From: Eledone cirrhosa
Lineage: Eukaryota
DNA length: 64,000 nucleotides
Reading direction: 5' to 3'
Assembly (NCBI GenBank): GCA_964016885.1
Contig: OZ024743.1
Location: 303,552,001 to 303,616,000 of the forward strand
Shown: in pieces, positions 1-64,000 of the stretch
How positions within the stretch are numbered: position 1 is the stretch's first letter
Layout of the letters: each line of letters opens with the position of its first letter
Made by a program: the position numbers and the translations under genes
Notes under the pieces: model-generated
Seen by the model: the letters and a program-made list of their open reading frames with translations, nothing else
The model's database searches: none
Told to the model about the DNA's origin: nothing

Positions 1-25
1 CATCGCGTACCATTACATTAGGAAA

Positions 26-120
26 TTAACTTTGCCTTTCATCCTTACGGGGTCGATAAAATAAAGTACTAGTAATGTCCTGTGTAATTTCTGGCCTTGT
101 GCCAATAGTAGAAACAATTA
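26..120 (+). mobile_element. SINE 3' fragment (central conserved domain plus tail)
   Basis: TTAACTTTGCCTTTCATCCTTACGGGGTCGATAAAATAAAGTAC...CTGGCCTTGTGCC..TAGAAACAATTA recurs at 16725-16857. It resembles, from memory, the conserved central domain of mollusc tRNA-derived (Meta-type) SINEs. Confidence 0.65.
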
Positions 121-719
121 CATTAGTTAAATATCATTCTTTCATCTGATACAACACAATAAAGACTAAAGTGTTTAAAAAAAAAAGAATTTATGTTTAA
201 GTCAAAAAAGAAAAAGAATTATATCCAGTATTTCCAAATACATTCTTACATAGGTATATAACAGTGTCAACCACATATATATTGTGTTTATATATATATG
301 TTTGTAGATTTATATATATATATATCTTGTATATATATATGTATATGTATACACACACACATTCAACACAGAGTAGAGAGTTTGACAGCAGGTCGGTGAC
401 TTTAGTCTAGATAGGGTACGACATGTGTAAATGTAAATGTGGTGGTAGGGAGAGAGTGTAGACGTGATTGTGGTACGGGGGCAGTGAGATGTATCTAGTT
501 CATTTGTCCGTTTTCTTCTCTTTGCAAAATGTGAATGTTAGCCATGTTATATTGAGATGTACGTAAATGTAAAATGTAAAATATAAATAAGGATTGCTCT
601 GCTAAAATATATGAAAATATTTGTGTAATTTCCACTAACTTCTGTCGTGACATTCCCGAGTCTAGTGACCAAAAAATTGTTGTATTTTGATGTTTCAGAA
701 AATAAAAATTAATTAAAAA

Positions 720-3700
720 CTTACCCCAACAGGAATGAACTTATGGTGGCTGCTGGGATGTGTAATCGAGGAGGGGACAGACACTACCCTCCTGGATATC
801 AAAAGGACAGAGAGAGAAGACTGGTACGGAATGGATTTGGAGATTCTTCTCCAAATGAACCTGGAGGACATGAACAACATCCTGGATTTCCTGCAGGACG
901 GGACAACAATCCAACTAATCACTAAGGGAAGAGGCCACACTGCTTCGTATGCAGGGAAGCAACGCATCTTCAATCCTTCTGCCCTCAGCGCAAACATGTA
1001 GGGGGTTGCAAACCTCCTTTGTTCCCAACGCCAGTGCCAGCACGGAAAGCTGCACCACTACCACCAAAAACAACACCAACAAAGACACGGACATCAACAT
1101 CAAAAACAGCCGGACCACCACCATCACCGACACCAATCCAGGGGAAAACGAGGAAAGCTCTCCCTTTCCCACTATCCTCCCCCAATTATACACATAGACA
1201 AAACAATAAACGTACACACAGACACAGATACACTTACAGGAACAGGCCCTTTGTCTTTGAGCAGCGAAGATGAAGGAAAACCCAAAAGTGCAAAAAAACA
1301 GAGAAAACTCACCAAAAAAAAGCCCCAACAAAACACAAAAACATACACAACAAAAAATACATACACCACTAACGCAAACAGTTCCCCAATAACATCACCA
1401 CCAACAGCAACATCCACACCACCCCCACAATCCCCGAAACGCAAACAACCTAAACAAACACACAAATATCTGAAATTGCAGACACCACACCAGCAACAAA
1501 CACAGACATACCCGAAACAACACCACCAAAACCATCACCACCACAGTCACCAAAACGAAAACAAATAAAACCACACCAACAAAATGTTAAAGACTCGTGC
1601 TAGTCAGAAGGGCCAACGATAAACTGATGGTCCTCTTAGCACGAAGCGAGGACATTCAAACAGAGGGGGTGAATTTTTAAATGAGCACATTTTGCGTGAC
1701 AGAAGATTTGCTTCTCGTCCGAATATCACTCGATTCTTTCAAAGAAATTCGAGAGAGCTTTCCTCAAGACGTGGGAACCCCGAATGTGAAACCCACATCG
1801 AGACTTTTAAAGGAGTTCCCAAAAGAAACCCCACCAACCATGGAGGTCGAACGACCCGACCTTCACAAGACCCCGGGAGGTAAGTAAACCTACCTTATCT
1901 CTTTTAGCTTGCCAACATGGCCATATTAAGAGTAGGTAATTTAAATGTTCGCGGCCTGGGGTCACTCTGGAAGCAGGGTCGCCTGCTCAACGACCTCAGG
2001 ACGCTGGAAATGGATGTGATTGCCATCAGCGAGACCAGAATTTCCGACACGCGCGCACTAGCCCCCAGTTTCGACGACTATCAGATCTTCGCATCTGTTA
2101 GCAGGCCGATAATGGGAGGTGTGGTGGCAGTGCTGTTTAGGAAAGGACTGGATATCGAGGTAAGGTCGATCTTCCGGGACCCGGACGGTAAGTTGATGGT
2201 CTTGGATGTGAGCAGTAGCAAAGGTGGTGCCTTTAGACTGCTGGCCGTCTACGCCCCTGCAGGGGCCGGACGACCGGACCTCTTTAGTAGCCTGGAGACC
2301 TTTCTGGGTACGTCTCGCCCTTTACTGTTAGCGGGCGACTGGAATGGCATTTTAGACGCACGCTGGGAATGTGTGGGGTTAGCCGATAGGAGAGGGGGGT
2401 GCAAAAAGCCTCAAACATTACTCAGCCAGTTCCAACTGTATGACAGGTATCGACTAGATTTCACCAATGTGCCAGTATGGACATGGACCAACCGAATGGG
2501 GTCATCTAGATCGTATATAGACAGGATCTTCATTAGGAAAATAGATAGAAATAGGGTAGGCTGCCCACTTTTTGAAACGGTCGCCTATTCAGACCACAAA
2601 ATTGTGATCTTACGGTCGACCTAGATATAACGCGTAGGTTAGGACCGGGTTACTGGAATCTGAACATATCATTTCCGGCACGTAAAGCCTACAGGGACCG
2701 AGTCAACAATTTAGTTAAGCAAAAGTTGACAGGGGGTATCATCAACAACATGTGGTGGGGGGCTCTCAAAAGAGATGTTAGAGTAACTTCGATAGAGTTC
2801 AGCAAAGAACTAGCGTTAGAGAAAAATAGAAAGGAGGGGGAGCTGGTAGATAAGTTAGTCGAGGCTATTTGTAGTGGCATTGCAACTGATGTGCTAGCGG
2901 CGAGAATGGCATTGGACTATTTCTTCAATGCGAAACACGAAGGTTGCATTGTCAGAGCTAAGACGCGTGCGCTGAGAAACGAGGGAACCAAAGCTGTTCG
3001 ATGAGCCCGCGTGGAGGAGGCGCAGCGTGGTAATAAAACCACAATTCGATCTTTGGCGGACCGAGACGGACACGAGATAAGCGATTCTAAGCGGATGTGT
3101 GAGGCCTTTCGCCAGCACTTTGCTCGGTTGTTCGGGGAAGTGGCGAGTTCAGAGAGAGTAGCGGATTTCAGTCCCTACCTTGACGGCTTGCCGCGCATCT
3201 CGACGGTCGATGCTGAGCGCTGCGAAAGGCCGATTACTTCAGCCGAAATTCAGGACGCTCTGGTCGGCTGCATGAGGCGCAAGTCACCCGGTTTGGATGT
3301 CCTGCTACGTAAATATGCCAGACTTGTTTCTCCAATCTCCTCGCAGCACTCTACTGCAACTGGCAGCAGAACTGGGAATTCCCAGTTCTGTGAGCAGGGG
3401 AGTGGTTACTCTGATAAGGAAAGTCGAGAACAAGAGGGATACTTTAGACAAATTCAGGCCCATAACTCTGCTCATCACAGAGTTTAAGATTTTGGCCACG
3501 GTCTTAGCAAAGAGATTGGCGCTTGTCGTCGATGATTTGGTTGGGGAGTCGCAAACTTACGCAATCCCAGCCAGGTCCATACACGACAATCTCCACCTCA
3601 TGCGATACATAATAGAGAGAGTAGTGTGTAAACCTGGCTTCCGGGGAGCACTGATCAATTTAGATCAATCGAAAGCATTCGATAGGGTCGATCATCGGTA

Positions 3701-5611
3701 TCTGGAATTTGTCCTCAAAGCAGCTGGCTTCGGCCCTGTCTTCAGAAGCTGGATCGCTGCAATGCACAGCGGTACACGCTCGGTGGTCAAGCTTAATGGC
3801 CACCTCTCGGAACCAATTTAGCTCTCCCGATCGGTCCGTCAAGGGTGCCCTCTCTCTTCCCTTCTGTACGTATTGACTCTCGAGCCGTTACTGCGGAGGC
3901 CGGAGCTGTTGCAGGGCTCCCGCTCGAGCAGAGACGTGGAAGGGTGGTATCGGCTTATACGGACGACATCAACATGATGGTTTCGAACACATCAGCAATC
4001 GAGGTGGTCGGCACCTTATTGAAGGAATATGAAAGGTTGACAGGAGCCAAACTTAACCCGGGAAAGTCGGTGGGCTTTCAGCTCGGAGCCTGGAGAGGCA
4101 AGCCCATGCCGTCCAACAGCGTCGTGGGGTGCAGGACGGACTGACCGGTAAAGTTGTTCGGAGTTTGGTTCGGACCAGACCTCCAGGTGTAAAAGAATTG
4201 GGGCGAGGTAACGAGCAGAGCAGCCAGCCTCACCCAAAAATGGGCTGGGAGGAAGCTATCAGTGAATGGTCGCGCGGAGGTGGCGAATGCGTACATCGCG
4301 TCCGTCATCTACTACCGCCTGATCGTCGTGCCTTGCCCGAGTCCGCGCCTCGTCAAGTTGGAACGGCTCCTCTTCAAATTCTTGTGGAGGGGACAAGTTC
4401 CGTTGGTGAGGCGGTCCATCTGCTGCCAGCACCCTCTACTCGGAGGGTTGGGCATGCCGTGGTTAATGATGCGCGGATATGCGGTGAGGCTGCGCCATCT
4501 CCAGATATTCTGCCTAAACGGTGAACATGTGTGGTCGCCGTTTATCAGACGAACCTTTCCGCTGCTCATTTCATTGACTGAGCTGTAGTCCTGGGTCAAG
4601 AAGAGACCGAGACTGGCAGACTGGCACCTGGAATGCTGCCAGTCACTCACCAAGCGTGCAATGCGATCAGTGGAAAATCCACTCTCGAGTTCTATAGAGG
4701 ATTAGTGATGGGCGAGTGCGATGACGCACTCGGAGAAGATGTGGGCCTCGACAAAGTAGAACTGACCAGTCAGTACCGGAGGACTTTCGAGCCTGAGACG
4801 ATGGACAATTTCCAGAGAACCCTCACTTGGCAATGCTACCGGGGGGCACTGCCGGTTCGGGATAAACTCTACAGGCACGGAAGTGCTGTCAAACGGACCT
4901 GCCCAAGATGCGCACAGAACGACTAAACGGTTCTGCACGCACTTGTCCAATGTCCGTGCATTATTGACTTTGGAGTTATGTCGAACAGCTACTGTCCGTG
5001 CGGAACGAATCCGGCTATCGGCCGAGTCCATAGTGAAGATCGACCCGCCGCCTCCCTTAGGTCAGGAAGAGCAGGAATGTTTCCTCATTCTGGTGGCAGT
5101 TGCGAAAGAAGTTATATGGTCACCAGATTAAAAGGACTGAAGAAAAACACTTTTCTCTTCGGCCAATCCCTCATCAACTTCTTCAAGTTTCACCTGGAAA
5201 GGAAGGTGAAGGTGGAGAGAGAAGTGCTGCCCCCCAATACATTTGCTAAATGATGGATGTATGTGGCGAGAGTGGATCGTGTGAATGGCTCGTCTGACAA
5301 TGCGCCTATAGGCTAGCTAAATTGGGGAGTGGGGTGCTCTCCCTGGGTCGCTAGAAGCGCAGGGTGGTTCAGGATTGGTGGGGTACCCGAGTCACCCCAG
5401 GGTCATCCAGCCCCTGTCGTGGAATGTATTTTGTTTTATTTATGCATAGTTTATTTTATATTTTTATATCTTCATTGTTAAATTAGTCTTGCCATTGTAC
5501 ACTTTTACTCGACCTTATTGTAATCCCCCACTGTCCCTGTCTTCGTATTGTCCCCTACATGTCGGCCCTTGTGGCTAATAAATGAAATCATTATTATTAT
5601 TATTATTATTT
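720..5611 (+). mobile_element. Tx1/L1-clade non-LTR retrotransposon copy 1, 5'-truncated and degenerate
   Basis: ORF1 remnant with zinc knuckle CFVCREATHLQSFC (941-982). ORF2 starts at ATG 1917 with APE motifs (NVRG, GDWN, YIDR, SDH), RT fragments (FRPITLL, DQSKAFDRV, YTDD) and C-terminal CPRC; it has many stops and frameshifts. The 3' UTR ends AATAAA..GAAATC followed by (TTA)n at 5589-5611. Confidence 0.92.
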
Positions 5612-5971
5612 CCATTTATCTTGCTTTATGTTCATACGAGTTATTACCAAGTCACAACCAGTAACCTCAAGAGACACAAGGTCCGCCATGTTCAAGAAAG
5701 AACATACATACACACACATGCATCATTAGGTGTTTAGACTTGTGATGTACTTATATTGACATAATCTTCCTTACTATATGGGCAGTTCCCATGAGTACTA
5801 TCTTTTGTATTTCTCCTATACGTGGGTTTCCTGGGATTTGCGATAAGTAATCATTAGACCCCTTAGGTATCATTGCTATAGCGCCTACAACCACTGGTAT
5901 TGTTTTAGTACTCAATTTCCACATTTTTCCAATTTCTATCTCCAGGTCCTGATACTTGCTCAATTTTTCAA
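5612..5971 (-). mobile_element. 3' fragment of R4/Dong-like (RLE) non-LTR retrotransposon
   Basis: ORF 5751-5963 (KYQDLEIEI...IPVVVGA...QKIVLMGTAHIVRK) parallels the C-terminus of the 6201-7103 ORF; its 3' end abuts (TAA)n on the minus strand. Confidence 0.8.
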
Positions 5972-6138
5972 TTGGGGAATTTTTCTTTGTTACTTTATTA
6001 CATCCTCTGTTTTTTTTTACACGCAGAAATGCTCATTTGTACCGTCCTGCATTGTCCTGTACTGTCCTTAATGTCTAATTTATGTAAACCCTTGTGGTTA
6101 ATAAAGAAAACATTATTATTATTATTATTATTATTATT
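5972..6138 (+). mobile_element. Short 5'-truncated 3' end of the Tx1 copy-2 subfamily
   Basis: Closely similar to 16565-16722 (TTACATCCTCTG...ACACGCAGAAATGC...TTGTGGTTAATAAAGAAAAC), with a (TTA)n tail at 6112-6138. Confidence 0.85.
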
Positions 6139-9100
6139 CCTTGAATCTCAGTCATTGATGTTAGTTAACTGGAAAGTCCGTTGGAATGAATATCAAGCCA
6201 CTACCTGCAGCCTAAGATGTTCAGGACGTATCGGAGGGTTCTTGCTGTTCCCAGCAAGCATGCCTTTTGAAGCGTTCCATAAAGCGTGAAGGGGCCGATT
6301 TTCTTTAACCATCCCTGGAAACTTTTGGAGATAGTCCCCAGTGCGCCTATGCCAATCGGGATCACTTTGACTTCATGGCAGTTCCAAATCCTTTTTACCT
6401 CCCACTTTAAGTCCTGGTATCGGTTAATGTTCTCCCTCTCCTTCTCTTGCACTCTCGTGTCGAATGGGCAGGCCACATCCACAATCAGACACGATCTTTT
6501 TTCTTTGTCCACAACCACCAGGTCAGGTCTATTGTGTTCCAGTTTCTTGTCCGTCTGTATCCTAAAATCCCACAGCACCTTCACCTGATCGTTCCCCATC
6601 ACCGCCTCTGGCTTATGCTCATACCATTTCTCAGAATGTGGTAACTTGTTTACTTCGCACAGGTGCCAGTGTATCACCCTGCCCATCACATCATGTCTCC
6701 AGCCCTTATAGTGGGTCTGGCCTAGGTGTTTACACTCGGATACAATGTGAGCCACAGTCTCCTCTCTCTCTCCACAGATCATGCACGGTTGGCAAGCCTC
6801 CTCCTTGTAAATATGGTGTTTCAACCACTTCGTTTTGAGGGCCTGCACCTGCGCAGCCATTAACATTCCTTCTGTAGCCTTTTTGAGGTCTCCTCTTCTC
6901 AACCTGTCCCATGTCCGTGGATCTCTAAATTCAGTTTTCTCAAAGAAGGTACTATGAAGGGATTTTCCCTGAAGGCTGCTCTTTCTCCTTGATGCTATTT
7001 CCTCCTTGCACATCCCCTGGCCTATTGACCCCTCCTTCAGTACAGTTCTGAGCATTGGCTCCTTACTATCAGTCACGTATTTGTGTAGGTTGTTTTTCTC
7101 CATCTGAACACAGTCCTCTATGCTGATAAGAACTCTTCCACCCTCAGATCTCCTTAGGTAGACTCTATCGACATCACTCCTCTTGTGGACATGTTGTAGA
7201 TAGTCAATAGCTTCCTAGTCTTCCTATCCATTTCTTTTTGTTCAGCAACATTCCATCTCAGAATTCCCGCACTGTTCTTAATAATAGACACAGCTCGGGA
7301 ATTTACTGCGCTTATGGCATTTCTGCTGTTCAGATGTGACTTCAATACGCTCCTTACTCTCCGAATGTACTCAGTTCTTAACAATTCCTTCATTTTTTTT
7401 ATTTGTTATGCCATCAGCCTCCAGAACGCCCAAATATTTGTATCCTTCCTCAGAGTCAATTTCCTTTATCATCTCACCTGTTGGTATCTGGATTCCGTTA
7501 CTTCTGCTAAACCTACCCCTCCTCATCACAATGACTCCACACTTACTAATACCAAACTACATCCATATATCACTGCTGAAAATACGGACAGTGTCAACAA
7601 GCACATCGAACTCCTTCTCACTCTTCCCGAAGAGCTTAAGATCGTCCATGAAGAGAGGGTGATTGATGGTAAGCTCTCCCTTTCCCAACTTGTATCCTGC
7701 TCTCACTTTCCGCAGCATAATGGTCAGGGGCATCAGGGCAAGGACAAACGACAGAGGGAACAGTCTATCTCCCTGGAAGATACCTCTCTTGATCTTCACG
7801 CTTCCCAAGGATTCTCCAGTTGATGTCAACTCTGTTTCCCAGTATCTCATACTCCTGCCCAGCAACTGTCTGATGTTATCTGCCACCTTGAAGATCTCCA
7901 GGCTTTTGGTGATCCAAGAATGAGGCACCATGTCAAATGCCTTTCTGTAGTCTATCCATCCCATGGCAAGATCAGTGTGTCTCCTCCTGCAATTCCCCAT
8001 TACCATCTTATCAATAAGTAACTGGTCCTTTGTACCACGTTACTTCTTTCGGCATCCTTTCTGTTCGTCCGGTAACAAGTTGTTTGTGTGGAGGTGATGG
8101 TAGATTTCCAGAGACACAATGCTCGTCAGCAGTTTCCACATTACGGACAGACATGTGATAGGTCTATAGTTGGTAACATCATTACCCTTGATTCGGTCTT
8201 TCATTATCAGAACTGTGGTACCTTTTGTCAACCACTCTGGTACCTCACCTGACATCAAGCAGTCATTGAACATGGTTGTCAGTTTCGGGTGGAGGGATGT
8301 TAAATTTTTAATCCAATACCCCTGCACACCATCTGGGCCTGGTGATTTCCAGTTGGTTAGTTTTTTGTCCTGCCTCTTAAGAGTTTCAACTGTGATACTC
8401 AAATCAGTTTGTTGGTGTGCCTGCTCACCGATCTCCCTCTGTACTGTCTCAATCCACCCTGCCTGGTCATTATGTCTAACATCCTGCTCCCATATTCCTC
8501 TCCAGAATGTTTTAGTTTGTTCCGCCCCAGGGATCAATCGTTGCCTCTTTCTTTCCCATCAAGCTGTCCAAACAGCATCTTCTGGTTGTTGTCGAACATG
8601 CGGTTCTGTTTATACTGACTGACTCTGTTCTCGTATCGCCTGATTTTTGCACTCTTTACTACAAGGCGTTGCTTCAGTTACACTATGATAATATTTAGCT
8701 TTTTCCTCCTAGTTTTGTACTTTATTTCCAGTCTATTTTTAGTGCCTATGTTTTTTAGTGTCCCATTCACTAGTGACTCAATCTTTCCAATGTCATTTCT
8801 CATTTCCCTGATTTGACCACTCAGTCGTTTCTTCCACCAAGGCTCTGCTCTTTCTTGTCTGTTGTTTCCTCTCGCTTTTATACCAAGTAGTTTCCTCACC
8901 GTATTTGCTGTTGCTTTGAGGATATTGTTGCACTGGTGAAGGCTCCTCGCCTCAAGGTATGGGATGACTTTGTTTAACTTAGCTATTGTTTCTTTTAACT
9001 TTTTCCTGTCTACAAATCTTAGGTTCATAGGTCTCCCACTATCATTGTTCAATTCATCTACCACTAAATTTAGGATGTCAACCGAATCTTGTCCTAGCCC

Positions 9101-9700
9101 GTCAGCATTCATCTCCTCAGTGGCCGTATCTCTGTTCCATGTATTGTTTATCTCAGTATTCAGATCTTTGTCTGCTTCGGGTGGTTCCTCCGTTCTCTCG
9201 ACCTCCTCACCTTCATTTCCCACTGGCTCGTTTGCCTGGCATACTCCACCCTCCATCTCCAAGCTAATCTCTCTGTTCAGTTCCTCCAGTTCCAGCTCGC
9301 TTAACCACCCATTAGTTCTTATTACCCGAGCCTGCCCGGCCAATTTTTGTTCATCTAATTTAAATAGACCAATCTCGTTCCAGATGTTATGCATCCGTCT
9401 CCTATAGCCTCTCTCCTTGGGGTTACTTTTCAGGTAACATTGCATAACAGTTCTATTCAATTCTTTAGTCCAGTTGGTTCTGGTCCCTTTCCTTCTTCTT
9501 CTTCCTCCGACACCAGCAGTATTTGGTTGACAGCCAGGTCCCTGCTGCTGAGCCAGGGAGCACCTGTTGTGTGAGACTCTGTCACATGACGTTCTAGTCT
9601 CCATTTCACTGTTATTCGAACTGTTTAGGTTCGATATTTAAACACTCTTATCGAGGATTGGCGAATGTATGGTTACATAACCATCTGTGGATTCACCGTC
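6139..9700 (-). mobile_element. Near full-length R4/Dong-like RLE non-LTR retrotransposon, frameshifted
   Basis: Collinear minus-strand ORF pieces. 9604-8678 has an N-terminal WTKELN...GYRRRMHNIW motif. 8537-8040 has WKSPGPDG, NYRPITCL, EQKG. 8006-7557 has [22 protein letters not shown]. 7103-6201 has the CCHC CMICGEREETVAHIVSEC, RHD, the PD..D..K RLE motif and IGALG. The 3' end abuts (TAA)n. Confidence 0.9.
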
Positions 9701-10059
9701 TCCGGTGTTTGCGCCGCTCCACTTGGCTCTTGTATGACATTATCACCACGCTGTAGACGAACACAAATAAACAAACAAACACACAGGCAGAAAAAACCCA
9801 AACATGAATAAGCATAAGTTTCACTGTAATGTAGCGTTCGAATGTCTGACTTAGTTTTTCCCTTCTCTTCTCTGTCCGTCCGCTTGTTTCTCTCTTCATT
9901 CTTATTTTCTTTACGTTTTTTTTGTTTTTGTTTTTTTCTCTGTTTGTTTTTCTCTTTTTTTTCTGTTGTTGCTGTGCTGCTTTGGTTTTGATGTTTGTTT
10001 TTTCTTTTTTCTTTTGAGTCTATCTATATATTTTGATGCCTTCCTCTTTTTTAGTAGGA

Positions 10060-10360
10060 ATTCTATAATGTGGTGGCAGCAACTAGCAGGAAGCAATGGA
10101 GAGAATAACGGCGGTAGCGATACTGAGAAAGTGGTGGTGGTGATGTGATCGTATTACTGTAGTGATGGTGTTATAGCGGTGGTAGCAATGAAGGAGTGGT
10201 GGCGGCGGTGATGGGATAGTGGTAGTAATGATGGCAGTGGTGGTGGTGATGTGGTCGTATTACTGTAGTGATGGTGGTGTTGTAGCGGTGGTAGCAATGA
10301 AGGAGTGGAGGCGGCGGTGATAGGATAGTGGTAGTAATGATGGATGGGCGGCGTTGTCAT
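10060..10360. repeat. Degenerate GTG/GTA-rich simple repeat with internal duplication
   Basis: GGTGATGTG(A/G)TCGTATTACTGTAGTGATGGTG...GGTAGCAATGAAGGAGTGG occurs twice (about 10137 and 10245). Confidence 0.6.
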
Positions 10361-10852
10361 AAAATCCCTTAATGTTGGAATTAAACATTTTGTTAAAACT
10401 TGGGACAATAATAATAGTATTTATTATTATCATTATATGTTGAGATTGGTTGTGGTGGTGGTGAAATTGCCGTTATCTGGCTGTTGTGTTTAGTGTACAC
10501 AGAGAGGTGATGGGGTAGGCGGTGTATCTAGTTTCTGGTGTTGGTGAGATTGGTGTTGTTTGGCTGTTCTATATAGTGTAGACAGAGGCGTGGGGGGGGG
10601 GGGGTTCTTCTTCTTCCATTTATAGCCATTTTCTTTTTTGAATATACAATGTACAATACAAAGTTGAATATTTGAATATTTGAGCCTTATAACAATATAT
10701 TTTGGGTCCGAAATTTTTTGGGGCTCAAGCCGGGTGCTTTACGTAGCATTTGTACTAAGAGTTGTTATTTCACAAATGATTTAAATATATTAAAAATTCA
10801 AAACTTACGGGAGCGATTTCATGACCTTCTACCACCTCGTGCGTCTTCTTCC

Positions 10853-10853
10853 C

Positions 10854-10923
<70 letters not shown>
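10853..10923. repeat. (TTA)n microsatellite
   Basis: Pure run of about 23 TTA units directly upstream of Tx1 copy 2. Confidence 0.97.
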
Positions 10924-13900
10924 GGCGACCTACTTAGTAAATCGTATTATCGTGAGCTCCGCAAAGGTTTCTTATTTTCAGTTGTTTAAAATTGCCATTA
11001 TTGGAATTTTTTTTATTGTTAGCTGTATATAAGTGCACGTACATTGTTTTCTGAAAAGGACACTCAAAAGGATTGAGCCCAAAATTTGAACTTTTATAAT
11101 TATCAAACAAAAATTATATTTCTTTGAAAAATCATGCCCGACTCACAGCTGAACCCAGTAGCTAAGAGCCTTCCTCACAAACTAACACCTCACACCGACA
11201 CCACCATTGTAAATATTACTACGTTTGCTAACACTAAAAATATAAGCTGTCGATATATTTTAAATTTGTCTCAGGCAGACATTCATTTCCCGCCATTACC
11301 AATGACTTCAGGTGTTGAAGCCGCAACCCCCACCACCACCACAGCGACAACAGAAACAAAAGAAAAAATAAATTAACTCGTGATATCGAAATTAATTCAA
11401 CCAAAATGAACTCTTCCACACCGAACAACACTGACACCACCACCACCACAACTGAAACTAAAATTAATAATAACAAAAATAACGATAACAACAACAGCAA
11501 CAATGAAATTAAGAAAACCATCCTGAGTTTTGCCAGAATAGCAAAAAAGTGCGAAACATTCCAGGTAACTCAGGAGGAATTAGAAGAAGCCAAAAAAATT
11601 GTAAAGAAAGATGGGTACATGGTAATACTCACCCCTACCTAATAAAATCGAGCATCGGCGCCTATGCACCGTGTCGTATAGGACGATTAACATAAAATCG
11701 CGCCGAGAGGAACAGGCATCCGAGTCCCAAATCCAAAAATCTTTGGGACATCTGTGGGCAAAAAAAACCCCACATCAGACGTGGGCAGAAATATGGAACC
11801 GTGGATGTGTTCTTTGAAACACTACAGGAGGCCAGAGAACACTCCTTGGCCTCATTAAGAAGTGACGACTTCACACTCGTCCCAAGTTATTGTGGCCAGA
11901 GACTCGTGAAGATCAGCGTGACCCACGTTCCACCGGCCATCGAAATTCCCTGGCTAATGGCTGCCGTCCTCGCCGACATCGAGGCGTACACAAAGATAAT
12001 CGAAATAGCGAAAGAAAAGCAGGAGAACTGGTCCGGATCTGGGATGTAGCTTCTGATCCAAGTGGACCAAAAAAGAATTGAGGAGATCCCAGAGGTAATA
12101 GACCTCACTGACGGCAGCCACCTCACCGTAATCGTCGAGGGCAGAGGCCTAGGTGTGTCGTTTGTGGTAAAGGAACCCACCTAAGGGCTTTCTGCCCTCA
12201 GACTAAAAGGTTGAGGCCACCTCTCTAACCCACCCCAATAACTCAACCTTCAACACCACCAGCAGCAGATATGGCAACAACAACTGTAGCAGCAACAACA
12301 GAAGAAACTGTAACAGCAACAACCCCAGCAACAGTAGCAAAACCAACACCACCACCATCCAACGCGCCAGAACTAGCACCAGCGCCTACACCATCCACCA
12401 CGCCACAACCAAAACCAACGCCTGTGGAGGATTTTCCACTCCCCGACCTAACGCAACTGGAGACAGATTGTGACGACGAGGAGTGGGAACCTGTATCAGA
12501 AAAAAAGAAAAAAAAAAAGAAACAAAAAAAAAATCCCCTTCCTTCCTCATCCAAAAACAAAATACAGAGGGATACAAATAAACTATGAAACAAAAAAGTT
12601 AGGAGAGCTATGCCACCATCCACACCAGCATCACCAACCCCATCAACACTAACACCAACACCATCACCATTATTAACCCCAACCCACCATCACCAACACC
12701 ACAAAAGTCACCAAAAAGCGAAACAGAAACAAACCCACAACATTCGCAAACAAACAAAACAACCTAAACGATACACATTACACAGCAATAAATTTGAACA
12801 ACAACCAATTATTACACTACATCCAACAGAACACCAGCATCACAGAAAAAGACTACACAACAACCCAAAAGTTCACACCTCCTCCACACATACAAATCAC
12901 TCGCATCACACAGAAAACGTACACGACACTAAAACAAAAATTCCCCAAAGACATCAGAGACTTCCTACAAGCACACTCCAGGAAGATCTATAAGGACATC
13001 CTCCGGAGGAGGCCAGAAGCAGTGAAAAGGATTGAGAGACCATCCTTCCTCTACGAGAAGTAAGGTAATTAGTCTTTCCCATCTTTTCCACTCCATTTCA
13101 ACATGACCTCACTCACAATAGGCAGCATAAATGCGCCTGCTTGGGATCGTCATGGAAGTAGTGCCACCTGCTCAACGACCTCAGGTCACTAAACATAGAT
13201 GTAGTGGCCATCAGCGAGACCAGAATCTCCGAAGCACGGGCCTTCGCACCGATCTTCGGCGGCTACGATGTGTACGCATCTCCCAGCCGTCCTGGATCGG
13301 GGGGAGGGAGTTGCTGTGCTTTTTCGGAGAGGTTTGGATCTCGCCATACGAGCCATCTTCCTGGAACCAGAAGATAAGTTGGTGGTGCTGGACGTGACCA
13401 GCGGAGACGGGCAAGCTTTCAGGTTAGTGGCCGTCTATGCCCCGACAGGAGCAGAGCGGCCTGATTTCTTCCGGCGTCTGGAGACCTTTCTTGGAACGTC
13501 CCGCTCTTTAGTGTTAGTGGGCGACTGGAAAGGATCTTAGATGCAAGCTGGGACTGTGTTGGATTAGCGGATAGGGGAAGGGGGGTGCAAGAGCCTCACC
13601 AACCTGCTCAGACATGACAGATACCGATTAGATTTCTCGAATGTGCCTATGTGGACTTGGACAAACCGCATAGGGTCATCCAGATCATATCTAGATAGAG
13701 TATTTTGTAGGGAAATAGATAGGTCTAGCATAGGCTGTCCACAATTCAAGAGAGTCAGCTACACGGAACACAAATTCGTGAACTGTGTGCTTAACTTAGA
13801 TAGGCTTCATAGACGAGGACTTGACTACTGGAAGCTAAACAGGTCCTTACCAGCGCGCAAGGCCTACATAGACCGGATTATCGAACTAGTTAAGCGGGCG

Positions 13901-16722
13901 TTGACGGGGGCTATCGTCAACAAGATGTGGTGGTTTGCTCTGAAAAGAGCGATTAGAATAGAGTCCATTAGGTTTAGTAAGGCTTTAGCAATAGAGAAAA
14001 ATAGAGCAGAGGGACAACTAGTTAGAAAACTAGACGAGGCGCTTAGCAAAGGCATCTTGGGAGACGTACTTGCGGCGAATTTGGCCCTTGACGAATTCTT
14101 CAATGCAAAGCATTGAAGAATTGGTCAGAGCTAGGGTGCGTAATCTCAGACACGAGGGGACGAAAGGCGCGTCGTGGCAACAAAGCCACAGTCCGGTCTT
14201 TGGTGGTCCACGACGAGCGCATGCTACTCGATCCCGGGCAAATGTGTGAAGCTTTTCAGCGACACTTCCCACAGCTGTTCGGGGGAATCGGCGGGCCGTA
14301 TCGAGGGATGGTCTGTAGTGTCTACCTCGACGGACTGCCGCGGCTCTCGGCCACTGAGGCGGAGTGTTGCGAAAATCCGATAACAGCCGCTGAAGTAAGG
14401 GAGGCAATGACTGGCTGCACAAGGGGCAAATCGCCGGGTTTGGATGGTCTGCCCTATGAACTTTACGTACAGATTCCAGACTTGTTTGGAGGCCTCTTGG
14501 CGGACGTCTACTTCAACTGGCAACAGAACGGGAGAACTCCCAGTTTTATGAGCCGAGGAGCGGTGGCACTGCAGAGAAAGGATCCGAACAAGGGGGATAA
14601 CATAGATAATTTGCGGCCCATAACTCTGCTAAACACAGAGTTCAAGATTTTGGCCAAGGTGCTAGCAAAGAGCTTGGCACTTGTCGTTGGCGGTCTGGTG
14701 GGAGAGGCGCAGACATGCGCCATTCCCGACATATCCATCCACGACAACCTCCACCTCATGAGATACATCGTAGAGAGGGTAGCTGAGGAACCTGTCACGG
14801 ATGGGTCCTTGATAAATTTAGATCAGTCGAAAGCTTTCGATAGGGTCGACCATCGTTACCTAGCGGCAGTCCTGAGGGCGGCTGGCTTTGCGTCCGTCTT
14901 CAGAGGCTGGATAGCTGCCATGCACAGCGACATCTGCTCTGTGGTGAGAGTGAACGGTCACTTTTCGGAACCGTTCAACATCATGCGCTCGGTCCGCCAA
15001 GGATGTCCCCTCTCGTCCCTCTTGTTGGTATTGACTCTCAAGCCATTACTGCACAAACTGGAGACATTGAACGGGGTCCCGCGCCAACTTGATTCGGAAG
15101 ATCCGTGTCAGCATATGTGGACGATGTCACCGTAGTGGTGTCGAACGCCAAACACAGCGAAGCGATCGGCACTACACTAAGAGAGTACGAAGCGGTGACA
15201 GGAGCAATGATCAACCAGGAAAATTCAGTGGGCCTGCAGCTCGGCACCTGGAGGGGCAGGTCCATGCCGTCCAACAGCGTTGTTGGGCGCTGGACGGAAA
15301 GACGGGTTAAATTGCTAAGGGTCTGGTTCGGTCCGGACCTCCAGGCGGACAAAACCTGGGACGACGTGACGAGCAGGGTGGCTTCTCTCACCCCGAAATG
15401 GGCGGAGAGGAAGCTATCCCTGAAAGGTCGAGCGGAGGTGGCTAACGCGTACATCGCGTCCGTCATCTACTACCGCCTGACCGTCGTACCTTGTCCTGAG
15501 TCCCGCCTGACTGCGCTGGAGCGTTTGCTCTTTCGCTTTTTGTGGAAGGGACGCGCTCCGATGGTCAGGCGGTCCATGTGCTGTCAACACCCGCTTACGT
15601 GGAGCGCTGGGCATGCCGTGGATGATGATGCGCAGACACGCGCTCAGGCAACGACATCTCCACCTCTTCCTCCACGGTGCTAAGGTGTGGTCGCCGTTTG
15701 CTAGAACGTCTTTCCCCAGCTCGTCTCCTTGACGGAGCTGCAGTCCTGGCTCAAGCGAAGACCGAGAGGGAGCGCTTGGAGACTGGAATATCTTCAGGCG
15801 CTCACAGACCTCGACCACCTTGGCCTTCTATAGAGGATTAGTGGAGGCGAATAGCGACGACGTACTTGGGGAAAATCAAGGCGTCGACGAAAATCAACTA
15901 GCCAATCTCTTCGGAAGAAGTTTCGGACCGGGGCCTATGGACAACTTCCAGAAATCCCTGGCCTGGCAGTGCTACCGAGGAGCTTTGCAAGTTCGGGATA
16001 AACTCTACAGGCATGGAGGTGCCGTCAGCCGGGAATGTCCGAGATGCGCGCAAGGCGACGAAACCGTCCTGCACGCACTCGTCCAGTGTCCGAGCATTGC
16101 TGACTTGTGTGTTTATGTCGAACACCTGCTGTCTCGTGTAGGACGGATCCAGCTATCAGCTGTGTCCATCGTGAGGATTGCCCCCCCTCTTCCTTTAGCC
16201 GGGAAGTGCAGGCAGTTTTTATCTGTCTGGTGGCCATGGAGAAAGAGATAGTATGGTGGACACGTTTGAAAGGGCTGAAGACGAGCACTTACCTCTTCGG
16301 TGATGCCCTGATTAACTTTTTCAAATTTCATTTGAAAATGGAAAATCAGGGTAGAGAGGAAAGTGCTCTCTTCCCAACATTTTGTTGAAATACGGGTTAG
16401 AGAGGCAAGAATGGCCCGAGTGAATGGGCCTACTCAGAGTATGTGTCTGTAAATTAAAGGTGGAAAACTGGGAGAGGGCACTTGCCCTGGTGGTCAGGTT
16501 CACTGTGGCCTGTTAATACGGCCTTCCTCACAAATGTCCCTCGGAAGTCTCCCCCCTACTGCGGAATATTTCATTGTTATTTTTTTATTACATCCTCTGT
16601 TTTTCTACACGCAGAAATGCCCATTTGTACCGCCCTGTATTGTGATGTACTGTCCTTAATGTCTACTTTATGTAAACACTTGTGGTTAATAAAGAAAACA
16701 TTATTATTTTTATTATTATTAT
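10924..16722 (+). mobile_element. Tx1/L1-clade non-LTR retrotransposon copy 2, apparently full-length but degenerate
   Basis: (TTA)n on both sides. ORF1 remnants 11134-13063 include knuckle CVVCGKGTHLRAFC (12154-12195). ORF2 starts at ATG 13103 with APE, RT (SPGLDGLPYE, QGCPLS, YVDD) and CPRC..ETVLHALVQC, broken by frameshifts. Confidence 0.92.
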
Positions 16723-16724
16723 TA

Positions 16725-16857
16725 AATCCCGCCGAGGTTAACTTTGCCTTTCATCCTTACGGGGTCGATAAAATAAAGTACCAGTAATACACTGGTTAAT
16801 TGCTGGCCTTGTGCCCTACGTAGAAACAATTATTATTATTGTTACTATTATTATTAC
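16725..16857 (+). mobile_element. SINE 3' fragment, same family as 26-120
   Basis: High identity to 26-120, with an (ATT)n tail. Confidence 0.65.
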
Positions 16858-16949
16858 TTTTTTTGTTTTCCTCAATTCAATGATGTTCCAAAACAATATA
16901 AAATAGATAATTGGCAATAAAGTTCTGGAACAAAAAAGATAATTGGCAA

Positions 16950-19288
16950 TAAGGGCAGGGTCCCCAGGTTATCACAGCCTGGTCCCGCTCGTCATCGTGA
17001 CATTGTAATAGAACCAAACAAGGCATTTAGTCTTGGCTGCTGGAACGTACGGACGCTGCTTGACAGGGATTCCTTGGAGCGTCCTGAACGAAGGACCGCT
17101 CTTGTTGCAAAGGAGCTTAGACGTTACGATCTTGACATCGTGGCTTTAATCTGAGACGAGGTTAGCTGGATATGGTCATCTTACAGAATTTTGGGGAGAA
17201 TATACATTCTTCTGGAAAGGAAGAGCTGCTGGAATCAGAAGAGAGGCATTTGCTGTTAAGACTGTTCTTCTGAGAAAATTAGAAGAATTCCCAGTAGGGA
17301 TTAGTGAGCGTATTATGTCTATGAGAATTCCGCTGGACAAAGGAAGAAATGCGACCCTGGTGAGTGTGTATTCTCCAACTATGAATTCTATCGATGAAGA
17401 AAAAGAGTCCTTTTACCATGCCTTGAAAGGTGTTTTAAGAAATATCCTTCAGGCAGACAAAGTCATCGTTTATTGGTGACTTTAATGCTAGAGTGGGTAG
17501 GGATTTTAACACATGGAATGTAATTGGAAGGCATGGGGTGGGAAAGTGTAACAACAATTGTATGCTCTTGCTGCAGATGTGTGAGGAGCTGGATCTGTGT
17601 GTTACCAACACCATGTTCCAACAAAAGAACAAATTCAAGACCACATGGATGCATCCTGCATCTAAGGAATGGCATATTTTGGACTATGTCCTAGTCAGGA
17701 TGCGTGACAAGACAGGATGTGCGGTGTGTTCGTGCTCTTCATGGAGCTGAGTGCTGAACGGACCACCGCCTGGTATGCGCAAAAGTGAAACAAATCACTA
17801 AACTTAAAATCCTGGCTCCTGGTGTTGCCCTGCCCAGAAGATTGAATGCTGCTTGTCTTAAGGATAAAAATGTGAAGAGGACATTGCAACAAGAGATGCA
17901 GGTTGCAGATCTTGGTTAGGATTGCCGACCCTTAAAAAGTCGGTTTATGATGTAGGCAGGCGTGTTCTGGGATTGGTGCAGAGAAAACCTCAGGACTGGT
18001 TTAATGAGAATGATGTACATATAGAGGACTTGTTGGCTGATAAGAGGCGTGCACTCTCACGCTACTTGACGGCAAAACCACAGGAGAAGAGTACGTTGCA
18101 TAAGGAACTCAAGGATGTTAAGTCTTTCTCAGATGAAGGATCAGTGGTGGAGTGAGAAGGCTGATGAGATACAAACTGCGTCTGATTCCAATAACCCAAA
18201 GCTGTTGTACAGTCTCTTGCGTGAAGTTTATGGACCGTATTCTCTGGTGAGACCGCTTCGCAGCAAGGATGGCAAAGAACTTCTTCGTGACTCACAAGGA
18301 ATTCTACGAAGGTAGCGAGAGCACTTTGATGATCTTTTGAAGCAGCCGTCTGTCGTCAATGAAGATTTCCTCAATCTTATTCCAGAAAGTAGCTCTCGCA
18401 GAACCTCCCACGCTTGTGGAGGTTGCAGTGGCTATCTCGAAGCTGAACAGTGGAAGGTTTCCAGGTATGGATGGCATACATGCTGAGCTCCTACAATATG
18501 GTGGTGAGAGACACCTGCAACATCTTCACTCTTTGTTTGGCAGGATATGGGCTAATGAATCCGTACCTGATGACAGGAGAGATGCAGTAATGGTGGTCTT
18601 TTACAAGAGAAAGGGTAACAGGAATGATTGTGGGAACTACAGATGTATATCATCGCTTTCTGTCGTAGGGAAATTTTTATGTAGGGTGCTTCTGGGCCGT
18701 CTGCTGACACACATTGCAGATTGTGTTCTTCCTGAAAGTAAATCTGGTTTTCGTGCTGCACTACTGATATGATCTTCTCTGCTAGACAGCTCCAGAAGAA
18801 GTGCATGGATCAAGGTTTGGATCTGTATCAGGTTTTTGTCGATCTGACAAAAGCTTTCGATACTGTCAACAGAAATGCATTATGGACGGTCCTCCAGAAA
18901 CGTGGATGCCCTGATAAGTTCCTTACTTTAGTTAGGTCTTTCCATGACGACATGAAGCTTGGGTTAATGTCGGAGGTAACATGTCGGAGCCTATCTCAGA
19001 AAAAACATGGAGTAAATTAGGGGGATATTCCAGCACCGACCCTGTTTGCCAAATACTTTGCAATGGATTTGTGTATTGCGTTCAGGAATTGCGAGCATGG
19101 TGTTTACATCCGATATCGAACCTCAGGTAGCATATTTAACATCAGGCGCTTTGCTGCAAAGACAAAAGTATTTACATCAATCATAAGAGACCTCTTATAT
19201 GCAGATGATTGCGATCTTGTAGCGCACCCAGAGAGTGATATGCCGCACATTTTCAATGCATTTTCTGACGCTTGCACTGCCCTAGGAG
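16950..19288 (+). mobile_element. RTE-clade LINE, degenerate, 3' part interrupted
   Basis: WNVRTLLD..RPERRTALVAKELRRYDLDI near 17035, then GDFNARVG, TWMHP.SK.WH.LDY, FVDLTKAFDTV and LLYADDC. It breaks off into a (TA)-rich PLE 3' end. Confidence 0.88.
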
Positions 19289-20158
<870 letters not shown>

Positions 20159-20439
20159 GTCTAATTCTTAGCTAAGATGCTTGGACAGGCGGTATGCCGG
20201 TTGAGCACTCTATTCTCCTACGGAGCAGAGTATTATAGCATGGATAACGAACAATCCGTGATGCATCATTGTAAGAGGATATGCCCCGAAATCAATTGAC
20301 GTGTCCGAAGAATCTGCGAGTCTAGAGTCAGGTCGATCCACACACGGATTGCACCTCGAGCTGTTCGCCAGGGAAACAATTGTAATACACAATAAATTGA
20401 GTTCCGATGCATCACCAATTTTTTGTTTTACATTTTCTC

Positions 20440-20498
<59 letters not shown>

Positions 20499-20499
20499 G

Positions 20500-20683
20500 G
20501 TAATAATAATAAAATTGAAGATTGAAATTCAAAGTATCGTCTTCCTGCCTTTCTCCGGTTGCAACGTTTTTTGAAATATCCAGTTCTGCGTTTACGGATT
20601 GACTTTGTTAGTTTCAGAAGATCCCGTTAAGGGTGAAAGCAGCGTTTCTTTGCTTAAACTTTAATCTGTTATTTTAATAAATT

Positions 20684-20685
<2 letters not shown>
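20500..20685 (+). repeat. Partial copy of the ~395-bp repeat family
   Basis: Matches 38070-38220 and 57375-57525. Confidence 0.8.
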
Positions 20686-20721
<36 letters not shown>

Positions 20722-20763
20722 GATATTAAATAAATGGAAACTATATTTATAAAACCATATTTA

Positions 20764-20824
20764 TTTTATTATGTATATTTCAAGGGCAACCAAATCAACA
20801 TTTGTACGCTTTCGTCAGATAAAA
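20764..20824 (-). ncRNA. Type I hammerhead ribozyme motif
   Basis: Minus strand reads uuuuau CUGACGA aagcg...ccuu GAAA uauaca UA auaaaa; stem I is a perfect 6 bp, stem II is imperfect. Confidence 0.65.
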
Positions 20825-20944
20825 TACAAAGTTTGTTTTATAAATAGAGACATACCCATGTAAATCATACCTTATCGGTTGGAAATTCATTGGATAAAGT
20901 ATGATTTTCATGGGTATGTCTCTATTTATAAAACACTCTTTCTG

Positions 20945-21004
20945 TTATATCTGATGAAATTTACCAATGTTGTCTTGGTTGCCCCTGAAATATGTATAAT
21001 AAAA
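20945..21004 (+). ncRNA. Type I hammerhead ribozyme motif, degenerate stem II
   Basis: uuauau CUGAUGA aauuuacc...cccu GAAA uaugua UA auaaaa. Confidence 0.5.
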
Positions 21005-21139
21005 TAAATATGGTTTTATAAATATAGTTTCCATTTATTTAATATCATTGACTATTTACTCCAGTGGCTGTTGAGTGCTCTAAATCAGTTATAAACATTC
21101 ATGTTTGTCGGACTTCCAACAGTTTAAATACAATTTCTA

Positions 21140-21291
<152 letters not shown>

Positions 21292-21296
21292 CAGCT

Positions 21297-21388
<92 letters not shown>

Positions 21389-21458
21389 TTATGAAGAGAG
21401 AAGAAACATTTAGATATAATTAGTAATAAAATGTATCATAACTAAACTGTTCCTAGAT

Positions 21459-21548
21459 TCCTCGACTACGTAGTTTCGTGGCATAAACAAAAACAATACA
21501 TCATAAAGTAATAGAGTCCTTGCGAGGTCTGCCGACTTATCAAGAGGA
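21459..21548 (-). ncRNA. Type I hammerhead ribozyme, U3-A8 core variant (one per 593-bp unit)
   Basis: uccuc UUGAUAA gu(c)ggca [~46 nt] ugccac GAAA cuacguag UC gagga. Equivalent copies are in units 2 and 3 (unit 3 has a stem-II substitution). Confidence 0.75.
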
Positions 21549-23578
21549 TACCTCATTTTACTAGCTTCAAGAACGCGTCTACACGACGTGAGAAAGAATC
21601 CCAAAAGGCGGAGGGGCAGATATTCACGCGATATAACGGTCGAGAAACAGAGCTAAGCCTCTTATAACCCCGAATAAAATACCACGGAGGCGGAGGGGGT
21701 ATTTATATCGAAGCCGTAGAAGAGGTGGTGAAGGAGTCGAGAAGTATGAGTAATGGCAGCTTTCCAGCAGTCACCACACTTCAAAGATTACTCGACCAGA
21801 GGGAGTTATGAACAATATATTTAGAAACACACAGATACATGCGGACACACACATATACATGAATGCATCCACACCCAACCGTGAGTTAATGGTGCCAACC
21901 TTACCGATGTTGCTCAATGAATGACCGGGACAGACCAATCCGGTTGAATTAGACTGAACCAGTATCAGAGTTAAAAATACATTATGAAGAGAGAAGAAAC
22001 ATTTAGATATAATTAGTAATAAAATGTATCATACCTAAACTGTTCCTAGATTCCTCGACTACGTAGTTTCGTGGCATAAACAAAAACAATACATCATAAA
22101 GATATAGAGTCCTTGCGAGGTCTGCCGACTTATCAAGAGGGTACCTCATATTACTAGCTTCAAGAACGCGTCTACACGACGTGAGAAACAATCCCAAAAG
22201 GCGGAGGGGGAGAAAGTCACGCGATATAACGGTCGAGAAACAGAGCTAAGCCTCTTATAACCCCGAACAAAATACCACGGAGGCGGAGGGGTAATTATAT
22301 CGGAGCCGTAGAAGAGGTGGTGAAGGAGGCGAGAAGTATGAGTAATGGCAGCTTTCCAGCAGTCACCACACTTCAAAGATTACTCGACCAGAGGGAGTTA
22401 TGAACAATATATTTAGAAACACACAGATACATGCGGACACACACATATACATGAATGCATCCACACCCAACCGTGAGATAATGGTGCCAACCTTACCGAT
22501 GTTGCTCAATGAATGACCGGGAGAGACCAATCCGGTTGAATTAGACTGAACCAGTATCAGCGATAAAAATACATTATGAAGAGAGAAGAAACATTTAGAT
22601 ATAATTAGTAATAAAATGTATCATACCTAAACTGTTCCTAGATTCCTCGACTACGTAGTTTCGTGGGATAAACAAAAACAATACATGATAAAGATATAGA
22701 GTCCTTGCGAGGTCTGCCGACTTATCAAGAGGATACCTCATTTTACTAGCTTCAAGAACGTGTCTACACGACGTGAGAAAGAATCCCAAATGGCGGAGGG
22801 GGAGATAGTCACGCGATATAACGGTCGAGAAACAGAGCTAAGCCTCTTATAACCCCGAATAAAATGCCACGGAGGTGGAGGGGGTATTTATATCGAAGCC
22901 GTAGAAGAGGTGTTGAAGGAGTCGAGAAGTATGAGTAATGGCAGCTTTCCAGCAGTCACCACACTTCAAAGATTACTCGACCAGAGGGAGTTATGAACAA
23001 TATATTTAGAAACACACAGATACATGCGGACACACACATATACATGAATGCATCCACACCCAACCGTGAGTTAATGGTGCCAACCTTACCGATGTTGCTC
23101 AACGAATGACCGGGACAGACCAATCCGGTTGAATTAGACTGAACCAGTATCAGAGTTAAAAATACATTATGAAGAGAGAAGAAACATTTAGATATAATTA
23201 GTAATAAAATGTATCATACCTAAACTGTTCCTAGATTCCTCGACTACGTAGTTTCGTGGCATAAACATGTATATGTGTGTGTCCGCATGTATCTGTGTGT
23301 TTCTAAATATATTGTTCATAACTCCCTCTGGTCGAGTAATCTTTGAAGTGTGGTGACTGCTGGAAAGCTGCCATTACTCATACTTCTAGCCTCCTTCACC
23401 CCCTCTTCTACGGCTTCGATATAAATACCCCCTCCGCCCCCGTGGTATTTTCTTCGGGGTTATAAGAGGCTTAGCTCTGTTTCTCGACCGTTATATCGCG
23501 TGACTATCTCCCCCTCCGCCTTTTGCGATTCTTTCTCACGTCGTGTAGACGCGTTCTTGAAGCTAGTAACATGAGGCA

Positions 23579-23668
23579 TCCTCTTGATAAGTCGGCAGAC
23601 CTCGCAAGGACTCTATATCTTTATGATGTATTGTTTTTGTTTATGCCACGAAACTACGTAGTCGAGGA
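23579..23668 (+). ncRNA. Type I hammerhead ribozyme, U3-A8 variant, in the inverted unit
   Basis: TCCTC TTGATAA GTCGGCA...TGCCAC GAAA CTACGTAG TC GAGGA read directly on the plus strand. Confidence 0.75.
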
Positions 23669-23906
23669 ATCTAGGAACAGTTTAGGTATGATACATTTTA
23701 TTACTAATTATATCTAAATGTTTCTTATCTCTTCATAATGTATTTTTAACTCTGATACTGGTTCAGTCTATTTCAACCGGATTGGTCTGTCCCAGTCATT
23801 CATTGAGCAACATCGGTAAGGTTGGCACCATTAACTCACGGTTGGGTGTGGATGCATTCATGTATATGTGTGTGTCCGCATGTATCTGTGTGTTTCTAAA
23901 TATATT

Positions 23907-23961
<55 letters not shown>

Positions 23962-24024
23962 CAGAGATTCTTTGCTTAAACTTTAATCTGTTATTTTAAT
24001 AAATATATATATATATATATATAT

Positions 24025-27000
24025 ATTAGAAAGTGAGGTTTTTTTTAGAAAATGAAAAATAACCGAGGTGTCCTACACGAGTGAAAATATAAAAAAAAAA
24101 TTTAAATCGAAAATGCAACTGGAGTCTTGTTTAAAAAAATATATATATATTTATTTGGTTCCTTTACCGGTTTCACAGTTCTTCTGCTTTTCAAAAGTAG
24201 AGTTCAGATGGAGGGTCTGTGGGGTTTCTCACATCTGGTTGGTCTCTGAATGTCACTTGTTTTATATAGAAAAAAGTGGCTCGAAATGCCAGGTCTTTAG
24301 AGAAGTAATTTGATTGGTTGGTCAATAATTATAATAAATTTCGCGCCATTTCACGTTACAAAGTTCTTTAAACAATTGGGGGGGGGGGATGTCACATGTT
24401 GTTTTTTCATATATGAGTGTTTGAATTTCTTTTTATTTAAAAGAAGGGGGCTCACGAAGGCTTTTTTTTAATAAACGTAATTTGACTGGTTATAAATGAT
24501 GTTATGGCTGCCACGTGAACAAGTTTTCATTAAATTTTCGCGCCCTCATTTGGAAATCTATTCTGTAGCCTTTTTAGACAAGCAAAAGGGGCTCACGGAG
24601 GCTTTTTTTAAAATAAATGTAATTTGATTGGTTATAAATGAAATTATGGCTGTCACGTGAACAAGTTTTCATTCAATTTTCGCGCCCTTACTTGGAAATC
24701 TATTTTGTAGCCTTTTTAGAGAATTTTATGACAAGCAAAAGATAATGGTCAAGAGAAATAGGATGGGAGAATTGTTCTGGTTCAGTGAATATGGTTAGTT
24801 CGCTAGGATGTGAGAATTCAGATTTTCTATTGAAGTAAAGAAAATAAAGATGTGTATGTTTATTTTTGTGCTTGTGTGTGTGTGTGTGTGTGTGTGTATT
24901 AGAAGATGATTCTATTAGTAGAATGGGGGATGGCGTTGTGTGTATGTGTATATGGGTGTTATGTGTGTGTGGGAGTATGTTAAGATGGAGAGAATATATA
25001 TATTTTGTGTGCGTGTATATATGTGTATAGGAAAGTGATTCTATTAGTAGAAATGGGGGAGGGAGTTGTGTGTGTGTGGGCGTGAGGGTTGTTATGTGTG
25101 TGTATGGGTGTTATGTATGTGGGAGTATGGTTAGCATGTTAAGATGAAGAATATATATATATATATAGTGTGTGTAGGAAAATGATTCCTTTAGTAGGAA
25201 TATTTTTGAATGAACATATTTTCCTTATTTATTCGTATTTGTTCTGTTGTATTGTCAGCGCAAACGTATGTTAAGGTTTATTTAGTTCGGGTTTTTATTT
25301 TCTAAAGTAGCAGGTGTTATGTGTGTGTGTATGTGTCTGTTTGGATGGTTAGCATGTTATGGTGTTGACATAATGTATATTAAACCATATTTAATGCTGG
25401 TCTATATTTTTGAATAAACATATTTTCCTTATTTATTCGTATTTGTTCTGTTGTATTGTTAGCGCAAAGGTAAAATGGGAAGACTTGAAATTTGGGTGTC
25501 TTATTACTTGCGCATATGTCTAGATATGCGCCTAGTGGTATCTGTCTCGTGGTTGGATCTTGTAATTGTTGGCGATGAACTGTCATTCTGTTTCGAGTGT
25601 GAGTTTAGTTTGTCCTATATAATCTTCATTGCATCCTTTACATTTAATGGCATAAAGTAGATTTTTTGATGAGCAAGTGAAATGTTTTTTTACAGCAAAA
25701 TGTTGTCCTGATTTAAATGTATACGTGTTGCCTTCAAATAGGTGAGTGCAGGTTCCACAATTAGAGCGACCACATTTTTTGACAGTTGGTTGTGGGCTTG
25801 TGGTAGGTAATTTGGCATTAGTGAATAATGTTTTCAGTGATTTCGGTTGTCTTTTGCTTTTGATTATTTTGAGTGTTTCAAGCGCTTTTTTTCATTCTTG
25901 GGTTTTGATTTAGTAGTGGGATGTTCTTGTGTATAGTGTTGTAAGCTTCCGCATTTCTTGGGCTGTGTGTTGAGATATGTGATAGAATATTGGACGTACC
26001 TTGAATTTGTTTCTGTTTTCGTAATTCGTCAATGCCTATTGCTTTAGCCCTTTCTATTCCATTATTTATTAGAAATGCTGGGTACTCTCTTTCGAGTAGA
26101 ATTTCCTTTAATTCTTGAAGTCTTTTATTTGGCGTTTCATAATTGAAGACAATTGCGCAAATTCTACTTGCTAGGTTAAAAGGAATGTTCGTCTTCGTGT
26201 GCTTTGGATGGTTGGAGGTATTGTTTGGAATCTGTTGGTTTGTAGTGTATATCAGTTTCAATATTTGTGTCTTTTTTAAGATTAAGATGTCCAGAAATGG
26301 GAGTTGATCTTGGCTGTATTCCATTGTGAATTGTATGTGGTTATTGATGCCGTTTATTAAGTTTTTGAAATCCTTCAGTTGGTCGAGTGTGTGGGACGAA
26401 AGAATGAGACAATCATCCAAGTAGCATTTCCAATTCTCTGATAAATATTTGTGGAAGTTCAATCCGTATTTTGATTTGGACTGTTCATATATCTGGACTT
26501 CTAAGTATGCCATGACTAAGTTGGAATAAGTTGGAGCGGCTTTTGTACCCATTGCAGTCCCCGATATTTACTTCTAAGTACTGCCATCGAAATACAAATG
26601 TTGGTCTGTAAGATGGATTTTAATCCCTCGGTGATGAAGCTTTTTTCTATTCTGCCAGGTATCTCATTGGGATATTTCTCTAGCCATAATCCTATTGTTT
26701 CTAGTCCGTATGCTGTGGGATCGTTGTGTAGAGATTCACTACATCGAAAGACACAATAATAGTGTCCTTGTTGACACGTTGGGGGGGGGGGGTTAAGAGG
26801 TCCAGATTGCCTCTTACAAGGCTTAGTATGTGTTTGAGAATTGGTTTTAGTAGCATGTCTATAAAGTTGCTCCGTCTGTGTGTTTCACATTGTGGGCCCG
26901 CTACAATTTGTCTTAATTTAAGGTCTGTGGGGTATTGTGTGTTCACGTAGGCTAAGGTGGATTGTTTACAGGCATCGTTAATTATTTTACACTTGTGGAT

Positions 27001-28872
27001 CTTCGGAAGTCCGTAAAGGTTGCTGGTTTTGTATTCAAAATGTGTTAAATAATCGCGTTCCCTTTTAGTTAGGTCTTCCTGGTATCGATAAATCTGTGTT
27101 TAATCTGGTCATTGTTTTTGATTGCTGGTAGTGTTTTACTCTTTCATAGTAATTAGTATTTTGTAAGAGAGAGAACATAGAATGTTTATGTTTTTCAGCC
27201 TCCATAATGACAACAGCACTTCCCATGTCCGCTTCCTTAATTATAATGTCCGTATTGTTTTTTAGTTCTTGGATAATATCCCATTCCCGTGGACTCGTGT
27301 TGGGTTTGGGTTTAGGTTGCGGTAGTTCATGGTATGGGAAAGTAGCTATGTGGTCACACAATTTGTTCAGAACTCTGTTTCTACATTTTGTTGGGTTGTA
27401 GCTGCTTTTATTCCGTACAATTGATTCGTCGTTATTCTCCCTGTCAAAGAATACCTCTGTGACACGTAATTTTCTACAGAAGTGTGAGATATCATCATTT
27501 ATCTCATTGGGGTTAGAGTATTGTGGTATTGGTGTGAATTTCAGTCCTTTAGAGAGAATTTTTACTTGTTGGGCTGAGAGGCTTGTATTTGAAAGGTTGG
27601 TTATTTTCCGTTTTTCAAAATCGGTTTGTGCCACCGGGTGCCGTGGGTCCTGTAGCCCTGGTCTAAAAAATGATTTTAGTTGTGTGGTCTTGTATAGAAG
27701 TTTCGGACGTATTGAGGTTCGGTTTGTTGATAGTCCGCGTTGTATATTTTGTTCCTTTGTGTGGATTGGGATCTACGGTTTTGGAACAGGCTCTGTGTCG
27801 GCAGAGGTCTACGATTTTGGAATAGGTTTGTGTGGGTTGTGATCTGCGGATCGGGTCCTGTCAGGTGTTGGGGGATCTTCGGTTTTTGTTATTAGGGTTA
27901 TAGTCTTATCTATGGGTTCTGGGATTATCGTTATAGTTTTGCTGGGGGTATGTTGGACGTTTTGTTACTTTTTTTTGTTATTTGTTGTGGATGTTTTGTT
28001 ACTTTTTTTGTTATTTGTTGTGCATGTGGTGTGTGAGTTTTAGTTTGTTTTAAAAATGGGTTACTTGTATGTTGTTCATTTTTGAAGTCAATTTCGTAGT
28101 TGTTGAACCAGGAGGCGTTTTATTCCCATGGCTGGAGGGATGTTCGTTCTTCATCCTCACAGTTGTCTTTCCATAGTTTTAAGGTTTTTTTGTAGAGTAG
28201 GCCTTCAGAGTGCTTTGAGATTTCTGTGTCCATCTGTTGGTGTCCATCTATTGGGGACTTGAATTTTTCTTCGTTGGAGTTGGCTCTTAATCGCAAAGGT
28301 TCTATTTCTATTTTAATTTTTTCTAACGGCATCTTTTCCCTAAGTCTTTGTTGGTTTTCTGGTTCATTCGAGTTTTTTGGGGAAGATGATTGGGGTAGAG
28401 TTTAGCCACTTTTCATATATGTCTGCCTTGCCATTATTTTTTAGGAGATTCCAAAAGGCGAATTTGCGGCTGTGAGCTTTTGAGTCCATATATTGATTAG
28501 GGTGTTTTTCACTGAGTGGACATCTCGGAGATTGGGTTCTAATGGTTATTCCAGCTTTCGGGGCATTGCTGTTTCAATGGTTTGGATTAGTTTAGTTAAT
28601 GCTGGGGTTCTTTTTTACAGATGTGTATTTGGTCCACTTTGTTGGTCAAAATTGAGAGTTTAGAGGAAATCTCTTTGAATTCATTTAAGATGTCCTGGTT
28701 CAGTGAGTTGTTGTTTTGTTGAGACTTTGGTGGCATTTTCGGTCTTCGTGTGGTGGGTATGTATTAGAAAGTGAGTTTTTTTTTACAAAATGAAAAATAA
28801 CCGAGGTGTCCTACACGAGTGAAAGTATAAAGAAAGAAAAATGAAATGGAAAATGCAACTGGAGTCCTATTT

Positions 28873-28880
<8 letters not shown>
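24025..28880 (-). mobile_element. Penelope-like element (probably Neptune-type), near full-length and degenerate, with terminal direct repeats
   Basis: Minus-strand fragments NLSNTSLS...LSKGLKFTP, IIKEADMG, SFDVVNLYTTIP, MGTKAAPTYSNL, YLDD, LPFLDI, linker CGRSNCGTC and GIY-YIG NLLYAIKCKGCNEDYIGQT (about 25610-25670). A ~120-bp direct repeat lies at 24025-24150 and 28763-28880. Confidence 0.88.
24161..24198 (-). ncRNA. Minimal type I hammerhead motif in the PLE 3' terminus (U3-A8 core)
   Basis: cuu UUGAAAA gcag-aagaa-cugu GAAA ccgg UA aag, with a palindromic stem III. Confidence 0.6.
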
Positions 28881-28911
<31 letters not shown>

Positions 28912-29102
28912 CCGCCCTGCCCATCCCTACTATCTTTTTAATTTCTCACTCCTTCTTCTAAGGAAAGACTAGTGTCGGAAACGTTATCAACCTCTTCCTG
29001 CTCTTTCAAGAGTTAAACTAATATTCTCCTTCCATATACTGTATCGATTATATTGTTATTTCTGTTTACCTTTTACACACACTCACACACACACACACAT
29101 AT

Positions 29103-29139
<37 letters not shown>

Positions 29140-29145
<6 letters not shown>

Positions 29146-29330
29146 CTGTAGTAGAGTTTGTGCTGCTGTACGGGTCTGAGACTTGGACACTGACGAACAC
29201 AGTCCCTCTGATGATAGATGTGTGATACACTAGAATGCTGAGGATGACTCTGAACATTAATCAGTATACACTGAGGATGAAGAGATCAGAGCTGTACGGG
29301 ATCCTCCCAAAAGTCAGCAACATTGCCGGT
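29140..29330 (+). mobile_element. RTE-type LINE fragment (post-RT region)
   Basis: Translates to AVVEFVLLYGSETWTLT...YTRMLRMTLNI. Confidence 0.7.
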
Positions 29331-29356
29331 CCACCAAAAATATTTATTTTTATTGT

Positions 29357-29755
29357 TTTTAATTAAACATACGGTATATTGCCAAATATACCATACATAC
29401 ATTCATGTATACCTCGCTATTCTAGACCACCAATCCTAGTAACTAATGTTTGCTGGACCGGTAATCGCTCTGTATAATCAGCTCCTGATTATTACTGGAA
29501 TTCTATAAGAATCGAGCTTCTATAATTTTTGGCGGAAGCAGAGTAGTGCGTAGCTCTGATGAACGCCAACCAGTGTGAAACAGACTGTCAGATTCTCTCC
29601 CTTCTTTCGCCGAACAGAAGTAAGTGACATAGTCAATACTTTAAAACTGATAGCGTATGGTCTTCTAAATGTTTTAAATTAAACATACGGTATATTGCCA
29701 AGTATACTATGCATACACTCATGTATACATCGTTATTTCAGAGCACCAATCCTAA
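29357..29755 (+). repeat. Partial tandem repeat (~315-bp period, about 1.25 units) containing a hammerhead
   Basis: AATTAAACATACGGTATATTGCCAA...CACCAATCCTA occurs at about 29360 and 29677. Confidence 0.75.
29552..29593 (+). ncRNA. Minimal type I hammerhead ribozyme motif
   Basis: agcu CUGAUGA acgc-caacca-gugu GAAA cagacug UC agau; canonical core and GUC site, with one stem-I mismatch. Confidence 0.7.
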
Positions 29756-31394
29756 TATACATATATATATTTGTGTATTCATACATACTTACATAAATAC
29801 ATGCATACATCTATATGTGTTAATATATACTTAATATTTAACTATTGATTCTCCGGGTCATTAGCGCTAACTTACGTGGCCATATTTGTATTGTAGATGC
29901 CATCAATTTAATAGGAAATTGCTTCCGAGACGTCAAAGGAACTAAATCACAAGAAATGGAATCTGCTGCCCCTCTAGCGCATGTATAGAAATTACATACA
30001 TGCATACACACATTCATACATACACGCATACATAGGTATATACATAATTACATATATACAGACAGACAGATAGACATAGATTAAAATATATATATATATA
30101 TAATCCTATCACAACCCTTTCGTTTTATGGCTGTCCAATTTATTTTCCCAGATATCTATTTACAATATTTATATCGGTCAAATCTACTTTTTTCTATTAT
30201 TTGTACCTCATGCTGTTCATTTCTTCCAAAGGATACAATCTTAGTGTGGAATTAACGTCGTGATAGGAATATGAGAATCATTTTCCTGATTGTGTTTTTA
30301 TTGACAACAAAACATGGTTTTAGAAGAGTCGACTAAGTTACTTCATACATGGCGTACTCCAAACGTTTATCTTCCCGTTTCTGTACATTTCCGGTTGAAT
30401 ATGCGTGTGTTTATGTGTATAATTGTGTTGTTATGTGTATGTGTATTTGTATGGTTTGTTTCTAGTTGAAGTAGAACAGCAAAAAGGAGCACCAAGGGCC
30501 GTTGGAATTGTTTCCTGCGTTGCCCTTAAAATGTGGTCCAAAATGCTATGTTGTATTCAATAATTACAGAACACAATTTTGCATTACAAATGCAATATAT
30601 TTATTTAGAATTATGATGAGTAAATATTTTACCAGGCAGGTGATAATATGTAGACAACACTTTCCTTGGCTCCGAATTTCAAAATCTCCCTTTGTTGATA
30701 ATAACTATAATAAAATATTAAAGTGCAATATATACATTATTCAAAGCATGAATGTAAATATTCGTATTTACAGTTATACAAACTATATTAGATTGAAATC
30801 TGAGGATAATATTTTTACAAAATGTGATATTGCATTTTGAGTTTCAGTGAATATGTTTGAAATTAAATGCATTGCAGCATATATGATTGCAGACATAAAA
30901 AATTATATAAAATAAAACACCGGTCCATAATCTCAATAAAATGTCAACTTGGTGTTCAATGTATCCGTTATTTGTCTCTAGCGTAATTTATTATTGGCAT
31001 ATTAAAAATTAAACAAACAAATAACAAAGCCAAATATAAAGACATAAAATAAAATATATTATCCAGATTTAAAATTATAACATCAACGTAATTAATCTTG
31101 CCAATGCAGTGACCCAGAAGAACAAAGACGCTTAAATAATAATAGTCTTTTAAAATGAAAACATAAAGAAGGCAGAAGAAAATTGCTGACAATACGATTG
31201 GATGCGAGTGTTCTGTTATTTTGTTTTTAAACAATTGATTTTTTAAATTTCATTTATGTTTCTTACTAAATTTTTCTATTAGTGTTTGATGAATTGACAA
31301 CAATAGTTTCAGGATTCTTTGTCAGAAAGATTATAAATCTGCTTGACTAAATGCCAACTCTTTCTACTTAAGTTTCTCTTCACTCATCTGCATA

Positions 31395-31438
<44 letters not shown>

Positions 31439-31489
31439 ATATCTACACATACATAAATCTATCTATCATATCTACACATACATAAATAC

Positions 31490-34400
31490 AAGAAACAAAA
31501 AACTGTTAAACATTGTGTACAACAACAATCTAATAAAAACACAAGGGCCTAACTTCACCCAGGCAGGGGATTTCCCCCACCTCAAAATGATTAAGGCCCC
31601 ACAGGACACCTATAAAACTTTAAAAAACAATTTTAAAGAGGACGTGGGTCCCCCCTGCGTCGGGCCCATTAACCGCGTCCTCCTAAAAAACTATCCCACC
31701 CCATCCCCAAACACCCACACAACTCCAAGCTCCCCAACCACACAACACACTGATGCCCCCACACTTCCACAAACCACCACCCCACCCAACAACCCATCCC
31801 CCACCCTAATGGAAATTGTGCAGCCCGATACCCGGGACGCAGAGAGGTAAGTGCCTTTTCTCTTCACCACCAACATGGCTATGCTAAGAGTAGGCTGTTT
31901 AAATGCGCGTGGCCTGGGCTCAACTTGGAAGCAAGCAATGCTTCTAAATGACCTCAGGTCACAACGTATAGATGTGATGGTTATTTGCGAGGCCCGGATC
32001 AGCAACGTGCGACAGCTGGCCCCCACCTTTGATGACTTTGAGATGCACGCATCTCTCTGTCAGCCCGGAGGTGGGGGTGGAGTTGTCGTTCTGCTGCAAA
32101 AACATCTGGGTCTCGCAACACAGATGGTACATATGGACCCGGAGGGTCGACTAGTGGTTCTGGACCTTGGCAGTGGTAAAGGCGGAGCGTTTAGGTTGGT
32201 AGCCGCCTACGGCCCTTTCGGGTCAATGCGGCCGGACTTCTTCCATCGTCTGGAGACTTTTCTAGGGACGTCCCGCTCCTTGCTATTAGTGGGGGACTGG
32301 AATGGTATCCTAGATGCACGCTGGGACTACGTAGGGGCCTGCCCCGATAGAGAGGGGTGTAATAGCCTCAAAGGGTTAATCGGTCGATTTGACCTGGCCG
32401 ATAGATATCGACTAGATTTTCCGACTGCGCCAACCTGGACTTGGGCAAATCGTAGCGGATCATCTAGGTCGTACCTAGATAGGTTCTTAGTTAGAATTAA
32501 GGATAAGGACTTTTTAAGTTGTCCAAAAATGCGCATGGTTGGCTATTCAGACCACAAATTAGTGACCTGCATGGTCAACCTTGACAGAACTCATAGACAG
32601 GGCCCCGGTTACTGGAAGCTCAACTTGTCCTTGCCGGCAAGTAGAGCCTACAGGAATCGGATTAGTACGTTAGTTAAGGAACGGTTGACTGGAGCGATCG
32701 TCAACAGCAGGTGGTGGGTATCTCTAAAGAGAGAGATTAGAGTAGTCTCGATAGAATTTAGTAAGGTTCTAGCTGCGGATAGGAATAGGAAGGAAAGGGA
32801 GCTAATAGATAGAGTAGAAGAGGCAATTAGAAGCGGCGACGTGGCCAGAGTGCTAGCGTCGAGAACGGCTTTGAGCCAGTTTTTCGACGCGAAGCACGAA
32901 GGCTGCGTTGTCCGAAGTAAAATACGTGCTCTAGGGAACGAGGGGACCAAAGCTGTTAGCTGGGCCCGCGTGACAGAGGCCAACAGTGGAACTAAATCCA
33001 CCATCCGGTCTTTGCGAGACCTGGATGGACGGGCGATTCTTGAGCCTAAGCAGATGTGTGAGGCCTTTCAAAGGCACTTTGCCCGACTGTTCGGGAGGGG
33101 CGGGGAGCCGGTTGGGAACGTGGACTTCGGTCCATACCTCAACGGCCTGCCACGCCTCTCGGACAGGGAGGCGAAGTCCTGCGAGGAACCGATTTCGGCC
33201 GCTGAGATAGAGGACGTGCTGAGCCAATGCGGCAAACGCAAATCCCCGGGTCTCGATGGTCTTCCTTACGAATTATATCTAGCTATGCCGGACTTGTTCC
33301 CCGATCTCCTCGAGGCGGTCTACTGCAACTGGCAACAGAACGGGAGAATTCCCTGTACTGTGACCAAGGGCGTAGTCACGCTAGTGAGGAAGGACGAGAA
33401 CAAGGGGGACGAAATAAGTAACTTCAGGCCCATAACTCTGCTAAATACAGAGTTACAGATTTTGGCCAAGGTGCTAGCAAAGAGGTTGGCGCTTGTCGTG
33501 GGCAACCTGGTGGGAGATGTGCAGACATGCGCTATCCCGTCCAGGTCCATCCATGACAACCTCCACCTCATGCGATACATCATAGAGAGGGTTGGGAACG
33601 AACCCGGCTTTGGTGGGGCTCTGATCAACTTGGATCAAACTAAGGCGTTCGATAGGGTCGACCATGGTTACCTGGATGCGGTGCTAGCGGCGGCAGGCTT
33701 CGGACCCGTTTTCACTGCTATGCACAGCAGCCGCATCTGCTCTAGGGTCAAGGTGAACGGCTACCTCTCGGAGCCGTTCAAAATCGCGCGGTCCATCCGA
33801 CAAGGGTGCCCTCTCTCCTCCCTTCTGTATGTGTTGACTCTCGAGCCACTACTGCGGAAGTTGGAGTTGTTGCAGGGCATCCCTTTGGAACCGGGATTGC
33901 GGAAAGCGGTGTCGGCCTACGCCGATGACGTGACAGTAATGGTGTCGACGGCCTCCGAAATCGAGGCGGTCGGCACCTTACTGGAGGAGTACGAAAAGTT
34001 CACAGGGGCTAAGCTGAACCGGGACAAGACGATCGGTTTGCAACTCGGCACGTGGAGGGGCAGACCGATGCCCTCCGATGGCGTCGTCGGACGCTGGACG
34101 GAGGGCCCGGTGAAGTTGCTCGGGGTCTGGTTCGGACCGGACCTCCAGGTGGAGAAAAACTGGGCGGAGGTTACAAACAGGGTGTTTGCACTGACCCAGA
34201 AGTGGGCCAGTTGCAAACTATCCCTGAAAGGTCGGGCGGAGGTGGCGAACACCTACATAGCGTCCGTCATCTACTACCGCCTGACCGTAGTGCCCTGCCC
34301 AAGGGAAACCCTCACCAAGATGGAGCGCGCGCTCTTCCAATTCCTTTGGAAGAGGCGGGCTCCTATGGTGAGGAGATCCATCTGCTGTCAACACCCTTCG

Positions 34401-35561
34401 AAAGGAGGGCTGGGGATGCCGTGGCTAATGATGCGTAAACACGCATTAAGGCTACGGCACCTCTACGTATTCCTCACCGGACAACCGGTGTGGGCCTCGT
34501 TTGTGAGACGAACCTTTCCCAGACTCGTCTCACTCACCGAGCTGCAATCCTGGGTCAAGCAAAGACCGAGAAAACTGGGCGCCTGGCACACTGAGTGTGC
34601 CCAGGCGCTCACCGCCCTCTGGCAGGCGGATCCGGTTATCAGTGGAGACTCCACCGCAACATTCTATAGAGGGCTGGTACGCAGCAGGTGCGACGACGCC
34701 CTCGGAGAAGCCCTAGACATGGAGGAGGACGAACTGGCCAGCCTGTTCGGTAGGACATTCAGCCCGGGACCTATGGACAACTTCCAGAAGTCCCTGGCCT
34801 GGCAGTGCTACCGAGGGGCTTTACCCGTTCGAGAAAGGCTCTACAGACACGGGCGCCCGGGTAGGGACCCCGCCAAAAAGATCTGTCCCAGATGCGTGTG
34901 CGACGAGGAAACCGTTGCACACGCATTGGTACACTGCTCGGGCGCAGCCGATCTGTGGGGCTATGTCGAACAACTGCTGTCAAGGGTGGGACCGATCCGG
35001 TTGACCAACGAGTCTATTGTAATGATCAAGCCGCCTCCCCCCTTCAAAGATGAAGCAGAGGCGGTGTTTCTGTGCGTAATAGCCATGGCGAAAGAGGTTG
35101 TATGGTGGACGCGTCTGAAAGGACTGAGGTCAGGCACCTTTCTCTCTGGCCAACAACTGGTCCGTTTCTTCCGATATCATTTCGGAAGAAGGATCAGGAT
35201 GGAGAGAGAGGTGCTGCACCCCAGCCGTTTCTATGAAAGATGGGTGAAAGTGGCGAGAATGGCCCGTGTGAATGGGCCTTCACTCTACATCAGACTATAG
35301 GTGAGGAAGATGAAAGACCAAGGGAGCACCCCTTCTCTGTGCTCCTGAGGAGAAGGGTTGCACACTTTTTTCGGGGGTGTGTGCGACCCCCCAAGGCGCC
35401 TCCTCTCTATTGAGGATTTTGTTAAAAATTTTATTTTTTGTGATATCTTATTTTATTTTTATATTTTGTTATTGCCTCCTCCTTATTGAGGACGCCTTTT
35501 TGTGTAAACTCCCCCCTTTGTACTTGTCCCACTTTTGATGCCCTAGTGGCAAATAAAAGAA
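31490..35561 (+). mobile_element. Tx1/L1-clade non-LTR retrotransposon copy 3, 5'-truncated in ORF1, with intact ORF2
   Basis: Lies between (TATC)n tracts (about 31395-31437 and 35562-35640). ORF1 tail ends at TAA 31850; the 3' UTR ends CCCTAGTGGCAAATAAAAGAA. Confidence 0.93.
31875..35300 (+). CDS. ORF2 polyprotein: apurinic-like endonuclease, reverse transcriptase, CCHC zinc finger (about 1141 aa)
   Basis: Uninterrupted ORF. ATG 31875 is in the CAACATG context shared with copies 1 and 2. Motifs: NARG, GDWN, YLDR, SDH, KSPGLDG, FRPITLLN, DQTKAFDRV, QGCPLS, YADD, CPRC..EETVAHALVHC. Confidence 0.93.
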   Translation: MAMLRVGCLNARGLGSTWKQAMLLNDLRSQRIDVMVICEARISNVRQLAPTFDDFEMHASLCQPGGGGGVVVLLQKHLGLATQMVHMDPEGRLVVLDLGSGKGGAFRLVAAYGPFGSMRPDFFHRLETFLGTSRSLLLVGDWNGILDARWDYVGACPDREGCNSLKGLIGRFDLADRYRLDFPTAPTWTWANRSGSSRSYLDRFLVRIKDKDFLSCPKMRMVGYSDHKLVTCMVNLDRTHRQGPGYWKLNLSLPASRAYRNRISTLVKERLTGAIVNSRWWVSLKREIRVVSIEFSKVLAADRNRKERELIDRVEEAIRSGDVARVLASRTALSQFFDAKHEGCVVRSKIRALGNEGTKAVSWARVTEANSGTKSTIRSLRDLDGRAILEPKQMCEAFQRHFARLFGRGGEPVGNVDFGPYLNGLPRLSDREAKSCEEPISAAEIEDVLSQCGKRKSPGLDGLPYELYLAMPDLFPDLLEAVYCNWQQNGRIPCTVTKGVVTLVRKDENKGDEISNFRPITLLNTELQILAKVLAKRLALVVGNLVGDVQTCAIPSRSIHDNLHLMRYIIERVGNEPGFGGALINLDQTKAFDRVDHGYLDAVLAAAGFGPVFTAMHSSRICSRVKVNGYLSEPFKIARSIRQGCPLSSLLYVLTLEPLLRKLELLQGIPLEPGLRKAVSAYADDVTVMVSTASEIEAVGTLLEEYEKFTGAKLNRDKTIGLQLGTWRGRPMPSDGVVGRWTEGPVKLLGVWFGPDLQVEKNWAEVTNRVFALTQKWASCKLSLKGRAEVANTYIASVIYYRLTVVPCPRETLTKMERALFQFLWKRRAPMVRRSICCQHPSKGGLGMPWLMMRKHALRLRHLYVFLTGQPVWASFVRRTFPRLVSLTELQSWVKQRPRKLGAWHTECAQALTALWQADPVISGDSTATFYRGLVRSRCDDALGEALDMEEDELASLFGRTFSPGPMDNFQKSLAWQCYRGALPVRERLYRHGRPGRDPAKKICPRCVCDEETVAHALVHCSGAADLWGYVEQLLSRVGPIRLTNESIVMIKPPPPFKDEAEAVFLCVIAMAKEVVWWTRLKGLRSGTFLSGQQLVRFFRYHFGRRIRMEREVLHPSRFYERWVKVARMARVNGPSLYIRL

Positions 35562-35643
<82 letters not shown>

Positions 35644-35645
35644 TT
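35562..35645. repeat. (TATC)n microsatellite
   Basis: About 20 pure units at the 3' end of Tx1 copy 3. Confidence 0.95.
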
Positions 35646-35711
35646 ATCTATTTATTTATATGTTTCATATATACTTGTATGTGTCTGTGTGTACGTATTT
35701 ATGTTTCTAAG

Positions 35712-35743
<32 letters not shown>

Positions 35744-36748
35744 CACATCCCTATCTGTGTGTATAAGTGTGCGTGTGTGTGTGTGTGTATGTGTGTGTGT
35801 GAGTCATTTAGACGAGTGAATTAGAGTCTGAGAGTAAGTTATGGGTCGTATAACTATGGAGAGAATGTTAATTTAATAGTGAAGCATCGTGTGATTTAAA
35901 AGAAATCTTTAAATATATGGTGAATCTTACGCAAGTTAAAGGTGATTAGTTCTGTGTGACAATGCTTTCTGTAATTGCCTAGGTTTCCTTTTTAGAGTAT
36001 ACTAGCAGAAAAACCACCCCTCGGGTGGTCTTCTGCTAGCTTGTGTAGTGTGTATATTGATATTATATTCATGTAGATATGAATCGTCAAATAAAATCGT
36101 AATTAACAATATACACAGAAATTGAACGAAGACTGTGTTACACTGTCTTATGCAATCAGTAACGTAATCCATGACACATTAAAAAAAGACGTTATTCTAT
36201 ATAAACTGCATTAGGAGAAAATTAGTGACAGAAAATTAATATGTTTATTTAAGCGATCGCCACTGGAAGTGTTGACATTGGAAAATGTTAAAGAAGTGAA
36301 TCTTTAAATAAATAATAAAATATATTAAATGAACAGCCACAAAATTTAGTAGTTAAATTATGTAATATTCATTCATTATTTATTCAATGTAATCCAACTT
36401 ACTTTACTAATGTCATAACAAATTATAAACCGTACGCAGTCCCGCTATTCTTACTTTATTATAGTTTAGATGACGTTGTTATACAGAGAAGTTACCGTAT
36501 TATTTTATATATATTATTTTCAAGCTGTAAATATCTATTTAAATGTCTTTGCTGATATTTTGGTATCTATATGAGTTTCGATATTCGGCGAATAGTGTAT
36601 CAAACAAGGTTAAAGTGAATGAGCTTATGCTTTAGAAGAAAATATATAAAATGTTTATTTCTTACTCTTTCTGGGAATTTTATAACAAATGCTGGTAAAA
36701 ATCTATATTATATGAGTGAACCTTTCCATTGGTCACGCAAAACGTGGG

Positions 36749-36821
<73 letters not shown>

Positions 36822-36871
36822 ATATAAAATAATAGGAGGCTGGACTGATGCAATTCCTTAAAAGGTTTATT

Positions 36872-36929
36872 ATACTATGATCATTTCACTGACCGGGTTC
36901 AGTATGAATCCGGTGACATCATCAGGTTT
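36872..36929 (-). ncRNA. Degenerate type I hammerhead motif
   Basis: aaac CUGAUGA uguc-accgg...ccggu-cagu GAAA ugauca UA guau; palindromic stem III, weak stem I and stem-II base. Confidence 0.4.
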
Positions 36930-36968
36930 TCGAATGACCAGTTCTGTCCAGTGGTGAACCAACAAACC

Positions 36969-36999
<31 letters not shown>

Positions 37000-37444
37000 A
37001 CATAGATATATGATATTGACAAATGGAAACTATATTTATAAAACCATATTTATTTCATTATACATATTTCAAGGAGACCAAGTTAAATTATGGTGTGCTT
37101 TAAATAGATAAAATATAATATAGAGAAGTTTTATGAATAAATATTGACATACCCTTAAAGAATGCAACCATTACTATTTGAAGCTCCCGGATAGTGGAGT
37201 TATATTTATACTTATAGTAATAAGTAAGTTAGTATTGGATATTTTTAAATAAGCCGTTGGGTTACGGAGAAAGAGAAATAGAGAGAGCATAACAACAGAG
37301 AGAGAAAAGAAATAGAAAAAAGAAAAAGAGAGAGAGAGAAGAAAGGGAAATTATTTGTTGAGTGCTTTATATCAGTTATAAACATATTTGCTTGTTGTAT
37401 CCCAACAATTTAAATAGAACTTTTGCATATATATATATATATAT

Positions 37445-38312
37445 ATTAAAATAACAGATTACAGTTTAAGCAAATAATCGCTGCTTTCACCCTCAACGGG
37501 ATCTTCTGAAACTAACAAAGTCAATCTGTAAACACAGAAGTGGATATTAAAAAAAACATTGCAACCTGACGAAGACAGGAAGACGATACTTTGGTTCGTG
37601 GTAACGTTCCCTGGCAAAGTTTTCTGTATCAGGAGTTTTAGGTATGTTTTCCTGCTTGGTACGGGTATGTTCCTTGTAGAAATATTCAGATGTTGTTTCT
37701 ACATGATGAATATAAGTGAATAGAGTGCTCAACCGAGGGAGCCAAATAGTAATAATAATAAATTTGAAGACTAAAATCCAAAGAGGGCTCGATAAGGATA
37801 AATATATATCAAATATATAAGAACCGTAGAGCAAATATTTATTAAAATAACAGATTAAAGTGTAAGCAAAGAATCGCTGCTTTCACCCTTAACTGGATCC
37901 TCTGAATATTATTACTATTTGGCTTCCTTGGTTGAGCACTCTATTCACTTATATTCATCATGCAGAAACAGCATCTGAATATTTCTATAAAGAACATACC
38001 CGTACCAAGCAGGAAAACATACCTACAACTCCTGATACAGAAAACTTTGCCAGGGAACGTTTCCACGAACCAAAGTGGCGTCTTCCTGTCTTCCTCCGGT
38101 TGCAACGTTTTTTGAAATATCCACTTCAGCGTTTACAGATTGACTTTGTTAGTTTCAGAAGATTCCGTTAACGGTGAAAGCAGCGATTCTTTGCTTAAAC
38201 TTTAATCTGTTATTTTAATAATTATTTGCTCTACGGTTCTTATATATTTGATATATATTTATCCTTATCTAGCCCTCTTTGGATTTTAGTCTTCAAATTT
38301 ATTATTATTACT
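37445..38312. repeat. ~395-bp-unit repeat: about 1.2 units on minus followed by one inverted unit, bounded by (TA)n
   Basis: TTAAAATAACAGATT at about 37446 and 37842; inversion at about 37907; other copies at 20500-20685, 23958-24003 and 57345-57615. Confidence 0.88.
38135..38210 (+). ncRNA. Hammerhead-like fold with CAGAAGA core (U4A variant)
   Basis: acagauuga-[cuuuguu]-aguuu CAGAAGA [stem II] GAAA gcag...uugc UU aaacu-uuaaucugu. Confidence 0.45.
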
Positions 38313-38451
38313 ATATATATATATATATATATATATAGTTTTTTTTATTTTATTGAAGCCAAAACGCATTGTTATAATTGCAGGACTGTCACACTCTGTT
38401 CCTTTATCACGACTCCTTGTGTCTCTCTCACCCTCTCTAACTCCATCTCCC

Positions 38452-38606
<155 letters not shown>

Positions 38607-38825
38607 TTAATGTCTCTCCTATGTTTTATCTATATTTCTAAGTATTTATCTTGCCATCTATCTCACTTTATATGCATTATTCATTACATGTAAATACTTC
38701 AATTCAATTTAAAACGTTTCAATGGCTGAATCGAAATTAGATTCACCAATACTCACACACGATCACACGCACATTCACACACACACACACACACACACAC
38801 ATGAGCGCTCACTCATATTTGTTGA

Positions 38826-39670
38826 TACAACGTGTTTCTGAAAAGTATTAGGACGTAGTGTGCTGTATGAACTATGAAATAGCAGTTTGCACCACCGTGT
38901 GCCGTAATATCCGGAGAGTATATAATTGCGATTTGAGCTCTTTGCTGTCATTGTTTATTTTTCACGGCTTTTTTTTTAACAGCTTCTCAAGAGCGATTGG
39001 TACATATCAACAAAAACACCTGAAGTTTCATCTCCGGCTGGATAAATTTCTGTCAGAATCATTTATATATGAGCCGATGCTGCGTTCGTGGGCTTTCGAG
39101 TAGCACAAAAGGCTTAAAGAAGGACCTAGGTCATAAACGACGACCCCTGGAGAGGAAGGTCTTCACCGAACAGGTCTGGGGCCAACGTCGAGTGCGTGAG
39201 GCAGGTGGTGCGTGGGAATCGCCGGCAGAGTATTCGATTGGGTGTTAGATTTGGGCATGACATGCCACAGCGATTGGAAGCTTATAACCGAAAATTGGGC
39301 ATGTGTAAAATCTCGGGCGAAGATAGTGCCGCAGCTGATGCACGATACCCATGAGAAGCAGCACTTACGGAAGTGCCAGAAGATCCTCGAGTGGCGTGAA
39401 AATGAATCAGACTTGCCAGGGATACTCATCACCGGTGATAATATGATAATATATTGTTTTTAGAGTACAACATGGAGCCCAAGCGCCTGACCATTCAGGG
39501 AGGCCGTGACGGGTATGTGGTGGAGGATCGCAGAAAGTCCTTCCGTGAGTGCATGGAGGCGTGACAGAGAAGAAGGATGAGAAAGAGCATTATTCTCGAA
39601 TGGAATTATTTCAATGGGAAAATCCTGTAGTTCGTCGTTTCGACTTCAAATATTTTGTTTGCAGGACTAT
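38826..39670 (+). mobile_element. Mariner/Tc1-type DNA transposon relic
   Basis: Remnants of the HTH region (HKRLKEG...DD....GR), KIVPQLM (WVPxxL-like) and ILITGD (first catalytic D). A TA-initiated TIR-like start lies near 38826. Boundaries are uncertain. Confidence 0.65.
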
Positions 39671-41163
39671 GGGAAGAGTGAGAGTGAGAGAGAAACTTTA
39701 AAAGGAGGGAGGGGTGAAGGAAGATTTAGAGAAATAACCAACAAAACTCAGGCATGGTATCCCTCCAAAGTAGAAAGCTAAAATAGCTCTTATAGAAAAA
39801 TAAAAACACAATTATCTCGAACATCGACTTTGGAATGCGAGTGCATTCGATTAACGATCTTCCACATACATTTTGTTAATATTTCTCGCCAGTCGGATAG
39901 TATTCAGAAAAATTGTATGAAATGAGAAAATTGTCAGGTGTCCTGAGCAGTATTTGTCCGAAAATGCGTGCATAATGAGTGACCGCCTAATGACGTTGCC
40001 CTGTCACTCTACATTACCGATTTAAATATGCAAAACGGACTTTCCCTATTTGATTTGATGTATTTCTGTTGCATCCATATACTTTGCTGCTGTTTGAATT
40101 TCCATCTCAATCGTTAATTAACCAAATATACATTATTTTAACTCTACACACTCTACATATTTAAGTGGATTATATTTCCCCGCGCCTCCATTGATAATAG
40201 GTGAATCCACTTTGATGTATTAAAAGATGGCTTAAAATTCAGTGCAATTACGTCATGAGATTCCATTCGATATACGACCGTTCGTTCTGCTGAATTATAA
40301 ACCGATCTCACAACTACAAATATTGACGGTCAATATCCTCATCAAGGAGCATATCTTATACTAAAAAGAATAACAATATATTTAAAAACTTAGATTATTT
40401 TATCAATTCGTTGTAAACTTATAAGCAAATGGCTATCGGGGTGATTAATTAAATGTCATGTTTGAGTGTGGCAGAAGCATATTCTGTTAAGGACACAGTA
40501 CAAATTAAAAGTAAAGCATGGCTTCAGCGAGCAATATTAACTTTTTCCTTTACATAATTTTTTTCATATCTTAATATCTTTATTCAAAAACAAATCCAAA
40601 TGGATGCGAGTATCATATGAAGCCGATTACCCTATTGATTATTCTTATATTAAATTTAGACATTTATTGAGTGGGTAGAAAGGAAGGACAAATCTTTCCG
40701 GGCATTCTATGCTTGTGATACATTAATTTTGTGAGGCATTACGTGGGATGATTTAAAACGAATAAAATGGAAAATTGTATTTCGAATGTAAGGCTGTTTA
40801 AGAGGAGGACACCAGATGCGGAATTTCACAAGTTATTTGATTGAAGAGTATACGAATGGCATTCCAATTTTCTATCCTTTATTAAGTCGATGTTCTTTTT
40901 TTTATTTCTAACATCTGATAGTGATAGTAATTCGAAATATTTTTTACGTTTTCTCCCAAATATTATGGAAGTGATATGTAAGCAGCCGACTAACTGGTAA
41001 GTTAAAGATATTGTGTTGGAACTTCCCATGTGACAGATTGATTATCTTAAATTGTGCGTGTATAAGCAGAATTATATGATCTATTTATCGGCTCGAAATC
41101 AAAGTAGGTAGTATTCCTTGAAAATGTTTCAGAATAATAAAGAGTTATTTGTAAAACTATGAA

Positions 41164-42640
<1,477 letters not shown>

Positions 42641-42899
42641 AGCTTTCTCTGCTAAAGTTGTTACATATATATATATAAGAGAATATTGAAGTTTGCTGGA
42701 AGCATTGTGGAATAAAAAGGTATATTTCTTTAGGACGTTTTGGAAGCCTCAACAATGCAGATGGGTAAATCTCCGGGTAACAAGATCCGGTGGTGGAGAG
42801 AGAGAGATGTAAGTGAATGTAAGTTGAGATGTGTAGCGTGTAGAAGAATGTAAGAAAGAGTGTAAAGGATAAAAATAACACGAGATAGAGTTACCTTGG

Positions 42900-43945
42900 G
42901 AGAGATTTAATTGTCCCTATATATTTGGGTTGTCTGTCGGAAAGGTGAGAAACGTGTCCTCCACTGATCGTTGTTTTGAATATCTGAGGTATTCAGCAGA
43001 GCCCGCGTGCGCGTGAAATGGGGTCATCAAGCAGAGGTCGGCGGCCGAAACAGTTCTTTGAATTGTGGGAATGGGGTGGCGTTAACTGTCAGTCCATTGT
43101 ATTATCTGCCCTGTTGAATAGTGTGTGGTTGTGATAGTAGTTACTGTGTGTGTGTGTGCGTGTGTTGTTGCATCGTTTGTTTACTTAAAACCGACAACCT
43201 CATTTCGCTTCTCTCGGATCGGTTATTTATTTGTGGCCCTAGGCGTTTGATCCAAAGTGCTTCCTTGATGTGCCGACGTTTCTTTCTGTCGCTAGAATTG
43301 TGACAATGGGCCTTCCGTCTTTGTTTCCGCATTTGGTTATGTGTTTCAGGAAAGACTATGCCCTGGTGTTAATGTGCTCCTTGATCCGGATGTGTAGCGG
43401 CCGGATTATCTACCTATATATTAGTGGTTGCATTTGATACATTCTATCCTATACACGACGTATGTACGTAGGAAACAGTTAGTATGGCGTATCGGGCAGT
43501 TTCTGAGGAAGTATGCGTCAGTTGATTTCACGGGTTTCCTGGAGAGGCGTCTTCGCAGGGAGGGGCCCGAGTGGGCCAGGTGGATGTCGAGGACCTCCCT
43601 CCGTATAGCCTTGCGGATAGCGTTGGTGGTATTCTCGCCCAGGTGTGGTATTTTAAGGAAGCACTTGCCTTGGGTATTTCTCTGCTTCTTGTGTCTGGTG
43701 TATCTTATTGTTTGTGAGTGAGGCAGGGTACTCGTTCGTCTCCAGCACTTCGAGGAACAGCTGGAGAGTTCAACACTGACATCAATATTCTCGTCCGTGT
43801 TGTTGAACGTCTCATAGATTCTGTTCGCCATGTCTTGGAAAGATGTGAGGATGAGGATATCGTCCACGTACCTTGAAAAAAAAACGACGGCATTGGGGGG
43901 GGGGGGGGGCAGGTGTTGAGTGCCTTGCGCTCGAGGCTGTCCATG
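42900..43945 (-). mobile_element. Penelope-like element fragment (RT C-terminus and GIY-YIG)
   Basis: [26 protein letters not shown]...[20 protein letters not shown] and KEALWIKRLGPQINN. Confidence 0.78.
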
Positions 43946-43992
43946 TATATATATATATTTATATATATATATATATTCATATATATATACAT

Positions 43993-44054
<62 letters not shown>

Positions 44055-44086
44055 CTTCTATATATATATATATGTATATATATATG

Positions 44087-44123
<37 letters not shown>

Positions 44124-44128
44124 GTATG

Positions 44129-44207
<79 letters not shown>

Positions 44208-44234
44208 AATTATATGTATATATATATGCATATA

Positions 44235-44319
<85 letters not shown>

Positions 44320-44321
<2 letters not shown>

Positions 44322-45600
44322 TTTTTACGTCACATGAAGAACATCTTTACCGACTTAACCAGAGGTTTATACCGAGACGACGGCATCTTCGCACTGCACA
44401 AGGTTAACCCCTAACCACCGTTGGGTTTCGGAAAAGCTTAAGCTCGTTCTTCTCTAATCTACGATTTAGTATAACAATAGAATCTAATATGACTAGGGAC
44501 AAATTCTTAGATGTCACTCTCGACCTAGATACTTCCCTATATTACCCGTACCACAACCCTATCGAGTCCCTTAGATATATTAATGTTTATTCTTAACACC
44601 CCAAAACATCACTGATAATTTAGTAAAAAGCGTCTCTATTAGAATCTCTGGCCCCTCTGCCAACGAAGATATTTTTAACGCCTCTGCCTCCTACTACAAT
44701 GACTCCCTCGCCCGCAGCGGATTTAAAGAAAGGATGACCTACTTAGAAACGACTGCAAGTTTGCAGAGAAGGTATAGACATAGGAAGATTAGCTTGTACA
44801 ACCCTCCCTTCAATAGAGAGGTCTCTGCACCGATAGCTAGGATTTTCTTCACTTTGCTGAAAACACATTTCCCCATACAACCTAGGTACTACACCATCTT
44901 TAATAAGAACACAATAAGAATCTCCTACTCCAGCACAACTAACCTAGCTAGGAATATAGCCAACCACAATTCTAAAAAAATAAATAAGCCAACCACCTCC
45001 GAACCCAATCCCCGGACTGGGGTCTCGGTTAATTGCCTAAATAAGGAAGCCTGCTAACTTGCAAACAAATGCATGACAAATGATATCGTATACAAATACG
45101 ATGTCATCACAGGCACCGATGATTGCAATAACAAAAAGACTTACATCGGCATGACTTCCAATAACTGTAAGATCCGTGGGTATGCCCATACCCACTCCTT
45201 CAGAAGACTGACAAATCAAACGAGACAACATTCGTCCCCACAAAAGGAACTCCACCTCCTTCACGCTTAAATGTAAAATACTCCAGAAAGCGAGCTCTTA
45301 CAACGGAGGACACAAGGGCTGCGACCTTTGTATCTCAGAGAGCTATGCAATTTTATTCGCCAAGGGCCCGCTACTGAACAAACTCTCTGAACACTGCCCG
45401 AAAAGCATGCGCAAGAATTTGTAACTTTCAAATAACTTAAGCCAGTGTTAATGCCCGATGTCTAAAAACGACTTCCCCCTTTTAGCCCCTCTACCTCCTT
45501 CCCACCCCACCCCACCCGTCCTCAACCTGAAATACGGCCACTATGGTTATGAGAGTACCTCTTACCTTTCTGCATTTTCTGCCTGTAGAGCCTTCTTTAT
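44320..45600 (+). mobile_element. Naiad-type PLE, 5'-truncated and degenerate
   Basis: [33 protein letters not shown]...TYIGMT, CDLCISE; same family as 58860-59995. Confidence 0.85.
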
Positions 45601-45677
45601 GTGCATGTGAATATGCTTATATTTATGAGTACTTATTTGTATATATATATATATATGTATGTATATGTGTGTATATG

Positions 45678-45736
<59 letters not shown>

Positions 45737-45812
45737 CGAAGGAAATGTGGTAAGGAACCAGATGGACCATAACGCACCAAATTACTCAATGATTAGGGTA
45801 GCAGAGTGGGAA

Positions 45813-45999
45813 ATAGGAACGAGTAGGACCCCGACAGCTGAGCTCAAGCCGTTTCGACGGCTAATTCTGGACTAAATGAAATTTGTTTATCCTGGTACAT
45901 GAATAGCTCGACTATTCATGTACCAGGATAAACATTTCCATTTAGTCCAGAATTAGACGTCGAAACGGCTTGAGCTCAGCCATCGGGGTCCTACACGTT

Positions 46000-46004
<5 letters not shown>
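45813..46004. repeat. ~190-bp near-perfect palindrome
   Basis: Arms ATAGGAAC...GAATAG and CTATTC...GTTCCTAT around a 5-nt centre near 45910. Confidence 0.9.
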
Positions 46005-46042
<38 letters not shown>

Positions 46043-46781
46043 GTGTGTGTGTGGGGGGGAGGTGCGTGTGTGTGTATGCGTGTGTATGTGTATATATGTA
46101 TATGTATATATATGTATATAAGTTTTAATATAGATGAGATTCTTAAGGACTAGAACTGTTTCATTCTTTAGAAATCATCAGGAATCTGGGTATCAGAATA
46201 TAAATATGGTAGTTATAGGTCTCTTCAGGTGGTAGGAGAGGGTAGGGAGTGTGATGGGTAGCGGTCATTGGTTGATAGAAAAGGGAATTCATTAAAAGCT
46301 AATTCTTTAAAGCTATAATTTAAATTTAGAGTAACAAAGGCAGAAATAATTCTATAAAGAAGTTCAGAATGGGGTGCCACTCCTTATTTTTAAGTTTCTC
46401 TTAAGCTAACAATGCCTATATTTCAGGTGTCTATAAGATCGTTGGGGGTCAGTTATGGTTGATTGGATTTAAAGAAAAGCGAAATTCTTTAAAAGCTAAC
46501 TCTTTAAGATTCTACTTAGTGAAATAGACCTAGAGAATTATATAGACCAGTACAAAATATTGAGTGCATCTCATACCATTATCTTCAAATTTCTCTTAAA
46601 CTATATTCCAAAAGTCAACATACACATTCGCAAACACACAGACTCACACACACACGCGCGCGCACCCCCGCCAAAAAAGAAACACATACATATATATATA
46701 TATATATACATATATATACATATACACATATGTACACACATATACACACACACACATATATATATATATGCACACGTAAAT

Positions 46782-46840
<59 letters not shown>

Positions 46841-46843
<3 letters not shown>

Positions 46844-49800
46844 GAGAGGTATATAGATTGTTTTAGCAAGAAGCTAACGGCATTCTATAACATATATGCG
46901 ACTATAACGTCAAGATGGGAAAAGTAGTTAACGAAAGATTTAGGAAAAATAACTCAAACTCATCTCAAAAGAGAATCAGGATACAAATTCATCCACAGAA
47001 TTTAGTAAAATCCAGGGAAAAATCTATACACCTTTAACTCATGATAAAACAAAGTTTGAAACACTTATCCTTCAATTTGGAAAAACATCAAATGCTCTGT
47101 ATAGTCTTAAAAGAATATTTCATGAAAACTTTCAGTGGAGATGGTCACGGTTGGAATTTCATTCATCAGCAGAGCTCAACAGAAAACCAGGGCTCTCACA
47201 GTAATATAGTCCGAAAAAGGGAATTCTAAAACTGGCTAGTTCGCCTTCATGTGTATTTATGAGAAAGCACATGTGGAAAAAAACGGGGCTAGTGACGTCA
47301 GGATGGAAGTGAATGTTTATTTACAAGAAATAGCAGTCAAATACATTCTGAAAAAAAAAACTCTACAAAGGAGTTCAGCAAAATAGCAATAATTATCACA
47401 GTTTTTATGAAAAAAACCGGGATTAGTCAGAGATATTTTAAGCACTCTGGGAAAAGAATCCGAGTATAAATATAAATGAGAGGTATAGAGATTGTTTTAG
47501 CAAAAATTAACGGCATTCTATAACATATATGCGACTATAACGTCAAGATGGGAAAAGTAGTTAACGAAAGATTTAGGAAAAATAACTCAAACTCATCTCA
47601 AAAGAGAATCAGGATACAAATTCATCCACAGAATTTAGTAAAATCCATGGAAAAATCTATTGACCTTTAACTCATGATAAAACAAAGTTTGAAACACTTA
47701 TCCTTCAATTTGGAATAACATCAAATGCTCTGTATAGTCTTAAAAGACTATTTCATGAAAACTTTCAGTGGAGATGGTCACGGTTGGAATTTCATTCATC
47801 AGCAGAGCTCAACAGAATACCAGGGCTCTGACAGTAATATAGTCCGAAAAAGGGAATTCTAAAACTGGCTAGTTCGCCTTCATGTGTATTTATGAAAAAG
47901 CACATGAGGAAAAAAACGGGGCTAGTGACGTCAGGATGGAAGTGAATGTTTATTTACAAGAAATAGCAGTCAAATACATTCTGAAAAAAAACTCTACAAA
48001 GGAGTTCAGCAAAATAGCAATGATTATCACAGTTTTTATGAAAAAAACCGGGATTAGTCACAGATAGTTTAATCACTCTAGGAAAAGAATCCGAGTATAA
48101 ATATAAATTAGAGGTATAGAGATTGTTTTAGCAAGAAGCTAACGGCATTCTATAACATATATGCAGCTATAACGTCAAGATGGGAAAAGTAGTTAACGAA
48201 AGATTTAGGAAAAATAACTCAAACTCATCTCAAAAGAGAATCAGGATACAAATCCATCCACAGAATTTAGTAAAATCCAGGGAAAAATCTATAGACCTTT
48301 AACTCATGATAAAACAAAGTTTGAAACCCTTATCCTTCAATTTGGAATAACATCAGATGCTCTGTATAGTCTTAAAATACTATTTCATGAAAACTTTCAG
48401 TGGAGATCGTCACGGTTGGAATTTCATTCATCAGCAGAGCTCAACAGAAAACCAGGGCTCTCACAGTAATATAGTCCGAAAAAGGGAATTCTAACACTGG
48501 CTAGTTCGCCTTCATGTGTATTTATGAAAAAGCACATGAGGAAAAAAACGGGGCTGGTGACGTCAGGATGGAAGTGAATGTTTATTTACAAGAAATAGCA
48601 GTCAAATACATTCTGAAAAAAAACTCTACAAAGGAGTTCAGCAAAATAGCAATAATTATCACAGTTTTTATGAAAAAAACCGGGATTAGTCACAGATAGT
48701 TTAATCACTCTAGGAAAAGAATCCGAGTATAAATATAAATTAGAGGTATAGAGATTGTTTTAGCAAGAAGCTAACGGCATTCTATAACATATATGCAGCT
48801 ATAACGTCAAGATGGGAAAAGTAGTTAACGAAAGATTTAGGAAAAATAACTCAAACTCATCTCAAAAGAGAATCAGGATACAAATCCATCCACAGAATTT
48901 AGTAAAATCCAGGGAAAAATCTATAGACCTTTAACTCATGATAAAACAAAGTTTGAAACCCTTATCCTTCAATTTGGAATAACATCAGATGCTCTGTATA
49001 GTCTTAAAATACTATTTCATGAAAACTTTCAGTGGAGATCGTCACGGTTGGAATTTCATTCATCAGCAGAGCTCAACAGAAAACCAGGGCTCTCACAGTA
49101 ATATAGTCCGAAAAAGGGAATTCTAACACTGGCTAGTTCGCCTTCATGTGTATTTATGAAAAAGCACATGAGGAAAAAAACGGGGCTGGTGACGTCAGGA
49201 TGGAAGTGAATGTTTATTTACAAGAAATAGCAGTCAAATACATTCTGAAAAAAAACTCTACAAAGGAGTTCAGCAAAATAGCAATAATTATCACAGTTTT
49301 TATGAAAAAAACCGGGATTAGTCACAGATAGTTTAAGCACTCTAGGAAAAGAATCCGAGTATAAATATAAATGAGAGTTATAGAGATTGTTTTAGCAAGA
49401 AGCTAACGGCATTCTATAACATATATGCGACTATAACGTCAAGATGGGAAAAGTAGTTAACGAAAGATTTAGGAAAAATAACTCAAACTCCTCTCAAAAG
49501 AGAATCAGGATACAAATTCATCCACAGAATTTAGTAAAATCCAGGGAAAAATCTATAGACCTTTAACTCATGATAAAACAAAGTTTGAAACCCTTATCCT
49601 TCAATTTGGAATAACATCAGATGCTCTGTATAGTCTTAAAAGAGTATTTCATGAAAACTTTCAGTGGAGATGGTCACGGTTGGAATTTCATTCATCAGCA
49701 GAGCTCAACAGAATACCAGGGCTCTGACAGTAATATAGTCCGAAAAAGGGAATTCTAAATCTGGCTAGTTCGCCTTCATGTGTATTTATGAAAAAGCACA

Positions 49801-52800
49801 TGAGGAAAAAAACGGGGCTAGTGACGTCAGGATGGAAGTGAATGTTTATTTACAAGAAATAGCAGTCAAATACATTCTGAAAAAAAACTCTACAAAGGAG
49901 TTCAGCAAAATAGCAATAATTATCACAGTTTTTATGAAAAAAACCGGAATTAGTCACAGATAGTTTAAGCACTCTAGGAAAAGAATCCGAGTATAAATAT
50001 AAATGAGAGGTATAGAGATTGTTTTAGCAAGAAGCTAACGGCATTCTATAACATATATGCGACTATAACGTCAAGACGGGAAACGTAGTTAACGAAAGAT
50101 TTAGGAAAAATAACTCAATCTCATCCCAAAAGAGAATCAGGATACAAATTCATCCACAGAATTTAGTAAAATCCAGGGAAAAATCTATAGACCTTTAACT
50201 CATCATAAAACAAAGTTTGAAACAATTATCCTTCAATTTGGAATAACATCAAATGCTCTGTATAGTCTTAAAAGACTATTTCATGAAAACTTTCAGTGGA
50301 GATGGTCACGGTTGGAATTTCATTCATCAGCAGAGCTCAACAGAAAACCAGGGCTCTCACAGTAATATAGTCCGAAAAAGGGAATTCTAAAACTGGCTAG
50401 TTCGCCTTCATGTGTATTTATGAAAAAGCACATCAGGAAAAAAACGGGGCTAGTGACGTCAGGATGGAAGTGAATGTTTATTTACAAGAAATAGCAGTCA
50501 AATACATTCTGAAAAAAAACTCTACAAAGGAGTTCAGCAAAATAGCAATGATTATCACAGTTTTTATGAAAAAAACCGGGATTAGTGACAGATAGTTTAA
50601 TCACTCTAGGAAAAGAATCCGAGTATAAATATAAATGAGAGGTATAGAGATTGTTTTAGCAAGAAGCTAACGGCATTCTATAACATATATGCGACTATAA
50701 CGTCAAGATGGGAAAAGTAGTTAACGAAAGATTTAGGAAAAATAACTCAAACTCATCTCAAAAGAGAATCAGGATACAAATTCATCCACAGAATTTAGTA
50801 AAATCCAGGGAAAAATCTATAGACCATTAACTCATCATAAAACAAAGTTTGAAACACTTATCCTTCAATTTGGAATAACATCAAATGCTCTGTATAGTCT
50901 TAAAAGACTATTTCATGAAAACTTTCAGTGGAGATGGTCACGGTTGGAATTTCATTCATCAGCAGAGCTCAACAGAAAACCAGGGCTCTCACAGTAATAT
51001 AGTCCGAAAAAGGGAATTCTAAAACTGGCTAGTTCGCCTTCATGTGTATTTCTGAAAAAGCACATGAGGATAAAAACGGGGCTAGTGACGTCAGGATGGA
51101 AGTGAATGTTTATTTACAAGAAATAGCAGTCAAATACATTCTGAAAAAAAACTCTACAAAGGAGTTCAGCAAAATAGCAATAATTATCACAGTTTTTATG
51201 AAAAAAACCGGGATTAGTCACAGATAGTTTAAGCACTCTAGGAAAAGAATCCGAGTATAAATATAAATGAGAGGTATAGAGATTGTTTTAGCAAGAAGCT
51301 AACGGCATTCTATAACATATATGCGACTATAACGTCAAGATGGGAAAAGTAGTTAACGAAAGATTTAGGAAAAATAACTCAAACTCATCTCAAAACAGAA
51401 TCAGGATACAAATTCATCCACAGAATTTAGTAAAATCCAGGGAAAAATCTATAGACCTTTAACTCATGATAAAACAATATTTGAAACACTTATCCTTCAA
51501 TTTGGAATAACATCAAATGCTCTGTATAGTCTTAAAATACTATTTCATTTAAACTTTCAGTGGAGATGGTCACGTTTGGAATTTCATTCATCAGCAGAGC
51601 TCAACAGAAAACCAGGGCACTCACAGTAATATAGTCCGAAAAAGGGAATTCTAAAACTGGCTAGTTCGCCTTCATGTGTATTTATGAAAAAGCACATGAG
51701 GAAAAAAACGGGGCTAGTGACGTCAGGATGGAAGTGAATGTTTATTTACAAGAAATAGCAGTCAAATACATTCTGAAAAAAAACTCTACAAAGGAGTTCA
51801 GGAAAAATAGCAATGATTATCACAGTTTTTATGAAAAAAACCGGCATTAGTCACAGATAGTTTAATCACTCTAGGAAAAGAATCCGAGTATAAATATAAA
51901 TGAGAGGTATAGAGATTGTTTTAGCAAGAAGCTAACGGCATTCTATAACATATATGCGACTATAACGTCAAGATGGGAAAAGTAGTTAACGAAAGATTTA
52001 GGAAAAATAACTCAAACTCATCTCAAAAGAGAATCAGGATACAAATTCATCCACAGAATTTAGTAAAATCCAGGGAAAAATCTATAGACCTTTAACTCAT
52101 GATAAAACAAAGTTTGAAACACTTATCCTTCAATTTGGAATAACATCAAATGCTCTGTATAGTCTTAAAAGACTATTTCATGAAAACTTTCAGTGGAGAT
52201 GGTCACGGTTGGAATTTCATTCATCAGCAGAGCTCAACAGAAAACCAGGGCTCTCACAGTAATATAGTCCGAAAAAGGGAATTCTAAAACTGGCTAGTTC
52301 GCCTTCATGTGTATTTATGAAAAAGCACAAGAGGAAAAAAACGGGGCTGGTGACGTCAGGATGGAAGTGAATGTTTATTTACAAGAAATAGCAGTCAAAT
52401 ACATTCTGAAAAAAAACTCTACCTAGGAGTTCAGCAAAATAGCAATAATTATCACAGTTTTTATGAAAAAAACCGGGATTAGTCACAGATAGTTTAATCA
52501 CTCTAGGAAAAGAATCCGAGTATAAATATAAATGAGAGGTATAGAGATTGTTTTAGCAAGAAGCTAACGGCATTCTATAACATATATGCGACTATAACGT
52601 CAAGATGGGAAAAGTAGTTAACGAAAGATTTAGGAAAAATAACTCAAACTCATCTCAAAAGAGAATCAGGATACAAATTCATCCACAGAATTTAGTAAAA
52701 TCCAGGGAAAAATCTATAGACCTTTAACTCATGATAAAACAAAGTTTGAAACACTTATCCTTCAATTTGGAATAACATCAAATGCTCTGTATAGTCTTAA

Positions 52801-54862
52801 AAGACTATTTCATGAAAACTTTCAGTGGAGATGGTCACGGTTGGAATTTCATTCATCAGCAGAGCTCAACAGAAAACCAGGGCTATCACAGTAATATAGT
52901 CCGAAAAAGGGAATTCTAAAACTGGCTAGTTCGCCTTCATGTGTATTTATGAAAAAGCACAAGAGGAAAAAAACGGGGCTGGTGACGTCAGGATGGAAGT
53001 GAATGTTTATTTACAAGAAATAGCAGTCAAATACATTCTGAAAAAAAACTCTACAAAGGAGTTCAGCAAAATAGCAATAATTATCACAGTTTTTATGAAA
53101 AAAACCGGGATTAGTCACAGATAGTTTAAGCACTCTAGGAAAAGAATCCGAGTATAAATATAAATGAGAGGTATAGAGATTGTTTTAGCAAGAAGCTAAC
53201 GGCATTCTATAACATATATGCGACTATAACGTCAAGATGGGGAAAGTAGTTAACGAAAGATTTAGGAAAAATAACTCAAACTCCTCTCAAAAGAGAATCA
53301 GGATACAAATTCATCCACAGAATTTAGTAAAATCCAGGGAAAAATCTATAGACCTTTAACTCATGATAAAACAAAGTTTGAAACCCTTATCCTTCAATTT
53401 GGAATAACATCAGATGCTCTGTATAGTCTTAAAAGACTATTTCATGAAAACTTTCAGTGGAGATGGTCACGGTTGGAATTTCATTCATCAGCAGAGCTCA
53501 ACAGAAAACCAGGGCTCTCACAGTAATATAGTCCGAAAAAGGGAATTCTAAAACTGGCTAGTTCGCCTTCATGTGTATTTATGAAAAAGCACATGAGGAA
53601 AAAAAATGGGGCTAGTGACGTCAGGATGGAAGTGAATGTTTATTTACAAGAAATAGAGTCAAATACATTCTGAAAAAAAAACTCTACAAAGGAGTTCAGC
53701 AAAATAGCAATAATTATCACAGTTTTTATGAAAAAAACCGGGATTAGTCACAGATAGTTTAAGCACTCTAGGAAAAGAATCATCCGAGTATAAATATAAA
53801 TGAGAGGTATAGAGATTGTTTTAGCAAGAAGCTAACGGCATTCTATAACATATATGCGACTATAACGTCAAGATGGGAAAAGTAGTTAACGAAAGATTTA
53901 GGAAAAATAACTCAAACTCATCTCAAAAGAGAATCAGGATACAAATTCATCCACAGAATTTAGTAAAATCCCAGGAAAAATCTATAGACCTTTAATTCAT
54001 GATAAAACAATATTTGAAACACTTATCCTTCAATTTGGAATAACATCAAATGCTCTGTATAGTCTTAAAATACTATTTCATGAAAACTTTCAGTGGAGAT
54101 GGTCACGGTTGGAATTTCATTCATCAGCAGAGCTCAACAGAAAACCAGGGCACTCACAGTAATATAGTCCGAAAAAGGGAATTCTAAAACTGGCTAGTTC
54201 GCCTTCATGTGTATTTATGTAAAAGCACACGAGGAAAAAAAACGGAGCTAGTGACGTCAGGATGGAAGTGAATGTTTATTTACAAGAAATAGCAGTCAAA
54301 TACATTCTGAAATAAAAACTCTACAAAGGAGTTCAGCAAAATAGCAATAATTATCACAGATTTTATGAAAAAAACCGGGATTAGTCACAGATAGTTTAAG
54401 CACTCTAGGAAAAGAATCCGAGTATAAATATAAATGAGAGGTATAGAGATTGTTTTAGCAAGAAGCTAACGGCATTCTATAACATATATGCGACTATAAC
54501 GTCAAGATGGGAAAAGTAGTTAACGAAAGATTTAGGAAAAATAACTCAAACTCATCTCAAAAGAGAATCAGGATACAAATTCATCCACAGAATTTAGTAA
54601 AATCCAGGGAAAAATCTATAGACCTTTAACTCATGATAAAACAAAGTTTGAAACACTTATCCTTCAATTTGGAATAACATCAAATCCTCTGTATAGTCTT
54701 AAAAGACTATTTCATAAAAACTTTCAGTGGAGATGGTCACGGTTGGAATTTCATTCATCAGCAGAGCTCAACAGAAAACCAGGGCTCTCACAGTAATATA
54801 GTCCGAAAAAGGGAATTCTAAATCTGGCTAGTTCGCCTTCATGTGTATTTATGAAAAAGCAC
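46841..54862. repeat. 632-bp-unit tandem array, about 12.7 units, bounded by (TA)n; one hammerhead per unit
   Basis: The marker ATGTGTATTT recurs at about 47249, 47882, 48514, 49146, 49778, 50410, 51042, 51674, 52307, 52939, 53571, 54207 and 54841. Confidence 0.97.
47727..47808 (-). ncRNA. Type I hammerhead ribozyme (representative of 13 copies)
   Basis: gcucug CUGAUGA augaaa [29 nt] uuucau GAAA uagucu-uuua-agacua UA cagagc; three 6-bp stems, canonical core, AUA cleavage triplet. Confidence 0.85.
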
Positions 54863-54913
54863 ATATATATATATATATTTATATATATACACATATACAC
54901 AAATGTATATATG

Positions 54914-55008
<95 letters not shown>

Positions 55009-55190
55009 ACACACATATACATACATATACATACATACACACATACATATATATACATACATACACACATACATTTATATACATACATACACACATACAT
55101 ATATATACACACATATATATATACATATATACACATATACACACGTATGCATATATACATATATATACATATATACATATATACTTATAA

Positions 55191-55221
<31 letters not shown>

Positions 55222-55224
<3 letters not shown>

Positions 55225-57340
55225 TTTGCTAAAACACTCAGTGGTTAAGGATTTCGAAGTTGATGTCATTCTCAATGCCCGTAAGTCGGTGATTAATTTG
55301 AACGACTCTATTTGGATTAAAAAATCCTATAGTACCCCATTCTACGTGAGTATGGGCGCCAGCGATTCTGCGGAGGTTACTGATCTTATCGGCCTTTTCC
55401 TTCTTTTCTCCATCAAGGACGAATTCCCCAACGCGAGTGGTGGTTTGTACCGTGATGTTGGTCTTTTGACCATGACTAAGTGCGGACCTCGTGCTTGCGA
55501 CAGGTTCAGAAAAGAACTCACAGCCTTCTTTAAAGTCTTCAACCTCTCTATACATGTTGAGGCCAATCTCTCGGTCGTTAATTACCACGACGTTACCCTC
55601 AATTTATCGAATGTATTACCCGTATAGAAAGCCGAATGATACGCTTAATTACATAATTAAGCATTCCAACCATCCTGGTAGCATAACCAAAACCTGGTAA
55701 GAAACGTTTCGTTGAAGCTTTCCCGTCTATCTACTAACGAGCATATTTTCAACGACCATTCCACTTATTACAATGAAGCTCTTGCTCGGAGAGGATATGT
55801 CGATAAGGTAGCATATACAGAGTACGAAAATAGACCTAGAAGAAATAGGTCCCGTCGCATTTGTTGGTATAACCCACCGTATAATATGGAGGTGGCCACA
55901 CCATTAGCTAAGAACTTTCTTTCCCTTATTACGAAGCATTTTCCCCCTGCACATAAATATAGTAATTTTTTTTATAGAAATACTATTAAAATGTCTTACT
56001 CTACGACTCCTAACCTTGCACATAACATCACAGCTTCAAATTTAGCTAAACTACCTAGCCGTAGGAACACGTGCAACCCTGAAGTTAGTACTAACTCTAA
56101 TTGTAGGATACGGGTTGATTGCCCCCTATCCGGGAAATGTCTCTCTAATAACATTGTCTACACATGTAAGGTTGAAACACCCACGTCCCGTAGGGCCTAC
56201 ATATGGTTAACCGCCAATAGATTCAAGCAGCGTCTTTACATGCATACCCATTCTTTTTGTTGCCCTCTAAGAAGGAATATGACGTCACTTACAGCTTATA
56301 TCTGGAGTCTAAAAGACAACCACACCCAATATAAGTTACCCTGAGAGATCCTAGCTAGGGCTAGATCGTATAACGGAAATAAAAGACCATATTACCTCTG
56401 CGCCGCTGAGGCCCTGGAAAAACTCTACGCCACAGACCAGATCTTAAACAAAAAATCTGAGGCAATTTCGGCTTGTAAACATAAATTGCACAAAACTTTC
56501 CTGTAATACAGCCCCACATTATACCCTAACGGATAGTACGATCTATACGTGGATATGTTAGTCTTCATGTGGTAGCTAAGTATATGTTATGTTTATAAAA
56601 TTACTTATTTGCATAGGTAAGTATATATTACCTCTATGTTTTGTGAAGGTATGTATACTTTCTCGTACGTATATTTGATTGTATATGTTATGGCGTATAA
56701 TTTTATATATTCTGGTACATATGGTTTGGTTATGTGTATACGGGAGTTTAGCGTCTGTGTGAGCATGCAGGTTCGTACGTATGTAGGGTGTGTGTATATG
56801 TGTACTTCATGTTTTGCTTAACCTACGTATCCGAACATTTGTGTATTTAGATGTAGGTATGTGTGTGCGCTTGTTATATACGTATTTATTTATTTATATA
56901 CGTTTATTTATTTATTTGTATACACGCACACACACACACACACACACATATTTATATGTGCGTGGTTTTGTATACCTATGGCAAGTGTTTTCGCGTATGC
57001 TTGTGTACGTACGTATTTGCATGTGTGTATGGATTTATTTAATTTCTTTACCTATGTATTGTAATTTTTTTACTTTATTCTTAACTCTGAAGCGGAGATT
57101 ATTTCGGTTTCCTAGTTAGAATGTTAGTCTACGACTTCAGCTATACCATTTACGTGGTTTTGTCTTGGCTCCACATATGCCGTATTATCTTCGTTTTTTC
57201 CTTTCATTGCCAGAGAACGTCTCTATGAACCACCTAAGAGAACATTAGTCTACGACTTCTTTTATACCATAAACGTGGTTCTGTCTTTGCGTGTAAATGT
57301 TTTTCACCGCTCCTATTAATGGCGTATTATATTCGTTTTT
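55222..57340 (+). mobile_element. Naiad-type PLE, second subfamily, 5'-truncated
   Basis: MGASDSAEVTDLIGL, GLYRDVG, HDVTLNL, SNHP, WYNPPYN, NCRIRVDCPLSGKCLSNNIVY. The ORF ends at about 56505 and is followed by a UTR. Confidence 0.85.
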
Positions 57341-57344
57341 TCCC

Positions 57345-57615
57345 GTTCTTTGCCAGGGAACGTTTCCACGAACCAAAGTATCGTCTTCCTTTCTTCCTCC
57401 GGTTGCAACGTTTTTTGAAATATCCACTTCTGCGTTTACAGATTGACTTGATTAGTTTCAGAAGATCCCGTTAAGGGTGAGAGCAGTGATTATTTGCTTA
57501 AACTTTAATCTGTTATTTTAAATAAATATTTGCTCTACTGTTCTTATATATTTGATATATATTTATCCTTATCGAGCCCTCTTTGGATTTTAGTCCTCAA
57601 ATTTATTATTATTAA
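57345..57615 (+). repeat. Copy of the ~395-bp repeat family at the end of the PLE 3' region
   Basis: Matches 38045-38310; its hammerhead-like fold (57438-57513) has GAAA changed to GAGA. Confidence 0.8.
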
Positions 57616-58287
57616 TATATATATATATATATAGTGTAATATTGCCAGAATTAATAACAGAACACACTCACTGTTTGGTTGGTTTTCGCTTTTCGCTTCT
57701 GTGTCTTTTATATCGGTAACCTAATTTACTCGGTCCTCAATGTTGCCATTGACTGACCGACGGTCAAAAATGATACAGATACAATATGGACACAAACACA
57801 TACATATAGTTTATCATAAATCTTTCGTTGCACATCTGCAACATCGTCAGTGGTGCTATTATTTCCTCCCGTTGTATTGTATGTCTACGCCAATTTTATT
57901 CAGTCTGTCTATATATTTATTTATTTATTTGCTTGTTTGTTTAGTTTATTTTGTCTTCTTTGCGCATGCGTTTGCGTGTGTGTATAGTGTTTTGTTTGAT
58001 GTGTGACCCTCCCCAAGTATTACAATATTTGTTTCGACACACGATTTCATATAAACAACCTCGCAAAACTAATTCATCGCCGTTATATATATATATATAT
58101 ACATATATATACACATACATACATATATAGTAATATATACATATATACACACATATACACACACATACACAAATATATATATATACACACATATATTTAT
58201 AGACAAACACTTACATACCTACATATTATACATAAATACATATACACACATACATGTCAACACACATATATATATACATATATATAC

Positions 58288-58394
<107 letters not shown>

Positions 58395-58586
58395 TATACA
58401 AAATAAATACATACACAGATATATACACATATACATACATACCCATACATAAATATACATATACACACATACATATATATATATATACATATATACACAT
58501 ATATATATACACATATACATACACATACATATACATATATATACACATATACACACACATACATACATATACACACATATACATAT

Positions 58587-58639
<53 letters not shown>

Positions 58640-58674
58640 CACACATATACACATATATATATACACATATATAC

Positions 58675-58761
<87 letters not shown>

Positions 58762-58859
58762 AATATATACATATATACACATATACACACACATACACAT
58801 ACATACACATACATACATATCTATATATATACAAATAAGTACTCATTAATATACGCATA

Positions 58860-59995
58860 TACACAGGCAGATAAAAACAGATCTACAGGCAGAAAATGCA
58901 GATAGGTAAGAGGTAATCACATAGCTATAGTGGCCGTATTTCAGGTTGAAGATGGGTGTGGTGGGAAGTAGATACAGGGGCTAAAAGGAGGAAGTCGTTT
59001 TTAGCCATCGGGCATTAACACTGGCTTAAGGAATTTGAAAGTTGCAAAATCTTGTGCATGCAGTTCGGGCAGTGTTCAGAGAGTTTGTTCAGTAGCGGGC
59101 CCTTGGCGAATAAAAGTTCAAAGCTCTCTGAGATACAGGGTCCCAGCCCTTGTTTCATCCTTTGTAAGAGGGCGCTTCTGGAGTATTTTCCATTTAAGTG
59201 GAAGGGGGTGGAGTTCTATTTGAGGTCCCAAACATAGGAGGCGAGTTTTGTCTGGTTTGATTTGTCCGGTCTTCTGAAGGAGTGGGTATGGGCATACCAA
59301 CGGCTCTTAAAGTTATTGGAAGTCATGCCGATGTAAGTCTTTTTGTTATTGCAACCGTCGGTGCCTGAGACGACATCGAATTTGTATACGATATCATTTG
59401 TCAGGCATTTGTTTTCAAGTGGGCAGGCTTCCTTATTTAGGCAATTACACAAGGCCCCATTCCGGGGATTGGGTTCGGTGGTGGTTGGCTTATTTAATTT
59501 TTCATATTGGTGGTTGGCTATATTCCTAGCTAGGTTAGGTGTGGTGAAGTGGGGGAGTCTTATTGTGTTCTTATTAAAGATGGTGTAGTACCTATGTTGT
59601 ATGGGGAAGTGTGTTTTCAGCACAGTGAAGACAATCCTAGCTATCGGTGTAGAGACTTATCTAATGAAGGGAGGGTTGTACCAGCTAATCTGCCTATGCC
59701 TATTCATCCTCTGCAAATTTGCGGTGGTTTCTAGTTTAGTTATCTTTTATTTAAATCCGCTGTGGGCGAGGGCGTCATTGTAGTAGGAGGCAGAGGCGTT
59801 AAAAATATCTTCGTTGGCTGAGATGACAGATTCTAATAGAGACGCTTTTTACTAAGTTATCAGTGATGTTTTGGGGGTGGTTAGAATTAACATTAATATA
59901 CCTAAGGGACTCGTTAGGTTTGTGGTACTGGAAATAGAGGGAAGTATCCAGGTCGAGAGTGACATCTAAAAAGTTGGCCCTAGTCATATTAGATT
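58860..59995 (-). mobile_element. Naiad-type PLE fragment, same family as 44320-45600
   Basis: ORF 59216-59623 (LCNCLNKEACPLENKCLTNDIVYKF...TYIGMT) and FLDVTLDL; reverse-complement similarity to 44480-45590. Confidence 0.85.
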
Positions 59996-60324
59996 CTCTC
60001 TCTCTATATATATATGTATATATATATATATATATGTATATGTGTATGTGTATATGTATGTATGTGTATGTATGTATATAGATATATATATATCTGTGTA
60101 TGTATTTATTTATTTTTATATATATATTTATATGTATGTGTATGTGTGTATGTGTGTGTATATATGTGTGCATATGTGTATATATATGTATGTGTGTATG
60201 TGTGTATGTATATATATATATATATGTGTGTGTATATGTGTGTATTTATGTATGTGTATTTATATGTATATGTATGTGTATATCTGTATATATATATGTG
60301 TATATGTGTGTCTATATTTGTATA

Positions 60325-60409
<85 letters not shown>

Positions 60410-60410
60410 G

Positions 60411-60537
<127 letters not shown>

Positions 60538-60540
60538 CTG

Positions 60541-61024
60541 TGTAGCGACGTGGTTAGTCAGTCTGGTCACCACTTCCGATCAGATCCGAGAATAGCCCTT
60601 AAAAGGATTGTTATCGCATACGGTCTGATCGTATCTGAAGATAGCCCTTAAAAGAACTATTGTCACATACGGTAAGGATGAACAGACGAAAGCACAAGTT
60701 GAAAGGACGAAGCAAGGCGAGAGATGTAATGTCGATCAGCTTTTTATTTTCACATGAATCGACGATACATGGTACAAGGCGTGTGTGAGTGCCAAGCGTG
60801 GCAGTGGCGAGGAACAACGATACGCGGGTTGACTTTGCCAAATGTCAACTGGCGAAGTGTTTGGAAACACTATATTTATACAGAAATAATCGTTTCATGT
60901 TTAGCCGCTGTGTAGGCGTTTATTCTGGTAGCTTCTATGGATTGTTTTGTTTCACGGTGAGGTAGCTAGCTAACAGGTATATGGCGCTGTATATTTCACA
61001 GATGTTATTTCCGGTGGCTGTACA
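60541..61024 (-). repeat. Putative 3' LTR of the Gypsy element
   Basis: On minus it runs TGTACAGCC...CGCTACA (TG..CA ends), preceded by a purine-rich GGCAGTGGGCTAA. The 5' LTR is outside the window, so this is unverified. Confidence 0.45.
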
Positions 61025-64000
61025 TTAGCCCACTGCCAAATCTTTTGTACAACAAAAGAGTGAAATATCGTATAGTAATGGGCCAGTGGTGCATTTGTCA
61101 TGACAATATCCTCAGCAGTGTCCAGCACGTTGTAAAATTTTGTGATCATCGAGTACAGGACAGAGTCGATGTAGAGATGCTATGGCATGATGTGTGTGTC
61201 AGGAAGAGAAAAAGAAATAAACTATAAAATGATTTTGACCAGATTTATGCAGCAGTGATGAATGAGCCTGTTGCAATTTGGGTTGAGCTGCCTGTGAATT
61301 GCATGACAAAAAGTCTAACTGGGCAGTGAAGATAACCGTAACGTGTGAAATGAATGGCCGTAGGCATGCTGCCTAAAAGTTTGCTCCACAGCATATGACT
61401 TGAGCGAATGCATGTGGTAAAAAAATAGCGAGGCATTCTCGAGCTATTGAGTGAATGTGTACGTGAAAAAAGAAGGCCAGTGTTTTGATGATGCGATTTG
61501 TGAAATGCGTGATCAAAGAGAAAACATTTTGTAGTATAAGAGTTAGAGGGACACAAATATCTATTGCTCAGTGTATGAACCAAAAGGTGAAAAAAAACGT
61601 GGTGTTGTAGTGTGCATGAACAACAGAATATGTACACGCCTTGTATCTATACAAAAATGATGGCAATTACACAATCAATGTTACAGAACAAGAAAAATAA
61701 AAACTTTGCAAAACAAGAGAGTGAAGAAAAAAATGTTATACACAATGTTTGTTCTTAAATAGTGTTTGTAATAAATAATGTTCATAATAAATAATGTTCT
61801 TCGTGACATGAGCACATGGTCACTAAAAAATTGCAATTGTTCCAGCAGAAATTCATTGTATTTGAAACTGGAAATAGTAAACACAAGAAAAATTGAATTG
61901 TTTTGCACGAAGAATGATTAAGAAACTCACTTGAGGTTAACGGTAATTCACACATTATGCCAACTTGGCGGGCCAATGGACGCGTCGTCCACTTCTCATG
62001 ACTGGGGATGAAACAGGTGGCTCGCTGGGACAGCAATCTGTTGGAGTCTCTGGTGTAGTGACTGTTACAGTACCATGATGGCTTTTTTCAATCTGTCCAC
62101 GCTGACAGAATTCTGTTTACCATCTAGATCGAGAATAAAATATTTCGGATGTGTTTTTAGAACACGATAAGGGCCAGAATATGGAGGGCGAAGATGAGCT
62201 GAGATGGTGTCGTTTCGAAAGATAACGTGTGTCCAATCGTTAATGTCTGAAGGTACGTGTGTGGCCGTGTTCTGTTGACGGGTGCTTGCAGGAGCAAGGT
62301 GAGAAATATATTGTCGAAGACGGTGTACGTATGATCCTGGGTCTGGAACATCCTGTAGAGAGATGGGAGCAACCATCTGACCAGGGTGTTGCCGTACACT
62401 AATTCTGCAGGTGTGTATCCGAATTCCTCCTTAACGGTGGATCGAATGCCCAGAAGGATGAGTGGTAGGTATTAAAACCCGTGGGTCTTGTCTGGATATG
62501 CTTTTATTGCAGCTTTCAATTTGCGATGGAATCTTTCCACGAGATCATTAGCTTGCGGGTGATAAGCTGTCGTGCGGATGTGTTTACATCCTAACAGGCG
62601 AGTCAGTTCCCCTGAAGAGGGGGGAGTCAAATTGGCGTCCTCTGTCCGTTGTTATCTTCGCTGGGGCGCCGTAACGTGATGCCTAGTGTAAAACCAAAAT
62701 TTTAGCGACTGTTTCCGCTGAGGTATCATTTAAGGGAAAAGCCTCAGGCCAACGGGAAAATTGACCTATGCAGGCGAGCAAGTGTGTGTAGTTCTGTGAG
62801 GGTGGTAGAGGTCCGACGATGTCGATATGCACATGATGAAAAGGTGCATCAGGTTGCGCGAACGTGCCGAGTGGAGTTTTGATGTGTCTGTGGACTTTGG
62901 CTTTCTGTCAGGCAATGCAGCTCCTGAACCAGTCGCGCATGTCCTTGTTAATGTTAGTCCACACAAAACGAGCAGAGATGAGTTTCTGTGTAGCCCGGAT
63001 TCCCGGGTGAGACAAGCAGTGTAAAGCAGAAAAAACCTGTCGACGATGCATCTGTGGTACGTACGGTCGTTCATGACCGGTAGAAAATCGCACCAAATTT
63101 GTCCCGGAGAAGAAGAAATGGGAACTTGCTGAAACTTGAGGGATGACAAATCTCGGAGCTTGATAAACTCTTCGTCAGTCTCTTGGTCAGCTGCGATCTG
63201 TTGAAGGTCGATGCCCGAATGCACATGTACTGCGTTCAGCTGGATTTGGGACAGGGCGTCTGCTGCTAAGTTGTCTGATCCCTTGATATGCCGGATATCA
63301 GTTGAATATTGGGAGACAAAATCCAGGTGTCGGAGTTGTCTCGGTGAATGTCGATCAGATTTGGTACGTAATGCATAAACTAGTGGTTTATGGTCCGTGT
63401 AGATCACGAAATCTGATCCTTCGAGCATGTGCCGAAAATGCTAAACCGAAAGATAGGTTGCCAAGAGTTCGCGGCCAAAGGTACTGCATTTCATTTCTGC
63501 CAGTTGCAAACGCCGTCGACATGTTGTTGTAAAACGCCTCCAACCCCCGTATCTGATGCGTCCACTAGCATCGAAAGAGGAGCGCCAGACCTGGAGAAAA
63601 CGAGCATGGAAGCGTTTGCCAACATTTCCTTCGGGCGGTTAAAAGATGTTAATTCTTCCTCGTTTAGAGTGATCTCTTCGTTTTTGCGAGTTCGTTTACG
63701 AAGAAGGTCCGTGAGGAGTCTGGCTGCGTCGGAACAGTGAGGGATAAAACGCCTATAAAAATTCACCAAACCGAGGAATTCACGCAGTTTCCGAAGTGAA
63801 GTAGGTGCGGGAAAACTGCGGATAGCTTCTACTTTCTCGGGAAGTGGACAAATGCCGTCTTTATCGATGATGTGCCCGAGAAAGGACAGTGAAGGAACGC
63901 CGAGAAGGCACTTGCTGGGTGATGATGATACCGTACTCAGCCAAACGTTGGAAAAGGAGATCTAAGTGCTTCTCGTGTTCTTGCTCGGAAGTACTTGCTA
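60541..64000 (-). mobile_element. Ty3/Gypsy LTR retrotransposon, 3' portion, degenerate pol
   Basis: FLGHII, FLGLVNFYRRFIP, DASDTGVGGVLQQ, YTDHKPL, HIKGSDNLAADALS, integrase HHCC (H..SHPG...C..C), TAYHPQAN, and PYSGPYRV...VSVDRLK (GPY/F module), ending at 62065. Confidence 0.92.

Follow-up and report, generated by a model that had tools for sequence, protein, structure and literature searches.

Organization of the array at the locus

The window, a stretch of 64,000 nucleotides from Eledone cirrhosa, contains an array of a 593-bp unit in which an arm of 3.17 units and an inverted arm of 1.09 units are arranged head to head within (TA)n. The longer arm, arm B, extends from 21389 to 23267 with periods of 593, 592 and 593 bp for its direct units; its RNA sense is on the minus strand, its 3' end is a fixed end (site B, +74 to +80 from the cleavage site) located at 21389 and its 5' end is truncated at 23267. 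Arm A extends from 23266 to 23909 with its RNA sense on the plus strand and finishes at a different fixed 3' end (site A, +236 to +246); the segment from site B to site A forms a one-sided 'tail' with conserved hairpins (23740-23909, plus strand). The two arms overlap by 2 nt at the 5'-5' junction (23266-23267) and are flanked by (TA)n target tracts on the left (21142-21388) and on the right (23910-23959). A descriptor scan placed the hammerhead on the minus strand in the direct units and on the plus strand in the inverted arm; the arms thus point outward from the 5'-5' junction. The coordinates and unit counts given by an earlier reading of this DNA from the sequence only (about 3.2 direct and about 1.1 inverted units, in (TA)n) hold.

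Four complete ribozymes and one 3' half are present at the locus. Arm B carries copies 1 to 3 on the minus strand, at 21459-21548 (type I, U3-A8), 22052-22141 and 22644-22733, and the 3' half at its truncated 5' end (23237-23267, also minus). Copy 4, on the plus strand of arm A, spans 23579-23668: stem I is formed by 23579-23583 and 23664-23668, the core by 23584-23590 with U3 at 23584 and A8 at 23589, and stem II by 23591-23597 and 23644-23649, with 46 nt (23598-23643) between the strands of stem II; GAAA occupies 23650-23653 and cleavage is predicted after 23663. With its core boxes, GAAA and UH cleavage site, the ribozyme is a predicted type I hammerhead. Its short stem III is a 10-nt palindrome, ACUACGUAGU (23653-23662, A15.1 and U16.1 counted in), predicted to form a dimer helix. 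The sequence-only reading had attributed one consensus motif, with U3-A8 in place of C3-G8, to every complete unit. All four complete copies do contain the U3-A8 hammerhead, whereas units 2 and 3 carry private stem changes (a U>C at the distal end of stem I in copy 2 and a G>C with loss of one stem II pair in copy 3).

The units of this insertion are 2-4% apart, mostly through private changes, and 34 sites are discordant, nearly all of them with rare alleles; this unusually high divergence may result from age or from assembly error. Upstream of the hammerhead, each unit contains two GC-box-like tracts and TATA-like words (23425-23525 on the plus strand in arm A), a possible internal promoter. 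A different array is present at 46840-54860 on the minus strand. It comprises 13 units of about 632 bp, and the hammerhead in each of them is of the canonical C3-G8 type, with a stem II region of 41 nt and a stem III that is longer. The two arrays had been described as unrelated, and no significant BLASTN similarity was indeed found between them (best E 0.25). An Rfam scan of the whole window at gathering thresholds returned no family and missed both hammerhead arrays.

A young dispersed family with a fixed U3-A8 core

The repeat is a young dispersed family of thousands of copies. An 18-mer from the 3' half of the hammerhead has 7,696 exact matches in the 3.0-Gb genome while the reversed-pattern control has none, so the motif does not occur by chance; a 22-mer from the 5' half with U3-A8 has 5,981 exact matches genome-wide. 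In the fetched loci, units measured from cleavage site to cleavage site are 584-607 nt long (n=104). The three sense-strand frames of the unit are full of stops, with no ORF, and the GC content is below 50% (0.425 at 22001-23000). An older subfamily, about 82% identical, keeps an identical core.

U3-A8 was present in 284 of 287 sampled copies. With the same flanks, position 3 was changed in 13 copies genome-wide (A8 being kept in all) and position 8 in 12, and no C3-G8 copy was found; one copy, in L184, has C3 together with A8. The check that had been suggested for genomic copies, covariation at positions 3 and 8, therefore gave none within the family, U3-A8 being fixed (5,981 matches compared to 25 single changes). 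The single changes, about 0.2% per site, are read as post-insertion mutations and so do not refute function. A protein-coding PLE family of the same genome is also U3-A8. Similar hammerhead variants may be described in Lunse et al. 2016. Natural occurrence and in vitro activity of U3-A8 hammerheads have already been reported (PMC3088659), as have about 1,300 Schistosoma PLE hammerhead motifs with U3-A8 (PMC4209133). The U3-A8 core is already published for PLE hammerheads and adds little as novelty; the supplements to PMC4209133, PMC7229834 and the 2026 bioRxiv preprint (10.64898/2026.07.22.740005) may include similar variants.

Constraint on the ribozyme fold

Positions were scored as polymorphic when the minor allele exceeded 3% in 410 aligned pieces from 161 stretches. 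None of the 43 core and stem positions was polymorphic compared to 92 of 479 elsewhere (Fisher P 2e-4), and the same test on 325 pieces from end-selected loci gave 0/43 and 84/479 (P 7e-4). The sole variable base in stem II is a bulged C. This difference indicates that the subfamily masters have been under selection for the ribozyme fold, and the proposal that the hammerhead is a functional RNA is supported by this constraint at the RNA level. In 62 copies, 98.7%, 96.2% and 98.4% of cells are paired in stems I, II and III, respectively; stem I is open. A distal stem I helix of 5 bp was also considered; it is kept in 91% of cells, yet its core-proximal register differs between subfamilies and it is not claimed.

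The region between the stem II strands had been taken for a loop of about 46 nt. The length is correct, but most of the region is a conserved hairpin (stem IIb, 23605-23639 on the plus strand in copy 4, about 13-14 pairs), recovered in the MFE fold and in the consensus fold. A/G changes in this hairpin face a U tract and pairing is kept (93% of cells paired in 62 copies); one position is paired in the older subfamily only. For stem III, the palindrome duplex was estimated at -12.9 kcal/mol while the monomer stem III contributes just 0.7. Cleavage as a dimer, put forward from the palindrome, is consequently plausible and fits the published model, although these energies do not prove it. The stem III loop is invariant, with four positions, too few to prove selection on the palindrome. 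Beyond the ribozyme, the sense monomer folded as a circle has a z of -4.3, compared to -0.04 for the antisense (40 shuffles), and four helices show double-sided changes in 5-9 of 35 copies.

Insertion ends and the template

Fixed ends were found in 259 of 283 arms (127 at site A and 132 at site B), and 256 of the 259 run straight into (TA)n; most of the loci had been chosen by a TA junction, required at just one of their ends. The older subfamily ends at the same two sites. A link to PLEs had been suggested from the stem III palindrome; it is borne out by the fixed 3' ends, the 5' truncation, the adjoining inverted truncated copy and the (TA)n targets, and an inverted 5'-truncated copy, a one-sided tail and a (TA)n bias are given as PLE hallmarks in PMC8557442. 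The tandem context of the ribozymes is real, but one insertion event explains it better than a satellite does.

Units of the same arm differed by a median of 0.35% (158 pairs) and units of the two arms of one insertion by 0.26% (123 pairs), compared to 2.93% between insertions. Twenty-seven of 241 private alleles were common to all covering units, 12 of these across both arms. These comparisons suggest that a single monomer sequence is usually the source of both arms, which is the outcome expected with a circle. The nearest unit in another insertion is also close (median 0.51%), so that identity within insertions cannot by itself separate a circle from a multimer, and at least 3 discordant common alleles in 13 of 124 multi-piece insertions count against a single template. 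Truncation was examined by a hazard analysis of 5' ends in 250 arms, after 6 duplicate or edge-touching arms had been dropped from 256. There was no excess at +1 to +10 of the cleavage site (3/250 compared to 5.4 expected); a cluster just short of the cleavage site, seen in the first 60 loci, was gone at 250 arms (17 compared to 16.3 expected at +1 to +30). The longest arms comprise about 5 nearly identical units (L111, L183, L232). Combined, the lack of excess at the cleavage site and the arms of up to about 5 units indicate that a cut linear monomer was not the usual template.

The same lack of a truncation peak fits an uncut RNA as well as a circle. The repeat could then be derived from a pLTR, mobilised by a PLE and copied from multimeric read-through RNA in its uncut form, with no circle and with a hammerhead that is slow, protein-dependent or dispensable. 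For PAc, the main insertion substrate is described as unprocessed RNA, insertion proceeds without hammerhead cleavage and the hammerhead needs protein (PMC11167929); in the preprint, 8 of 9 predicted Xenopus retrozyme dimers were uncleaved in vitro and 1 was cleaved. Some of our insertions are mosaic, and a hairpin between the upstream GAGG and CCUC competes with stem I in the ribozyme with a probability of 0.03-0.6. The constraint on ribozyme positions across subfamilies argues against this explanation, and arms of up to about 5 near-identical units would require long homogeneous source arrays; we consider it somewhat unlikely.

The clear case of a mosaic is L200:2563-5659, a two-armed insertion with one arm that has, over part of its length, the alleles of another subfamily. 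Its structure suggests a template switch or later gene conversion.

Pairing of the two arms

In the 161 stretches, 98 distinct head-to-head junctions were identified. Sites A and B were paired in 84 of them, no junction paired A with A or B with B, and in the remaining 14 an arm was rearranged or cut. The A+B pairs came from loci selected by A ends (51), by B ends (23) or by the ribozyme (9), plus the window. The tail was present on one side only in 84/84 intact pairs, with a length of about 160-170 nt. Internal initiation at two sites downstream of the hammerhead has been described for PAc in vitro, the two strands being alike in start site (PMC11167929); the strict A+B pairing points to a strand difference in start site in vivo. 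Neither a strict pairing of two start sites nor two-armed retrozyme insertions appeared in the literature searched, in which subscription journals were mostly not included.

Fold-back self-priming of one cDNA or of an antisense template, a mechanism put forward for rotifer Penelope (PMC3846280), could also generate the inverted arm without any need to prime on the two target strands. A few junctions have the equal 5' positions of true fold-backs (L094, L137, L091, L122, L149). However, most junctions connect unrelated 5' positions, and fold-back alone does not predict outer fixed sense 3' ends that abut (TA)n and differ in all 84 pairs. Such an origin of the second arm is doubtful in our view, and priming from both target strands is retained below.

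A predicted stem I-II pseudoknot

The loop II strand ACCUCR (23599-23604 on the plus strand in copy 4) is complementary to a strand located just upstream of stem I, UGAGGU in most copies and with C as last base in copy 4 (23572-23577, plus). In the resulting 6-bp pseudoknot, 96.2% of cells are paired and five of the six pairs are without covariation. The terminal pair is U-G in 248 copies, U-A in 19 and C-G in 13, with no mismatch in 280, and it is kept in 62/62 aligned copies. Covariation over the whole structure is weak: pair changes on both sides were reached by 251 of 500 shuffles and the score by 18 of 500. Stem I-stem II pseudoknots are reported in about 40% of hammerhead representatives (PMC3088659).

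The loop II strand includes the CCUCG for which the sequence-only reading had proposed another partner, CGAGG across the cleavage site, in an inhibitory fold that would keep the monomer inactive until dimer formation. Four of the five pairs of that helix are kept in nearly all copies; this conservation is accounted for by the duplication of the GAGG and CCUC tracts, and the same duplication, two tracts of each, permits a swapped, inactive fold. Its terminal pair, on the other hand, is lost in 19 of 293 sampled copies and in 30 of 62 copies of an alignment enriched in the older subfamily, while the pseudoknot pair at the same base is maintained by three pair types, and the helix has an ensemble probability of 0.00-0.04 in three natural copies. 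The upstream GAGG:CCUC hairpin is a stronger competitor of stem I. The choice between the two helices is decided by one variable pair; on the modelled folds, loop II CCUCG more likely pairs with the upstream UGAGGU than across the cleavage site, and we regard the inhibitory helix as improbable.

Candidate enzymes and neighbouring PLEs

The unit was considered as an autonomous PLE and this was rejected, an RT plus GIY-YIG ORF being absent from it. Among 20 stretches surrounding long GIY-YIG ORFs, no coding element with the unit in common was detected; 30 other GIY-YIG loci matched it in simple repeats only, and 30 loci of a second PLE family had no significant similarity to the unit; the 80 PLE-protein loci examined are a small part of over 10,000 GIY-YIG candidates. 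No PLE protein similarity was detected in the 400 nt upstream of 66 solo arms, and Pfam assigned no family to four PLE-like fragments of the window. A coding Neptune-like U3-A8 PLE family, with a 938-aa RT plus GIY-YIG ORF in L294 and a minimal U3-A8 hammerhead, also ends in (TA)n at two places, near +76 and +142, and is for this reason a candidate partner. The similarity between its ends and those of the unit is not above that of shuffles (P 0.22-0.62). The L294 ORF contains a Cys-rich linker of the kind described for Neptune/Nematis.

Several PLE-type families share these (TA)n targets. A decayed copy of the L294-type PLE lies at 24028-28180 on the minus strand; it is interrupted by several frame breaks, and most of its protein is 80-90% identical. 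A minimal U3-A8 hammerhead is present in the 3' region of this copy, near 24160-24200, and about 139 nt beyond the cleavage site the copy ends in (TA)n. An abundant, presumably Hydra-like, PLE family is represented at 55682-56880 and in L315-L343. Its 3' region is long, its two (TA)n ends are separated by about 75 nt, and the first of them is immediately preceded by a hammerhead-like stretch unmatched by the descriptor. Short 3'-end stubs of this family are present in (TA)n beside the array, at 23960-24003 and about 20640-20690. The window also holds an apparently intact LINE at 31851-35300, with an open frame of 1,149 aa and endonuclease, RT and zinc-binding Pfam domains.

Proposed origin of the insertions

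Taken as a whole, the array is quite probably a single insertion of a young non-coding non-LTR retrozyme, likely copied into (TA)n by a PLE RT-endonuclease acting in trans. Read-through transcripts would be cut by the predicted U3-A8 hammerhead, a step we hold to be likely and in which the stem I-II pseudoknot probably helps, as does the pairing of stem III palindromes in a dimer; the monomers would then be circularised. The enzyme would nick both (TA)n strands, prime one at site A and the other at site B, and run 0.05 to about 5 turns round the template, for which a circle is the rather likely form and an uncut multimer, from a young homogeneous array, an appreciable alternative; the two cDNA 5' ends would finally be joined. 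One long and one short end are always paired; the likely reason is that a single RNA template is copied into each of the two DNA strands by a borrowed retrotransposon enzyme. An ordinary satellite grown by unequal crossing-over with the ribozyme as a decayed relic is very improbable: the units are tandem and satellite-type growth is proposed for retrozyme arrays in the preprint, but these arrays are short and dispersed with common fixed ends and targets, the fixed ends refute it at the locus and the ribozyme positions are constrained.

More tentatively, a pair of PLE enzymes might prime both nicked strands on one circular RNA at two obligatorily different sites and roll round it, while the duplicated GAGG and CCUC tracts of a pseudoknotted, dimer-type U3-A8 hammerhead exchange pairing partners, one arrangement giving an inactive fold and the other an active one. 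If true, this would explain the inverted-repeat-plus-tail structure of PLEs, and the genome would provide evidence that animal retrozymes undergo rolling-circle reverse transcription. In PMC8557442 the origin of head-to-head PLE insertions with a tail at one end is described as unresolved, and PMC4209133 puts forward the rolling-circle copying of retrozyme circles as a proposal, not as a demonstrated process. The value of the family is mechanistic: with thousands of young copies, two well separated start sites and a strict pairing, the process becomes countable and assayable. The ribozyme likewise offers a natural test of a pseudoknot and a dimer helix acting jointly with a U3-A8 core.

Comparison with known systems

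Judged by its sequence, the unit has the features of animal non-LTR retrozymes that were examined and inserts like a PLE. As in the retrozymes described in PMC7229834 and the 2026 preprint, non-coding tandem units contain one type I hammerhead each, GC is under 50%, copies are in the thousands, the sense strand is structured and PLEs co-occur. The unit length of 593 nt is above the 170-400 given in PMC7229834 and within the 51-972 of the preprint. The U3-A8 core, the long stem II hairpin and the predicted pseudoknot distinguish the present unit, for which circles and cleavage are predicted. Two-armed inverted insertions with two fixed ends are not part of the main retrozyme descriptions of Cervera and de la Pena 2020 and Li, Clavereau and Pollet 2026; the latter argue that non-LTR retrozymes derive from PLEs.

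Insertions of EN+ PLEs (PMC8557442, PMC3846280, PMC11167929) share with those of the unit the fixed 3' ends downstream of the hammerhead, the 5' truncation, the partial tandem, the head-to-head inversion, the tail at one end and the (TA)n targets. They differ in that the tail is about 160-170 nt here compared to 30-40 in EN+ PLEs and in that the unit is without an ORF. The strict A+B pairing also contrasts with PAc in vitro, for which no start-site difference between strands is described (PMC11167929).

With respect to the ribozyme, the hammerheads of the Schistosoma Cercyon PLE (Cervera and de la Pena 2014, PMC4209133) likewise have U3-A8, a short palindromic stem III and a proposed dimer cleavage. 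The ribozyme reported here is larger (about 90 nt between stem I ends) and belongs to a non-coding unit, whereas that of Cercyon is in the pLTR of an ORF. In the pseudoknotted hammerheads of Perreault et al. (2011, PMC3088659), a pairing of 4-6 bp between stems I and II takes the place of a loop-loop contact, and several carry U3-A8. In contrast to these, the predicted pseudoknot strand of the present ribozyme stands beside a long extra stem II hairpin and occurs together with a stem III of the dimer type.
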